This document shows, in pieces, positions 1-64,000 of a stretch of 64,000 nucleotides of DNA. The stretch covers positions 544,001 to 608,000 of the forward strand of contig CAWGMQ010000004.1 in the NCBI GenBank assembly GCA_963823665.1, written 5' to 3'. The position numbers were made by a program, and so were the translations under genes. Origin of the DNA: an uncultured Planctomycetota bacterium. Its GTDB lineage: Bacteria; Planctomycetota; Planctomycetia; Isosphaerales; Isosphaeraceae. The notes below the pieces were generated by a model. It was given only the letters and a program-made list of their open reading frames with translations. It did not search any database and had not been told where the DNA came from. Each line of letters opens with the position of its first letter. The first letter of the stretch is position 1.

Positions 1-37
1 TGGTCCGGGGCCGCAACTCAAAGAGAAGGAAACCACC

Positions 38-256
38 ATGTCTAACGCAGAAACAGAAGCAGCCCTCGATACCGGAGTGAAGAACCGCAGGCCGAGCCTG
101 GTCGCCTATCAGGTACGTGAGGGGAAGGACGATCAAAGCTATTGGGACCGCATCGGCGTCGCCTGGAGCAACCGCGACGGCGGGTTCACCGTGCAGCTCC
201 ACGCCATCCCGCTCGACGGACGGATCGTGCTGACCAAGCCCAAGAGCAACAGCTAA
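38..256 (+). CDS. Small conserved plasmid/ICE hypothetical protein (72 aa)
   Basis: Good RBS (AAGGA) before the ATG. The motif YWDRIGVAW..DGGF.VQL.AIPLDGRIVL is typical of small mobile-element proteins. Confidence 0.7.
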   Translation: MSNAETEAALDTGVKNRRPSLVAYQVREGKDDQSYWDRIGVAWSNRDGGFTVQLHAIPLDGRIVLTKPKSNS

Positions 257-268
257 CCGAATTCAACC

Positions 269-290
269 GGGCGGGCAGCAATGCCCGCCC
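269..290 (+). promoter_or_regulatory. GC-rich hairpin between small leading-region-type genes
   Basis: GGGCGGGCA-GCAA-TGCCCGCCC is a perfect 9-bp stem with a GNRA loop, just upstream of the next RBS. Confidence 0.55.
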
Positions 291-312
291 ATCACCTGAA
301 AGGAATCACATT

Positions 313-531
313 ATGGAATCATCAAACACATACCTACAGGCCATCGGAGCCAACCTTAAGGCACTGCGGGCCATTCTCACCACCGCCATAGCGGACATCG
401 ACCAGGGCCTCGAGGCCGTCGTCCAGGGCAGCCAGAACGGTGCCGTTGGCTCGATCATGCCGACCGATCACCTGCTGAAGCAGGCGACGACGCTGGTTCA
501 GGCCATCCTCATTCTTCACCGTCAAAGCTAG
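313..531 (+). CDS. Small helical hypothetical protein (72 aa)
   Basis: ATG at 313 after AAAGGAA; reads MESSNTYLQAIG...LHRQS; within ORF 142..531. Confidence 0.6.
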   Translation: MESSNTYLQAIGANLKALRAILTTAIADIDQGLEAVVQGSQNGAVGSIMPTDHLLKQATTLVQAILILHRQS

Positions 532-540
532 GAGGCAGCC

Positions 541-870
541 ATGACCCACGCAACCATGTCGATCAATCCACACTATGCCGCCCGGCTCCGTCGTGCCTTC
601 CCTGTCCGGCCGCCAGAGCCGGACGGGACGATCTATGCCCGCCTGCCACGGGCACCGAAAACCGGCAGCCCGGTCCCGCACCTGACCAGCCTTTATCACT
701 TCCACCGGACAGGCGAATTCGGCGACCGGAAATGGCCAGGCAATTGCGGCGGCAAGCTCATCGAGGATTTGCTCACGTTCTTCCGCCCCGGCATGGTGTT
801 CGACCCCATGTCCGGCAGTGGCACGGCACGCGATGTATGCGAGGCTCCCAGCCCGGCCACGCTCGCTTGA
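541..870 (+). pseudogene. Truncated DNA methyltransferase (N-terminal part with SAM-binding motif)
   Basis: RBS GGAGG. Contains WPGNC and VFDPMSGSGT (motif I), then stops with no DPPY/NPPY-type catalytic motif. Confidence 0.6.
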
Positions 871-873
871 CCC

Positions 874-1416
874 TCAGCGTTCCACCTGCCGGAAGGTGAT
901 CCGGCTAATCAGCGTCGCGTTTTCATCGGCGAATCGTGCCGGTTCCGGATGCTCCCAAATCCACGGCACCCGATGAAGCCCGATCCAGTGATAGAGCGAA
1001 TCCAGGTGACGGCCCTCGATGACGGCTTCCGTGATGACGCTGCCGTGGAAACGGACGATCAGCACGGGGGCCGTGCCCGGCTTTTCTTTGGGCACCAGCC
1101 GCACCCGCTCGCAGGTGGCATACGAAAAGCCCTCATAGGAATAATCCTTAAGGATAAAATGAATCGTCAGGTCCGGCTTGTTGCCGTGACGCCCATGCAC
1201 CTTGTAGGCATCTCCCGGCCGTGGCAGCGGATCGACCTTATCCGGCAAGGCCGGGTCCAGCGGGATGATTTCCGCTTGCCCGCTTGCCGCTTTCGCGGGA
1301 GGCTCGTTGCCCTTCTGCTCCTGTTGCAGCCGGGAGCGGATGCTGGACGGCGAGAAATTGGGTCGGATCACCTTATCGTTATGTTTGCCGTTGCCTTCAG
1401 CGTCTTCATCTTTCAT
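874..1416 (-). CDS. Hypothetical protein coupled to the relaxase gene
   Basis: ATG at 1416 (MKDEDAEG...) overlaps the relaxase stop; globular-looking C-terminal half. Confidence 0.6.
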   Translation of the reverse strand: MKDEDAEGNGKHNDKVIRPNFSPSSIRSRLQQEQKGNEPPAKAASGQAEIIPLDPALPDKVDPLPRPGDAYKVHGRHGNKPDLTIHFILKDYSYEGFSYATCERVRLVPKEKPGTAPVLIVRFHGSVITEAVIEGRHLDSLYHWIGLHRVPWIWEHPEPARFADENATLISRITFRQVER

Positions 1417-4123
1417 GGGCCGAGGGCCTTTCCGGTTGGTGCGGGGGTTGTGGTTGGTGCGGGGCATCATGTTCCGCCCGGACGAGGGCGACGTAGGCAT
1501 GACGCCGCATGCGGTGCTGCCATTCCTCCGTTGCCCGCCGCCGCTTGGCTTCCGCGTCGTCGGGCTGTTCGGGGCGTATGTCGAGGGCGGCAAGCTTTTG
1601 CGAGCTACGCCCGATAGCGGCTTTGACCGCTTCTTTGTCATCGGTATATAAGGTAACGCTTGCCTTTGCCCGTGACGCCGAGACGTAGAGTTGCTCCATG
1701 TTGGTCGCAGGCAGCGACCGCGACGACATGCCAAGGATGACCCGCTTTACCGTTTTTCCCTGAGAACCGAACGATGTTTCGACGTAGCCTTGCCGGAAAT
1801 GCCCGGCATCGGCAGGGATGACCTTGCCGTTAGCAAGCCGGATGGCACCCTGGGGCGTGATTTCGGCGATGGCGTGGTTTTCGCCGTTCTTGAGCTTGCT
1901 GCCATCGTTGGCCGTCACCGTAGCCGTGAAGCGGATGCGGTCGCCGACCGCCAGCGAAATGGTCTCAGGCCGGTAGACGGAGAACTTCGCCGCCTCGGAG
2001 AGCGGCACCAAAGCCGGATCGGTGACAGTCAGCCGGTCGCCTTTCGTAAAACCGCCCTTGGCATTCTGGTGGAACTGGATCACGTCGCCGGGCCGGTACG
2101 TCGTCGCAAGCCCCCGCATCGCTTCCGAAACATCACCCACCGCGACCAGCCGGGTAAATTCGTGTTCAGTTGCCGCCAGCTTGCCCGCCGCCCGGAGCTG
2201 GCCCCGGATCGCCACCGTAATGCTGGCGGCTTCGGCATGCGTTGGCGACACAATGAGGCACGACGCACCGTCTTTCATCGCCTGCATGTAATCGCTGGCA
2301 ATAGCCGCCACGCGGGCCTCATCATCGGCGGATTCCCTGACCCAGCCCAGGCCATCGAGGGCGTTGAAGCCTTCGAGCGATTTGCCTTCGGACAGCAGCT
2401 TGGCGGCAGCCCGATACTCCGGGGTTTCCTGCCGCAGGATCTCAGTAAGGCGGAACGGCCGGACGCAGCCGAACTCCTTGAGCACCCGCATGAAGGCCCC
2501 GCGAGCCACGGAGCCATGCTGCATCTGATCGCCGACGAAGACCAGTTTCAGGTTGAGCTTTTCGGCCAGGCGGAGCAGCCGGACCGCGTCCTTATGGCCG
2601 AGCAGGGAGGTTTCATCGACGACGACGCGGCCACCGGCAGCGGCAGCCTGCATTTTCTCATCGACCAGGAACCGGGCCAAGGTGTTCGCCTCGAACCCGT
2701 CCTTTTCGAGCACTTTGACCGCCCCCGTGGTCGTGGCCAGGTAGGTGACGGTCTGCCCCTGCCGCCGCACCCCTTCATCGTATTTGCCGAGCATCGAGCT
2801 TTTGCCCGCCCCGGCGGGGCCTTCGACCAGGTTGACGCGGTTTTCCGATTCCAGCAGCCCGGTCACTGCCTCCCACTGTCCGTCATTGAGCGACTTGCCG
2901 TTGGCCATGCGGCGGGAAAGCCCCTCCGGCACGCCGACCGGGCAGACCGTGCCCCGGCCACCGGCCGCCACGCGGGCGATGTAGCGTTCTTCGTCCTGCA
3001 ACGTCGCCGTGGTCGCCATACGCTGGCCGTCGATCCTGCTGACCAGGACGCCCTGACGCGGCAGCTCGGCTGCGACTTCCTCCAGCGTCACCTGCCCCAC
3101 CCCGTGCAACAGGGCCACCCGCATCAGTTCCCGCTCCGGAAACACCGAGAGCTGTTCGCTGAGGTGAGCGATGGCGAACGACACAGCTTCTTTGGCCGTC
3201 ACTTCCTGGCCGATGCCCACGCCCTGGCCGAAGACGCAGGCCAATGCGTCGCGGTCGCCGTCGCTGAGCTGGCCAAGCCACGCCTCGCGGAGTTGCTCCG
3301 GCGTCAGCTCCTTCTGTTTCCTGGCCCGCGTTTTGGCCCCCAGCTCCGCCTTGCGACCGGCTTCGGTGATGTTGAGCAGGCGGGCCGTGTCCTCGATCTG
3401 GCCGGTACGTTTGGAGAAGGTGACGCCCAGCGGTTGCAGCCCGGCGAATCCCCATTTGCCATCCGCCCGCCGTTCCACCGGCAGGCCGAGCTGGGCCAGG
3501 TCCCTGGCCACCCGCGAATAAAACACCGACTCGTAATAGGGCCGGTCGCGGTAGACGTTGGCCATTTCGATGGCCTTGACGCGTTCCTCCACCGGATCGT
3601 TGGTAGCGTTGAAGGTGAACATGTGCCAGTGGGGATGCGGATCGGGCGGCTGGCCATCCACCGGCCGGGCGGTGGTATGCAGGAACCCGGCATAGGCCAT
3701 GTTGCCGGTATCGCGGTTCTCAAAGGCACCGTGCAGCCGCACCCGCGTCTGCACGTCGGCTTCAATCATCCCCTGCACCTCGTACACACGCTGGCCGACC
3801 ATCGCCAGCATCGCATCCCGCTCCGCTGGCGGCAGCAGCATGATATAGGCCCCGACCTCCTTGGGCAGCGAGTAGATCATGTCCTCGCCGACGCGGCGGT
3901 TGGCGTTCATCCGGGGGGTGAGTTGCTCGCCCGTGACCGGGTGCAGGTTGTCGCACATCCGCTCGAAGGTTTCCTTTGAGACGGGCTTTCCCGCCAGGCC
4001 GAACGACTCGGCAAGCTTGCCGCCCCACACCCCGACCGTCTCATTGCCCTGGCTGTAATAATCCGCCGTCTCGAAATATTTCTTAACGGCAGAGGACGAG
4101 CGGGCGGTAAAAAGGCGAAGCAT
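1406..4123 (-). CDS. trwC: MOBF-family conjugative relaxase-helicase (TrwC/TraI-like)
   Basis: N-terminal Y..ADYY; H-T-T-A-R...PDPHPHWH HUH motif; FSKRT; helicase Walker A GPAGAGKS, VVDETS, LVFVGD..QH, SQGKTV, QLYVSASRA. Confidence 0.93.
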   Translation of the reverse strand: MLRLFTARSSSAVKKYFETADYYSQGNETVGVWGGKLAESFGLAGKPVSKETFERMCDNLHPVTGEQLTPRMNANRRVGEDMIYSLPKEVGAYIMLLPPAERDAMLAMVGQRVYEVQGMIEADVQTRVRLHGAFENRDTGNMAYAGFLHTTARPVDGQPPDPHPHWHMFTFNATNDPVEERVKAIEMANVYRDRPYYESVFYSRVARDLAQLGLPVERRADGKWGFAGLQPLGVTFSKRTGQIEDTARLLNITEAGRKAELGAKTRARKQKELTPEQLREAWLGQLSDGDRDALACVFGQGVGIGQEVTAKEAVSFAIAHLSEQLSVFPERELMRVALLHGVGQVTLEEVAAELPRQGVLVSRIDGQRMATTATLQDEERYIARVAAGGRGTVCPVGVPEGLSRRMANGKSLNDGQWEAVTGLLESENRVNLVEGPAGAGKSSMLGKYDEGVRRQGQTVTYLATTTGAVKVLEKDGFEANTLARFLVDEKMQAAAAGGRVVVDETSLLGHKDAVRLLRLAEKLNLKLVFVGDQMQHGSVARGAFMRVLKEFGCVRPFRLTEILRQETPEYRAAAKLLSEGKSLEGFNALDGLGWVRESADDEARVAAIASDYMQAMKDGASCLIVSPTHAEAASITVAIRGQLRAAGKLAATEHEFTRLVAVGDVSEAMRGLATTYRPGDVIQFHQNAKGGFTKGDRLTVTDPALVPLSEAAKFSVYRPETISLAVGDRIRFTATVTANDGSKLKNGENHAIAEITPQGAIRLANGKVIPADAGHFRQGYVETSFGSQGKTVKRVILGMSSRSLPATNMEQLYVSASRAKASVTLYTDDKEAVKAAIGRSSQKLAALDIRPEQPDDAEAKRRRATEEWQHRMRRHAYVALVRAEHDAPHQPQPPHQPERPSAHER

Positions 4124-4129
4124 TATGGA

Positions 4130-4215
4130 CCCCCTACATGGTAATACCACATGTGGGGATCATATGAGCGAAAGCCACAAAATCAAGTGGCTTTCGCATC
4201 AGTAAGCACAGATAG
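4130..4215. promoter_or_regulatory. Candidate oriT / relaxase operator inverted repeats
   Basis: Perfect 11-bp inverted repeat GCGAAAGCCAC-N8-GTGGCTTTCGC (4168-4197) plus an imperfect one at ~4131-4158, immediately upstream of the relaxase. Confidence 0.45.
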
Positions 4216-4671
4216 AAGTGGAACAGACTTGCCTCCTTAGCGGTGCTCTAAGGGAAAAGGGGGTCGTTTTCCCGGTGAAAACGCTTTCGCGGCGACGTGT
4301 GAAATCATGCCGCTCAGTTGGAAACCTGACTTGGCAACGATTTAACGAAACTCGAACGGCCGGAAGTTAACGGCCAGATCGTAGCCAGAAATGCAACGTG
4401 CCGCTGTCGGTTCTTTTTTTCGGAGTGTCGCCTTACGGCAACATCACCCGTCGCGTCGATCAGCGATCACTGCCTGGAGGATCACAGCCGGAAAAATGTG
4501 TTGCGATCGCACACAGGCCGTATTACCACTATCGCAACTGACGATAGGTAATCGCTCCCGGCATGGCACTGCGACCTACATCCCCATTCCTTCTACCGCT
4601 GGAATTTACAACAGCCAGCGAGCCTGATTCATCAGCCACGGGCACCGTCCCTCACCCAGGAGAAACCCATC

Positions 4672-4986
4672 ATGAAGTACAAAACGATCGTGCTCGAACT
4701 GATTCAGCAAAAGCCGGAACTACACGAGCAGTTGCGGGCAAGCCGGACGTTGCTGGCGACGATGGACGCTTACGCCCTCGCACTGAAAGCCAGCCACGAG
4801 GAATGGATGGACCGACTCAGCCAGAGGAGGCCAGGCAGCGACCACAGCCAGATTTCGAGCGAAGCCCTGGAGATCGCCCTCAAGGAACTGGACGAGGATT
4901 TGTCCTCCGGGTCGAAAACGGACGAGGACGGCCCTACCGTCGACGGGGCGATGGCCTATCTCAAGCGTCATACGCCGACCGCATAG
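4672..4986 (+). CDS. Small helical protein, possibly TnpV-like
   Basis: RBS AGGAGA. The pattern PELHEQLRASRTLLATMD loosely resembles TnpV-type proteins that precede MTase-helicase genes. Confidence 0.55.
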   Translation: MKYKTIVLELIQQKPELHEQLRASRTLLATMDAYALALKASHEEWMDRLSQRRPGSDHSQISSEALEIALKELDEDLSSGSKTDEDGPTVDGAMAYLKRHTPTA

Positions 4987-5360
4987 CTGAGGCACGCCGC
5001 ACCAGCCCGGCACGCGGCCAGGGCAAGCTATCCTTTGACGCTCCCACACCGCGTAGCAATCTGCCGTCCGCCGAACCCGCTATCTCCAGCGACCTTGTTC
5101 CTGCCGCAATTCCTGCCCCCACTGTGGCCCCTGACCGGGGCCTTTCTCCGGCGACGCTACAGGCGGAGCCGCCCGCCGCAACCGGACAAACCGCTTTCAC
5201 AAATGATGGTTTGCTAAAGGGTGAAGCTTCGGTTTCTCAGGTTGCGGCAGGCACCGGGCGGCACGATGCCGCCGGTGGGCAAGAGCCCGTTCCCCGCCTG
5301 TCTGCTGCCCTTGAAAGGCCCCGGCTGTCGGGGCCGGAACAGGGAGCAGGAGACCGCATC

Positions 5361-8300
5361 ATGGAAGAAACCACGACGACCGCAACGATCGCCGACATCG
5401 CCGGAGGCGAGAAATCCAAAGCACGCGACATCATCAACGCTATCCGCACGCTACGGCGGATCGAGGAGGAAGGACGGAAGGCAACGGCCGACGAGCAAGC
5501 GGCACTGGCCCGCTTCGCCGGTTTCGGCCCGGTGGCCCTGTCGATCTTTCCCAACCCTGTCACCGGCCGCTACAAGGACGCTGGCTGGCAGGCCCTGGGC
5601 GATGAGCTGAAATCGCTCCTCCGCCCCGATGAATACGATTCGGCCAAACGCACCACCTTCAACGCCTTCTACACGTCGCCCACCGTCATCGCGGCGATGC
5701 ACGACGCCCTTTCCCGCCTCGGCGTTGCGGATAACGCCACCGTGCTGGAGCCAGGTTGCGGCACCGGCAACTTCCTGGCACAGGCCGCAGGCGGGATGCA
5801 CTTCATCGGCGTCGAGATGGATACGACCTCCGGCCGCATCGCACGGGCACGCCATCCCGCAAGCCGACATCCGCATCGAAGATTTCCGCGATAGCAAACT
5901 CCCGCCGATCGACGCGGTGATCGGCAATGTGCCGTTCGCCGACCTGAAGCTCGATTACCGGGGCCAGCGTCTGTCGCTGCATGACTTCTTCTTCGCCAAA
6001 TCGCTCGACGCCCTGAAGCCCGGCGGCATCATGGCCCTGGTCACGACCCATTACACGCTCGACAAGCAGAACGCCGCCGTCCGCGAGCGGCTTGCCGCCG
6101 AGGCGGATTTCCTGGGAGCGATCAGGCTGCCTTCGGACGCCTTCAAACGCGAAGGCACGGCAGTGGTGACCGATATAGTGTTTTTTCGCAAACGCTCAAA
6201 CGGGCAAACGCACAACCATGCCGATCCGTCGTGGCTGGAGACCGCCCCGATGACCATCGAGGATGTAAATATCCCGATCAATAAATATTTCCACCACCAT
6301 CCTGAAATGGTGCTGGGCAACTGGAGCCGCAAGGACCGGCTCTATGACTCGACCTACAGCGTCACCGGCACAGGCGATCTTGCCCAGCAACTCGCAACCG
6401 CCATCCAGCGTCTGCCCAAAGGCCAGGTCGTCCAGTCGGAGCCGGAGAGGCCGAAACCTCCCCCGTTCGTTCCACCGCCGCAGGAGCCGCACATTGCCGA
6501 GGGCAGTTTCTTCGTCGCCAAGGACCGGGCCATCCACCAGGTCGAAGGCGGTGCGGCCCATCCCGTCACCTATGGCGGGACGGCACTCAAAGCCGACGGC
6601 ACCATGACCGGCAAGCGGATGGCCGCCCTGATCGGACTCAGGGACTTAGCACGCCGCGTGCTCCAGTCACAAAACGAGGATTGGCCGGAAGCCCATCGCA
6701 ACGATGCCCGGAAGGATCTGAACCGGGTTTACGACCTTTTCGTCTCCGCGTACGGGCCGATCAACAAGACCACATTCAGCGAAACCGCCGAGGGCGGCGT
6801 TATCCGCCGCATGCCCAACCTTGCCAAATTCCGCGACGATCCCGACGCCATGCTGGTGATGTCGCTGGAGGATTACGACGAGTCGACCGGCAAAGCGGCC
6901 AAGGCCGCCATCATGCAAAGGGATGTGGTCGGCCGCACGCCCGCCGTCACACACGTCGCTTCGGCCGAGGAAGGCTTGCTGGTGGTGCTGAACCAACGCG
7001 GCACGGTCGATCTACCGGCAATCGCTGGCCTGTACGGCAAGCCCGAGCCACAGGTAATCGCCGAACTCGGCGACCTGATCTACCAGGACCCAGAATCGAA
7101 GGCATGGCAAACCGCCGATGAATACCTGTCGGGCAACGTGCGAGAAAAACTCAAAACCGCGAAAGCGGCCGGGCCGGAATTCGCCCGCAACGCCGAGGCA
7201 CTGGCTGCTGTGCAGCCCGAAGACGTGCTGCCCGGCGACATCGACGCCAATCTCGGTGCCCCCTGGATACCGGCCTGCGACATCCAGGCGTTCGCCGCCG
7301 ACCTCTTCAAGGTTGCCCCGAGCAGCGTCCCCATCGGCCACCTGAAAAAGGACGCAGTATGGACGGTCGATCCTGATTTGAGTGCCGAGCGGTCGGTTGC
7401 CGCCACGGCGGAATTCGGGACGCCAAGGGCCAACGGCACCTGGCTGTTCGAGCTGGCCCTCAACCTCAAATCCCCCGTCATCTACGACACGGTGATGAAC
7501 GGCGACCGCGAGGAGCGAATCGTCAACCAGGATGCGACGCTTGCCGCCCGCGAGAAACAGAAGCTCATCAAGGAGAAATTCAAGGCGTGGGTGTTTTCCG
7601 ATCCCGACCGGACGGAGACACTGGTTCGCTTGTATAATGATACCTACAATAATTTACGGCCACGCATCTTCGACGGTTCGCATCTCGATTTCCCCGGCAT
7701 GAACCGCACGATCACGCTGAATCCGCACCAGGACGACGCCGTGTGGCGGGGCATGAGTGCGGGCAACACGCTGCTCGCCCACGCCGTCGGGGCAGGCAAG
7801 ACGTTCACGATGGCCGCCACCGGCATGAAGATGAAGCAGGCCGGGCTGGTCAAAAAGCCGATGTACGTCGTGCCCAACCACATGCTCGAGCAATTCTCCC
7901 GCGAGTTCATGCAGCTCTACCCCAACGCCCGGCTGCTGGTGGCGACCAAAGAGGATCTCGCCCGCGACCGCCGTAAATTGCTCACCGCCAAAATCGCCAG
8001 CGGCGAGTGGGACGGCATCATCGTCACCCATTCGAGTTTCGAGCGGATCGGCTTGTCGAAAGACTATCAGGCGAACTTCCTGCGCCAGCAGATCGAGGAA
8101 TACTATCAGCTCACTATCGACGACGCACGCGGCGACACGTCACGTGGCAACCGCAACATTATGAAGACGCTTCAGAAGCAGAATCGCCGCACGCCAGGAA
8201 CGGCTGAAAGACCTGCTGGCCGAGGACAAGAAAGACGACGGGCTGGTCTTTGACGAACTCGGCGTCGATCACGTCTTTATCGACGAGGCCCATTTCTTCA

Positions 8301-10565
8301 AGAACCTGGAGACGCCGACCAAGATGGAGCGTGTCGCCGGCATCCAGACCGGCGGCAGCGAGCGGGCGTTCGACCTGTACATGAAAGCCCGGTTCTTAAG
8401 TGAGCAGCATCCCGGCCACGGCGTGACGTTCGCCACCGGCACGCCGATTTCCAACACGATGGTCGAGATGTACACGATGCAACGCTTCCTCGACCCGGAA
8501 GGGCTTAAAAGCCGGGGCATCGAGCATTTCGACGGCTGGGCCGCCACCTTCGGCGAAGTCGTCGATACGATGGAAATCTCGCCCGACGGTGCGTCACTCC
8601 GGCCCCGCAGCCGCTTCGCCCGTTTCGTCAACCTGCCCGAGCTTCAGCAGATGTTCCGGGCGTTCTCCGACGTGCAGACGGCCGAGATGCTCGACCTGCC
8701 ACGGCCAAAGCTGGAGGGCGGCAAGCCGATCGTCGTCGCCTGCCCGATGTCGGACGAGCAAGCGTACCGCCCAGCAAGGGCTGGTTGCCCGCTACGAGCG
8801 TTTACGCTCGCAGAAGGTCGATCCACGCGAGGATAACGCCCTGGCCATCACCACCGACGGCCGCAAGCTGGCCCTGGACGCCCGGTTGCTCTCCGCTACG
8901 GACCGAGGATTTCCCCGAACTCGAAAATCAACGCCCTGGTCGGCAACGTCGCCGCCACCTGGCGGAAATCGGCCGCGACACGCGGCACGCAGATGATTTT
9001 CTGCGACATGGGCGTCAACCCGACGCAATGGGGATACTGCGTCTATGACGACGTGATTGCCAAGCTGGTCGCTTCCGGCATCCCGAAAAGCGAGATCGCC
9101 GCCGTCGGCGACGCCGATTCCGACGCCAAGAAACAATCGCTCTTTGAGCGGGTGAGGTCCGGTTCCGTCCGCGTGCTGATCGGCTCCACCCAGAAAATGG
9201 GCACCGGCACCAACGTCCAGAAACGTCTCGTGGCCCTGCACCATCTCGACGCCCCGTGGAAACCGGCCGAAGTCGAGCAGCGGGAAGGCCGGATACTCAG
9301 GCAAGGCAATTCCAACGAGGAAGTGGCGATCTACCGCTACGTCACGGAAGGATCATTCGACGCTTATATGTGGCAGGCATTGGAAACCAAGGCCCGGTTT
9401 ATTTCGCAGGTAATGACAGGCGAGGCAGCGGTACGCCGGGCCGAGGATATCGGCGGCCAGGAACTCTCCTATGCCGAGGTGAAAGCGATCGCTTCGGGCA
9501 ATCCGGCCGTGCTGACGCTGGCCGAGGCCGACGCCGAATTGCAGCGGCTGGCGATCCTGAAGAAGAACCACGCCGACGAGCAATATCTCGCCCGCCGCTA
9601 CCGCCGCGAACTGCCGGAGACGATTTCCCAGCTCACCAAGCGTGCCGGCAGACCTCGAAGCCGATCAGGCAACCGCCGCCGCCCATGCCGACGATCCGAT
9701 CATCATCGCCGACCGGCCATGTGCCCGCGACCAGGTGCTCGACCGGCTCACGGCTCGCCTCAACACCGTGCCCGATACCGTCCGCGAAACCAAACGCTTC
9801 CCGCTGGGCCGCTATTGCGGCCTGGATTTCGGAATCGTGCTCCATTCAGGCGGAGCCGCCGACGTTTACCTCGACGGAGCGGGCACGCGGTACGGCATGC
9901 TGTCGCGTGACCATCACGGCCCGCGAGCCGTGCTGAACGCCCTCGAACGGCTTGCCGATAGCTACGGCGGCCCACTCGCCACCGCACGACGCGACCTGGA
10001 GATCGCCAAAGCCCAGCTCCGCGACTACGAGGCACGCCTCGACCAGCCGTTTGAGCAGAAGGATTACCAGGAGGAACTGACCGCCTTACGTGACCAACTG
10101 AAAACCGCCCTCTCCGGCGGCACGCCGGAGGCCAGCGGACAGTCGCAGCCGACCGCCGCCGAATTGGCCGAACGCATCCAGGCCCTGAAATCGTCGCACA
10201 CCATCGAAGCCACGCCCGAGCGTCCACGCACCCGCAACGCCTCAGCCGCCGAGGCGATCACCGCCCGCATCCGCAGGCGGACCGCAAGGCAGCCCACGGC
10301 CGAGCCAATCCCCGAAGCCGAGGATGCCGCACCAACGATCGAGCCAGCTACCGTTGCCACGCACGCGGAAGCACCCGCGTCAGCCGTCGCGGCGATTCCC
10401 GAGCTTTCTGAGCCTACGCCAGCCCTGCCGTCCGGCCCGGCACTGGTGGCCGCGAGCGATCAACGCCCACCGGAACGCCATCCGGCCCAGCCGCCTCGGC
10501 CTGCGTACCGGGAGCGTGTCGCGCGCGGAAAAGCGAAGTCAGGCCACCAACTGAGCCTATTCTGA
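5361..10565 (+). CDS. DarB-like N6-adenine methyltransferase / SNF2 helicase fusion, split by about five frameshifts
   Basis: Motifs in order across ORFs 4563-5894, 5629-8253, 8324-8836, 8993-9910 and 9642-10565: NAFYTS, LEPGCGTGNF, IGNVPF, LLAHAVGAGKT, FIDEAHFFKN, ATGTPISN, GSTQKMGTGTNVQ, EQREGRILRQGN. Frame breaks near 5850, 8190, 8765, 8900-8925 and 9645. Confidence 0.88.
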
Positions 10566-10867
10566 ACTTTGCTGTAGTTCATCGCCCCCACCTCGGCCAT
10601 GCCGGTCGCGGCGCGGCCGCCCTTTACGGGACGATCATCTACCTAATTCTCAAGAAGTAATTTTCCTTTAAAATATTATGGAATAAGGGCTTACGGCAAG
10701 ACTGTGCACGGCCCGAGGTCCGAACAAGGGTTGGCGGTGAGTTGACGGGGTCTAGCCGTGAAGCCTGGTATCCTCTCTAGTATGATGCATCTCCTTGAAC
10801 TTCTTGCACTTAGCTGGACAAGAAGCTACTTCTGATAGACAACCAGATAGTCTTAGTCGATGCGATC

Positions 10868-13750
10868 ATGACAACTGCGTACCACGCAAAGTATTTTGCC
10901 CACGATTTGACCCGCCGTTGTGCTTCCGACAGCGTGGAGAAGCTAACGGCTGTCTTGTCGGACGCACAGGTGGACCTGAATCCGCACCAGATCGAGGCGG
11001 CGCTGTTCGCCTTTCGTAATCCATTATCCCGAGGGGCGATCTTGGCCGACGAAGTCGGGCTCGGCAAGACAATCGAAGCCGGGTTGCTGATTGCCCAGAA
11101 CTGGGCTGAGCAGAAGCACCGAATTCTCGTAATTGCTCCCGCCAATCTGCGAAAACAATGGGGGCAGGAACTGGCCGACAAGTTCTTCCTGCCATCGGCT
11201 ATTCTGGAAAGCCGTACCTTCAACGAGTCCGTCCGTTCCGGCAACCTGAACCCGTTTCAGCGGGATGCCATCGTCATTTGTTCGTACCAGTTTGCCAAAA
11301 AGATGGAGCCATACATTCGCCAGACCCAATGGGATCTGGTCGTCATCGACGAAGCGCACCGGCTCCGCAACGTCTACAAGCCGACGAATAAGATCGCCAA
11401 CGCCATAAAACAGGCCGTCGCACCTTTTCGTAAAGTGCTGTTGACGGCCACACCGTTGCAGAATTCGTTGCTCGAACTCTACGGGTTGGTCAGCATTATT
11501 GACGAATTCGCCTTTGGCGACATGAAGACCTATCGTGCCCGGTTTACGCGACTGGGGAACGATGCCGACTTCACCGACCTGAAAGAACGGCTTCGGCCGA
11601 TCTGTAAGCGGACACTCCGCAAGCAGGTGTTGGAATATGTGAAATTCACGAACCGCCATGCCCTCGTGCAGGAATTCGTTCCAACGCCAGACGAACAACG
11701 GCTCTATGACCTGGTTTCGGAATACCTGCAACAGCCTACGCTTTACGCCTTGCCAGCGAGCCAGCGCTCGCTCATGACGCTCATCCTGCGAAAGCTGCTG
11801 GCGTCCTCCACCTATGCCATTTCCGACACTCTGAACGGCCTGGCCTTCAAACTCGAAATAGCCGCGAAGCAGGCCGAAGCGGTGGACGCACCGCCCGACG
11901 ACTTGGCCGAGAACCTTGAGGAATTCGACGATCTCACCGACGAGTGGGAACCGGATGAAGGGGAAGAGCCAGGGGATGACAAGCCGCAATTCACGCCGCA
12001 ACAGATTACCGAAATGCGTGAAGAGATGACTAAGCTCCGAGAGTTCCACGCCTTGGCAAAATCCATCGCCCGTAATTCCAAGGGTGAGGTTCTTTTGACG
12101 GCGCTCCGACGCGGATTCGCGGCCGCCGCCGAAGCACAACAGAGCACGAATGGAGCGACGCTTCAGCAGAAAGCCCTGATCTTCACAGAATCCCGCCGGA
12201 CCCAGGAATACCTTTTCGGCATCCTGGAGCAGACCGAGTTCGCTGGCAGTGTCATGCTCTTCAATGGCACGAACAGCGATGCAGGCTCAAAGGAAATCTA
12301 CCGTCGCTGGCTTGAAAAGAATGAAGGCACTGACCGCGTGTCCGGTTCACCGGGCGCGGACATGCGGGCTGCATTGGTCGAACACTTCCGCGATGAAGCG
12401 GCCATAATGATCGCGACGGAAGCGGCAGCCGAAGGCATCAACCTTCAGTTCTGCAACCTTGTCGTCAATTACGACCTGCCCTGGAACCCGCAACGCATCG
12501 AGCAACGGATCGGGCGATGCCACCGCTACGGACAGAAGTACGATGTGGTGGTCGTAAACTTCCTGAATAAGAACAACGCCGCTGATCAGCGAGTCTATCA
12601 ACTGCTCGATGAAAAGTTCCGCCTGTTCAACGGCGTTTTCGGAGCCAGCGACGAGGTTCTTGGCGCGGTTGAATCTGGCGTTGATTTCGAGAAGCGTATC
12701 GCGTCGATCTACCAGAAATGCCGGTCGACGCAGCAGATTCAGTTCGAGTTCGACCAGCTTCAACGCGACCTCGACACCGAGATCACCGCCGGCCAGCAGG
12801 ATGCCCGCGAAAAACTGCTCGACAATTTTGACCAGGAAGTAATCGAGAAGGTCCGAATCCAGAGCACCGGCCTGCTCGACAGGTTCAATGACCGTCTCTG
12901 GGTTCTGACCAAGCACTTGCTCGCATCCTTCGCCCAGTTCGACGAGCACCAGCACAGCTTCATCCTCACGAGCAATCCCTATCCGGGCGAGACGATTCAC
13001 CCCGGACCGTACCGGCTCGGCAAAAAGGTCGAGGATGCCAACACATACCGTGTCGGCCATCCTTTGGCCCAACGTGTCCTTGCCCACGCAAAGGCCCTGG
13101 CGCTTTCGCTGGCCGACGTTACCTTCGACTATTCGTCCAGCGGAAAGAACATCTCCGTCCTCGCGTCGCTCGTCGGGAATGGCGGCTGGCTCACCTGCTC
13201 GCGACTCTCCATTAGTTCGCTGGAAACTGAGGAGAACCTGATCTTTGCTGGCGTCACCGATAGCGGCGATCGGCTGGACGAGGGCCAGTGCCGTCGCTTG
13301 TTCGACTTGCCGGGCAAGACCGGCGGTTCTGTGACGATCGTCGGTGAAGCTCGATCAGCCTTGGCGGATGCTACCTCTCACCGGCAGAACGAATTGCTGG
13401 CTGCTCTTGCCGCCAAGAACGGTCAATGGTTCGACACGGAGATGGATAAGCTCGACCGCTGGGCAGAGGATCGCCGCGCCGCCCTGAAAGCAGAATTGGA
13501 AGAACTGGACGAAAGCATCAAAGCGACGAAGAAGTCCGCCCGTATGGCTCCCAACCTACCGGAAAAACTGGAACTCCAGCGAAAGCTCCGCGGGCTGGAG
13601 ACGAAACGCGATGAAGCATGGCGGGCCTACGATGCCGCGAGCCGGGACGTGGACCGCCAGAAAGACACCTTACTGGATGAAATCAGCCGCCGTCTTCAGC
13701 AACAAACAGCTCGCGACGCCCTGTTCACACTGCACTGGCGCGTCGTATGA
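10868..13750 (+). CDS. SNF2-family helicase/ATPase associated with type III R-M (960 aa)
   Basis: ILADEVGLGKT, IDEAHRLRN, LLTATPLQN, EGINLQF, YDLPWNPQRIEQRIGRCHRYGQ; C-terminal coiled coil. Confidence 0.92.
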   Translation: MTTAYHAKYFAHDLTRRCASDSVEKLTAVLSDAQVDLNPHQIEAALFAFRNPLSRGAILADEVGLGKTIEAGLLIAQNWAEQKHRILVIAPANLRKQWGQELADKFFLPSAILESRTFNESVRSGNLNPFQRDAIVICSYQFAKKMEPYIRQTQWDLVVIDEAHRLRNVYKPTNKIANAIKQAVAPFRKVLLTATPLQNSLLELYGLVSIIDEFAFGDMKTYRARFTRLGNDADFTDLKERLRPICKRTLRKQVLEYVKFTNRHALVQEFVPTPDEQRLYDLVSEYLQQPTLYALPASQRSLMTLILRKLLASSTYAISDTLNGLAFKLEIAAKQAEAVDAPPDDLAENLEEFDDLTDEWEPDEGEEPGDDKPQFTPQQITEMREEMTKLREFHALAKSIARNSKGEVLLTALRRGFAAAAEAQQSTNGATLQQKALIFTESRRTQEYLFGILEQTEFAGSVMLFNGTNSDAGSKEIYRRWLEKNEGTDRVSGSPGADMRAALVEHFRDEAAIMIATEAAAEGINLQFCNLVVNYDLPWNPQRIEQRIGRCHRYGQKYDVVVVNFLNKNNAADQRVYQLLDEKFRLFNGVFGASDEVLGAVESGVDFEKRIASIYQKCRSTQQIQFEFDQLQRDLDTEITAGQQDAREKLLDNFDQEVIEKVRIQSTGLLDRFNDRLWVLTKHLLASFAQFDEHQHSFILTSNPYPGETIHPGPYRLGKKVEDANTYRVGHPLAQRVLAHAKALALSLADVTFDYSSSGKNISVLASLVGNGGWLTCSRLSISSLETEENLIFAGVTDSGDRLDEGQCRRLFDLPGKTGGSVTIVGEARSALADATSHRQNELLAALAAKNGQWFDTEMDKLDRWAEDRRAALKAELEELDESIKATKKSARMAPNLPEKLELQRKLRGLETKRDEAWRAYDAASRDVDRQKDTLLDEISRRLQQQTARDALFTLHWRVV

Positions 13751-13783
13751 GCAATACCCCAAAAACACTAAGGCCCGCAAGAA

Positions 13784-15709
13784 ATGACCAGACCAGAAGT
13801 ACTGGACCTGCGTTCCCAAGACATCGCCGAGGACAAGCGGCAGGAACTCCTGTGCCTTTTCCCGGAGATCCGCACCGAAGGAGGCAAGGTAGATTTCGAT
13901 CGGCTGAAGGTCGTCCTGGGCGAGTCCGTGGATGTCGGCAAGGAACGCTACGGGATGAATTGGCCAGGAAAAGCCGACTGCTTCAAGACAATCCAGGCCC
14001 CGAGCTTGGGGACGCTGCGCCCATGCCCGGAAGAGAGCGTCAACTTCGACACTACCGAGAACCTGATCATCGAGGGAGACAATCTCGAGGTACTGAAGCT
14101 CATGCAGAAGTCGTATCTGGGTAAGGTCAAAATGATCTACATCGACCCGCCGTACAACACCGGCAATGACTTTATCTACCCGGATAACTACACCGAGAGC
14201 CTGCAAACCTACCTAGAATACACGGGCCAGGTCGATGCCGAAGGACGGAAATTCGGCACCAACACCGAGTCGGACGGACGATTCCACTCCAAGTGGATGA
14301 ACATGATGTATCCGCGTCTCTACCTCGCAAGGAATCTCCTGAGAGAAGACGGCGTCATCTTCATCAGCATTGATGATACGGAACTTGAAAACCTCCGACG
14401 CCTCTGCATCGACATTTTCGGTGAGGAGAACTTCATCTGCCAGATTTGCGTCGTCAGCAATCCACGCGGACGGCAATCCGAGGTGATCGCAACTACGCAC
14501 GAATACCTGCTTACATTCGCTCGCAATTCGGTAGCTTGCAGCCTTCGAGGACAGCCGCTTGATGAACGGCAGCTATCCGAATACAAGTTCACCGCGCCAA
14601 ACGGCAAGAGGTATCGCACCAGAGGGCTTCGGCACAGAGGAAATGCATCGCGGCGAGTGGATCGGCCGAAAATGTTCTTTCCGATTTACGTTGACCCTAA
14701 AACGAAGGCGGTGTCGTTACAACAGTCGGAAACGTTTGCAATCGAGGTATTGCCCCGAAAGTCCACTGGAGAGGATGGCCGATGGGAATGGGGACCGGAG
14801 ACTGTGGCAGGTCGGCTTGACCGACTTGAAGGTGTACTAATTTCAGGACGTGGCGAATGGGATGTTTTCCAGCGGGAATTCTTGGAGAATTCAGAGGGCA
14901 ACTCGCGAAACACGAAATGGAAATCGGTTTGGGACGAAACTGAAATCAATTACCAGAACGGCAAGACAGAGCTAAAAGACTTGTTCGGAGACAGTCCATT
15001 TGAGTATCCGAAGCCGACCTACCTGCTTCGGAAAATCGTTGAAGGAACCACCAGTGAGCACGACATTGTTCTCGACTTCTTCGCGGGATCGGGCACGACT
15101 GCTCAGGCCGTCCTCGAACAGAATGAAAAGGATGACGGTAATCGCAGCTTCATTCTGGTTCAACTTCCTGAACCGGTGAATCGTGACGGCTATGCGACGG
15201 TTGCTACCATTACCACAGAACGAGTGCGGCGCGTCATCAAGAAGCTGGGTGCCGATAACGCTGGGACACTCGCGTTGGGTCATGTCGAACAGGACCGTGG
15301 TTTCCGTGTTTTTAAGCTTTCCGAGTCCAACTTCATGACATGGGACGCTCAAGTCGCCCACGACCCGAAAGCACTAGAACAGCAACTCGCATTCCACATT
15401 GAGCACATCCGAGAAGATCGCACAGCGGAGGACATTCTTTACGAGCTGCTTCTAAAGAGCGGCTTCCCGCTCACGACGACGGTCGAGAAGCAGACGCTCG
15501 CCCAAAAGAATGTCTTCATCGTGGCTGGGGGTGCGCTCTTAATTACCCTGGAACGCGAATTGACGTTGGAACTGATTCGGGCTATTGCTGAGCGGAAACC
15601 GGAGCGAGTTGTTTGCCTTGATGAAGGTTTTGCCGGAAACGACCAACTGAAGGCCAATGCCGTGCAGACGTTCAAGTCCAAGGGCGTCATCAGCTTCAAG
15701 ACGGTGTAG
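13784..15709 (+). CDS. mod: Type III R-M methyltransferase subunit Mod (copy 1)
   Basis: NLIIEGDNLEVLK, IYIDPPYNTG, HSKWMNMMYPRL, F.YPKP, LDFFAGSGTT; beta-class motif order. Confidence 0.93.
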   Translation: MTRPEVLDLRSQDIAEDKRQELLCLFPEIRTEGGKVDFDRLKVVLGESVDVGKERYGMNWPGKADCFKTIQAPSLGTLRPCPEESVNFDTTENLIIEGDNLEVLKLMQKSYLGKVKMIYIDPPYNTGNDFIYPDNYTESLQTYLEYTGQVDAEGRKFGTNTESDGRFHSKWMNMMYPRLYLARNLLREDGVIFISIDDTELENLRRLCIDIFGEENFICQICVVSNPRGRQSEVIATTHEYLLTFARNSVACSLRGQPLDERQLSEYKFTAPNGKRYRTRGLRHRGNASRRVDRPKMFFPIYVDPKTKAVSLQQSETFAIEVLPRKSTGEDGRWEWGPETVAGRLDRLEGVLISGRGEWDVFQREFLENSEGNSRNTKWKSVWDETEINYQNGKTELKDLFGDSPFEYPKPTYLLRKIVEGTTSEHDIVLDFFAGSGTTAQAVLEQNEKDDGNRSFILVQLPEPVNRDGYATVATITTERVRRVIKKLGADNAGTLALGHVEQDRGFRVFKLSESNFMTWDAQVAHDPKALEQQLAFHIEHIREDRTAEDILYELLLKSGFPLTTTVEKQTLAQKNVFIVAGGALLITLERELTLELIRAIAERKPERVVCLDEGFAGNDQLKANAVQTFKSKGVISFKTV

Positions 15710-15720
15710 GAAGATCTGCT

Positions 15721-18699
15721 ATGAAACTGCAATTTGACGCCAACCAAACATACCAGCTTGACGCAATCGCGGCCGTCACCGACCTCTTCGACGGCCAGCC
15801 GCAGGGTGCCTCCGAGTACACGCCGATCGACCTCGGCGAATGGGGAGACCTGTTCGCCGGCCAGTCCCGCACCGAACTCGGCGTCGGCAACAGCCTGCTC
15901 TTAGCCCCGGAGAAGCTCCGCGACAATGCCAGGACCGTTCAGACCCGCAACGATATTGACACGCCCAATCCGGCAGCGACGCTCGAAACCTGGGAAATCT
16001 TCGACGCGGCGGCGAATCTTCCCCGCCAGTGCCCTCACTTCTCCGTCGAAATGGAGACGGGGACAGGTAAGACCTACGTCTATTTACGGACGATCTTCGA
16101 GCTATCGCGCCGCTACGGCTTCCAGAAATACATCATCGTCGTGCCGAGCGTGGCCATTCGAGAAGGCGTCCTTAAGAACATCGAGATCACCGCCGAGCAC
16201 TTCCGGGCACTCTACAACAACCTGCCGTTCGAGCACTTCGTTTACGATGCCAAAAAGGTCAACCGCCTGCGCCAGTTCGCCATAAGCAATACGCTGCAAA
16301 TCCTAGTCATCAACATCGACGCCTTCCGCAAGAACTTCACTGGTACCGAGGCCGAGCAGAAGAGCAATGTCATCTACAAGGAAAGCGACAAACTCTCAGG
16401 CCGCCAGCCCATCGAATTCGTACAGGCGGCCCGACCTATTGTCATCATCGACGAACCACAAAGCGTCGATTCGACGGATCGGGCACAGGAAGCAATCCGG
16501 GCCTTGAACCCGCTCTGTACGCTCCGTTACTCCGCTACCCACCGGAATCCCTATAACCTGGTCTATCGGCTCGACCCCGTCCGGGCATTTGAGTTACGGC
16601 TGGTTAAGCAAATAGTCGTCGCCAGTGCGACGCCGGACGGCGGAGCCAACGACGCATTCGTCCGCATCGAGCAGATCAACTACCAGCCAAGAATCCAGGC
16701 CAAGATTCGCATTCACGTCCAAACTGTCGATGGGCCGAAGGAAAAGTCGGTGGCGGTCAGGAACGGTGCGGACCTTTTCTCGGTGTCCAACGAACGTTTC
16801 TGCTACCGGGACGGCTTTGAGGTTGCCGAAATCAACGCCGAACCGGGAAGTGAGTACATCCGCTTCACCAATGGCCGCGTGATGCGGCTTGGCGAAGAAG
16901 TCGGCGGGATGCGCGACGATGTCTGGCGGACGCAGATCAAGCACACCGTCAAAAAGCACCTAGAGAAGGAGATTCAGCTTCGTGGACGCGGCGTCAAGGT
17001 CTTGAGCCTGTTCTTCATCGACCGGGTGGCCAATTACCGCGATTACGATGAAGCCGGCCGCCCCGTGAAGGGGAAATTTGCGGACGCCTTCGAAGAGATA
17101 CTGACTGAGTTCGCCAAGGATGCCCGTTACAAGAATTTTCCTTGGATCAAACTCCCGATCGAGCAACTTCACAACGGCTACTTTGCTCAGGATAAGAAAG
17201 GCGTCTTCAAGGACACGCGGGGTGACACCCAGGCCGATGATGAGGTTTATAACCTTATCATGAAGGATAAGGAACAGCTACTATCCGAAGAGGAACCGCT
17301 GAGGTTCATTTTCAGCCATTCAGCCCTTCGTGAAGGCTGGGACAACCCGAACGTCTTCCAGATTTGCACGCTGAACGAAACCCGCAGCGCTATGAAAAAA
17401 CGGCAGGAAATTGGCCGGGGCCTGCGCCTGCCGGTGAACCAGAATGGGCAACGCGTCTTCGACGAGTCAATTAACAAACTATTCGTCATGGCGAACGAGA
17501 CCTACGAGGATTTCGCGAAGGCCCTTCAGACCGAATATGAGGAGGATTGCGGGGTCAGTTTCGGCAAGGTGCCTATAACCGCCCTGGCGAAACTCACGCA
17601 CGTCGTAGACGGCGAGCAGAAGCCTATCGGCAGAGAAGCGGCGGAAGTCATCAAATCCACGCTCGTCGAGCAAAAGATGCTCGATACCGAGGGACGACTC
17701 CAGCCGTCCTTCGACCCCAGAAGGCCCGACTTTAAGATCGAACTGCCCGAGCCGCACCGGGAGATGATGCCGGCTGTCGTGGATCTGTTAGCCTCCTACC
17801 AGATTGAGCGGCACATCCGCAAAGAAAAGGATGAGGGGATCAACCGGCTGAAAAAAGAAGTGGCGCTCAGCCCCGAGTTCCATGCACTGTGGGACAAAAT
17901 TAAGCCGAAGACGACCTACCGGGTCGAGTTCGAGACCGACGAGCTAGTCCGCCGAGCCGTGACCACCATCAAGAAAATGGAAAAAATCGAGGCCCCAAAG
18001 GTCCGCGTTAGCGCTGGCCAATTGGGCGTCGTCCGGGGCGGCATTACGACGGCAGCCGTTAGCGTGGCCGAGGAACAGGTTTCCCACCAGAATCGTGCTG
18101 TCCCCGACGTTCTTGGTTACCTGCAAAATGAGACCGAGCTGACCCGTTCGACACTCGTGCGGATTCTGAAACAGTCTGGCCGTCTTGCCGAGTTCTTCCC
18201 CGACCCTCAACGGTTTATGGACGCCGTGGCGAATATCCTAAAGCATGAGCTCCATCGGCTGCTTGTGGATGGCATCAAGTACGAGAAGATCGGCGGCGGC
18301 GGCTCGGATGCCGAGTGGGAGATGCTTTTGTTCAAAAACGAAGAACTCATCAACTATCTCAACGCCTTGTCTGTCAACCATTCGGTCTACGAGTACGTCG
18401 TTTACGATTCCGAGGTCGAACGGGAGTTTGCCAGGCAGTTGGACACCCGGACCGACATAAAGCTCTTCGTCAAACTCCCTGGCTGGTTCGAGATCGACAC
18501 CCCGGTCGGCAAATACAACCCCGACTGGGCCGTCGTCAAGCACGATGACCAAACGCTCTATCTGGTCCGTGAGACGAAGAGTACGAAAGACTTCCTGAAA
18601 CTGCGCACGAGCGAAGCGGACAAAGTCCGTTGCGGCCAGAAACACTTCGAGACACTGGGCGTTCCGTTCTCGGTTGTGGTCTCAGCAGATGAGGTTTAG
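15721..18699 (+). CDS. res: Type III R-M restriction subunit Res
   Basis: FSVEMETGTGKTYVY, IIDEPQ, LRYSATH, FSHSALREGWDNPNVFQIC, QEIGRGLRL; C-terminal nuclease YNPDWA...VRETK. Confidence 0.93.
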   Translation: MKLQFDANQTYQLDAIAAVTDLFDGQPQGASEYTPIDLGEWGDLFAGQSRTELGVGNSLLLAPEKLRDNARTVQTRNDIDTPNPAATLETWEIFDAAANLPRQCPHFSVEMETGTGKTYVYLRTIFELSRRYGFQKYIIVVPSVAIREGVLKNIEITAEHFRALYNNLPFEHFVYDAKKVNRLRQFAISNTLQILVINIDAFRKNFTGTEAEQKSNVIYKESDKLSGRQPIEFVQAARPIVIIDEPQSVDSTDRAQEAIRALNPLCTLRYSATHRNPYNLVYRLDPVRAFELRLVKQIVVASATPDGGANDAFVRIEQINYQPRIQAKIRIHVQTVDGPKEKSVAVRNGADLFSVSNERFCYRDGFEVAEINAEPGSEYIRFTNGRVMRLGEEVGGMRDDVWRTQIKHTVKKHLEKEIQLRGRGVKVLSLFFIDRVANYRDYDEAGRPVKGKFADAFEEILTEFAKDARYKNFPWIKLPIEQLHNGYFAQDKKGVFKDTRGDTQADDEVYNLIMKDKEQLLSEEEPLRFIFSHSALREGWDNPNVFQICTLNETRSAMKKRQEIGRGLRLPVNQNGQRVFDESINKLFVMANETYEDFAKALQTEYEEDCGVSFGKVPITALAKLTHVVDGEQKPIGREAAEVIKSTLVEQKMLDTEGRLQPSFDPRRPDFKIELPEPHREMMPAVVDLLASYQIERHIRKEKDEGINRLKKEVALSPEFHALWDKIKPKTTYRVEFETDELVRRAVTTIKKMEKIEAPKVRVSAGQLGVVRGGITTAAVSVAEEQVSHQNRAVPDVLGYLQNETELTRSTLVRILKQSGRLAEFFPDPQRFMDAVANILKHELHRLLVDGIKYEKIGGGGSDAEWEMLLFKNEELINYLNALSVNHSVYEYVVYDSEVEREFARQLDTRTDIKLFVKLPGWFEIDTPVGKYNPDWAVVKHDDQTLYLVRETKSTKDFLKLRTSEADKVRCGQKHFETLGVPFSVVVSADEV

Positions 18700-18919
18700 C
18701 TGAACCGCAGTTGACCACCTCGGCCTGACATCCCCCGTGGGCCATGCGTAGCCCTACATAAACGTCTCCATCTGTAAAGAGATTCTGGCCTACTCGCATC
18801 TCCCTTCCCGTTTGCGTCTCGGTATATATCTGCACGTTGTTATGTCAGCGCCTCTTTTTTTGCTTGCCATTCCCTGGCTCCTAGGGAATGTTGGCAAACG
18901 AAAAGGGTGGTACTGGTGG

Positions 18920-20819
18920 ATGACGAAAACTGAGGAGCGTTTCGAGCTTCGATCTCATGTAGCGACTAAAGATAAACGGCAGACGCTTCTGTCCTTATTC
19001 CCAGAAGCTGCGCACCGAGAACGGCACGATTGACTTCGATCGCTTAAAGCTCGCGCTCGGGGAGACAGTTGATGTCGGCAAAGAACGCTACGGAATGAAC
19101 TGGCCGGGCAAGGCGGATTGCTTCAAGACGATTCAGCGGCCCAGCTTCGGAACTTTGCGGCCCTGCCCTGAGGATAGCGTTAGTTTTAACACGTCCGAGA
19201 ACCTGATCATCGAGGGAGACAACCTCGAAGTCCTCAAGCTCTTGCAGAAGTCGTACCTGGGCAAGGTAAAGATGATCTACATCGACCCTCCCTACAACAC
19301 CGGCAATGACTTCATCTATCCGGACAACTACGCGGAGTCGCTTCAGACCTATCTTGAGTACACGGGCCAACTCGATGCCGAGGGGCGCAAATTTGGCACG
19401 AACACCGAGGCCGACGGTCGCTTTCATTCGAAGTGGCTGAACATGATTTATCCAAGGCTCTATTTGGCTCGCAATCTCTTAACCGATGACGGCGTTATCT
19501 TTATCAGCATTGATGATCATGAGGTAACCCGTCTAAAAATGGTATGTGATGAGTTGTTCGGAGAGGAAAATTTTATTGATACAATAATATGGAAAAAGAG
19601 ATACCAAGGAGCGAAAGAAAAATTCCTAGCATCGATTCATGAATATATCCTGTTTTATGCTAAGAACATTGAAGCAGTTCCTCCAATTTTTATTCCAAGC
19701 GATCCAGACTACATTGACAAATATTATAAGTACAAGGATGCCAAATATCATGAAAGAGGTGCATATAGGACTCAGCCCCTTGAGGCGGGAAGAACAATGG
19801 ATGCAAGAAAGAATTTGATATATCCGATCCCTGCACCAGATGGCACTGAGATCCTGCCAAAAAGACAATGGGTGTGGGGTAAAGACCGAGTCTTTGAGGC
19901 GCTCAACAAAGGTGAATTAGAGTACAATAAATCAAGGGACGGGCAGTGGACTGTTGGATTTAAACAATATCTGAAAGACGAAGAGGGTAATACACGAGAG
20001 ACAAAAGCGTTTTCTATTATTGACGACATATACACGCAACATGGAACCGCTGAAGTAGCAGACTTAATGGGTTCTCAACAGATTTTCTCGTTTCCCAAGC
20101 CAACTCAATTAATTCAACGGCTAATGCAAATGGGCTTAGACAAAGAGTCTGAAATCATACTAGATTTTTTTGCAGGATCGGCAACAACCGCACACTCTGT
20201 AATGAATTTCAATCTGGAACACAAAACAAGCCACAAATATATACTGGTACAATTACCAGAACGACTTACCGAGAACTCAGAGGCTTTTAAGTGTGGTTTT
20301 ACCACTATCTCTGAGATAGCAAAAGAACGTATACGGCGCACGGCAAAAAAGATAGTGGAAGAAAACGATGAGCAACTAGATCTGATCGCTCAAGGCAAAC
20401 CAGATTTTGGATTTAAGGTTTTCAAGCTTGCTGAGTCGAACGTAACGACATGGGATGCCCAGGTCGCCCACGACCCGACAGCCCTGGAGAAGCAACTTGA
20501 ATTCCATGTTGACCATATCCGCGTGGGCAGGACGCCCGAAGACATCCTGTACGAGTTGTTGCTAAAGAGCGGTTTTCCGCTGACAACATTGGTCGAGAAG
20601 CAGATACTCGCCGGCAAGACGGTTTACAGCGTCGCCGATGGGGCGCTCATGATTTGCCTGGAACGAGAATTGAGTCTGGAATTGATCCGGGCAATCGCCG
20701 AGCGGAAACCAGAGCGGGTTATCTGCCTTGATGAGGGGTTTGCCGGCAACGACCAACTGAAAGCCAACGCCGTCCAGACGTTCAAGACCAAAGGTGTGAC
20801 AAGTTTCAAGACCGTCTGA
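18920..20819 (+). CDS. mod: Type III R-M methyltransferase subunit Mod (copy 2, different TRD; +1 frameshift near 19005)
   Basis: MTKTEERFELRS...LFPE continues in another frame as LRTENGTIDFDRLKLALGETVDVGKERYGMNWPG, collinear with copy 1. Has DPPY and LDFFAGSATT. The central TRD is unrelated to copy 1 and AT-rich. Confidence 0.88.
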
Positions 20820-20875
20820 CGGGTCATGCGTAACACCAGCTTGCAGGCACCGACCCCCCGCTTGACCCCTGCCCC

Positions 20876-20915
20876 GAATTGGAGAAACATAAAGGCCGTT
20901 ATGTTTCCCCAATTC
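20876..20915. promoter_or_regulatory. dif-like palindromic recombination site upstream of the tyrosine recombinase
   Basis: GAATTGGAGAAACATAA-AGGCCG-TTATGTTTCCCCAATTC: 17-bp arms with one mismatch, a 6-bp spacer and CATAA/TTATG inner cores as in Xer dif sites. Followed by TTGACC-N17-TAGGCT (20918-20946). Confidence 0.7.
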
Positions 20916-20985
20916 CATTGACCGCTCCCATGCCGTCGTGTAGGCTCCGATCATCCGTTCGCACGTACGACGAGGGAGCCGACGC

Positions 20986-22029
20986 ATGCCTAACGAACTC
21001 TCCACCATCACCCCGGCCGGTGACCTATCCACCGGTCGCACCGGCTTCATCCTGCCTGCCGCGATCGCCGACCAGGGCGACAAGGCCGCCGAGCGATTCT
21101 TCACTTTCTTCACCGACACCATTCCGAACGCCAACACGCGCGCCGCTTACTACCGCAACGCCATGCGGTTCTTCGCCTGGACGGAGAAAAAGCGACTGAG
21201 CCTGCCCGCGATCAAGAGCTATCACGTCTCCGCCTACCTGGCCGAACTCACGCTGACCGGCAAGCCGCAACCGGCCAGCACGCCCACGGTCAAGCAGCAC
21301 CTGGCCAGCTTACGGATGCTGTTCGACTGGCTAATTATCGGCCAGATCATCGACGCCAACCCCGCCGCCGCCGTGCGGGCCGCCAAGCACGTCGTCAAGA
21401 AGGGCAAGACGCCCGTGCTCAAAGCCGACCAGGCCCGCGAATTGCTCGACAGCATCCCGCTCAAGATCGGTCCGGAGCCGAAAGAAGGAGAGGAAGACAA
21501 CCGATCGCCGAGCCTGATCGGCCTCCGCGACCGGGCACTGATCGCCGTAATGGTGTTCAGCTTTGCCCGCATCACTGCCGCCCTCGGCATGAAGATCGAG
21601 GACTATTACACCGAAGGCAGGCGGGCCTGGTTCCGCCTGCACGAGAAAGGCGGTAAGCGACACGAAGTGCCCGCCCACCACAACGCCGAGGATTATCTGG
21701 ATGCGTATATCGCGGCGGCAGGCATCGCCGCCGAGCGGAAAACCCCCCTCTTCCGCTCCATCGACCGGCATCGCACGCTGACGGCCAGGCCGATGTCACG
21801 GATCGACGCCTGGAAGATGATCAAGCGCCGTGCCCAGGCTATCGGCCTGCCGGAAGACATCTGCAATCACACCTTCCGGGCAACCGGCATCACAGCCTAC
21901 CTAGAGAACGGCGGCACTATCGAGCACGCTCAGCAGATCGCCAACCACGAAAGCCCAAAGACAACCAAACTCTATGACCGCACCAGCGATCAGATTACGC
22001 TAGACGAAGTAGAACGCATTCTCATATAA
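20986..22029 (+). CDS. Tyrosine recombinase (Xer/resolvase-like)
   Basis: Catalytic set R (FAR), K (HEKGGK), H-x-x-R (HTFR), H (ANH), Y (TTKLYD); LRDRAL; N-terminal SAM-like domain. Confidence 0.92.
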   Translation: MPNELSTITPAGDLSTGRTGFILPAAIADQGDKAAERFFTFFTDTIPNANTRAAYYRNAMRFFAWTEKKRLSLPAIKSYHVSAYLAELTLTGKPQPASTPTVKQHLASLRMLFDWLIIGQIIDANPAAAVRAAKHVVKKGKTPVLKADQARELLDSIPLKIGPEPKEGEEDNRSPSLIGLRDRALIAVMVFSFARITAALGMKIEDYYTEGRRAWFRLHEKGGKRHEVPAHHNAEDYLDAYIAAAGIAAERKTPLFRSIDRHRTLTARPMSRIDAWKMIKRRAQAIGLPEDICNHTFRATGITAYLENGGTIEHAQQIANHESPKTTKLYDRTSDQITLDEVERILI

Positions 22030-22059
22030 TGTTATTATTTATGACTCGGTTCGCATACC

Positions 22060-22287
22060 AAGTCCTTCGCTACCTTTTTGTCAGAACTGCCGATAACTGT
22101 GGATGAGGAGTCCCGAAGCTACGCCTTCACCGACACGATGCACCTGGCCCGCTCGCAACAGCTTTCCGCATACTATGTCGTTTACTTGGAGCTAGCGATG
22201 AGAAGGAACTTGCGGCTTGCGACCCTTGATCAGGGATTACGAGTGGCTGCAAAGCCATTAGGCGTAGCACTTTACGGCGTCCAGTAG
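22060..22287 (+). pseudogene. VapC/PIN toxin C-terminal remnant
   Basis: LSAYYVVYLELAMRRNLRLATLD matches the VapC consensus L.AYDA.YLELA.R....LATLD with the conserved Asp lost. No N-terminus. Confidence 0.65.
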
Positions 22288-22447
22288 AAATCTTTTGCGA
22301 TCTATTCACCGGTACACTAAACTCCAGTGTTGGACGATGCCCGAACCCCTGGGATCGAGAACGAGACTTAGAGAGTTAGGAACCAATGGTGATTATCCAG
22401 GAGAACCTCACTAACCGTCATGTTGTGACCCTGAACAAGAATCGATC

Positions 22448-25297
22448 ATGAACGATCGCGGCCAATGGCTTTTCGAGCTGGGTAAGACCTCATCGACCGG
22501 GGCCGTTGATGGCCTCGTGCTCGTGGACGGTTATTCGCGCGCAGGTAGCCCACCCGAAGAGGTAGCGGTCATGGAGAAGGCCGCGTTCTATAACGCTCAC
22601 TCGGTCTTTTTCGAGTCCGGTCGAAATGGCCGCCCTCCTGTCGCTCAGGCGTTTATTTACCTATCCGAAGGCCACGTCGATGACGCCGCATTCGCCGAGC
22701 TGCATAAACGCCTGTGGAGCTGGGGCGGCGTCCCGCTGCTTTACCGCCGTACCGCCGGATTGGTCCAACTCTTCCGATGCGCCCACAAACCCGATTTCGT
22801 CTCACAGGAAGGCGCAATCATCTGCAAACCCGTCAAAACGTTAAAGATCGCGACGGACATCAGCGCGAGCGAAGCATGGTGGGATGCGTCACGAATTCGC
22901 AATGGCACGCTCTGGGATGACCCGGAAGTGTGCGACGCAATGCTTTCGGCTGGCAAGGCGGCACATAAGGGGTTGATCGATGCCGTAAGACGGCTTAACG
23001 ACGACCTGAACGAGGAAGGAATCCTGAAGAAGCACTTGCGGCGACGCCTGCTGATCCTGTCGCTGCTGATCGCATATTTGGAGGAGCGGGGCGTCCTCTT
23101 ACCGGATTATTTCAGCCAGTTCCTCGCCGGGGCGACGAGGTTTTTTCAGGTGCTGGCGAACGGAGAAGCGCTGGTTGATTTGCTCGCGGCACTGGAGGAA
23201 AGATTCAACGGCCACGTTTTTATCATCGATGATGCAGACAGTGAAAGTCTCAGGAATAGCAATCAACTGAAGCGATTCGCAAAGCTGGTCGAAGGCCGCG
23301 AAGACCCGACCGGGCAACTAACGCTGTGGCAGCTTTACTCGTTCAAGGATCTTCCCGTCGAGCTGATCAGCCACATCTACCAGATTTTCGTAAAGGAGAA
23401 TCAAAGTTCGGTTTACACGCCGCCGTTTCTTGTTCGATTGATGCTGGAAGAGGCGTTGAGCTGGGAAAGACTCGATCGCCTGCAGAAATGCGATGAAATC
23501 ATCCTCGACCCGTCGTGCGGCTCGGGGGTCTTCCTTGTTGAAGCGTATAAGCGATTGGCCCTACATTGGCGCAGCCGCCACAATTGGGAACGGCCGGACA
23601 TTACTGTCCTCCTGGGCCTGCTCACCAAAGTCTACGGGATCGATTTGGAACCCGGCGCAATCGAGCTTGCCGCCTTCAGCCTGTGTCTGGCCCTATGCGA
23701 TGCACTGGAGCCCGAGGAAATCCGCACCAGCATAAAGCTTTTCCCGCCGCTGGCAGGGAAGACACTCCATCAATCGTGCTTCTTCGACGCGAAAGAGATT
23801 GGGCTGGTCAAGGACCACATCGGTGTAGTGGTCGGCAATCCACCCTTCGAGTCCGCCCTGACCACGCCCGGTGCCAAGAAGAGCTACCAGAATTACGAGA
23901 AAAACTTCGGCTCCCTGCCAGACAAGCAATTGGCTTACCTCTTCCTGCACGAGGCAATGGGCATGGTCGCTGAAGGCGGCGTGCTCAGCATGCTTCAAAA
24001 TTACGGATTCTTATACAACCAGAAGTCGCTCGACTTCCGGCGGAACTTTCTGTCGCAATGGGATGTACGTGAAGTCCTGGACTTTATCTCGGTCCGAGGT
24101 TTATTTCAGAAAGGCGGAGCTGATACGAAAGTTATCGTCGTGGTGGCCGTATCCGCACCACCTGCCGCAGATGGCAAGATTCTGCACGCCACATTTCGCC
24201 GTGGCGGGCGAACGGACGCCGAGCAGGGTTTCGACATTGATTATTACGACATGCATTGGCTGCCACGTCACTTGGCACTCACCAACGATCGCGTCTGGCG
24301 GTCGGACCTGTTAGGTGGCGGACGTGTCCTGGGCTTTGTCGATCGCCTGCACGCCATGCGCACGGCGGGCGAATACGCAATGGCCCAGGGATGGGATTGT
24401 GGCGAGGGTTTCATTGAGGGGAAGTCGGGCAAGCTGCATGAATCGGCCCATCTAACTGGTAAGAAACTGATACCCTCTGAGGCCATTTTAGACTCGGGTA
24501 TCGACCGAAGCGAAATTGCCACCGTCGAAGCGAAGCTATTCAAAACGGACTACACGAAGAGCAGATTTACGCCGCCAATGATTCTGATGCGCGAACAGAT
24601 GGACCTTGCCCATGACATCTGGACGGACCACTACCTTACCTACAAGAACAAGGTCGTTGGTTTTTGCGCCGGCGAAGATCAGCTTTCTCACCTCGCCGAG
24701 CTTCACCGCTGGTTCACTGATAATCGCAGGGTCCTCCAAGCCTACGTAGCAGCCATAAGTCTTCGGTTGTTTACTCAGAAGGCCACGACACTTTCGGAGT
24801 GGGATATCCTCGCGCTTCCCTACCCCGAAGACGGCACCATCGACCTCAGCGGAAATGAACAACTCATAGTGGACGATATCGTTGAATACCAAAGAGATTT
24901 CGTCAGGCTTGGCGAGCATTCCTCCGTGATGAAAGAACGCGGTCACGATGCCCTCTCCCCCTTCAGCAGTGTTTTCACGAGCCAGATTAATGCGGTCTAC
25001 AGGAAGAATCCGCTTCAGCCGCTCCGGCCGCAGTCCTGGCCTGGTGTAATCTGCCAACCATTTGTGTTCGGCAAGGGGCAAGTCGATTGGGATGGTGCAG
25101 ACGAGTTGAAGGGCAAACTCAATACTTTGTTGCACAAGAAACACGGCACCACTCTTCATGTCACTCGCATTGCCCGCATTTACGATGGGAATTTCATCTT
25201 CCTATTGAAACCAGACCGCCTCCGCTACTGGCTGCGATCCATCGCCTTGCGCGATGCGGACGAAACGCTCGCCGACCTCCGGGCGCAGGGATTTTGA
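22448..25297 (+). CDS. Large N6-adenine DNA methyltransferase (gamma class, type IIG/HsdM-like, 949 aa)
   Basis: LPVELISHIYQ, VYTPPFLV, ILDPSCGSGVFL (motif I), VVGNPPF (motif IV); C-terminal TRD-like region. Confidence 0.88.
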   Translation: MNDRGQWLFELGKTSSTGAVDGLVLVDGYSRAGSPPEEVAVMEKAAFYNAHSVFFESGRNGRPPVAQAFIYLSEGHVDDAAFAELHKRLWSWGGVPLLYRRTAGLVQLFRCAHKPDFVSQEGAIICKPVKTLKIATDISASEAWWDASRIRNGTLWDDPEVCDAMLSAGKAAHKGLIDAVRRLNDDLNEEGILKKHLRRRLLILSLLIAYLEERGVLLPDYFSQFLAGATRFFQVLANGEALVDLLAALEERFNGHVFIIDDADSESLRNSNQLKRFAKLVEGREDPTGQLTLWQLYSFKDLPVELISHIYQIFVKENQSSVYTPPFLVRLMLEEALSWERLDRLQKCDEIILDPSCGSGVFLVEAYKRLALHWRSRHNWERPDITVLLGLLTKVYGIDLEPGAIELAAFSLCLALCDALEPEEIRTSIKLFPPLAGKTLHQSCFFDAKEIGLVKDHIGVVVGNPPFESALTTPGAKKSYQNYEKNFGSLPDKQLAYLFLHEAMGMVAEGGVLSMLQNYGFLYNQKSLDFRRNFLSQWDVREVLDFISVRGLFQKGGADTKVIVVVAVSAPPAADGKILHATFRRGGRTDAEQGFDIDYYDMHWLPRHLALTNDRVWRSDLLGGGRVLGFVDRLHAMRTAGEYAMAQGWDCGEGFIEGKSGKLHESAHLTGKKLIPSEAILDSGIDRSEIATVEAKLFKTDYTKSRFTPPMILMREQMDLAHDIWTDHYLTYKNKVVGFCAGEDQLSHLAELHRWFTDNRRVLQAYVAAISLRLFTQKATTLSEWDILALPYPEDGTIDLSGNEQLIVDDIVEYQRDFVRLGEHSSVMKERGHDALSPFSSVFTSQINAVYRKNPLQPLRPQSWPGVICQPFVFGKGQVDWDGADELKGKLNTLLHKKHGTTLHVTRIARIYDGNFIFLLKPDRLRYWLRSIALRDADETLADLRAQGF

Positions 25298-25307
25298 GAT
25301 ACGCACC

Positions 25308-26027
25308 ATGTTGGCCAACCAGCACCATCCTACGCCACAAACCGGATCTCTGAACAAGGACGTCCATATAGCGTCCACGTCTATTCATGAGTTGCTGAAC
25401 TTCATCGCCGAGGAATTGCCGCTCTGGCGAGATCGACCGGATCGACCGCAGGAAACTTCCGAAACTAATCTTACGTCGCAATTATGTGCACATTTGAATG
25501 GTGCGGCCCGACACTCGGCCGGATGGGATTTCCTTCAATTTAAGGTCGAAACGCCCGACGAAACAGTGGCAGGCCGCAAAATTGATCTGGTCTCTTCCCC
25601 ATGCGGAGCCACCGTCTGGATCGAGGGACGCCGCCACGTCGAGTTTGATACCCTGCTACCGATCGAATGTAAGAGATTGCCCACACCGAAGGGCAAAGAT
25701 CGTGATGAACGAGAATATGTGATTAGCCAGTATTCCACGACTGGCGGAATTCAACGCTTCAAACAAGGACATCATGGGGCGGCTCATGCTCTGTGCGCGA
25801 TGATCGCCTATGTACAGGATAATTCGAGAAGCCATTGGAGCACTTGCGTTTGCCAGTGGATAACGGATCTAGTCGAGGCCGGACAAGCAGGTTGGTCAAG
25901 CAAAGACACACTCCAGGTCATTCGCAATGACGAAGATCGAAAGCTCACCGTCCTGAGTTCCACGCACGGCAGGGCAAACAGCCTCCCCGATATCGAAATG
26001 TGTCACCTCTGGGTCCAGATGAACTGA
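25308..26027 (+). CDS. Putative PD-(D/E)XK nuclease-fold protein
   Basis: E..LT..L, RKIDLV ... IECKRL, YV....GGIQRF. Starts 10 nt after the MTase stop. Confidence 0.65.
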   Translation: MLANQHHPTPQTGSLNKDVHIASTSIHELLNFIAEELPLWRDRPDRPQETSETNLTSQLCAHLNGAARHSAGWDFLQFKVETPDETVAGRKIDLVSSPCGATVWIEGRRHVEFDTLLPIECKRLPTPKGKDRDEREYVISQYSTTGGIQRFKQGHHGAAHALCAMIAYVQDNSRSHWSTCVCQWITDLVEAGQAGWSSKDTLQVIRNDEDRKLTVLSSTHGRANSLPDIEMCHLWVQMN

Positions 26028-26117
26028 ATCTCATAGGCTCACGCCCCGGCCACCAATTTCATGCGGACGGTGACCGCTTGAAGGCGTCAAACGCCGCTTT
26101 GACCTCCGCTTCTGTGG

Positions 26118-26490
26118 CGAAGTGCGACCACGATGCACTCATGGCCCAGGGCGGCAAGCTGGCGTTGCAGGCCATAGCCACACGGTCCGGCCTCATAACA
26201 GAAGTTGAGTTCGTGGTACTTCGCTGACAAGCGACGGGCCAGCTTATCAACCGCCGCAGGATCGTTTGCGATCTCACCGAAATAACGGACTTCCCCATCC
26301 CTGCCTTCTGAAGCGATGGCAATGGCTATCGTTTTTTTATGCGTGTCTAATCCACTAAATGCTTTAGATTCGTTCATGGCTTACCTCCTGTGATTGAGTC
26401 CCTGCGTCGGCCCATCCGCCGCAATACTCGTCTCCTTGCGTATCACAGACCAGGTAACCCACGCTCGACTTTTGATCATACGGCCTGGTG
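26118..26490 (-). mobile_element. IS110-family element remnant: structured left end plus 5' part of the DEDD recombinase
   Basis: ORF from 26377 reads MNESKAFSGLDTHKKTIAIA...CYEAGPCGYGLQRQL...CIVVA, then breaks near 26118. A long stem lies upstream (26378-26460). Confidence 0.8.
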
Positions 26491-26994
26491 CAGGTCGGCG
26501 ACGGGCAATTGTCACGCCAGCATCGTGCTGGCATGCCAATCGCTGTTCCGTCGCCTGATGGTGGGTCGCTTCGCTCCAGCCGTGATTTGTTCCGGCTCAT
26601 TTCTGCCCCCAGAATTCTGTGGGGGGCAGAAATGGCCGGTTTGCTTTAGGTGGAAGGTCGCTACGCTCCCGTTTCGTGTTTATCCCCCTCCGCCCCCGGT
26701 GGGGGAACGGGGGAAAAAGGAAAGAAGGGTATCGCTGGGTTAGGGCCGCTCCCGTCGGTCGCTCAAAAGTCACCACACAGATTCTTTCCTGCCGAGCCAC
26801 TTACCGCGAAGCGGTCTTCGTCCATATAACGATACGCGGCGACGTGAGCCGCGTTCCGTTTTGTTCTTGCCAGAGGGGGGATTATAAGGGGGGAGATGGG
26901 CAAATCATCTCCCCCCTTATCTAAAACGGTTGCAGCCCTTTCGGGCTGCTCAGTTTGCCGAGCGTAGCGAGGCTTAGTATTGTGTTCTTTGGAG

Positions 26995-27053
26995 TTATCC
27001 ACATACATAGTGTGTTAAATATATGTGTTATATAAGTGTTAAGCTGTGGATAA
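26995..27053. promoter_or_regulatory. Two inverted DnaA boxes flanking an AT-rich unwinding element
   Basis: TTATCCACA at 26995-27003 and TGTGGATAA at 27045-27053; AT-rich interval with repeated GTGTTA. Confidence 0.8.
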
Positions 27054-27096
27054 CTGCTGCTATCTGCTTGAATCCTTGGAACATTCTGCGTCGCTC

Positions 27097-27269
27097 GGTT
27101 TCTGATACCCCGATAAAAGGTTTCTGATTCCCACGGTTTGGTTTCTGATACCCCGATACTTGACATTGGTTTCTAATACCCCGATTCTCTTCCTCGGTTT
27201 CCGATACCCCGATTCTTTTCTTGGGTTTCTGATACCCCGATACTTGACATTGGTTTCTAATACCCCGAT
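27097..27269 (+). repeat. Iteron array of plasmid oriV
   Basis: 18-mer GGTTTCTGATACCCCGAT and variants at 27097, 27119 (degenerate), 27140, 27168, 27196, 27224 and 27252. The last five have a 28-bp period and end 9 nt before repA. Confidence 0.9.
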
Positions 27270-27278
27270 AACATATGC

Positions 27279-28322
27279 ATGGATTCTGATGAACAGATAG
27301 ATAATACCAACCTCTTGCCGCTTCGTCACCAGCAGCATGATCTATTCGTTTGCGACGTAGCTGACGCCGTCCTGAAGGATGACATGGCATCGATGGAGCA
27401 TCCGTTCTTCTCCCTTTCCAAAAAGCCGGAATTGAGCATCCGCCGGTACGAAAACGGTGATCGCTGGGTTGAAGTCGTGCCGAGCGTCAAAGGTCTGGCC
27501 ACGATCTATGACAAGGACATCCTGATCTACTGCATCAGCCAGCTCGTTGCCAAGATAAACAACGGCGACCCTCCCTCCCCTTACGTCAGCATCGTCGCCA
27601 AAGACCTTCTGGTGTTTGTGAATCGCTCGCTTGGCGGCAAGGATTACGATGCCTTAGTCGAAGCGTTGCAACGCCTCGACGGCACACGCATCCGGACCAA
27701 CGTCCGGACCGGAGGTGAGCAAGAATACGAGGGATTCGGCCTGATCGAAGCATTCAAGCTTCGCCGCTCCGACAAAACCGGCCGCATCCTGGAGATCGCC
27801 GTCAAGCTTTCCGACTGGGTATTCCGCTCGATTGCAGCCAAGGAAGTACTGACACTGCACAAGGATTATTTCCGCCTCAGCAAGCCTATCGAACGCCGGG
27901 TCTACGAAATCGCCCGCAAGCATTGCGGAAAGCAGGATCGCTGGAAAATCTCGCTTGATCTGCTCAAGCTGAAGTGCGGATCACGGGCACCCCTCAAAGG
28001 CTTCCGCCACGACATCAAGCAATTGGCCAAAGGCGACCATCTGCCGGACTACTGCGTAACCGTCGATGACGAGGATTTTGTCACCTTCCAGAACCGCAAT
28101 TCGATTAAAGCGATCCCGGCACCCTCGCCCGCCGATTTCCCGAAACTTGACGCCGAGACTTACCACGACGCCAGGCTAGTTGCACCGGGCTATGACGTGT
28201 ATTTTCTCGTGCAGGAATGGCAAAGCTGGTGGTATCAAAGCGGCAAGCCCGCCCTCCGCGACCCCGACGCTGCCTTCCTCGCCTTCTGTCGCAGTCGCCA
28301 CGAAAGAAAACCAAATCCTTAA
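27279..28322 (+). CDS. repA: Plasmid replication initiator, RPA family
   Basis: KDDMASMEHPFFSLSKKP, GLATIYDKDILIYCISQL, DYFRLSKPIERRVYEIARKHCG; adjacent to the iterons. Confidence 0.9.
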   Translation: MDSDEQIDNTNLLPLRHQQHDLFVCDVADAVLKDDMASMEHPFFSLSKKPELSIRRYENGDRWVEVVPSVKGLATIYDKDILIYCISQLVAKINNGDPPSPYVSIVAKDLLVFVNRSLGGKDYDALVEALQRLDGTRIRTNVRTGGEQEYEGFGLIEAFKLRRSDKTGRILEIAVKLSDWVFRSIAAKEVLTLHKDYFRLSKPIERRVYEIARKHCGKQDRWKISLDLLKLKCGSRAPLKGFRHDIKQLAKGDHLPDYCVTVDDEDFVTFQNRNSIKAIPAPSPADFPKLDAETYHDARLVAPGYDVYFLVQEWQSWWYQSGKPALRDPDAAFLAFCRSRHERKPNP

Positions 28323-28328
28323 GCAGGC

Positions 28329-28613
28329 TCAGGCAATGCGGCTGAGGCCGTTCTTGGCGAAGAGGTCGTTGATCGCCTCGACCAGGAGTTCCTGAATGTC
28401 CTTATCCTGCTGCACCGCCAGGAGCTTGAACTGCTTGGCGGCATCCGGCATCACATGGCCAGCGATGAACTGCCGCCCTTCCCTCCCCGTCTTTGTTTGT
28501 TCCTTTGCCCGTTTGCGTGTTTTTGTGTTTGCGGGCAAACTTGGTTGCTTCTCTTGGGCGGGAGCCTGAGTTACCTTATCGACCTTGAATGTAAGCGGTG
28601 CACGTTTGGTCAT
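28329..28613 (-). CDS. Ribbon-helix-helix partition protein (ParG-like)
   Basis: Basic flexible N-terminus then GREGRQFIAGHV..DAAKQFKLLA...IQELLVEAINDLF; downstream of parA. Confidence 0.75.
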   Translation of the reverse strand: MTKRAPLTFKVDKVTQAPAQEKQPSLPANTKTRKRAKEQTKTGREGRQFIAGHVMPDAAKQFKLLAVQQDKDIQELLVEAINDLFAKNGLSRIA

Positions 28614-28912
28614 AGCGATGAACTTCTCTGTTTGATTGTTTGCGTGTATTCTGGTTTTGCCGTTTTTCTGTTTGCGAGCAAAGCTGTTTGCCTACAAGGT
28701 TCGCAAACACGTAAACATGTTGAAGTGTTGTTTGTGTTGCTTCGTTGCGGGTTTATGTGTTTGGCTATTTGATTATTTGCGAGCAAACTTGTTTGCCCGG
28801 TTTGTCGTTTTCCCGTTTGAGTGTTTGCACGCAAACATGTTGCCGGAGCACTCACGCCCGTTTTCTCTTTTTGGCGTTTGACCGCAAAGCCGTTTGCTTG
28901 TTTGCGTGTTTT
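28490..28912. repeat. Centromere-like GTTTGC/GCAAAC repeat field (parS-like)
   Basis: Many GTTTG(C) units; palindromes GTTTGC-NN-GCAAAC near 28527, 28670, 28776 and 28823; similar units upstream of parA (29515-29580). Confidence 0.65.
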
Positions 28913-29514
28913 ATAACCCAGGCGAACAAGGCGTCGATTTCCCCGGCCGCTTTGCTCTTGGGGTCTAGCTCCTGAGCAGTCCGCCCGTCATTCACAGCGT
29001 GCGAGAACGCCACAAGCTGATGAACCAGCGGAGCGGCGACGGCGACGCCCCCTTCTTCCAAAGCAAATCGTGCCTCTTCGCCGACCTTCCCCTGCGGAGG
29101 AACGGCATTGAGCACCACATAGGCAGGCTTTCCGGCGAGTGCGGCAAGATTCAGCGTCGTGCCGATGGCATTCAGATCAAATGCGGCAGGGCGGCAGGGA
29201 ATCAGGATGAGATCAGCAGCCCGTGCCGCCGCCAGCGAAGCGGCATCAGCGTTAGGAGCACTGTCGATGATAACCAGATCAGCCGACTGTGCCGCCGCTT
29301 CTTCGAGCAGCCCCGGTAATCGGGTAGCCTGAGCCGACACGACGGCAGGGGAGGGCTGATTGCGTTTGTCGGACCAGCTCGATGCCGATGCTTGCGGATC
29401 GAGATCAAACAGGGCGGTTTTCATTCCCCGCTTTTCGGCGGCAACGGCCAGGTGAATGCCGATGGTCGTTTTACCAGCCCCGCCTTTCTGGCTGATAATA
29501 GCAATTGTTTTCAT
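28852..29514 (-). CDS. parA: ParA-family Walker ATPase (short, type Ib)
   Basis: MKTIAIISQKGGAGKTT, DLDPQAS, VIIDSAP; no N-terminal HTH. Confidence 0.92.
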   Translation of the reverse strand: MKTIAIISQKGGAGKTTIGIHLAVAAEKRGMKTALFDLDPQASASSWSDKRNQPSPAVVSAQATRLPGLLEEAAAQSADLVIIDSAPNADAASLAAARAADLILIPCRPAAFDLNAIGTTLNLAALAGKPAYVVLNAVPPQGKVGEEARFALEEGGVAVAAPLVHQLVAFSHAVNDGRTAQELDPKSKAAGEIDALFAWVIKHANKQTALRSNAKKRKRA

Positions 29515-29770
29515 GTTTGTACGGTTGTTGGTTGCACCGTTTGCAACTATAGGTGCAAACACCAAAACGAGCAAGCAAATAACGAGGGGAGGGGGTTCCC
29601 GAAGAATGTCCCCCTGACTGCCCGCCCCGCCGAATTGGGAACAAAATGGGAACAGCATTGGCAATATCAGCCCAATGCGGCTACAATGTACTTGAGTAAA
29701 GGCAGTGTCGTAACTGCCTTGGAATCAAAGCCTTTAAGTGTCACTGCAACGTGTTTCCAATACCACGAGT

Positions 29771-29839
29771 ATGGCAGACGTACCGGACTCAAAATCCGGT
29801 CCCCGCACGGCGGTGTGGGTTCAAGTCCCACGTTCGGTA
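29771..29839 (+). tRNA. 5'-truncated tRNA-Leu(CAA); probable att scar
   Basis: TGGCAGACG D-loop, CCGGA-CTCAAAA-TCCGG anticodon arm, long variable arm, GTGGG-TTCAAGT-CCCAC T arm and 3' GTTCGGTA. No complementary 5' acceptor strand upstream. Confidence 0.8.
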
Positions 29840-30211
29840 TTAACAACTCTGGCGAATCGCACCGTCGTTAATCGCCCGCCCGCGTTCGAACATCACGAAC
29901 GGCAGCGCCCGGCCGGTCTCGAAGATGACGACCCACACCGCGCGGCAGCGACCCTCGAGTGACATTCTGTGCTCGGGATGCCGCTCGAGTCGGCGCCCCG
30001 CTGCGGTCGTGACCGTTCCGGCAGGCGAAGTCGGGAGACGGGGGTGGTGGCCCGGAAGTCCAACGTCGGAGATGAGCATGGTGTCTCCAGAACACGGCAT
30101 GTTCAGCGATCGAGTTGAGAACTTGGTTGATCGTCTCCGCGGTGAGGGGCAAGGCTTGGACCTCGACCACGGATTGCGTCTCCGTTGGGTCGGGCGGGAA
30201 GCGGAATTTGA

Positions 30212-31577
30212 TCACCTTGCCTTGGACCTCGTCGAGGTTGCCGGTTCACTGCTGGCTTCCTCAACCGCGACCGGTTGGCCGAACATGCCGTAACGGACGC
30301 CGCTGTCCAGGTCAATGAAGACGGCTTGGCCTCCCGGTAGGCGACCGGGTTCCCCATTTTTGTTTCCCCGCGTCAACTTCTCGGTACCGCGGGCCAGGAG
30401 AAGGAGTCGAGTCATCCGGTTTCCCTTCATCTCGATCAACCCCTTCCAGGTGAGCTTGACCCGGTGCTGCCAGCGTGCGCCATGGGCGTCTTGGCCCTGC
30501 CCCGCGACCCCCGCGACCTCTGATTCGCCGTCGATTCGGACCCAGACAGGACCGTTGCCATCGGTCTCGATTTTTTGACACCAGAACGCACTGTCCATGT
30601 GCTCGCACTTGCTGCCATTCAGGTTGCCCAGGGGGTTCAAGTCGAGTTCCCCCATGAACGCATGGCCGATGAGCACCCTCGCCAGATCGTTGTCGATCTT
30701 GAAGCGGTTCGTGCCGGCGGCGGCGAGCGCTTTCGCCAACCCCTCTTGCCTGACCACGGGCACGTAGAAGCGGTCCTCGAGATAATTTTCCTGGCGCAGC
30801 GTGTCGGCGACGGGCTGGCCATCCTTCTCGAGCGCCCGGCCAAAAACCCGCGCCAAGATGGTCCCCTGCGGGACGCGCGGCTTTGCCGGACAGCTTTCCC
30901 CCTCGCGGTGGCGCTCGACCATCGGCACGACCTTGCCGCCGTCGGCGACATTGGCGAGCTTCTGACTGGGAAACCCCTTGTATCGCTCGGCGGGGAACGG
31001 CTTAGTCGCGTCGGGAAACTCGGCGAACCGCTTCTTAGCATGATCGAGGAAGTCAAGGACGCTCTTGTCGTCGTCGAACATGAAGACCCAGTCGAGCACT
31101 TTTCCCGCGGAGTTGACGACACAGACTCCCTGGGGAAGGATCTTCGAGCGTCCGATCTCGCGATAGAGCCGGCCTTCGTCGTTGTCGGGCGGGTTGTTGA
31201 TCAGTCCGGCCTTGAGGGCCACGGGCACGAAATCGGCGTTCACACGGCGAATGACGTCGGCGTTCGAGAATATCACCTCACGGGTGAGTGCGGCATACCC
31301 TCAGCAGCGCTCGTCGTCAACAGGACGGTCGATGAAGACCCAGAGCAGGGCCGGCTTGTTTTTGGCTCGCGCTTCCCGGAGCCCTTCGAGCAAACAGCTC
31401 TTCCAGTCGATCTCTCGCCAAGCGACTTTCGGCGCTTTCAGGGCGTTGATCTCTGCCTGCAAAGCGTCGAGGGTTACCGGTTTCTTTTCAGCAACGGGAA
31501 CGTTCTGAGCGCCAGCCTGTCCGCACACGAGAACCGGCGAACACCAACGCAGCCGCACTAAGAGTCAATCTCTGCAT
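30212..31577 (-). CDS. Probable exported thioredoxin-fold selenoprotein with C-U-G motif (SELENON-like)
   Basis: ORF 31301-31558 ends at ...PVDDERC-TGA and the same frame continues GYAALTREVIFSN into ORF 30212-31276. ATG at 31577 has RBS AAGGA and a signal peptide (one frameshift near 31535). A hairpin follows the TGA. Confidence 0.72.
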
Positions 31578-32024
31578 GGTTCTCTTTCCTTTCGCGATCG
31601 GGTTGCTCCTAGCTGATCGAGATCGCCCCGCCGGAGAAACCAACTAGACCGTCTGTTATTACTCAAGGGCGAACCGCGAGGTTTCACGGTCTTGGTCGAT
31701 TCTTGAATGAATCGCGATGATCGGCAGAACTTGGGGCTGAGTGGAAACTGGACGGTTGAGATGCACTTTCGCGGAGCGAAAGGCAACAATCTCGCAGTCG
31801 GCTCGTGCGTGAGCCCGTGAGTTCGGCGGCGAGGGGTCCTGGGACGCGCGAGGCGACTTCCGTACGTTCGGATGCCCGTTTGTTCGCGCTGCGCAGTGCG
31901 ACCCGCGTTATCGGAACTCGGTTCATCAAAAAAGCCGGAATCTTCGGGGGCCGGCGCGAAAAAACCTGGGCGTTTTGTAGATCATTTAGGGTAGGGAGCA
32001 TAGGAAACCCTAGGCATTGCAACC

Positions 32025-32075
32025 GAAACCCAAGGCGTTGCCGTTGGGCTATGTTGTTGTGGCCTTTCAGGCCGA
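32025..32075. repeat. REP-like palindromic element
   Basis: ACCCAAGGCGTTGCCGTTGGGCT...GGCCTTTCAGGCC double hairpin in non-coding DNA. Confidence 0.45.
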
Positions 32076-32661
32076 GGACCGGAATGGGTGACCGCAACGA
32101 AGTCAATCATAACCGGGGTGCCGGGCCACCGGCGCGATGAGGAGGAGACGAGATGATAACATCAGGAATTGAGGGGGTGAACGTGTGTGGTGCGATTGAG
32201 GGTGATCGCATGCGCGACCTCCGGTGTCAGGCAGCCACCTATGCGCCGCAGTGGGGGGAGGATCGCGGCAGATCGCGGCTATGGGATGGTTCTCGGAGAC
32301 GCCCATTTACACTAGTGCACGGATGCTGGACGGGGCTCGAAAACCTGCCACTTTTTGCCATTTTTCGATCTTTGAGACGCTCATCCAAGGTGGGGAGCCT
32401 GGTTCCGCATGTTGATTCAGCACCAGGGGATCGGAACTATTGTGTGGGTTCTCGGGCGATCGAAAAAAACTCGTGGCACGTGCCAGTGCAAAACTGCCAC
32501 AACGATGCGGCTGTGTTGTTCACTATGTTTGAACGGATTTTTTCGATGCGGGAACAACGAGGGAAAGGAGGCCATGGAGATGAGGCGAGGCGGGACGGTC
32601 AGGCGAGACGGAAACGCACCGCGCTGGGAAGCTGGGCTGCGCGGTCTTTCTTGCGCGAGCC

Positions 32662-33225
32662 CACCACCACCGCCTGCGGTGGCACCTCCCTCACAGGCGG
32701 GGAGGAATGCTGTTTCGTTCCGCTAATCCTTGCGGCATAAGGGCGCGCGACAAATATACAAAACGAAATCACAGGTCAGGGTGGGGGGTGGGAGTGAAGA
32801 GCGGGAGCAGGATTAGGATTAAGATTAGGAATAAGATTAGGATTAAGATTAGGATTAAGATTAGGATTAAGATTAGGACTAAGAGCAGGAGCAGGAGCAG
32901 CACCGGCTTTGGCGACGAGTGCACCGCTGGACTCCGCAGCCATCCGCCTGCTCGCTCCCCCACCGCCGTCTGGGGCGGCACCTCCCTCACAGGGGCGGAA
33001 GGAATGCTGTTTAGCTCCCGTAATCCTTGTGGTGTAAGGGCGCACGACAAATATACAAAACGAAGTGGTCGGTCGGGGTGGACCGTTGAACAGGGAACGC
33101 GGATTGGGATTACGAGTAAGAGCAGGAGCAAGAGCAAGAGTTTGATCGGCGCGGGCGGAACGTCGAGCGATTGCGTTCCCGTAATCCTTGTGGCGTAAGA
33201 ACGCGCGACGAATATACAAAACGAA
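32662..33225 (+). repeat. Three dispersed copies of a 44-bp motif; copies 1 and 2 extend to about 105 bp
   Basis: TAATCCTTG.GG..TAAG..CGC.CGAC.AATATACAAAACGAA at 32724-32767, 33021-33064 and 33182-33225. Confidence 0.85.
32811..32901 (+). repeat. Simple tandem repeat (ATTAGGATTAAG)n grading into (AGCAGG)n
   Basis: Directly visible; gives IRIK-repeat ORFs that are probably spurious. Confidence 0.9.
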
Positions 33226-33234
33226 CGAGAATCA

Positions 33235-33410
33235 GGACGGAGGGCGGAGGACGGAGGGCGGAGGACAGAGCGCGGAGGGCGTGAGGCGATCGTGCGTGGG
33301 CGTGAAGGGAGACCTTCGGTCCCGCTCTCGGGGCGGGGTCAGAGACCCACGCCCAACAACGGGCTCCAGGGGCGGGGTCGGAACCCTCGCTTACGCTTCG
33401 GGCTAGTGCG
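33235..33410. repeat. Heptamer tract (CGGAGGG/CGGAGGA)n plus REP-like elements
   Basis: GGACGGAGGGCGGAGGACGGAGGGCGGAGG; GGAGACCTTCGGTCCC; CCCTCGCTTACGCTTCGGGCT. Confidence 0.6.
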
Positions 33411-33805
33411 TCATCCACGCTAAGTTTTCGGGCTAACAACCCTCGCAGGGGCAGGCAAATTCCAGGCGATATCCACGAGGCCCGGACGAAAACGAAACGT
33501 CTCTACCCGACGATTAAGGGTGGATGGGGCACTAGTGTCGTCGCCGGGACGGGTGTGCAACGTGTTACCCGAATAGCGGCGCGATTGAACCAGGCCCGGA
33601 GAATTCACCGGATGTCATCGTGCTTGAATCGTGCGTCGTGCGCACCCTAGAATGGATTTCGCCGCCAGGACGGCGCCTCGCTCAGGCCGTCGCTCTGGGT
33701 TGATCTCTTCGGCCCTTTCCGGGCGAAGGCCGAATTTAATCAAACAAGGCCTAACCGCAAGTCCCTCAGTGCATTAGAAACTCTAACATCGAGGCTGACC
33801 AACGC

Positions 33806-34825
<1,020 letters not shown>

Positions 34826-34839
34826 TCGGGAGGCTTATT

Positions 34840-35740
34840 GTGGCGGGGACTGCGGAGAAATATCTGAAGCCGGAGGTGATCCGGCAGGTTGCGCGGCTGG
34901 ATCTGCGCGCACGATTCATTGTCGAGGGGTTCATCTCGGGGTTGCACGCCAGCCCGTTCCAGGGTTTCTCGGTGGAATTCTCCGAGCATCGCAAGTACAC
35001 GGCCGGTGACAACATTGGAGACATCGACTGGAACGTGTACGCCAAGACCGACCGGTTTTACATCAAGAAATTCCAGGCCGAGACGAATCTGACGGGCTAC
35101 CTCGTGATGGATCTCTCGGCGTCGATGGGGTACACTTACCGACAGGAGCTGACGAAATTTGAATACGGGATCAGCCTGGCGGCGGCCCTTTGTTACTTGA
35201 TGATCCGGCAGCAGGACCCGGTGGGGCTGGTGGCGTTCGATCAGAAGGTCCGGCAGAGCCTCGCCCCGGCGAGCAAGCGGTCGCAGCTCGGGAACATCCT
35301 GTCGATCCTCGCCAAGCTGAAGCCGGCGGGAACGACGAACTTCGAGGCGAGTCTGAACCAGGTCGCCAGCATGATCCGGCATCGCGGGCTGGTGATGCTC
35401 TTCAGCGATTTGCTGGCAGACCCTGAATCGATCTTGCGGGCCATTCATCGGCTGCGATTCCGAGGGCACGACATGATCATTTTTCACATCCTGGACGAGG
35501 CTGAGGCGGAGTTTCCGTTCCAGGGAATGCTTCGTCTGGAAGACAACGAGACCAACGAGATACTCGAGGTCGACGCCGATGCGATCAAGGCTGACTATCT
35601 CGACGAGGTTGCCAAGTTCCGGGCGACTTACAAGCAAGATTGTGTTCGGACGCGAATCGACTACGTTCCGCTGCACACGGGGATGCCGTTCGACAAGGCG
35701 CTCGATGAGCTATCTACTGACGCGGCAGGGCCGAGCTTGA
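34840..35740 (+). CDS. DUF58 / vWA-like protein (frameshift near 35703)
   Basis: SGLHASPFQGFSVEFSEHRKYTAGD..IDWNVYAKTDRFYIK, DLSASM, LFSDLL; corrected C-terminus ...DKALMSYLLTRQGRA. Confidence 0.9.
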
Positions 35741-35761
35741 CGGAGTGGAGTGACTTTCGCC

Positions 35762-37993
35762 ATGGAGCTGTCGATCTTGAATGTGGGGCTGGCCGCGGGG
35801 GGCGCTGCGCTTGCGGCCCTGCCGGTGATACTCCACCTGTTCATGCGTCAGACGCCGAAGCACGTGATCTTCCCGGCGCTGCGGCTGATCCGCGAGCGTC
35901 AGAAGCAATCCAAGAAGCGGATGCGCATCAAGAACTGGCTGCTGCTTCTGGCGCGGATGGCCGTGATCGCGATCATGGCGCTGGCGCTGGGAAGGCCGTC
36001 GGTCCACTCCGACGTTCCTCTGGGATCTGAATCGCAACCGACGGCGATGGGGCTCGTGTTCGACACCTCGCTTTCGATGGGATACATCGAGAGGGACAAG
36101 ACGCGGCTGGACGAAGCGAAGGAGCGCGCGCGCGAACTGCTCGCCAAGCTGCCTGACTCGAGCCAGGTGTTCGTGGTCGACTCGGCGGATCCGCCGGTTC
36201 CTGCGGGGATGTCTCCGTCGGCGGCGCTCAAACGCATCGACTCGCTGACGATCCGGGCGGTCAACCGGCCGCTCAATTCCGCCATGGGGCAGGTCTACGC
36301 CGCGGTCGCCGAGTGCGACCGCCCGCTGCGCGTCGTGTACGTGCTGACGGATCTTTGTCGTACGTCGTGGCTGCCGAACCGGCCGGCGGAAGGGCTCGAG
36401 CAGGTGGAGAAGCTCAAGAAGAAGAAGGGCTCGCGGATCGTGACGTTCATTCTGGGCGTGGCTTCCAAGGAGGTCGACCAACGTTGCGGTTGACACGGCC
36501 GAGCCATCGTCGACGGTCGCGATCCAGGGTGAGCCGATCGAGATTCGGAGCAGGATTCGATCGGAAGGGACGAAGCCGACGACCCGGGTCGTGGAGTTCA
36601 CGGTCGACGGCCAGAAAAAGGATGAGAAGACACTCGAGATCCCGCCCAAGGGAGTGGTTGAGGTGAACTTCATGGCGCTGCCGCGAGGGGGTGAGGGGAA
36701 CCTGCACCAGGGGAAGATCAGGCTCAGCGGCGCACCCGATCCGTATCGCGGCCGATGACGAGCGGTTTTTCAGCTTCCGGGTTCGGCCGCCGCTCAAGGC
36801 GCTGCTCGTCTACGACGATCCGTACGACACATCGTTCGTTGCGGCGGCGCTCGATCCCAACCCCGCGGCGGCCGCGCTGCGACCGATTCAGGTCGAGAAG
36901 GTGACGGCCAAGGAGCTGGGCGCTCGTTATAACGGCAATCTTCAAGACTTCGCGGCGATCTTCCTGCTGAACGTGCGGAGGCTCGAGGAAGCCGACTGGA
37001 TCGCGCTGAATCGCTACGTGCACAGGGGAGGGGGGTTGGTGGTGGCACCCGGGCACCTGAGCGACCCGGCGAACTACAACTCGGTGAGCCAGCTTCTGCC
37101 GGGACAGCTTGGGGCGGAGCCGCACATCGCCCAACCGCCGACCAACATGGACAGACGTCACCAACCTGACACACCCGCTCTTCGAGCGGTACGGCAAGGA
37201 CCTGGCGACCGTGCTCGCAAACCCTCCGGTTTACAAGTACTGGCCGATTCGGGGCGAGACGGCCGCGGGGCTCGTGCTTGTGCGGTTTCGCGACGGAGCG
37301 CCGGCGCTTTTGGAGCGGACGTTCAAGGGGCCAAAGGTCGGCAAGGTGTTGCTCTGGACGCTGCCTCTATCGCGCCGGGCCGATAAGGGCGGGGCGATCG
37401 GGAGGTCGGCAGCGGCCTTCAGCGAGTTCCCGCTGTACGACCCGTATGGCTGGTCGTTCATCGCGCTCATGGATCGGACGGTCCCGTATCTCTCCGGCGG
37501 GACGAGCGAACAGCTCAATTTCGACGCAGGGGAGAATGTGCTGCTGCGGCTTGATCCGACGGCGCGTCTCTCGAAGTTCGTGATCAGCGGTCCGGACCAG
37601 AAGCCCAAACCGCTTCCCTCGCCCAGCGGCGAATACCTCGAGGTGCCGGCGCCGCCGGCCCTGGGCATCTGGACGGTTCAGGCGACGACGGCCGACAACC
37701 GCGCGGCAGTCCTGGGGTTCAGCGTGAACATGTCGAGGGACCCGAATCACGATGAAAGCCGATTCGCGCACGTGGAGAAAGACGATTTTGATGCGATCTT
37801 CGGCAAGGACGGCTATCTGCTGGCGGAGGACGCCGCCGCGCACCAAGAAAAGGAGAAGCTCACGCGGTACGGATACGAAGTCTTTCCCTGGCTCATGTTC
37901 TTGATCCTCACGATCGTCACGCTGGAGAACATTCTGGCCAACACATTTTACAAGGAAGCGCCCAGCGGCAAGAAGACGGCCGCGGCTGCGTGA
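35762..37993 (+). CDS. BatA-domain / vWA membrane protein (frameshifts near 36478, 36745, 37148)
   Basis: LPVILHLF.RQ.PK.VIFPALRLI...LLLLARM, FDTSLSM MIDAS-like motif, YVHRGGGLVV, C-terminal TM helix. Confidence 0.85.
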
Positions 37994-38032
37994 ACGGGCG
38001 GGGAGCTTTCCTGGTTGGATCTTGGTGGCAAC

Positions 38033-40283
38033 ATGAATCACGGAATCAGTGTGAGCTTCAGTCCGATCGGCGGTTCGTGGGCGCTCTTGCTCGTGGCCAT
38101 CGCGATGGTGACGGCGCTGACGCTTTGGGCCTACGCCAAGCGACTCAAGGGCACGACCGGCAGGTGGCGATGGTTTGCGCTGTCGCTTCGACTGCTGGCG
38201 ATCTTGCTCTGCCTGATGGCGGCGCTGCGGCCGAAGGTGACGCTCAACGAGAAGAAGAAGCAAGCCGCGACTCTTGTCTATCTGATCGACTCGAGCAAGA
38301 GCATGACCCTGGTCGACGAGGTGAACGGGCAATCGCGGTGGAGCGTGGCCAAGCAAATTCTCAAGCAGGCGCAGGAAGAAGCCAAGACGCTGGGGCCCGA
38401 CCTGAGCGTGAAGATCCACTTATTCGACTCAACGCTCGCCGAGCCCAAGCCGAATGAGAAAGGAGACTACGCCGAGCCCAAGGGGCTCGAGACGAAGCTG
38501 GGCGTGGCGATCCTCGAAGCCAACAAGGCCGAGCAGATCAATTCGAAACGGATTGCGCGATTCGTGATCGTCTCGGACTTCGCATCCAACAGCGGCACCG
38601 ACCCGCTCGAAGCGGCGCGGCAGGTGAAGGGGTCAGACCAGGCGATCAAGTTCATCACGGTCGGCCTGGGGGCCGAGAGCGCCGGGCCTAACCAGCGAGA
38701 CGTCGCGCTCAAGGACATCATCACGAGCCCGACCGTGTTCGTGAAGAACCAGGTCGAAGTGCGGGGAACGGTGGTCGCGCACGGATATGCCAACCAGGAT
38801 CTGAACGTCGAGCTTTACGTCGAGGGCCAGGCAACGCCCGTGGCCAAGACCACGGTGAAGGTCAAGGAAGGGGCCGAATCGGTGCCAATCACCGGACTCA
38901 GGTTCGTGCCGCAGACGCCGGGGGAGAAGCTGCTCACGATGAAGGTCGCGCTCAAAGACAACGAATCGATGAAATCGAACAATGAGATGAGCACGTTTGT
39001 GACTGTATTGAGCGGCGGATTGAACGTGCTGTTTCTGCAGGGTTCGAACTCGACGTGGGATTACCGCTTCCTGGGAAGGTCGATCATGCAGTCGACGGCG
39101 ATCCAGATGGATGGATTCGTCATCCGGCGGCCTGCGCAGGCAGATAAGAGCGAGGTGGAGGACACCGTGTTCGCCCCCAACAAGTACAACGTATATGTAT
39201 TCTGCAACTTGCCGGCCGATTACTTGACACCGAAACAGCAGGCGCTCCTGGTCGAGGCGGTGAAGAAAGGCGCCGGGTTCATCATGCTGGGCGGCCACGC
39301 GAGCTTCGGGCCCGGCGGCTGGGCGGATACGCCGGTTGCGGAGATTCTGCCCTGCACGATCCACCCCGGTGACGGCGAGATCGAGGAAGGGATCAAGCTT
39401 ATACCGACGACTATCGGGTCTCGATCAGTTCATGCTGAAAGTTGGTGCGACCACGGCTGAGACCACGAAAATCTGGGATTCGATGCCGCCGATGCGTGGC
39501 ACGAACCGGTTCGGCGTACCCAAGCTCAATGCCGTAGTTCAGGCGACATCACCGGCCCCGGATGCCGAGCCCTTGATGATGAGCATGGATGTGGGCTTGG
39601 GAAGGGTGATCGCCTTTGGCGGGGAGACGTGGGTCTGGGCGCGCCAGACCGAGGAAGGGCGGCTGGCACACCGGAAGTTCTGGCGGCAGTCGATATTCTG
39701 GCTATCGCACAAGGAAGACGACAGCGAGAACCAGGTCAAGCTGACTCTCGACCGACGGCGGATCGGCGTGGGTGAGAAGCTTGAACTGTCCGCGACCGCC
39801 CGCGACGCGAAGGGTGCGTCGATTCTCGATGCGACCTACGAATGCAAGATCGTGCGTGACGGGCCCGAGCCCGTGACCGAGCCGGTTGAGCTTTATCCTC
39901 AGGGCGAACAGGCGCGCGCGACGCGCTACGCGACCGAGCATCTTGGCGTTCCGGCGAACTACACGGCAACAGTGATCGCCCGCCGTGGCGGCAAGGAGAT
40001 CGGCCACGATTCGGCTCGCTTCCTGGTGTATCAGGACGACCGAGAGCTGGAAAACCCTTCCGCCGACCTCAAGCTGGCGAAGGAGATCGCCGAGCTGACC
40101 GGCGGCGAGCTGGTCACTCCCGAAAAGCTGGCGACGCACCTGAAGGGCATCGACCGCTCGGCATACACGGAGTACGTGACCGACTCTCAATACGAGGTCT
40201 GGGACAACTGGCCCTTCATGCTGGTTTTCGCCGCGATCCTCACCCTTGAATGGTGGCTGCGCAAGCGCCATGGGTGGGTTTAG
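38033..40283 (+). CDS. vWA + glutamine-amidotransferase-like membrane protein (frameshift near 39420)
   Basis: LIDSSKSM, IVSDF, GAGFIMLGGHASFGPGGWADTP, VGLGRV, C-terminal LTLEWWLRKRHG. Confidence 0.85.
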
Positions 40284-40531
40284 ACGACCAGGCTCACTGT
40301 GAAACCGGCATTGTCTCAGCAAGGCGTTTCGATTATAGAAATGGCCTCCGATGGAGTTTTTCGAACGTTGCCACTCACGGATGAGACGCAGCATGACGGC
40401 AAAACAACTCGTCGACCGCCTGCTTGCCAGGCCAGGTTTGCTCAAACCACAGTCACGCACTACCGCACCGGTCTCGCCCGGAGCGGTGCTTTGCACCTCT
40501 TGCCTTTTCGAGTGAATCCGGAGAGGCGACG

Positions 40532-42106
40532 ATGACTGGGCAAATGATGGAAAAGACGAATCGCGCGCGCGTGCCCGCGGCCGGCCGATTGCCGCTGCTC
40601 GTCGCGGCTTGCTTGATCTGCGCCATTGCATCGATCAATATTTATCGATTGACAAGTGCGATTGCGCCTCGGAATCCGTGGGAATCGCTCGAGGTGGTGG
40701 AGGCGTGGCGAAGCCTGCACGGGATGCCGGTTTATGAGCTTCCGCCTGAGGGGCATGCGACGCACATGTACGGGGCGATTGTGCCCTGGGTGCAGGGAGA
40801 GATCTTCCGCTGGACGGGGCCGAACAACTTGAGCGGGCGGTTGCTGTCTCTGGTCTCATCGCTGCTGCTGGTGACGATGCTCGCGGTGGGTTTTACGGGC
40901 GAGCGCTCGATCTGGGCCATCGTCATCGCCTGGGCGGCGCTTCTGGGAGTCGACCATCGCGCGGGCCATTATTTCGTCGAGAACCGGCCGGACATGCCGG
41001 CCCTTTTCCTGGGCGGTGTGGCTCTGGTCCTCTTCGGCTGGGGATTTGAGCGCAAGCGATTCACGCTTGTCGTTCTGGGAACGGCGTGCCTGATGCTCGG
41101 TTTCTTTTTCAAGCAGACGGTCTCGATCTTCGCGGCAGTTCCTCTTTGCGCCTTGATCCTGCGGGGACGGTTGCCGGCGCGATCCGAGATCGTGCTTGCA
41201 GGGCTTCCGCTGGTCGCGATGGGCGGGGTGATTGCCGGCCTGGGCTTCTTCAGCGAGGCGATTCACCATTACATGATTGCGGTACCCGGGGCCTATTCGA
41301 TCAACTGGGTGCGGGCGGGCAAGTATCTGTGGGAGCTTATGCTCGATTCACCGCTCTTTCTGGTTCTGATCGCGGAACTGGTGATTTTCGGTGCAAGAGT
41401 GCGGCGCGATGATCGGCGCGTGCGCTGGCTGCTGGCGACACTGGCAATCGCCATTCCGTTCAGCGCGGTCTCGCACGCGAAGGTGGGGGGTTGGCCCAAC
41501 AGCCTGCTGCCCGCGCTCTTCACGATGATGGCATTCTGCGTGTTGCGATTGCCCCGGATCGTGAAACGGATTGAAGAGCACACGCAGACCGTGCGCGGCC
41601 GAGTGGCGGTCGGATCGTTTCTGGCGGTGCTCCTGCTCATGACCACGTTTCCGCACTTGACGTGGGAGAATGGGCTCTTTGTGCCCCGGTCGCGCTGGGA
41701 CAAGGACTACCGTGCGATGCTGGCGATTGCTGGGAGTTTGCCCGGCCGTGTCGTGTGTCCCGAAGATCCCACGATACCTTTCTATGGGAACGGCTACGTC
41801 GGGCTGAGCTTGTTCTCGGAGAAGGATGCCCGGCCGGATCGAGGACACTGGCCAACGAAGACACCCGAGCCGGTTCTCGAGGAAATGCGACGCGCGGAGT
41901 TCATCGTCGACGTGCGGGAGTACTGGGGAGAGAACGTCGACGAGGCGCTGCTAGAGAGTCTCGGTTTCTGGCCGATGGATGTGAAATCGATTGATCCCGA
42001 CTGCTACCGGATATGGCGGAAGGCGGGTCGCTCGGTCACGAGCGCGAGCCCGGCGGTAGGCGACCGGATCGGGCTCTCTGAAGTGGAGCGAGCATCAAAT
42101 CATTGA
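40532..42106 (+). CDS. Polytopic membrane protein, GT-C (ArnT/PMT-like) glycosyltransferase
   Basis: Many TM segments; ENRPDM and FFFKQT motifs; upstream of a GT2 gene. Confidence 0.7.
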   Translation: MTGQMMEKTNRARVPAAGRLPLLVAACLICAIASINIYRLTSAIAPRNPWESLEVVEAWRSLHGMPVYELPPEGHATHMYGAIVPWVQGEIFRWTGPNNLSGRLLSLVSSLLLVTMLAVGFTGERSIWAIVIAWAALLGVDHRAGHYFVENRPDMPALFLGGVALVLFGWGFERKRFTLVVLGTACLMLGFFFKQTVSIFAAVPLCALILRGRLPARSEIVLAGLPLVAMGGVIAGLGFFSEAIHHYMIAVPGAYSINWVRAGKYLWELMLDSPLFLVLIAELVIFGARVRRDDRRVRWLLATLAIAIPFSAVSHAKVGGWPNSLLPALFTMMAFCVLRLPRIVKRIEEHTQTVRGRVAVGSFLAVLLLMTTFPHLTWENGLFVPRSRWDKDYRAMLAIAGSLPGRVVCPEDPTIPFYGNGYVGLSLFSEKDARPDRGHWPTKTPEPVLEEMRRAEFIVDVREYWGENVDEALLESLGFWPMDVKSIDPDCYRIWRKAGRSVTSASPAVGDRIGLSEVERASNH

Positions 42107-42170
42107 CACCTGTCGCGACGTGCCGACGGTTCTCTGGCAGGCGCGGAATAATCTGGAAAGGCGGCCGGAC

Positions 42171-43340
42171 ATGGATGCTCGGCGAAAAGGGCGATTCGAC
42201 TCTGGAGCAGAGGATGCGCTTCGCGTACCGATTTCCGGGCGGACTGGCGGAGAGGGGCAGGGGGGTCTTCGCGAGTCGAAGCCGAGGAGCGAACGCCGTA
42301 CGGAGCCGCAGGCGGAGGAGATCGTCGTCTTGATTCCGGTTTTCAATGACTGGGAGTCGGTCGAGCAACTCTTGCCGAGGCTGGATCGCGAGCTCGCGCA
42401 GAGCGGGATGGCGGTCGACGTGCTGATTGTCGACGACGGCTCGGTGCTGGAGGGCGAGGGAGTCGCAGACTCGAACGCGTTTGAAGCGATCCGGCGGATT
42501 GATGTGCTGCGGCTGCGACGCAACCTGGGTCATCAGCGAGCGATCGCGATTGGCCTGGCTTATGTCGAGGATTGCCTGAGCACAAGCGCGGTCGTCGTGA
42601 TGGACGCCGACGGCGAGGACGACCCGGCCGACGTGCCGCGTCTTGTGGGGCGATTGCGGGAGGAGGGCAATCGCAAGATTGTTTTTGCGGAGCGAACTCG
42701 ACGGTCGGAATCGATCGCGTTTCGCATTTTTTATCTGTTTTACAAGATTCTGCATTATCTGCTGACGGGCAAGGGGGTGCGGGTTGGCAATTACAGCGTG
42801 ATACCGAGGCGGCGGCTGTCGAGCCTGGTGGTGGTCGCCGAGATGTGGAATCACTACGCGGCGGCGGTCTTCCGTTCGCGGCAACCGTACTGCATGGTTC
42901 CGACGCGGCGGGGCAGGCGCCTGTGCGGGAGCTCGTCGATGAACTTCGTGTCGCTGGTGGCGCACGGATTGAGCGCGATCGCGGTTTACAGCGACGTCGT
43001 CGGGGTGCGGCTCCTGGTCATGTCGGTCTTGATGGCGGTGGTAACCGCGGGAGGAATCGTGGCAGCGCTCTTCGTGCGGCTTGCGACCGACTGGGCGGTT
43101 CCGGGCTGGGCGAGCTACATGGTGGGCATCCTGCTGATTCTGCTGGTACAGGCGGTGATGGCAGCGTTCGTCTTCAGTTTTGCGATCCTGGGCTCGCGGC
43201 ACGGCTCGACCTTTCTGCCGCGGCGTGATTATTCGTTCTTCATCGGCGCGCTCTGGACGCTTCACGGTCATGAGCAATCGCTCGAGCCGCTGCCGGTTCC
43301 GGAGCTTCAAAGCGACTTCATTGAGTCGGGGATCTCGTGA
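42171..43340 (+). CDS. GT2 glycosyltransferase (GtrB/DPM1-like)
   Basis: LIPVFND, IVDDGS, RRNLGHQRAIAIGL, VMDADGEDDP; two C-terminal TMs. Confidence 0.9.
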   Translation: MDARRKGRFDSGAEDALRVPISGRTGGEGQGGLRESKPRSERRTEPQAEEIVVLIPVFNDWESVEQLLPRLDRELAQSGMAVDVLIVDDGSVLEGEGVADSNAFEAIRRIDVLRLRRNLGHQRAIAIGLAYVEDCLSTSAVVVMDADGEDDPADVPRLVGRLREEGNRKIVFAERTRRSESIAFRIFYLFYKILHYLLTGKGVRVGNYSVIPRRRLSSLVVVAEMWNHYAAAVFRSRQPYCMVPTRRGRRLCGSSSMNFVSLVAHGLSAIAVYSDVVGVRLLVMSVLMAVVTAGGIVAALFVRLATDWAVPGWASYMVGILLILLVQAVMAAFVFSFAILGSRHGSTFLPRRDYSFFIGALWTLHGHEQSLEPLPVPELQSDFIESGIS

Positions 43341-44053
43341 TGGCCTACGTTTATTGCGGCGCTGAGCTTGATTTGTTTGCCGCGGCAGAGAACTGGAAGT
43401 CGTACGTTCGCGCGGCGGTGCGACGGTACCTGGGCCGAGCGGTGCTTGAAGTGGGCGCGGGAAACGGGAACACCACGCGGGCACTGTGCCGGGGCAAATT
43501 CGAGCGCTGGGTGTGCCTCGAGCCCGACGCGGAGCTGGCAGGTCAGCTCAGCGCGGCCTCCAGCCGGGGCGAGTTACCCGACTGCTGTCACGTTCGGATC
43601 GGCACGCTGGCTGACCTCGATGAAGAGAATCATTATGATACGATTCTTTATATGGACGTGCTCGAACACATCGCGGACGACCACAGGGAGCTGACGCTGG
43701 CGGCGAGTCAGCTCGCGCCGGGCGGGCATCTGATTGTCCTGGCGCCGGCACACCAATGGCTCTTCACGCCGTTCGACGAATCGATCGGACACTATCGACG
43801 CTACACGAAGCGCACGTTGCGCGACGCGGCACCCGAGGACCTTTCGCTCGTCCGGCTGGCGTACATGGATTCGGTCGGTATGCTCGCATCGCTCGGCAAT
43901 CGTCTGGTGCTCAAAAGCGCCATGCCGTCGCCCCAGCAGATTGAAATCTGGGACCGGATGATGGTGCCTTGCTCTCGAGTCGTCGATTGGACTCTTCTAT
44001 ACACGCTGGGGAAGTCGGTGCTGGGTGTCTGGCAACGTTCATGTCAGAGTTAG
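43340..44053 (+). CDS. Class I SAM-dependent methyltransferase
   Basis: VLEVGAGNG, YMDVLEHI, FDESIGHYRRY. Confidence 0.9.
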   Translation: MAYVYCGAELDLFAAAENWKSYVRAAVRRYLGRAVLEVGAGNGNTTRALCRGKFERWVCLEPDAELAGQLSAASSRGELPDCCHVRIGTLADLDEENHYDTILYMDVLEHIADDHRELTLAASQLAPGGHLIVLAPAHQWLFTPFDESIGHYRRYTKRTLRDAAPEDLSLVRLAYMDSVGMLASLGNRLVLKSAMPSPQQIEIWDRMMVPCSRVVDWTLLYTLGKSVLGVWQRSCQS

Positions 44054-44210
44054 AACACGCACAAGAACGATACGGAATAATGTTTCCGGCAAGAGCTTGT
44101 CGCAAAGCTGTTTATCTCGACCCGGGGGTCGACCGCGACGCTGGCGGCTGTGTATAATCAGGGTGTCAAGTCCCCCGTTCCTCTCCTTATGATCACAGGG
44201 GGTTTATCCC

Positions 44211-45124
44211 ATGACGACGGCGATCCAGAAGGACATGGTTTCTTCGCGGGTTCTTGATCGGCTGCGGCGGGGCCAGCTCACGCAACAGCAGGTGGAGGGC
44301 TTCCGCGATTTCCTGGAACAGGTCGACCGCGAGCTGCTTCACCACCGCATCATCACGGACAATGCATACACGCGATGGTTCCAGGCCGGGTTGGCGAGCG
44401 ATCAGGAGTTGGTGCATTTTATACGCCAATTCTCGGTGTTCTCGAATCAGTTTCTGGTGGCTGCGCTTTTGCGTGTGATCAACGCCCCGACCCTTCAACA
44501 GGCGCGGTCGGCCAAAGAGATTCTTTTGAACGAGCTCGGCGTGATCTACCGGCGCACGAGCGGCGATGCAACTGCGACGGGCGCGGTGGATGAAGACGCG
44601 AAGGACCGCGAGGGCGATCCGGAGCTGGTGAGCACCGAGGGAACGGTCGATGGTGGTATTTTCCGTTTCAAGGCGGCGCATTTCGAGTGGCTGCTGGCGG
44701 TGGGGGAGGCACTTGGGCTCGGGCTTTCACAACCTGGGCAAGCGGAAGCAGGGTACGGCGTCGACACTTCATTTCTGCGACGAGCTGATCCGGCTGTTCG
44801 GGAATGAAGACGACCGCATCGCGGAAGGGGCGAGCTTCGCGGTCGAGAACTGGGCGGCGGCGGGTTTCTGGCAAGAGCTGGAAGACGGGCTGCTTGCACA
44901 TCAAGGCAACCCGAATGCCAAATCTGAGGGTTGCTTTCTTCACATGGCATAATCGCGTGGAGGCCCAGCACGCCGGGCACACGATGGAAGAGCTCGAGGA
45001 GGTGTTTTTCTCGCCGAAATTCGATCAGGCGCGGTTCTTCCAGGGCGCGAACGAAGTGCTCGACGCCATCGCGGTCTTCTGGAACGGCTTGGAGGACGAC
45101 CGGATTCGGTGCGTGGTGAACTGA
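44211..45124 (+). CDS. Heme-oxygenase-like diiron oxidase (PqqC/CADD/TenA superfamily); frameshifts near 44715 and 44897
   Basis: All-helical; QFSVFSNQF, EILLNELG, AAHFEWL, ASFAVENW, FFTWHNRVEAQHAGH give an E/H/E/H-x-x-x-E-x-x-H ligand pattern. Confidence 0.72.
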
Positions 45125-45138
45125 GAGGCCAAGCTCGC

Positions 45139-46245
<1,107 letters not shown>

Positions 46246-46265
46246 GACATGAGTTGAGGCGCTCG

Positions 46266-46979
46266 ATGAAGACACCCTTACCTGAAGTTGCCAGCATTCG
46301 TGACTTCTACGCTTTCGAGCAGCATGTGATGACATGCCGGCGCCATCGCGGGCTGGCGATGGCCGAAGCATGGTATCAAGTGCCGGTGTTTTATTTCTCG
46401 AACCCCGCGAGCGTCCGGCATCAGGACCAAGACGTGTGGGCGCCCCGCGGTTGTGCCCAACTCGATTACGAGCTTGAACTTGCCTGTGTGATCGGCCGGA
46501 GGGCGCGTGATCTGCCAGCGGACGACCAGGCGCTCGAGTCGGTGGCGGGATTCACGATCATGAACGACTGGAGTGCGCGAGACCTGCAACAGCTTGAAAT
46601 GTCGGTGGGCCTGGGGCCGAGCAAGGGCAAAGATTTTGCCACGTCACTGGGCCCTCAAGTTGTGAGCATGGACGAGCTGGCCGACTGCTACCGAGACGGC
46701 CGGCTGCACCTGGAAATGGCAGCTTCTGTAAGCGGTCGATTGTTATCTCGTGGAAACTCTGGTTCGATGTACTGGACGTGGCCGCAACTGCTTGCACACG
46801 CCAGCCGAGATGCAGACTTGCGTCCGGGTGACGTGATCGGCTCGGGAACCGTCGGCTCGGGCTGCATTCTCGAGCTGACGCCGGAAGCTGCCGGCGGCTG
46901 GCTCAAACCGGGCGACACAGTCGAGCTGTCGATTGAGCGGTTGGGGACTTTGCGCAACCGCGTTGTATCGCATCCTTGA
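46266..46979 (+). CDS. Fumarylacetoacetate hydrolase family protein
   Basis: IRDFYAFEQHV, LDYELELA, MNDWSARDLQ, KGKDFATSLGP, GDVIGSGT. Confidence 0.9.
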   Translation: MKTPLPEVASIRDFYAFEQHVMTCRRHRGLAMAEAWYQVPVFYFSNPASVRHQDQDVWAPRGCAQLDYELELACVIGRRARDLPADDQALESVAGFTIMNDWSARDLQQLEMSVGLGPSKGKDFATSLGPQVVSMDELADCYRDGRLHLEMAASVSGRLLSRGNSGSMYWTWPQLLAHASRDADLRPGDVIGSGTVGSGCILELTPEAAGGWLKPGDTVELSIERLGTLRNRVVSHP

Positions 46980-47018
46980 AGAGACGGTGTCTCGGAGCGT
47001 CGTCCATGCCTCAGTATC

Positions 47019-48176
47019 ATGCGACTCGGCGCGATACCTCCCAAGCGCCACATCACCCACCCGCATATTCCGGGCTTCAAGAACGAGGGGATTTACTATG
47101 AGGAGGTGGTCACGACAGCCGGTTTTTCGCGAACCTACAGCGTGGTCTATCATCTTCGTCCGCCGACGAGAGTGACGGGGCTCGAGCCGGCCGGTACGAT
47201 TCCCTCGGATTTCGGCGAACAGCCCACGCTCAGGCACCACCACATCAAGACGGCGGGGCTGCCGCGCTCGGGTGATCCGATCGGCGGCCGGGTGCTGCTT
47301 TTCGGCAACGACGACGTCACGATCGCGCGCTGTCGGCCCGATGCGCCCCAGGAAGAGTTGTTCCGCAACGCCGACGCCGACGAAGTCGTGTTCGTGCATC
47401 GCGGGCGAGGGATTCTGCACACCATGTTCGGCCCACTTGGGTTTCGCGAATTCGATTACGTGGTCATTCCGCGGTGCACCACCTACCGGTTCGAGTTCGA
47501 GGCGGGCTGCGGGCCCGACTTGCTCGTGATCGAGTCGACGGGCAGCCTCACGATCCCTGCGAGGTATATGAATGCCGACGGTCAGTTGAAAATGGGTGCT
47601 CCCTACAGCGAGCGCGATCTTCACGGCCCGAGCGAGATCGGCGTGGTCGATCGCGACGAGGAGACCTCGGTGCTCGTCAAGGACGGCCGCCGGCTGACTC
47701 GCTACAACCTGGCGAACCACCCGTTCGACGTCGTCGGGTGGGATGGATTCGTTTATCCTTACACGTTCAACGCCGACGACTTCGAGCCGCTCACGGGCAG
47801 GGTGCACCTGCCGCCGCCGGTGCACCAGACGTTCGATGCGCCGGGCTTTGTGGTGTGCACGTTCGCACCCCGGATGCTCGACACCGACCCACGGGCAGTC
47901 AAGGTGCCGTTTGCTCATTCGAACGTACAAGCCGACGAGGTTCTGTACTACGTGCGCGGGCGGTTCAGTAGCCGCAAGGGAGTCGAGGAATCATCGTTTA
48001 CACTGCACCCGCGCGGCATTCCGCACGGCCCGCATCCCGGTACCTTCATGGCTAGCCGGGATGCCCGCTCGACCGATGAGCTGGCGGTGATGGTCGACAC
48101 GGTGCGGCCATTGCAACTGAGCCGCCAGGCGATGCTGCTTGATGACCCCGCCTATCCCTTGAGCTGGATTGACTGA
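47019..48176 (+). CDS. hmgA: Homogentisate 1,2-dioxygenase
   Basis: PPKRH, FRNADADE, HPFDVVGWDG, HLPPPVHQTF, HSNV..DEVLYY, TLHPRGIPHGPHPG. Confidence 0.92.
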   Translation: MRLGAIPPKRHITHPHIPGFKNEGIYYEEVVTTAGFSRTYSVVYHLRPPTRVTGLEPAGTIPSDFGEQPTLRHHHIKTAGLPRSGDPIGGRVLLFGNDDVTIARCRPDAPQEELFRNADADEVVFVHRGRGILHTMFGPLGFREFDYVVIPRCTTYRFEFEAGCGPDLLVIESTGSLTIPARYMNADGQLKMGAPYSERDLHGPSEIGVVDRDEETSVLVKDGRRLTRYNLANHPFDVVGWDGFVYPYTFNADDFEPLTGRVHLPPPVHQTFDAPGFVVCTFAPRMLDTDPRAVKVPFAHSNVQADEVLYYVRGRFSSRKGVEESSFTLHPRGIPHGPHPGTFMASRDARSTDELAVMVDTVRPLQLSRQAMLLDDPAYPLSWID

Positions 48177-48184
48177 GGCTTGGC

Positions 48185-48790
48185 ATGATCATTGATGTAA
48201 GAGCGGCGGACGTTGTCACGGTATACCGCGCTCTGGTGGGACTGGTTGTTCCACGGCCGATCGCATGGGTGACGACGGTCGACTCGGCGGGAAGGGTCAA
48301 TCTGGCGCCGTTCAGCTTCTTCAACGCCTTCGGCGCCAATCCGCCGATTGTGGTTTTCTCGCCGACACTCCGGCGGGACGGCTCCAAGAAGGACACGCTG
48401 CTCAACGTGGAAGCTGTCGGTGAGTTTGTGGTGAATGCCGCGGTCGAAGAGCTTGCCGAGAAGATGAATTCCACGTCGGCGGAGCTTCCTCGCGGCCAGA
48501 GTGAAGCCATCCGTGCCGGTTTAACGCTGGCGCCCTCGGCCAGGGTTCGCCCGCCTCGCGTGGCCGAGTCGCCCGTTCACCTGGAATGTCTCGTCAGGGG
48601 AATCATGTCGATGGGAGACGGCCCGATCGCCGCGAATCTGGTGATCGGCGAGGTCGTCTTGATCCACATCGAAGAGCGCGTGCTGGACTCCGCCGGGCAG
48701 GTTGACCCGCGCAAGCTACGGGCCATCGCCCGCCTGGGCGCCAACGATTATTGCCGGACGGGCGATCTCTTTCAGATGGAACGGCCGTGA
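48185..48790 (+). CDS. Flavin reductase family protein
   Basis: VVPRPIAWVTT, NLAPFSFFN, KDTLLNV...GEFVVN, ESPVHLEC. Confidence 0.92.
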   Translation: MIIDVRAADVVTVYRALVGLVVPRPIAWVTTVDSAGRVNLAPFSFFNAFGANPPIVVFSPTLRRDGSKKDTLLNVEAVGEFVVNAAVEELAEKMNSTSAELPRGQSEAIRAGLTLAPSARVRPPRVAESPVHLECLVRGIMSMGDGPIAANLVIGEVVLIHIEERVLDSAGQVDPRKLRAIARLGANDYCRTGDLFQMERP

Positions 48791-48882
48791 TCGTCCTGTC
48801 TTGGTGCTGCCGCAACGTGGTATCAAGGAATCGCAGAGAGCGGACGGAATTGTTCGAGCGTTCTTCGACCTTGGAGTCCGGC

Positions 48883-51501
48883 ATGAATCGATCGCTGTAT
48901 CTCATCACGTGGGGCATCTCAATTCTGGTGTTCGCGTCGGCGGACGCTGTGAATGCTGCCAGCCCATCGCTCGAAAACCCAACGTTTCGGCCGCCAGCGG
49001 TACCGCTTGTCACGAGTAATCCGTACTTGAGCGTCTGGTCGATGGCCGATCGGCTCACAGATGATGAGACGCGACACTGGACGCGCCGCGAGCACCCGGT
49101 TTCGTGTTTGATCCGGATCGACGGCAAGACGTATCGCTTGATGGGGAAGAAGCCCGCGAACATCCCACCGCTTCCCCAGGTCAGCGTGCGCGTATTTCCG
49201 ACGCGCACGATTTACGAATTCGAAGGGGATCACGTCCACGTCAGTTTGACGTTTCTCACTCCGGCGTTGCCGGACGACCTGCCCGTTTTGGCACGCCCGC
49301 TCACCTACCTGACGTGGGTCGTGAATTCCACCGGGCCGGAAGCGCATGTGGTCTCGATCTTTTTCTCGGCCGGCTCCCAACTGGCCGCGGACCCGCCTGC
49401 ACAGGAAGTTGCCTGGTCGCACGAGGCGATGCCGCCCGTCTCCGCTCTCAGAGTCGGAACGGTGAGTCAACGCACGCTTCAGCGTGCCGGCGATGACACC
49501 AGCATTGACTGGGGCTACCTCTACGTGGCTGCTCCCACCGCGGGCTGTTCGCACGCGGTAGGCTCGAGCGCGGCGATCGCGGAACGCTTCGCGGCGGATG
49601 GCGTGCTGCGCTCCGATCCCGCACAGCTCAATCAAACATCGGGGACAGCGAACGGCTCGGATTTCGTTCTTGCGCTCGGATTCGACGAGTTTCAGGCCAT
49701 CGGGCTGCCGGTGTCGCGCCACTTGATGATCGCGTACGACGAAGTGTATTCGATCAAGTTCCTGGGCCGGAAGCTGCGGCCATACTGGCGGCGCGACGGC
49801 GCCGGCCCGGCCGATCTGTTGCGCGAGGCCGAGCGCGACTACCCGAGCCTGGAACGGCGCAGCTCGATTTTTGACGCCGAGCTGATGGCCGACCTCACGC
49901 GCTGCGGCGGTGAGCGCTACGCACAGATGGCCGCACTCGCCTACCGCCAATCGCTCGCGGGCTGCGGCCTGGCGGCCGATGCCAATAAACAGCCGTTGCT
50001 TTTCCCCAAGGAGAACAGCAGCAACGGCTGTGTCGCCACGGTGGACGTGATCTATCCGGCCGCACCCCAGTTTCTGCTGATGGGACCAACCTACGCCAGG
50101 GCACTCGTTGCGCCGGCCATGATCTACAGCACTTCGCCGCGCTGGAAGTTTCCCTTCGCCCCTCATGATGTCGGCGTGTATCCCCAGGCCAATGGTCAGG
50201 TCTACGGCGGAGGAGAATCGTCCACGAACGAAGCCGACATGATGCCCGTCGAGGAGAGCGGCAATCTGATCCTCCTCTGCGCAGCGATCGCCAAGATGGA
50301 AGGTAACGCGTCGTTCGCCACGCTCTGGTGGCCGCAGCTCACTCGGTGGGAAGCCTATCTCGAGCGCTTCGGCAGAGACCCCGAAGATCAGCTCTGCACC
50401 GACGATTTCATGGGCCATCTGGCTCACAACGCCAACCTCTCGGTCAAGGCGATTCTCGCGATCGCCGCTTACGGCGAGCTTTGCCGGATGCGCGGCGATG
50501 CGGCCGCGGCCGCCAGGTACCGGAGCCGAGCAAAGGAATATGCACAGCACTGGATGGAGGTCGCCGCCGATGGAGATCACTACCGCATCGCATTCGACCG
50601 ACCGAACACCTGGAGCCAGAAGTATAACCTCGTCTGGGACAAGCTTCTCGGCCTGGACATCTTTCCTCCCAAGGTCGCCCAGACCGAGGTCGCCTACTAC
50701 AAGAACGTGGTCCAGCGCTACGGCGTTCCGCTCGATTCGCGAACCCGGCTCACCAAGACGGATTGGTGCCTCTGGAGCGCCACCCTTGCAGGAAACCGCA
50801 GCGATTTTGAAGCCATCGTTGCACCAATCTTCGACTATCTGAACGAGACAACCGCCCGGCTGCCGTTCGTCGATTCTTATCTCACCGATAACCCGAAGAG
50901 CGACGGGATGCGAGCCCGCCCTGTGATCGGCGGCGTGTACATCAAGCTGCTCGAAGACCCCGCGATCTGGAAAAAATGGTCGGGCCGCGATCACGCCACA
51001 CCCGGAAGCTTCGCCCCACCGCCGGAGATGCCCCGAATCACCGACGTCATCCCCACCTCGCAGCGTCACCCGGCCGCATGGCGCTTCACGTTCGCAAAAC
51101 CAGCGCACGGCTGGGAGCAGCCGACTTTCGACGATCACACCTGGCAAAAAGGGCCCGGCGGCTTCGGGACCAACGGCACTCCGGGCGCAGTAATCGGTAC
51201 GAACTGGAACACGCCGGACATCTGGCTCCGCCGCGAAATCACTGTCCCCGCTGGAGTCGCTCATACACATCTTCAACTCATCATTTATCACGACGAAGAT
51301 GCCGAAATCTACCTGGACGGTTTGCTGGCAGCGAGCGAAACCGGCTACGTCACGAGCTATCAGCCCGTCGAGATCCCTGCGGTGGTACAGGCTAAGCTCA
51401 AGCCAGGTGCGAAAGCTCTGATCGCCGTTCATTGCCATCAGACTGGAGGAGGACAAGGGATCGACGTCGGTGTGATCGACGTCGTCGAAAAAGATCGCTG
51501 A
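48883..51501 (+). CDS. Exported GtaA glutaminase-like / DUF4965 family protein with a C-terminal carbohydrate-binding-like domain
   Basis: Signal peptide; RPPAVPLV..PYLSVWS, KENSSNG..ATVDV.YP, MPVEESGN, QLCTDDF.G, WSQKYNLVWD; C-terminal DIWLRR...HDEDAEIYL. Confidence 0.85.
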   Translation: MNRSLYLITWGISILVFASADAVNAASPSLENPTFRPPAVPLVTSNPYLSVWSMADRLTDDETRHWTRREHPVSCLIRIDGKTYRLMGKKPANIPPLPQVSVRVFPTRTIYEFEGDHVHVSLTFLTPALPDDLPVLARPLTYLTWVVNSTGPEAHVVSIFFSAGSQLAADPPAQEVAWSHEAMPPVSALRVGTVSQRTLQRAGDDTSIDWGYLYVAAPTAGCSHAVGSSAAIAERFAADGVLRSDPAQLNQTSGTANGSDFVLALGFDEFQAIGLPVSRHLMIAYDEVYSIKFLGRKLRPYWRRDGAGPADLLREAERDYPSLERRSSIFDAELMADLTRCGGERYAQMAALAYRQSLAGCGLAADANKQPLLFPKENSSNGCVATVDVIYPAAPQFLLMGPTYARALVAPAMIYSTSPRWKFPFAPHDVGVYPQANGQVYGGGESSTNEADMMPVEESGNLILLCAAIAKMEGNASFATLWWPQLTRWEAYLERFGRDPEDQLCTDDFMGHLAHNANLSVKAILAIAAYGELCRMRGDAAAAARYRSRAKEYAQHWMEVAADGDHYRIAFDRPNTWSQKYNLVWDKLLGLDIFPPKVAQTEVAYYKNVVQRYGVPLDSRTRLTKTDWCLWSATLAGNRSDFEAIVAPIFDYLNETTARLPFVDSYLTDNPKSDGMRARPVIGGVYIKLLEDPAIWKKWSGRDHATPGSFAPPPEMPRITDVIPTSQRHPAAWRFTFAKPAHGWEQPTFDDHTWQKGPGGFGTNGTPGAVIGTNWNTPDIWLRREITVPAGVAHTHLQLIIYHDEDAEIYLDGLLAASETGYVTSYQPVEIPAVVQAKLKPGAKALIAVHCHQTGGGQGIDVGVIDVVEKDR

Positions 51502-53963
51502 TCGCCACACTCGAGATCAATGCCCACACAAATGTGGAAACGCACGTGACCGCACAGCCCAGGACAAACCCCGGCGGCTCGTAGTGAAGCGCGATCGTGT
51601 GCCGCCCGGGGTTAGAGAGGGGAATCACTCGCTGAGAGTGGTTGCCGCGCAGCACCGGCACGGCTAAACCGTCCACGAGCGCGCTCCAGCCCGGCATCCA
51701 GGTATCGGCCACGACCAGGAGACCGGGTGCGGCCGTCGCCACGCGCAGAACCGGGCGGTCCGGGTCGGCTGTTGCCCATTCTGCGGGTGTGAACGGCTGA
51801 CGGGGGCCGGCCGCGACTTCGCCAAAGGGTCGACATCCATCAGCACCCAGCGGCGCGGGTCCACCAGCCGAAACGCACCGGCGTCAAACCGATCGTCCGA
51901 GCGCGCTTCGAGCGCGCGAGGAACGACATAAGCTCGCGGCAATCTCCCAGGATTCGACTGAATGACAAACTCGCCTCCGTTCCACCGCCCTCGAGCGACG
52001 ACCGGCCAACCCGGGTCTGACTCAAACTTATCCGATACAACGTGGGACACACTCATCCGATCGAAGACCTCCTGACGTACCTCGCGCTTGAAGTCCTCAA
52101 CGGGTGCGTTCATCAAGTCGTCGTGCTTCGGGCGCTGGCGCGCTGCCACGGGATAAAGTCGTTCATAGAGCCGCGCGGCGTGATCGATCTGGAACACGTC
52201 ATTAACATTTGTTTTCTCGATCCCGTGCGCGGCCGCCCGCAAATCCCCGTAAAAGTTGTCTCGTGCCTTGATTCGCGGCGGAAGTCGATAAGCCGACTCT
52301 GCGCCCAACCCCTCGATCGCGGCACTCACCGGGTCAGCACCCATGAACAACTCCGGAGGCGCCACCTGCAAGAGCGAGTTCCCGTACCAGCCGAGCTCGC
52401 AAAACGCGAGCAAGCCGATCAAGCCCGCCGCAAGTCGCGGACCACGAGAGGAGGCAAGCGGAAGGCTTCCCAGGACGAGAACACCGGCCAAGCCCCCCGA
52501 GCGCGAGCCGGAACCGATCGTCCGCGAGCACCATTTGAGCCGCCAGTGTGGTTCGCGCAGGATTCGCGGATCGGCGAGCTGGCCCGATCAGATAGAGCGT
52601 CGCCACGCCCACGACGATGAACGCCCCGCAGCGCACCGCAAAAAGTCGCCACGCTCGGGGCTCTGCGAGCCGAGTTATGATCGTCTGCACACCCAGGCCC
52701 GCCAGCACTGCCGCAGCGAGATTGGCAAGGAAACAGCGTTCGCGCCGGCACCCGGAACCAGTTCATCCCAGGCACGACAAAATACGCAGCCGCGTACAGC
52801 AGCAGGTGTCGCCCGCAGGCACACCAGAGTGCCAGGCCCACGAGCAGCAACCACCCGCGAACCGCCTTTCGGTCCGGGTGCCAGCGGACAGCAGCGATCC
52901 CGAGGAAAAGCGGAATCAGCCCGATCGAGAGGAGTGTCTCCCAGTAGTTGTCGCTGCCGAAATAATCCGCCGGCCCACCAAGAGCCATCGGGCAAAGCAA
53001 TTGAAATGCGTTCACGGCTTCCAGGTGGTAACGTCTGGGAACGCTCACTCGCCCGGACGCGTGGTGATCGCGCAACAGCCAGGGCCGCACTGCAAGCTGC
53101 GGTGCCAGGTCGAGCGCCGCCAATCCCAGCGAGAGTGCCAGAGCGCCGCCCCATACGATGATCCGCGACCCCGCTTGGCGCAGGCGTCCCGAGCGCCAGA
53201 GAACCAGAGCATCAGCCACGCTCCAGGCCGATAGCGCGAGAACGAGGAGCAGCCATTCCTGCGGATGACCCGCCAGGAACGCAAACGCCAGCACTACGGG
53301 CAGGATCAACCATCCGCGAAGGCGACCGCGTCTGGCTTCGCCGAAGGACCAGAACGCCCAGGGATACCAGGCCGCCGCCCAGACGTGTGGATAATGCCCC
53401 TCAAACGTATGTGCAAGCAAATATGGCGATGCCAGGTAGACGGAACCGCCCACAGTCGCCGCCCACCGACTTCCAGACGCCGAGCGCAAAAGCCGATAGA
53501 CCCCCATGCCACCCCAGATCAGGTGGCCGCAGGTCAACCAGCCTAACAGAGAGGGTGGCCCCCACCAGACGGCCCAAACAAACGGATAGAAGAGGCCCGC
53601 TTGCGGATTGCCGACCGAGGGTCGGCCGCCAAATCCTCTGGCATCCCAGAGCGGCAAGTGCCCGAACGCCGAGATCAGCTTGCTCTGGGCCAGGTGATGC
53701 GGAAGGAAAACAAAGGTCAGATCGTTCCCGATTGGACGCGGGTCGCCGGCGTTTGCACGGTCGATGCTGGGCCGGCGGCCGTCGACCAGGAGCGCTTCGG
53801 GATGCACGATCAAATGGCCGAAGCACACGGCCGCGAGCGCGACCATCGCGACTGCCGGGAGCCACGGAACTTTCCGAGCCCCCGCTCGGGCTGGGTGAAC
53901 AGCCGCGTTCGTTATGAGCTTGCGATGACCCAAGGTGCCACGTGCTCCGGGAGGCAATATCAC
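51398..53963 (-). CDS. YfhO-like membrane glycosyltransferase (several frameshifts)
   Basis: PLWD....GGRP..GNPQAGLFYP, LAGHPQ, FRVPAR, N...LPRAY, LLVVADTWMPGWSA.VDG, G.H.I.L.Y.P spread over ORFs 52419-53963, 52334-52708, 51664-52491 and 51398-51742. Confidence 0.78.
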
Positions 53964-53972
53964 TCAAGGATG

Positions 53973-55291
53973 TCAGGACGAAGAATCTTCACGCGCGTCT
54001 TGATGCAGAATCTCACTGGGAAAGCGCCGGCCCAGAATGTGCGGCCGCGGGAAGGGCGAGATTTCGCGGCCCGCCCGGGCGCCAGAGAGCAACTCGAAAT
54101 ACCGCTGGATATGCTCGGTTTCCGACCACTCACCCGTGCGGACTGCAAATCCTCGCGCGGCGAGGTCGTCGTGCAGACGATGATCGTGCACCATCCGCCG
54201 CAGCGCAGTCAAAAACTCGGTGTCGGTGCGAAAAGCGAGGCCGCCGCCACTCAAGAAGCCGGTTTCGTAAAGGGCGCCTCCGCCTTCATGAACAACCACC
54301 GGCGTTCCCACCGCGAACGCCTCGAGCACGACGTACCCGAACGTCTCGGGGAAGAGCGAGGGCACCACCACCGCCCGCGCGCTGCGGAATAGCCGCGCCA
54401 GCGCAGGACCGCCCAGCAGTCCCTCGAATCGCACATTCGGCAAGCCGGCCGCGAGTGCTTTCAGCTCGGCCTCATACGGGCCCGTCCCGGCGATACGGAG
54501 GTCGACCTCCGGCAAGTAGCTCATGAGTGGAATCAGTCGCTGAAAACCCTTCATCTTCACGAGCCGGCCGGCCGCGGCGAGGTAAGGCCGTTCAAGCACC
54601 ACCGGCAACTCGTTCTCGACGCCCTTCGACCAGCCGTCGGGCAGGAAATAGGGAAGGTGAACCAGTCTCACGTGCGAGCCGATACCGCGGCGGCGATGCT
54701 CGTCCAGGCTATGGCGGCTGGGAAAAACCAGTGCATCGAGAGACTCTAGTCCTCGCTCGATCGCCCGCGTCGCGCGCCAGACCTGGGGAGGCCGGCGGCC
54801 GTTCAAGCAGCAACTCACACAGTTGGGCGCTTCGCACGCCTTTCGATCGTATTTCCAGAGAAGATGCATGGGACAGATCAGCCAGTGCTCATGAGCCGTC
54901 ATGATCCGTGCTGCCCGGCGATTGGCCCCGTCAGAGAGCAGCCCCGGCCCCCCGATCAGCGAAATGTTGTGGAAGTGGATGACATCGGTCGCGGGATCGT
55001 CAAGCGCCTCCTTGAGCGCGCCGACTTGAAGAAGGGCTTCCCGGTCGCCTGGGTCGCCAGTGGCGAAAGCAACCCGAAGCTGCTTTTCAAGGGGTGAATG
55101 TGCAACCCGGGCGCGGGCTCATACGAGCGCAGCGGGTGGCCGTTGCGCACGGCATTGAAGGCATCGACACAATAATAGACATGAACCTCGTGCCCGCGCC
55201 GGCAAAGCGCCTCGCTCAAGCGCTCGACGTACGCAGCGTCCCCACCAAAGCTGTGCTCGCCGAAGAACGTCGTGATCATGGCGAATTTCAT
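53973..55291 (-). CDS. GT4 glycosyltransferase (frameshifted near 54900-55025)
   Basis: MKFAMITTFF...GGDAAYV; TAHEHWLICP; GRLVKMKG; PSLFPETFGYVVLEAFAVGTPV. Confidence 0.88.
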
Positions 55292-55392
55292 GGGCGACCT
55301 CCGTGTCGCTTTTGAGCATCGATGTGTCGGCCACGATGGTTATCACGAACCCTGATCTCGATCGAGTTGAATGCGGTCGGCCCACGTGCAAC

Positions 55393-56931
55393 TCAGGAAC
55401 TCGGCCTCGACCGTGCCAGTGGCCCCAAGACTCGCCTCCAGAGCCGCGTATGCCGAAGCCCGCCAAGTGCGACCCAGAACGCCGCATAAGTGATCGCCCC
55501 GCCCCCAACAGCCAGCAGCACATGAATGTGCTTGAGAGCCAGGCAAACCGGGATCATGGCGAGCGAGGACAGTACAGGACGGCCCAGATGATGATGCCAC
55601 GCCGGCTGACGTCCTTCCCGCGCCAGGCACCCATATCCCGTGAGCACCAGCCCCAATCCGATCAGCAGCACGCCCAGTGACGCCCCGGGAAGACCAAAAC
55701 GCAGCACGAGCAAGCCGACGAGTGGGACGATTCCAATCGCGCCGGCGACGAGCGTCCGCACGCCCACCGACTCGCGATTAAGCGCGATGAGCGTCGTCTG
55801 ATACAGATAAGCCAGGATCAAGAGCGGCGCGCGCCAGATACCCAGCGCCAGCAGCGTGCCGGCGCCGGCATACGCCGAGGGAAGCACGAGATGCACGAGC
55901 GGATCGGCAAGCACCGTGCAGCCCACAGCGACCGGCACCAGCCCCGTCATCAGCACTTCAACCAGCGAGTCAAGCGCTTCACGCCCGGCGTCGGCCTGCT
56001 CGCGCCACAACCGGGACAGGGCCGGAAACGCCGCTTGCTGAAGGATCAGACCGAACGTCAATAGCGCCGTGACCATCCGGTACGGAGCACCATAGAGCCC
56101 GACATCTCCCCACGAGCTCATGAAACCAACGACCAGCAGGTCGGCCGAGATGATCACGGCCTGCGAGAGCTGAATCAAGCAGACGGTGCGGCCACGCTGC
56201 ACAATGATCGACAGGAACCGCAAACTGATCCGCGGACGCGGCAACCGGTAATTCTTCAAGTAGCTCATCCAGACCAGACTGATTCCCACCGCCTCGCCGC
56301 CCGTGAGCCAGACCGGAACCCACGCAATCCGGCTCGCGTCGCGCACGCACAGCAGCACCCCAATCGCGTAGATGCCGGTTCGTATGCAAAGCGAGAGCGC
56401 AACAAGCCCCATGCGCTCCGTCCCTCGAAAGACGTAATCGAGCCCCGTCGCCGTGGTGAAGAGCATGGAGCCGTAAAGCATCAGCGTCCGTAAATCTGAA
56501 CGGTCCGACAACGTCAATGAGCCGACGAGCGCCAGCAACGAGAAGAGCATCAGGGCAAACAATGTCTTGTACGCCAGGACCTGGTCCACAAGTGGCCGAA
56601 TCAATCGAGGATGCCGTGATAGCTCGCGAGCAACGATCACATCGCTGCTATCCCGCAACAGCAGCACAAGCCAGAACACTACGTTGAAGGCAAATTCGAT
56701 ACGACCGTATCCATCCACCCCCAGGCGCTTGGCGAGCGACAACGTCACAATCACCGACGTCGTGCGGCAAACCAGCTCCGCGACACTCAAGAACGCGAAA
56801 TTCGACGCAATTCGCCGTCGCGTCGGACTGTCGACCCTTCGCGCCGTACAAGCGTGCACTGCAAGCCGGGGCGCGCCTGGCTTCCCTTCCCTGGTCGGTC
56901 GCGGTCGCGCTTTGACAGATGCGCTGGCCAT
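55393..56931 (-). CDS. Wzx-like oligosaccharide flippase
   Basis: 12-14 TM pattern; LAKRLGVDGYG, D...VG.......VGLYGAPYR. Confidence 0.88.
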   Translation of the reverse strand: MASASVKARPRPTREGKPGAPRLAVHACTARRVDSPTRRRIASNFAFLSVAELVCRTTSVIVTLSLAKRLGVDGYGRIEFAFNVVFWLVLLLRDSSDVIVARELSRHPRLIRPLVDQVLAYKTLFALMLFSLLALVGSLTLSDRSDLRTLMLYGSMLFTTATGLDYVFRGTERMGLVALSLCIRTGIYAIGVLLCVRDASRIAWVPVWLTGGEAVGISLVWMSYLKNYRLPRPRISLRFLSIIVQRGRTVCLIQLSQAVIISADLLVVGFMSSWGDVGLYGAPYRMVTALLTFGLILQQAAFPALSRLWREQADAGREALDSLVEVLMTGLVPVAVGCTVLADPLVHLVLPSAYAGAGTLLALGIWRAPLLILAYLYQTTLIALNRESVGVRTLVAGAIGIVPLVGLLVLRFGLPGASLGVLLIGLGLVLTGYGCLAREGRQPAWHHHLGRPVLSSLAMIPVCLALKHIHVLLAVGGGAITYAAFWVALGGLRHTRLWRRVLGPLARSRPSS

Positions 56932-57207
56932 TCGAGAGGGCACTTCCTTGTGCAGTTGAACCAAGGCCTGCAGCACAACGAGCTTTACCCGCTCGCTGAT
57001 AGTCTTCCCAGGTTAATCGGACTTCCTGCCTTTGCCACCTTAACGTGATTAAGGCCACGAGGTGATTGCGCTACCTGATGAATCGCAGGATCGGCATTAC
57101 CCTCGACGACGGAATCCGAAAGGATGGGCGGAAGCGCGGGCATCGTAGTGGCGTGCCGCAAGAGTGTCAATTGAAGGTTCTGGCCCTCGCCATGAAATTC
57201 TGTTCAG

Positions 57208-58269
57208 TCAATTCCCGCTCCGCCGTCTGAGCCGGTCGAGAGTGACGGCTGCAATGATAATGATGCCGATGAAAATATCGCGGCTCGACTCAGAAATATT
57301 GGCATGGAAGCAGCCGTTCGCCAGAACGGCCATGATCAAGCAGCCGATCAAGGTTCCGAGCACCGTTCCTTCGCCGCCGCTCAAGCTGCCGCCGCCGATG
57401 ACCACCGCCGCGATCACTTGCAGCTCGAGTCCTTGGGCCGAAGTCGGGTCGCCCGTACCGCCAAGGTACACGAACATGAGAACACCCGCCAACCCGGTCG
57501 CCACTCCGCCAATCGTGTAAACAATCAACTTGAACAAGGGTACGTTGATCCCGCACAGCCGCGCCGTCGCTTCGTTCGAGCCAATCGCATAAACGTATCG
57601 TCCAAGAAGACTGTATCGCAGCGATAGCGCGACCACCACGCTCAGCAAGAGGACAACCCAGACCCCTGGCGCAAGGATCAGCCAGCGCGGCTCGGGCTCG
57701 ACCTTCAAGATCACGCCAAACCACCACGGCTTCATTTCACCCGGAATATACACCGTCGTGTTCGAAGCCAGCCACTTTGCCAGCCCGCGATAGATTGTGT
57801 ACGTCCCCAGCGTCACGATGAACGGCACGACGCGAAGCGTCGCAATGAGCGCACCGTTGATCGCGCCGCAGAGCGTGCCCACGGCAACGCCCATCACCAG
57901 CGCCATCGGCAACAAAACCCTCCACTCACGCAAAGTCTCGGGGAGCACCGGGTCGAGCTTCTTCATCACCAGAGCAATGCAAACCGTCACGAGCGCGACC
58001 GTCGACCCGACCGACAGGTCGATCCCACCCGCGATCATGATCATCGTCATGCCGAGCGCAGCCATCGCCACGATGACCGATTGCACCGCGATCGACTGCC
58101 AGTTATAGAGCGTGAAAAAATGGCCCGTTTCACGTGTCAGTCCGGCGAAAAGGAGCGTGATGAGCACGAGCCCCACAAACGGCCCGAACACATTCCACAC
58201 CCTGCCAACCGCGCCACGCAGCACGAAACCGAAACGACCTCGCTGTTTGGGATCGAGCTTCGCGGCCAC
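57208..58269 (-). CDS. Sugar ABC transporter permease (RbsC-like)
   Basis: GGIDLSVGS, PFIVTLG, GRYVYAIGSNE..ARLCGI, ELQVIAAVVIGG.SL.GG.G. Confidence 0.92.
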   Translation of the reverse strand: MAAKLDPKQRGRFGFVLRGAVGRVWNVFGPFVGLVLITLLFAGLTRETGHFFTLYNWQSIAVQSVIVAMAALGMTMIMIAGGIDLSVGSTVALVTVCIALVMKKLDPVLPETLREWRVLLPMALVMGVAVGTLCGAINGALIATLRVVPFIVTLGTYTIYRGLAKWLASNTTVYIPGEMKPWWFGVILKVEPEPRWLILAPGVWVVLLLSVVVALSLRYSLLGRYVYAIGSNEATARLCGINVPLFKLIVYTIGGVATGLAGVLMFVYLGGTGDPTSAQGLELQVIAAVVIGGGSLSGGEGTVLGTLIGCLIMAVLANGCFHANISESSRDIFIGIIIIAAVTLDRLRRRSGN

Positions 58270-58331
58270 GTCGCTCTTCCTGTTGTTGAATGCGAAAGAG
58301 ATTCTCAAAAATGAACCGCTCACATCAAAGG

Positions 58332-59867
58332 CTATCTGCCCTCGCTAGCAGCCAGCGGCTCCGTACGCGTGGCGACTTCCATCAATTCGTGCTCGGTCCA
58401 CTGCGCCGTCGCGCGAGCTTCGCAAAGCTCCCCGCGCGCCATCACCGCGATCCGGTCGCAGATTCCAAACAGCTCGGGAAGATACGAGCTGACGACCAGG
58501 ATCGCCTTCCCCTCGGCTGCCAGCTCACCGATCAACCGATAAATCTCCGCTTTCGAGCCCACGTCAATCCCGCGCGTCGGCTCGTCCAGAAGCAAGACGT
58601 CAGCCTGCTGGTGCAGCAGCCGCGAGAGCGCAATTTTCTGCTGGTTCCCACCGGAAAGCGCCGCCACGGTTTGCCCCGGCCCGGTGGCAGTCACGTGCAA
58701 GCGATCGAGCCATCGAGCCACTTCCGCCCGCCGCTCTTTGAGTCGCAGCCAGCCATGCCGCGCGTGCCGCTTGAGCGCCGAATACGTGACGTTGTCTTCA
58801 ATCGAGCGATTGAGCGCCAGCCCCTCCGTCTTGCGGTCCTCACTCAGAAACCCAACGCCCTGACCGATGCGGGCCCTGGGAGCTGCGTAGCCTCCTTCGA
58901 AGTGATGAACCCGGATCAGCCCTGAGACAACCGGCGCAAGCCCGAACAACGCGCGCAATAACGTCGTGCGGCCCGCGCCGACCAAACCCGCAATACCGAC
59001 AATCTCCCCGCGCCGCAGCACCAGGCTCGCAGGGGCCCCCGTCTTCCAGACTCGCAGTTTCTCGAGCACCAGGATCGGCTCGCCCGGTGTGTGCGGCACG
59101 TGCGGAAACAGCTCATCCAGCTCTCGGCCCACCATCTGGGTAATGATCGACTTCATCTCCGTGCCGGCAAGCTTCCCGCCCGCGACGGCCCGGCCGTCTC
59201 GCAGCACCGTGAACGTCTGCGCCACCCGGCGCACCTCCTCAAGGAAATGGCTGATGTAGATGATTCCCAATCCGCGCTTCCTCAGGCGGTCGATGATCGC
59301 GAACAGCCGCACCGCGTCCCCTTCGGAAAGACTGCTGGTGGGCTCGTCGAACACGATGACCTGCGCGCTCGATACCAGCGCCCGGGCCACCTCCACCAAC
59401 TGCTGGGCACCGACCCCCAGGCTATCCACCCGCGCCTCGGGGCGGATGTCCGGGTGATCGAGCAGCGCCAGGGCCTCGCTCACCACCCGCCGATGCTCGC
59501 GCCGATCAATCAGGCCCGATTTGACCTTCTCCTGACCGAGCATCACATTGGCCTCCACAGAAAGGTGCGGCGCCAGGGCGAGCTCTTGATAGATCATCGC
59601 CACGCCACGCGCCAGCGCATCGCGCGGACCACGCGGCGCGTAAGGTGCTCCGCTCAGATTCATCGAGCCCGAATCCGGCCGCACCGCGCCGCTCAGGATC
59701 TTCATCAGCGTGCTCTTGCCCGCGCCGTTCTCCCCGATCAACGCGCGCACTTCGCCGCTCTCCAGCTCGAGCGAGACGCGATCGAGTGCGCGCGTCGCTC
59801 CAAATGTCTTGCTCACGTCGCGCATTTCCAGAAGCACGGCACCGCGCCTTTCCGCCCTACGCGTCAC
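58332..59867 (-). CDS. Sugar ABC transporter ATP-binding protein (RbsA-like, tandem NBD)
   Basis: GENGAGKST, FDEPT, LSGGNQQK, LDEPTRGIDVGSK. Confidence 0.95.
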   Translation of the reverse strand: MTRRAERRGAVLLEMRDVSKTFGATRALDRVSLELESGEVRALIGENGAGKSTLMKILSGAVRPDSGSMNLSGAPYAPRGPRDALARGVAMIYQELALAPHLSVEANVMLGQEKVKSGLIDRREHRRVVSEALALLDHPDIRPEARVDSLGVGAQQLVEVARALVSSAQVIVFDEPTSSLSEGDAVRLFAIIDRLRKRGLGIIYISHFLEEVRRVAQTFTVLRDGRAVAGGKLAGTEMKSIITQMVGRELDELFPHVPHTPGEPILVLEKLRVWKTGAPASLVLRRGEIVGIAGLVGAGRTTLLRALFGLAPVVSGLIRVHHFEGGYAAPRARIGQGVGFLSEDRKTEGLALNRSIEDNVTYSALKRHARHGWLRLKERRAEVARWLDRLHVTATGPGQTVAALSGGNQQKIALSRLLHQQADVLLLDEPTRGIDVGSKAEIYRLIGELAAEGKAILVVSSYLPELFGICDRIAVMARGELCEARATAQWTEHELMEVATRTEPLAASEGR

Positions 59868-61066
59868 GGCCCAGCGGAGAGCATCCCGGCGCCGTCCAGC
59901 GCCCGCAGCATGCCGAAGGTACTCGACTCGTTGGGACAGAAAATCCCGTCGACCTGCCCTCGATATCGCGTCACCAGGCTCTGGGCTTTCTGCTGGGCCA
60001 AGTCGGAAGTCGAGCCGGCGTACTCCGAGTCGGAGATCAGCTTGATCTTGGGAAACTCCTTGGCGAGCGTGTCGGTAAACCCCTTCTCTCGCTGCTCCGT
60101 GCTCTCGGATCCAACGGCGTAGCGCAGCAAGATTACCCGTCCTTCGCCTTTGAGCAGTTCACCGAGCCGCTGTGCCGCCAGCACACCGCCGTGATAGTTG
60201 TTGGTGGCGATATAGCTCACCGGCTTGGTCGATTCCAGCGCCGAGTCGTAGATGAGCACCGGTATCCCCTTGGCAATCGCGGCCTCGATCGGCTCTACAA
60301 GCGCCCGCGAATCGAGCGGGGCGATCACAATCCCGTCCACTCCCGCCGCAACTGCGTTCTGAACGAGCTGGATCTGAAACACGCGGTCGTCTTCCTTCTG
60401 CGGTCCCTGCCAGATCACCTCGACGTTCCCCAGCTCCTTTGCGGCTTGCAAGGTACCGGCATGAAGCGTCTTCCAGAACTCGTGCGTCGTACCCTTGGGA
60501 ATCACGATCACCCTGTATTTCTTGGCCTTGGTTCCCGACAGGCTCACCTCGCTCGCATTGTCAACCTGGGGCGGATGAATGAGCGGAGCGATGTCCGGAT
60601 CTTTCATGTTTTGAGGCGTGACCAGCGTCTCACCGGTCGAGATCTGTTTATCGACCGTTTGCTTCTCGAGATGTTTGACCATCGTCTCGACGCTGAGCTT
60701 GCCCATGCGAAGCGGGTTTTGCACAACCAATCCCTGGATCTTCCCCTGGCGCATCGCATCGACCAGCACCTCGCTGGCGTCAAAGCCGACGAAGACCAGC
60801 CCCTTCGTCGGGCCCGAGCGTTTCGTGCCCGCAGGCGATCCCGTCGAGTCGCCCGACCCGCCACAACCGACAGCCCCGACCAGCAACACCAAAGAGATCC
60901 ACAACCCACGATTCAAGCCTCGCCGTTCACTCCGCGAACGGGTGCCACCGCTCGCGAGCACCAAGCGGGCGCCGCTTCTTCCTCTTGAGTGTCGTCCTTC
61001 GCTCCGCGAAGGGCCATCGCCTGCGTGCACCAAGAATGAAGTGCCGCACTTGCCGTTCAAAGACAT
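59864..61066 (-). CDS. Sugar ABC substrate-binding lipoprotein (RbsB-like), apparently circularly permuted; true start uncertain
   Basis: Lipobox-like LLVGAVGC. The segment FVGFD...VVQNP..MG...TG..LVT.QN comes before VIPKGTTHEFWK...GIFCPNESS. Confidence 0.85.
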   Translation of the reverse strand: MSLNGKCGTSFLVHAGDGPSRSEGRHSRGRSGARLVLASGGTRSRSERRGLNRGLWISLVLLVGAVGCGGSGDSTGSPAGTKRSGPTKGLVFVGFDASEVLVDAMRQGKIQGLVVQNPLRMGKLSVETMVKHLEKQTVDKQISTGETLVTPQNMKDPDIAPLIHPPQVDNASEVSLSGTKAKKYRVIVIPKGTTHEFWKTLHAGTLQAAKELGNVEVIWQGPQKEDDRVFQIQLVQNAVAAGVDGIVIAPLDSRALVEPIEAAIAKGIPVLIYDSALESTKPVSYIATNNYHGGVLAAQRLGELLKGEGRVILLRYAVGSESTEQREKGFTDTLAKEFPKIKLISDSEYAGSTSDLAQQKAQSLVTRYRGQVDGIFCPNESSTFGMLRALDGAGMLSAGP

Positions 61067-61501
61067 GATTGTGTTCCCTGGCTCGACCCGGTTAGCAAAA
61101 GGTGAGCATCATCGTAAGAGCCGCCGTTTTGCCGAGTCAAGGCGGCAGGCGCTTCGACTCGTTGCACTGAACTGCACTCGATTGCACTGATTTCGAGTCG
61201 CTCGACCGCACCACGCCTGCGGCTGCTCTATCTTAGTCCCGCCCTCCACGTTCAACCCTCCACTCTCACCGACGAGTTCCTCTGAAAATTGACCCTCCAC
61301 AGGCGGCTGGCCCCAAACCGCGGCACGGACGTCCACGAGCATAACTCAGGCCAGCGCCATTTTCATGGGGCTGGTGCCCCTCCTTCCGGACATGACCGTT
61401 CTTATCCACCAAGGCTTAAAGGCACACACACATGCCCCAGCGCCGTTGTCGCCGGCCCCCAATCGCGCCGCGAATGCAACCGGATGTCTCCCTTTCGTTA
61501 T

Positions 61502-61538
61502 CCTCCGCCCTCCGCCCTCCGCCCTCCGCCCTCCGTCC
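61502..61538 (+). repeat. Heptamer tandem repeat (CCTCCGC)n
   Basis: About five units; reverse complement of the tract near 33235. Confidence 0.8.
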
Positions 61539-61781
61539 TCACTTGACGGGAATCTCATACCGGATGAATCCGAGCAGGTCACCCTCTTTTACACCATGGC
61601 ACTTTGCGCATTTGTTGGTTAGGGCCGGCACGACCGTCGCAACATGAAGTTTGCGTTCGGAGCCCGCGCCGGTAACCTCCTCAAAATACGGCTTGCCCGC
61701 TTGCATGGCCTCGGCGGCCCGTTTCTCGAAATCCGTTTGCGGCAGGTTCGCCTCATTCTGCGGCGACCCGGAGGCGTCAAC
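61539..61781 (-). pseudogene. 3' fragment of a DUF3365-like c-type heme protein
   Basis: Own translation: VDASGSPQNEANLPQTDFEKRAAEAMQAGKPYFEEV...VPALTNKCAKCHGVKEGDLLGFIRYEIPVK*. Has CxxCH; no start. Confidence 0.7.
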
Positions 61782-61782
61782 G

Positions 61783-62092
61783 GGGATTGAACAAAGCGGG
61801 GCTGGTCGGCTCCGAGCGCGGCGTGGGCGGCGGTTTTGTGCTGACCCGCTCGCTCGATGACCTCACCGTGCTCGATGTGATCAACGCGGTCGATCCTCTC
61901 AAGCGAATCACTCACTGTCCTCTCCTACTTTCTGCGCACCGAAAGCAACTTTGCTCATTGCACAAACGCCTCGACGAAGGGATTGCTCTGATCGAGTCGC
62001 TCTTCGACGGGACGACAATCGCGCAGTTGCTCGCAGAAGCGAATCCGAGCAAACCCCTTTGCGACGAGGTCCAGCCCACTGCGACGCGTTGA
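61783..62092 (+). pseudogene. 5'-truncated Rrf2-family regulator
   Basis: LNKAGLVGSERGVGGGFVL...TVLDVINAVD...CPL.....LCSLH; the N-terminal HTH helices are missing. Confidence 0.75.
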
Positions 62093-62174
62093 GCGCACGG
62101 TGAGACCCTTAGGAACGGGCCGGAACCAAATTCCGTCGATTTACGTGAAGTGCGCCGCGGAGCGGCACAAAGAC

Positions 62175-62199
62175 CGTTCCGACGCAGAGCGTCGGAACG
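62175..62199. repeat. REP-like hairpin
   Basis: CGTTCCGACGC-AGA-GCGTCGGAACG, a perfect 11-bp stem. Confidence 0.7.
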
Positions 62200-62349
62200 A
62201 GGGCTTTCCGTCGTGGTAGGATTGAGACCGAAATCGGGAAGTTATTTCCGGCCTGTTCCTTAGCCGCGACGAGACCCGCGCGGAGCCCCGGCCCTCGGCC
62301 GGCCACTCGGATCTTGATCGCCCGCGCAGTTCATTGCACACTCGGTGAC

Positions 62350-62562
62350 ATGGCGTCGACTGTGCCCGAGACCGAACGAACCGATGACGACCTGGCCGCC
62401 GTGGTCGCGAGGCGCGGAGAGTCCGAGGGGGCGCTGCACGCCGCCCGCGAAGCCTTTGAACAACTCTATCGCCGCCACGCGCCGTTGCTTCTCGCTTTCG
62501 TCGCGGCGCGAGTCCGGCCCACGGATCGCGAAGACCTGCACCAGGACGTTTGGGAGCGCGCA
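62350..62562 (+). pseudogene. ECF sigma factor N-terminal fragment
   Basis: TDDDL...AREAFEQLYRRH..LL.AFV..RV....REDLHQDVW.RA (region 2), after which similarity is lost. Confidence 0.7.
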
Positions 62563-62778
62563 TGTCAGGATCGAGCACCAACACCGGTGTCCCGGTACTT
62601 CTTGCCGAGGGCGATGCGCGAGCGATCAAGGCCCGCCGCGACGCCGCACTCAAATCGAAGATCGCGCCGAAAGAGGCGAAGCCAGCCCAGACGCCTTTGA
62701 AGGCCTGACATCGGAAGTTTCAATCCGAGGACACCGTACATTATTAGGTCGAAAGGGTTTTTGCGGGCCGGGGACACC

Positions 62779-63050
62779 AACCCAGTTCGAGCGGGGTTGG
62801 CCGAGGCGCCGTGCCGGTACCGATGGAGCAGCCCCGCAGCCCATGCACGCGGGCGAGGCTAATGGGTGGTAACGGTCGGTCCATTGCTCGAGCTGGCGCC
62901 GGACTGGTGCCGTTTTCTCGCGAGAGTGATCCGAGAGGAGGACAAAAAGCTCCTTTGCTCGCACGAACAAACCGGCCGGCCCCTCGGAGGCGAGGCGTGT
63001 CTTGGCAAGCTCGAGAAGAAGTTGAGGAGAATCCTAAAGAAGCAGAAACT
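62779..63050 (+). pseudogene. REP-associated tyrosine transposase (RAYT) C-terminal remnant
   Basis: NPVRAGL.....YRWSS.AAH, in-frame TAA at 62860-62862, then HEQTGRPLG. Confidence 0.7.
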
Positions 63051-63537
63051 TACGAGGGCAACAGTTCACTCAGAACCCTCGAAACACGAGCTCAAACGTC
63101 CGCGTTACGAGGGACTGGTGGTCGGCGGGGGTCTGCTGGCTCCCCAAGAGGATCGGAACGGTTTTGACGTTCCCCGCCCGGAGACGCAAAGCTGCGTCTT
63201 TTATCTCGCTCCGGTTCGCAATCCGCCTGCTCATGCTCGGCCTGACCTCGGGCTCGACGCGACCATGTTATGTCGCCCGCTGAGTTGGTTTCCGATGGCG
63301 GATAAGGCGCCATGAGTCCTGAACGCACAGGCGCAGATGCAGCCGCCGTGCGTGTATGCATGCATTCGTTCGGTTCAAGGAGCACGCGGAGTCCTTTCGG
63401 CGCGATTTGGTAGTTGCGTCCCGTCCGATTGAGGTAGCCATCGCGCTCGAGCGATTCCAGCAACTCCGAATAGTCGATCACGTCCATCGGTGCGAAGTGG
63501 ACGCGAAAATCCGCCGGCGATTGACACAATCCATCAT

Positions 63538-64000
63538 TTACCATCCAAAGCACGAAGCGCCTTTAAGGATCCGTCCTGATCTTCGCGTATTCCCACTCCT
63601 CCTCGGACGGAGGCCGGTCGATGACCATATCATGCGATGGTGCAGCGATGGTGCTGACGGGACGCTCCAGTTCTCGCGGTACGTCCGCTGAAACGCGATC
63701 TCGCGAAGGTACTCGACCCTCCGCACAGCCTCAGTCAGGACGCGGCATCCTTCGATGTCGTCGTCATTGTACCAGAAGACATTCCCCGGATGCTCCCGCG
63801 CGAGGCTGGCGATTGCGCCTTTGGCCGAATAACCCTCCGCGTACGCCTTTGGAACCATCACAAGGAACTTATAACTGACCTGCGGCTCGCCGCAGAAGTC
63901 ATGAAACTCAGCCGACGCACCTGCTGCGCCTTCCAGCAAGCTGATGATGAAATGGCACCGAGATGCTTGCACAAGCTCCTTCGTTTTCTCGGTCAAACCT
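63538..64000 (-). CDS. Hypothetical protein, 5' end outside the window
   Basis: Open frame with natural-looking composition (FIISLLEGAAGASAEFHDF); no family recognised. Confidence 0.35.
   Translation of the reverse strand, partial: GLTEKTKELVQASRCHFIISLLEGAAGASAEFHDFCGEPQVSYKFLVMVPKAYAEGYSAKGAIASLAREHPGNVFWYNDDDIEGCRVLTEAVRRVEYLREIAFQRTYRENWSVPSAPSLHHRMIWSSTGLRPRRSGNTRRSGRILKGASCFGW

Follow-up and report, generated by a model that had tools for sequence, protein, structure and literature searches.

A putative family of exported bacterial selenoproteins in a paralogous branch of the selenoprotein N superfamily, with a truncated member

A defect in selenoprotein N (SELENON, or SEPN1) causes congenital myopathy. 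The eukaryotic protein runs from a type II membrane anchor through an EF-hand and a beta domain to a C-terminal thioredoxin domain, in which selenocysteine (Sec, U) lies in the motif S-C-U-G. The available parts of published sources list SelN among metazoan additions (PMC7016017), report it from algae (PMC7539508), give SCUG as the motif of SELENON orthologues (PMC12839072) and describe an action of SELENON on SERCA (PMC9344019). Our PDB searches returned no solved relative of SELENON, and its middle domain carries no family name. No description of bacterial SELENON relatives was found in the literature as far as it was available to us, and supplements may hold such sequences. Thesis-level work has reportedly dealt with a SELENON orthologue from Poribacteria, so the existence of bacterial SELENON orthologues may not be new. 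As for bacterial thioredoxin-like selenoproteins, the catalogued models (VPGUxxT, NF041382/NF041383; Trx7/PDZ, NF041199; SaoT; TsoB) share fold class and Sec use with the gene described here, but their motifs differ. None of the 119 families in Table 1 of PMC13188914 is described as SELENON-like, and Planctomycetota go unmentioned in the available part of that paper.

The gene lies in a window of 64,000 nucleotides (G000:C4:544001-608000), the whole stretch of DNA analysed, which is part of a 16.5-Mb assembly (G000). Among named genomes, those nearest to it are Isosphaeraceae and other Planctomycetota MAGs. On the minus strand, a frame interrupted by TGA 31303-31301, with TGC before it, is otherwise open from 31558 to 30212. 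The initial annotation had read this frame as continuous across the TGA, and both that reading and the peptide quoted for it held. The extent given for the gene (30212-31577, 1366 nt, as one frame) did not, because ATG 31577, taken as the start, is out of frame with TGA 31303-31301 and its frame hits a stop after 29 codons. The encoded protein is in register with eukaryotic SELENON at C-U-G, at the Arg of U+7 and at N..F, and both proteins act outside the cytosol, by prediction in the case of the window gene. However, the window gene has R-C-U-G in place of S-C-U-G, has a cleavable-looking signal peptide but neither EF-hand nor type II membrane anchor, places its thioredoxin domain first and a beta-rich domain (domain B) second, and carries its SECIS inside the coding region, unlike eukaryotic SELENON. 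Taken as a whole, the best explanation, to which we assign a probability of about 0.68, is that the gene is a truncated copy from an exported Sec-containing family that would form a paralogous branch of the SELENON superfamily. Its features are collected in Table 1.

Table 1. Positions of the selenoprotein gene, its parts and the adjoining mobile DNA within the window
Feature	Position	Strand	Basis
Integrated element: tyrosine integrase, Eco57I-type methylase (949 aa), unknown 257-aa gene, RepA, ParA	20986-29664		
tRNA-Leu(CAA)-like sequence at edge of integrated element, not part of the gene	29754..29840	+	
46-nt remnant of C-terminal domain, read out of frame, source of early stop	30201..30246	-	Orthologue alignment, blastn
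Selenoprotein gene as assembled, ATG 31577 to TGA stop 30212	30212..31577	-	ORF reading and orthologue alignment
445-nt deletion junction	30246..30247	-	Orthologue alignment; contigs of relatives leave the window at 30247
Beta-rich domain (domain B)	30272..30859	-	AF2 model, profile comparisons (hhalign)
Thioredoxin-fold domain, SSP411 / DsbD-gamma / AGR / UAS type	31016..31447	-	
Upper hairpin of the putative bacterial SECIS: UCACC/GGUGA stem around the loop CGUGA, whose first G lies at 31281	31273..31287	-	Covariation, geometry
Cys-Sec dyad (putative): TGC 31306-31304, TGA 31303-31301	31301..31306	-	Sec aligned with first Cys of CxxC
Signal-peptide-like N-terminus, out of frame in the assembly	31508..31577	-	Inspection
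Extra T (TT; one base in orthologues)	31531..31532	-	Alignment to orthologues, Illumina contigs of relatives
5' leader, kept in orthologues	31578..31704	-	blastn of 13 orthologous loci against the window

We examined the internal TGA in the host and in related genomes. The initial annotation had named selA, selB, selC and selD, together with homologues having TGA or Cys at this column, as the evidence to look for. All four genes are present in the host genome: selA, selB and selD score above curated cut-offs, and a tRNA-Sec (selC) has the anticodon TCA. Matches were found in 13 of 61 related genomes. Of the 24 non-self matches, 22 have a single in-frame TGA, and the remaining two leave the TGA column uncovered. 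A search with domain profile A1 across 301 Planctomycetota genomes gave 150 listed matches, with 355 weaker ones beyond. As counted by hand, 143 of the 150 listed have one TGA and seven have none; the best 119 have it without exception, and the stop among the listed matches is always TGA, never TAA or TAG. When the column was read in fetched DNA, 65 of 72 distinct loci had TGA, four had another codon and three a Cys codon (TGT in L091, TGC in L093 and L214), one of these three being an ordinary CxxC thioredoxin; homologues with TGA and homologues with Cys both occur. Among 149 database representatives, 80 are fragments that fail to span the Sec column, and the 69 that span it have Cys (23), Ser (16), Asp (7) or something else (23), although some of the database Cys could be annotated Sec. 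Furthermore, selA occurs in 85 of the 86 genomes with a TGA match of E 1e-20 or better as against 221 of 301 overall, kin among these genomes not being independent, and no selB above cut-off was found in G337 and G197, whose fetched member has Cys or Ser. Because of the Sec machinery, the conservation of the codon, the Cys homologues and a covarying hairpin, we read this TGA as a Sec codon, an assignment that we regard as nearly certain for a sequence-based one. The same genome holds a second hidden Sec-thioredoxin gene (L058:724-2379, minus strand; G000:C5 near 95800-96100) with the motif F-T-U-N-N, a hairpin of its own after the TGA and a C-terminal part unlike that of the window gene. Family genes also occur as tandem pairs (L089, L202; G164:C42, G125:C57), and in L089 and L202 one gene of the pair has Sec and the other Ser or Asp.

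The hairpin behind the TGA was characterized in 58 contexts that align without gaps. In the window it reads UCACC-CGUGA-GGUGA, that is, five base pairs and a 5-nt loop whose second base is G, the loop being separated from the UGA by 18 nt; counted from the U of the UGA, the stem occupies positions 17-21/27-31. Across the 58 contexts, 84.6% of stem cells are paired with 85 double changes (covariation 0.66), a level reached in none of 500 shuffles, and slid controls gave 30-46% (maximum 45.6%); the covariation that the initial annotation had proposed to look for was thus found. Under synonymous shuffling, 182 paired cells (maximum 207 in 2000) compare with 246 of 290 observed, and 6.5 full stems (maximum 16) with 38 of 58. 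The full stem occurs in none of nine non-Sec loci. The Arg codon of the loop is CGT in 37 of 58 contexts versus 158 of 1849 elsewhere in the same genes, and the loop G is invariant in the family SECIS; presumably G23-U24 matches the E. coli fdhF element. According to the available part of PMC13188914, a consensus SECIS has a loop of 3-9 nt with G in its first two positions, a stem of 4-16 bp, a distance of 16-37 nt from the UGA and an energy of at most -7.5 kcal/mol. The window element fits this geometry; its upper stem alone gives -5.6 kcal/mol against the consensus -7.5, and -10.5 with the lower stem. The predicted SECIS is therefore canonical in geometry rather than atypical: the initial annotation had considered that it may be non-canonical for want of an early G, but the conserved loop CGUGA has one in second place. 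A hairpin starting at the UGA, as proposed there, can indeed fold (-15.4 kcal/mol); its apex UCA-CCCG-UGA, however, is not the conserved one, with 57% of cells paired versus 84.6% for the CGUGA-loop stem. Note that the naked RNA reaches its minimum energy in another fold than the conserved hairpin; the conserved stem wins (probability 0.76-0.84) only with the first 12 or more nt held open, as would be the situation on a ribosome. Further Sec-thioredoxin subfamilies (L198-L216, L099-L102) have other C-terminal parts and motifs (G-L-U-S, F-C-U-T-N, G-C-U-A), some without Cys beside U, and in many the SECIS belongs to a second class, marked by a stem of the GAGAG/CUCUC type and by the rare Arg codons AGA/AGG.

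We next consider the state of the window copy. With the signal peptide, thioredoxin fold and domain B predicted for it, the gene belongs to a large family of this build, of which a helical tail after domain B appears as an extra of its own subfamily. The initial annotation had held that the break at the TGA, unlike others in the window, is not an indel. This stands as far as the TGA is a Sec codon, yet elsewhere the gene does have an indel and an internal deletion. Relative to six orthologues there is one extra T near 31532, absent also from two Illumina contigs of relatives. The putative signal peptide, which by inspection has a basic start, a hydrophobic core and AGA ahead of the mature chain, agrees with the signal peptide first proposed but is out of frame in this assembly because of that T. 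A hydrophobic stretch upstream of U is present in 48 of 53 Sec members versus 2 of 53 in a control stretch. At the other end, the window gene lacks 445 nt at the junction 30247/30246, after which a 46-nt remnant follows and homology ends at 30201; the loss takes most of a C-terminal helical (LTXXQ-like) domain, for which two relatives gave weak LTXXQ hits, and shifts the frame. Upstream of the 5' leader (31704), blastn of the 13 orthologous loci found no shared sequence. The window gene thus has 362 codons after the TGA versus 547-553 in eight of ten distinct close orthologues (the remaining two have frameshifts of their own), and 454 codons in all, if the extra base is an assembly error, versus 642 in intact orthologues.

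These lesions could mean that the family is real but the window copy is a young pseudogene, with a signal-peptide frameshift, a 445-nt deletion and a 3' truncation beside an integrated element; this is the strongest of the alternatives, though still the less favoured view. Three lesions against orthologues that are 92-95% identical to the window gene, the absence of a further copy from the genome and the border of a mobile element 360 nt off speak for it. On the other hand, the MoxR-vWA cluster at 33806-40283 of the window contains five single-base insertions in 6.6 kb, which break genes that are whole in the congener G001, and since these resemble the extra T, the latter is probably also an assembly error of the long-read consensus type. 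The deletion, which is either real damage or a misassembly, falls directly after domain B, where most family members end, so that the copy would keep both core domains and lose the helical tail. In addition, the codon and the SECIS are unharmed, and the private changes of the window copy (14 synonymous, 15 not) are similar to those of orthologues, without an excess of amino-acid changes. We therefore lean towards a living copy. A stand-alone, predicted exported protein of 222 aa (L227:1426-2094) consists only of the helical domain that the window gene has lost. As for the surroundings, the sequence resembling tRNA-Leu(CAA) that borders the element is one of 28 degenerate copies in G000 (the other 27 with 79-97% identity), which look as if left by repeated integration. 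Positions 32707-33219 hold a low-complexity (Ile-Lys/Arg)n repeat with duplicated flanks, and 32029-32074 gave a weak Acido-Lenti-1 RNA match under the gathering score.

The window protein has no Pfam or NCBIfam match above curated cut-offs. Its N-terminal domain has a four-stranded core, flanking helices and the redox residue at the start of helix 2, as in a thioredoxin fold, and its best structural matches are Thioredoxin_7, Thioredox_DsbH (SSP411), DsbD-gamma, DsbH, AGR2-ERp18 and UAS folds, families to which the window family gives only weak Pfam hits below cut-off. Folds of the Thioredoxin_7 type use CxxC, whereas the window gene has Sec aligned with the first of these Cys, no Cys at +3 and a separate branch in the tree. 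The catalogued thioredoxin-like selenoprotein models did not match the window domain (threshold E 1) or full-length members (threshold E 0.01), apart from weak matches of NF041383 (best E 1e-4) to 13 of 18 family members. For comparison with SELENON, a metagenome motif scan gave 84 matches, of which 80 were fetched and yielded 11 long eukaryote-type frames and four bacterial-type ones. With one transcript as query, proteins bearing the name Selenoprotein N were retrieved at some 40% identity, and all four SELENON-type sequences scanned gave weak EF-hand hits. Note that these loci were picked by their motif, and tests were repeated with the motif masked.

The family profile matched SELENON in hhalign at 96.4% (E 1e-9 for a single pair, 103 columns), and for a natural Cys relative the Atlas ranked the Selenoprotein N cluster third (0.90, 187 features). 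The gapless match at DD, C-U-G, RE and N..F described by the initial annotation holds against the retrieved SELENON-type sequences, but that at DD is partly luck, as the nearest sister subfamily has its DD two residues further from U. Single-sequence BLASTP of the window protein against named SELENON was not significant (E 0.21), and with the motif masked the window domain scored 4.6 bits on the SELENON-domain profile, no better than ordinary thioredoxins. In domain trees whose root is weakened by long branches, nine ordinary Thioredoxin_7 domains branch apart from all the Sec-type ones (support 98/94; 89 after masking of the motif), and a single clade (100/100; 99 after masking) unites the bacterial orthologues with eukaryotic SELENON, the window gene lying outside it. 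The thioredoxin domain is thus very probably homologous to that of SELENON. The label 'SELENON-like' first given to the gene applies to this domain, but the gene is by these comparisons a paralogue and not an orthologue.

Full-length bacterial SELENON orthologues with TGA and SECIS were also encountered in Planctomycetota genomes and metagenomes (L187-L196, L182, L141, L124), without a Pfam or NCBIfam family. Like the window gene, they are predicted to be exported Sec-thioredoxins, and their SECIS lies in frame, roughly 18 nt after the UGA; unlike it, they have the beta domain first and the thioredoxin second, and their N-part matches eukaryotic SELENON at 99.9%. SELENON-type proteins thus have about 200 residues before the thioredoxin domain, in common between bacteria and eukaryotes. 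We compared this region with domain B, whose AF2 model has a pLDDT of 91 and a pTM of 0.89 and which has no Pfam family and no clear solved relative. Domain B of the R-C-U-G subfamily matched the pre-thioredoxin region of the bacterial orthologues at 88%, and at 94% with more sequences (E 1e-7 for a single pair, as for all hhalign E-values; 115 columns), and a three-sequence intermediate group did so at 92.5%. For one sister subfamily, the match to the bacterial orthologues reached only 55%. When the SELENON pre-thioredoxin profile was run over 1.07 million residues, its best two hits (E 6e-5, 6e-4) fell in domain B, and the third was an opposite-strand decoy. These matches suggest that the domain order is swapped with respect to SELENON, which we consider a moderately favoured reading of the profiles; tandem copies are a plausible route to it. 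Eukaryotic SELENON would then probably also have the beta domain in common with the window family, and the C-terminal part that was initially called an uncharacterised domain is probably the counterpart of SELENON's pre-thioredoxin domain.

It is nevertheless possible, if rather unlikely, that only the thioredoxin domain is common to SELENON and that the likeness of domain B reflects convergence of two beta-sheets. Domain B of the window gene's own subfamily matches the SELENON-type proteins at only 2% directly and joins via sister subfamilies only (95% and 80%), the match to animal SELENON by itself is 27%, a single motif of about 45 columns supplies the strongest signal, and with domain B alone the Atlas did not place SELENON among its top three. 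Against convergence, two independent subfamily profiles reach 88-94% over 110-130 columns, whereas reversed templates stayed under 0.5% (0.2%) and none of 40 block shuffles reached the score, and the Sec domain is also common to both proteins.

Regarding function, SelB would bind the hairpin 18 nt behind the UGA and insert Sec, which would take the place of the attacking Cys of CxxC; with the usual resolving Cys absent, the neighbouring Cys probably closes a vicinal selenenyl-sulfide. The most likely job, suggested by the fold and by analogy with SELENON and put forward with only slight preference, would be to act as a reductase on oxidised cysteines in selected proteins of the envelope; domain B would pick the client and a membrane electron donor would recycle the enzyme. 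No conserved gene neighbours hinting at a client protein were found. Alternatively, and in our view improbably, the module could sense redox state or a ligand instead of working as a turnover enzyme; Sec would report how oxidised the envelope is, and domain B would bind a partner. Among 59 whole database relatives (from P0122-P0219), 22 carry the thioredoxin plus beta module, mostly without Cys or Sec, as a fusion behind an ECF sigma factor (4), a Ser/Thr kinase (5) or a FecR-type anti-sigma domain (13), and since the Sec column lacks Cys in 18 of these fusions, the two-domain module seems to have a role without the chemistry. The stand-alone forms, however, keep Sec nearly without exception and at the cost of a SECIS, and the fusion count is biased, as Sec-bearing fusions would be split in protein databases.

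Two further explanations fare much worse than the paralogous Sec family. That the window gene is itself a true bacterial SELENON orthologue is very improbable: it matches without gaps round C-U-G and is the sole match in G000 for a profile of three bacterial SELENON-type proteins, but this match (E 2.8e-5) spans only 65 of 412 positions, whereas 8 of the 401 Planctomycetota genomes searched have near-full-length matches with E-values under 1e-54; the SELENON clade leaves the window gene out, and its domain order differs. A genuine stop codon, or a sequencing error, between two separate genes can practically be dismissed as the explanation of the TGA, since, although protein databases hold only pieces and 108 of 120 close relatives start at query residue 87 or 95, it would split one thioredoxin fold in two, TAA or TAG never takes its place among the 150 matches listed, uninterrupted Cys homologues exist in DNA and the hairpin covaries.

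The central claim of the initial annotation, a hidden exported thioredoxin-fold selenoprotein related to SELENON and split by annotation, is thus borne out, its export being predicted. Considered jointly, the results tip slightly towards an old bacterial two-domain selenoprotein module that would exist in both orders, related by permutation, and also in a sensor use without Sec. Both arrangements would be carried by bacteria, above all Planctomycetota; the beta-then-thioredoxin form would be the direct ancestor of eukaryotic SELENON, which gained its EF-hand later, and sigma factors, anti-sigma factors and kinases would use the Sec-free module as their sensor on the outside. With both domains present in soluble bacterial proteins, natural Cys forms among them, the structure, client recognition and catalytic cycle of SELENON may become directly testable, and an intact orthologue (such as L053) or a true SELENON orthologue (L187-L196) suits experiments better than the damaged window copy. 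For the family, this means a large and uncatalogued group of bacterial selenoproteins with predicted export. For the phylum, it means that a major user of Sec (selA in 221 of 301 genomes) would carry many exported selenoproteins that annotation cuts in two and that are missing from the current catalogue.
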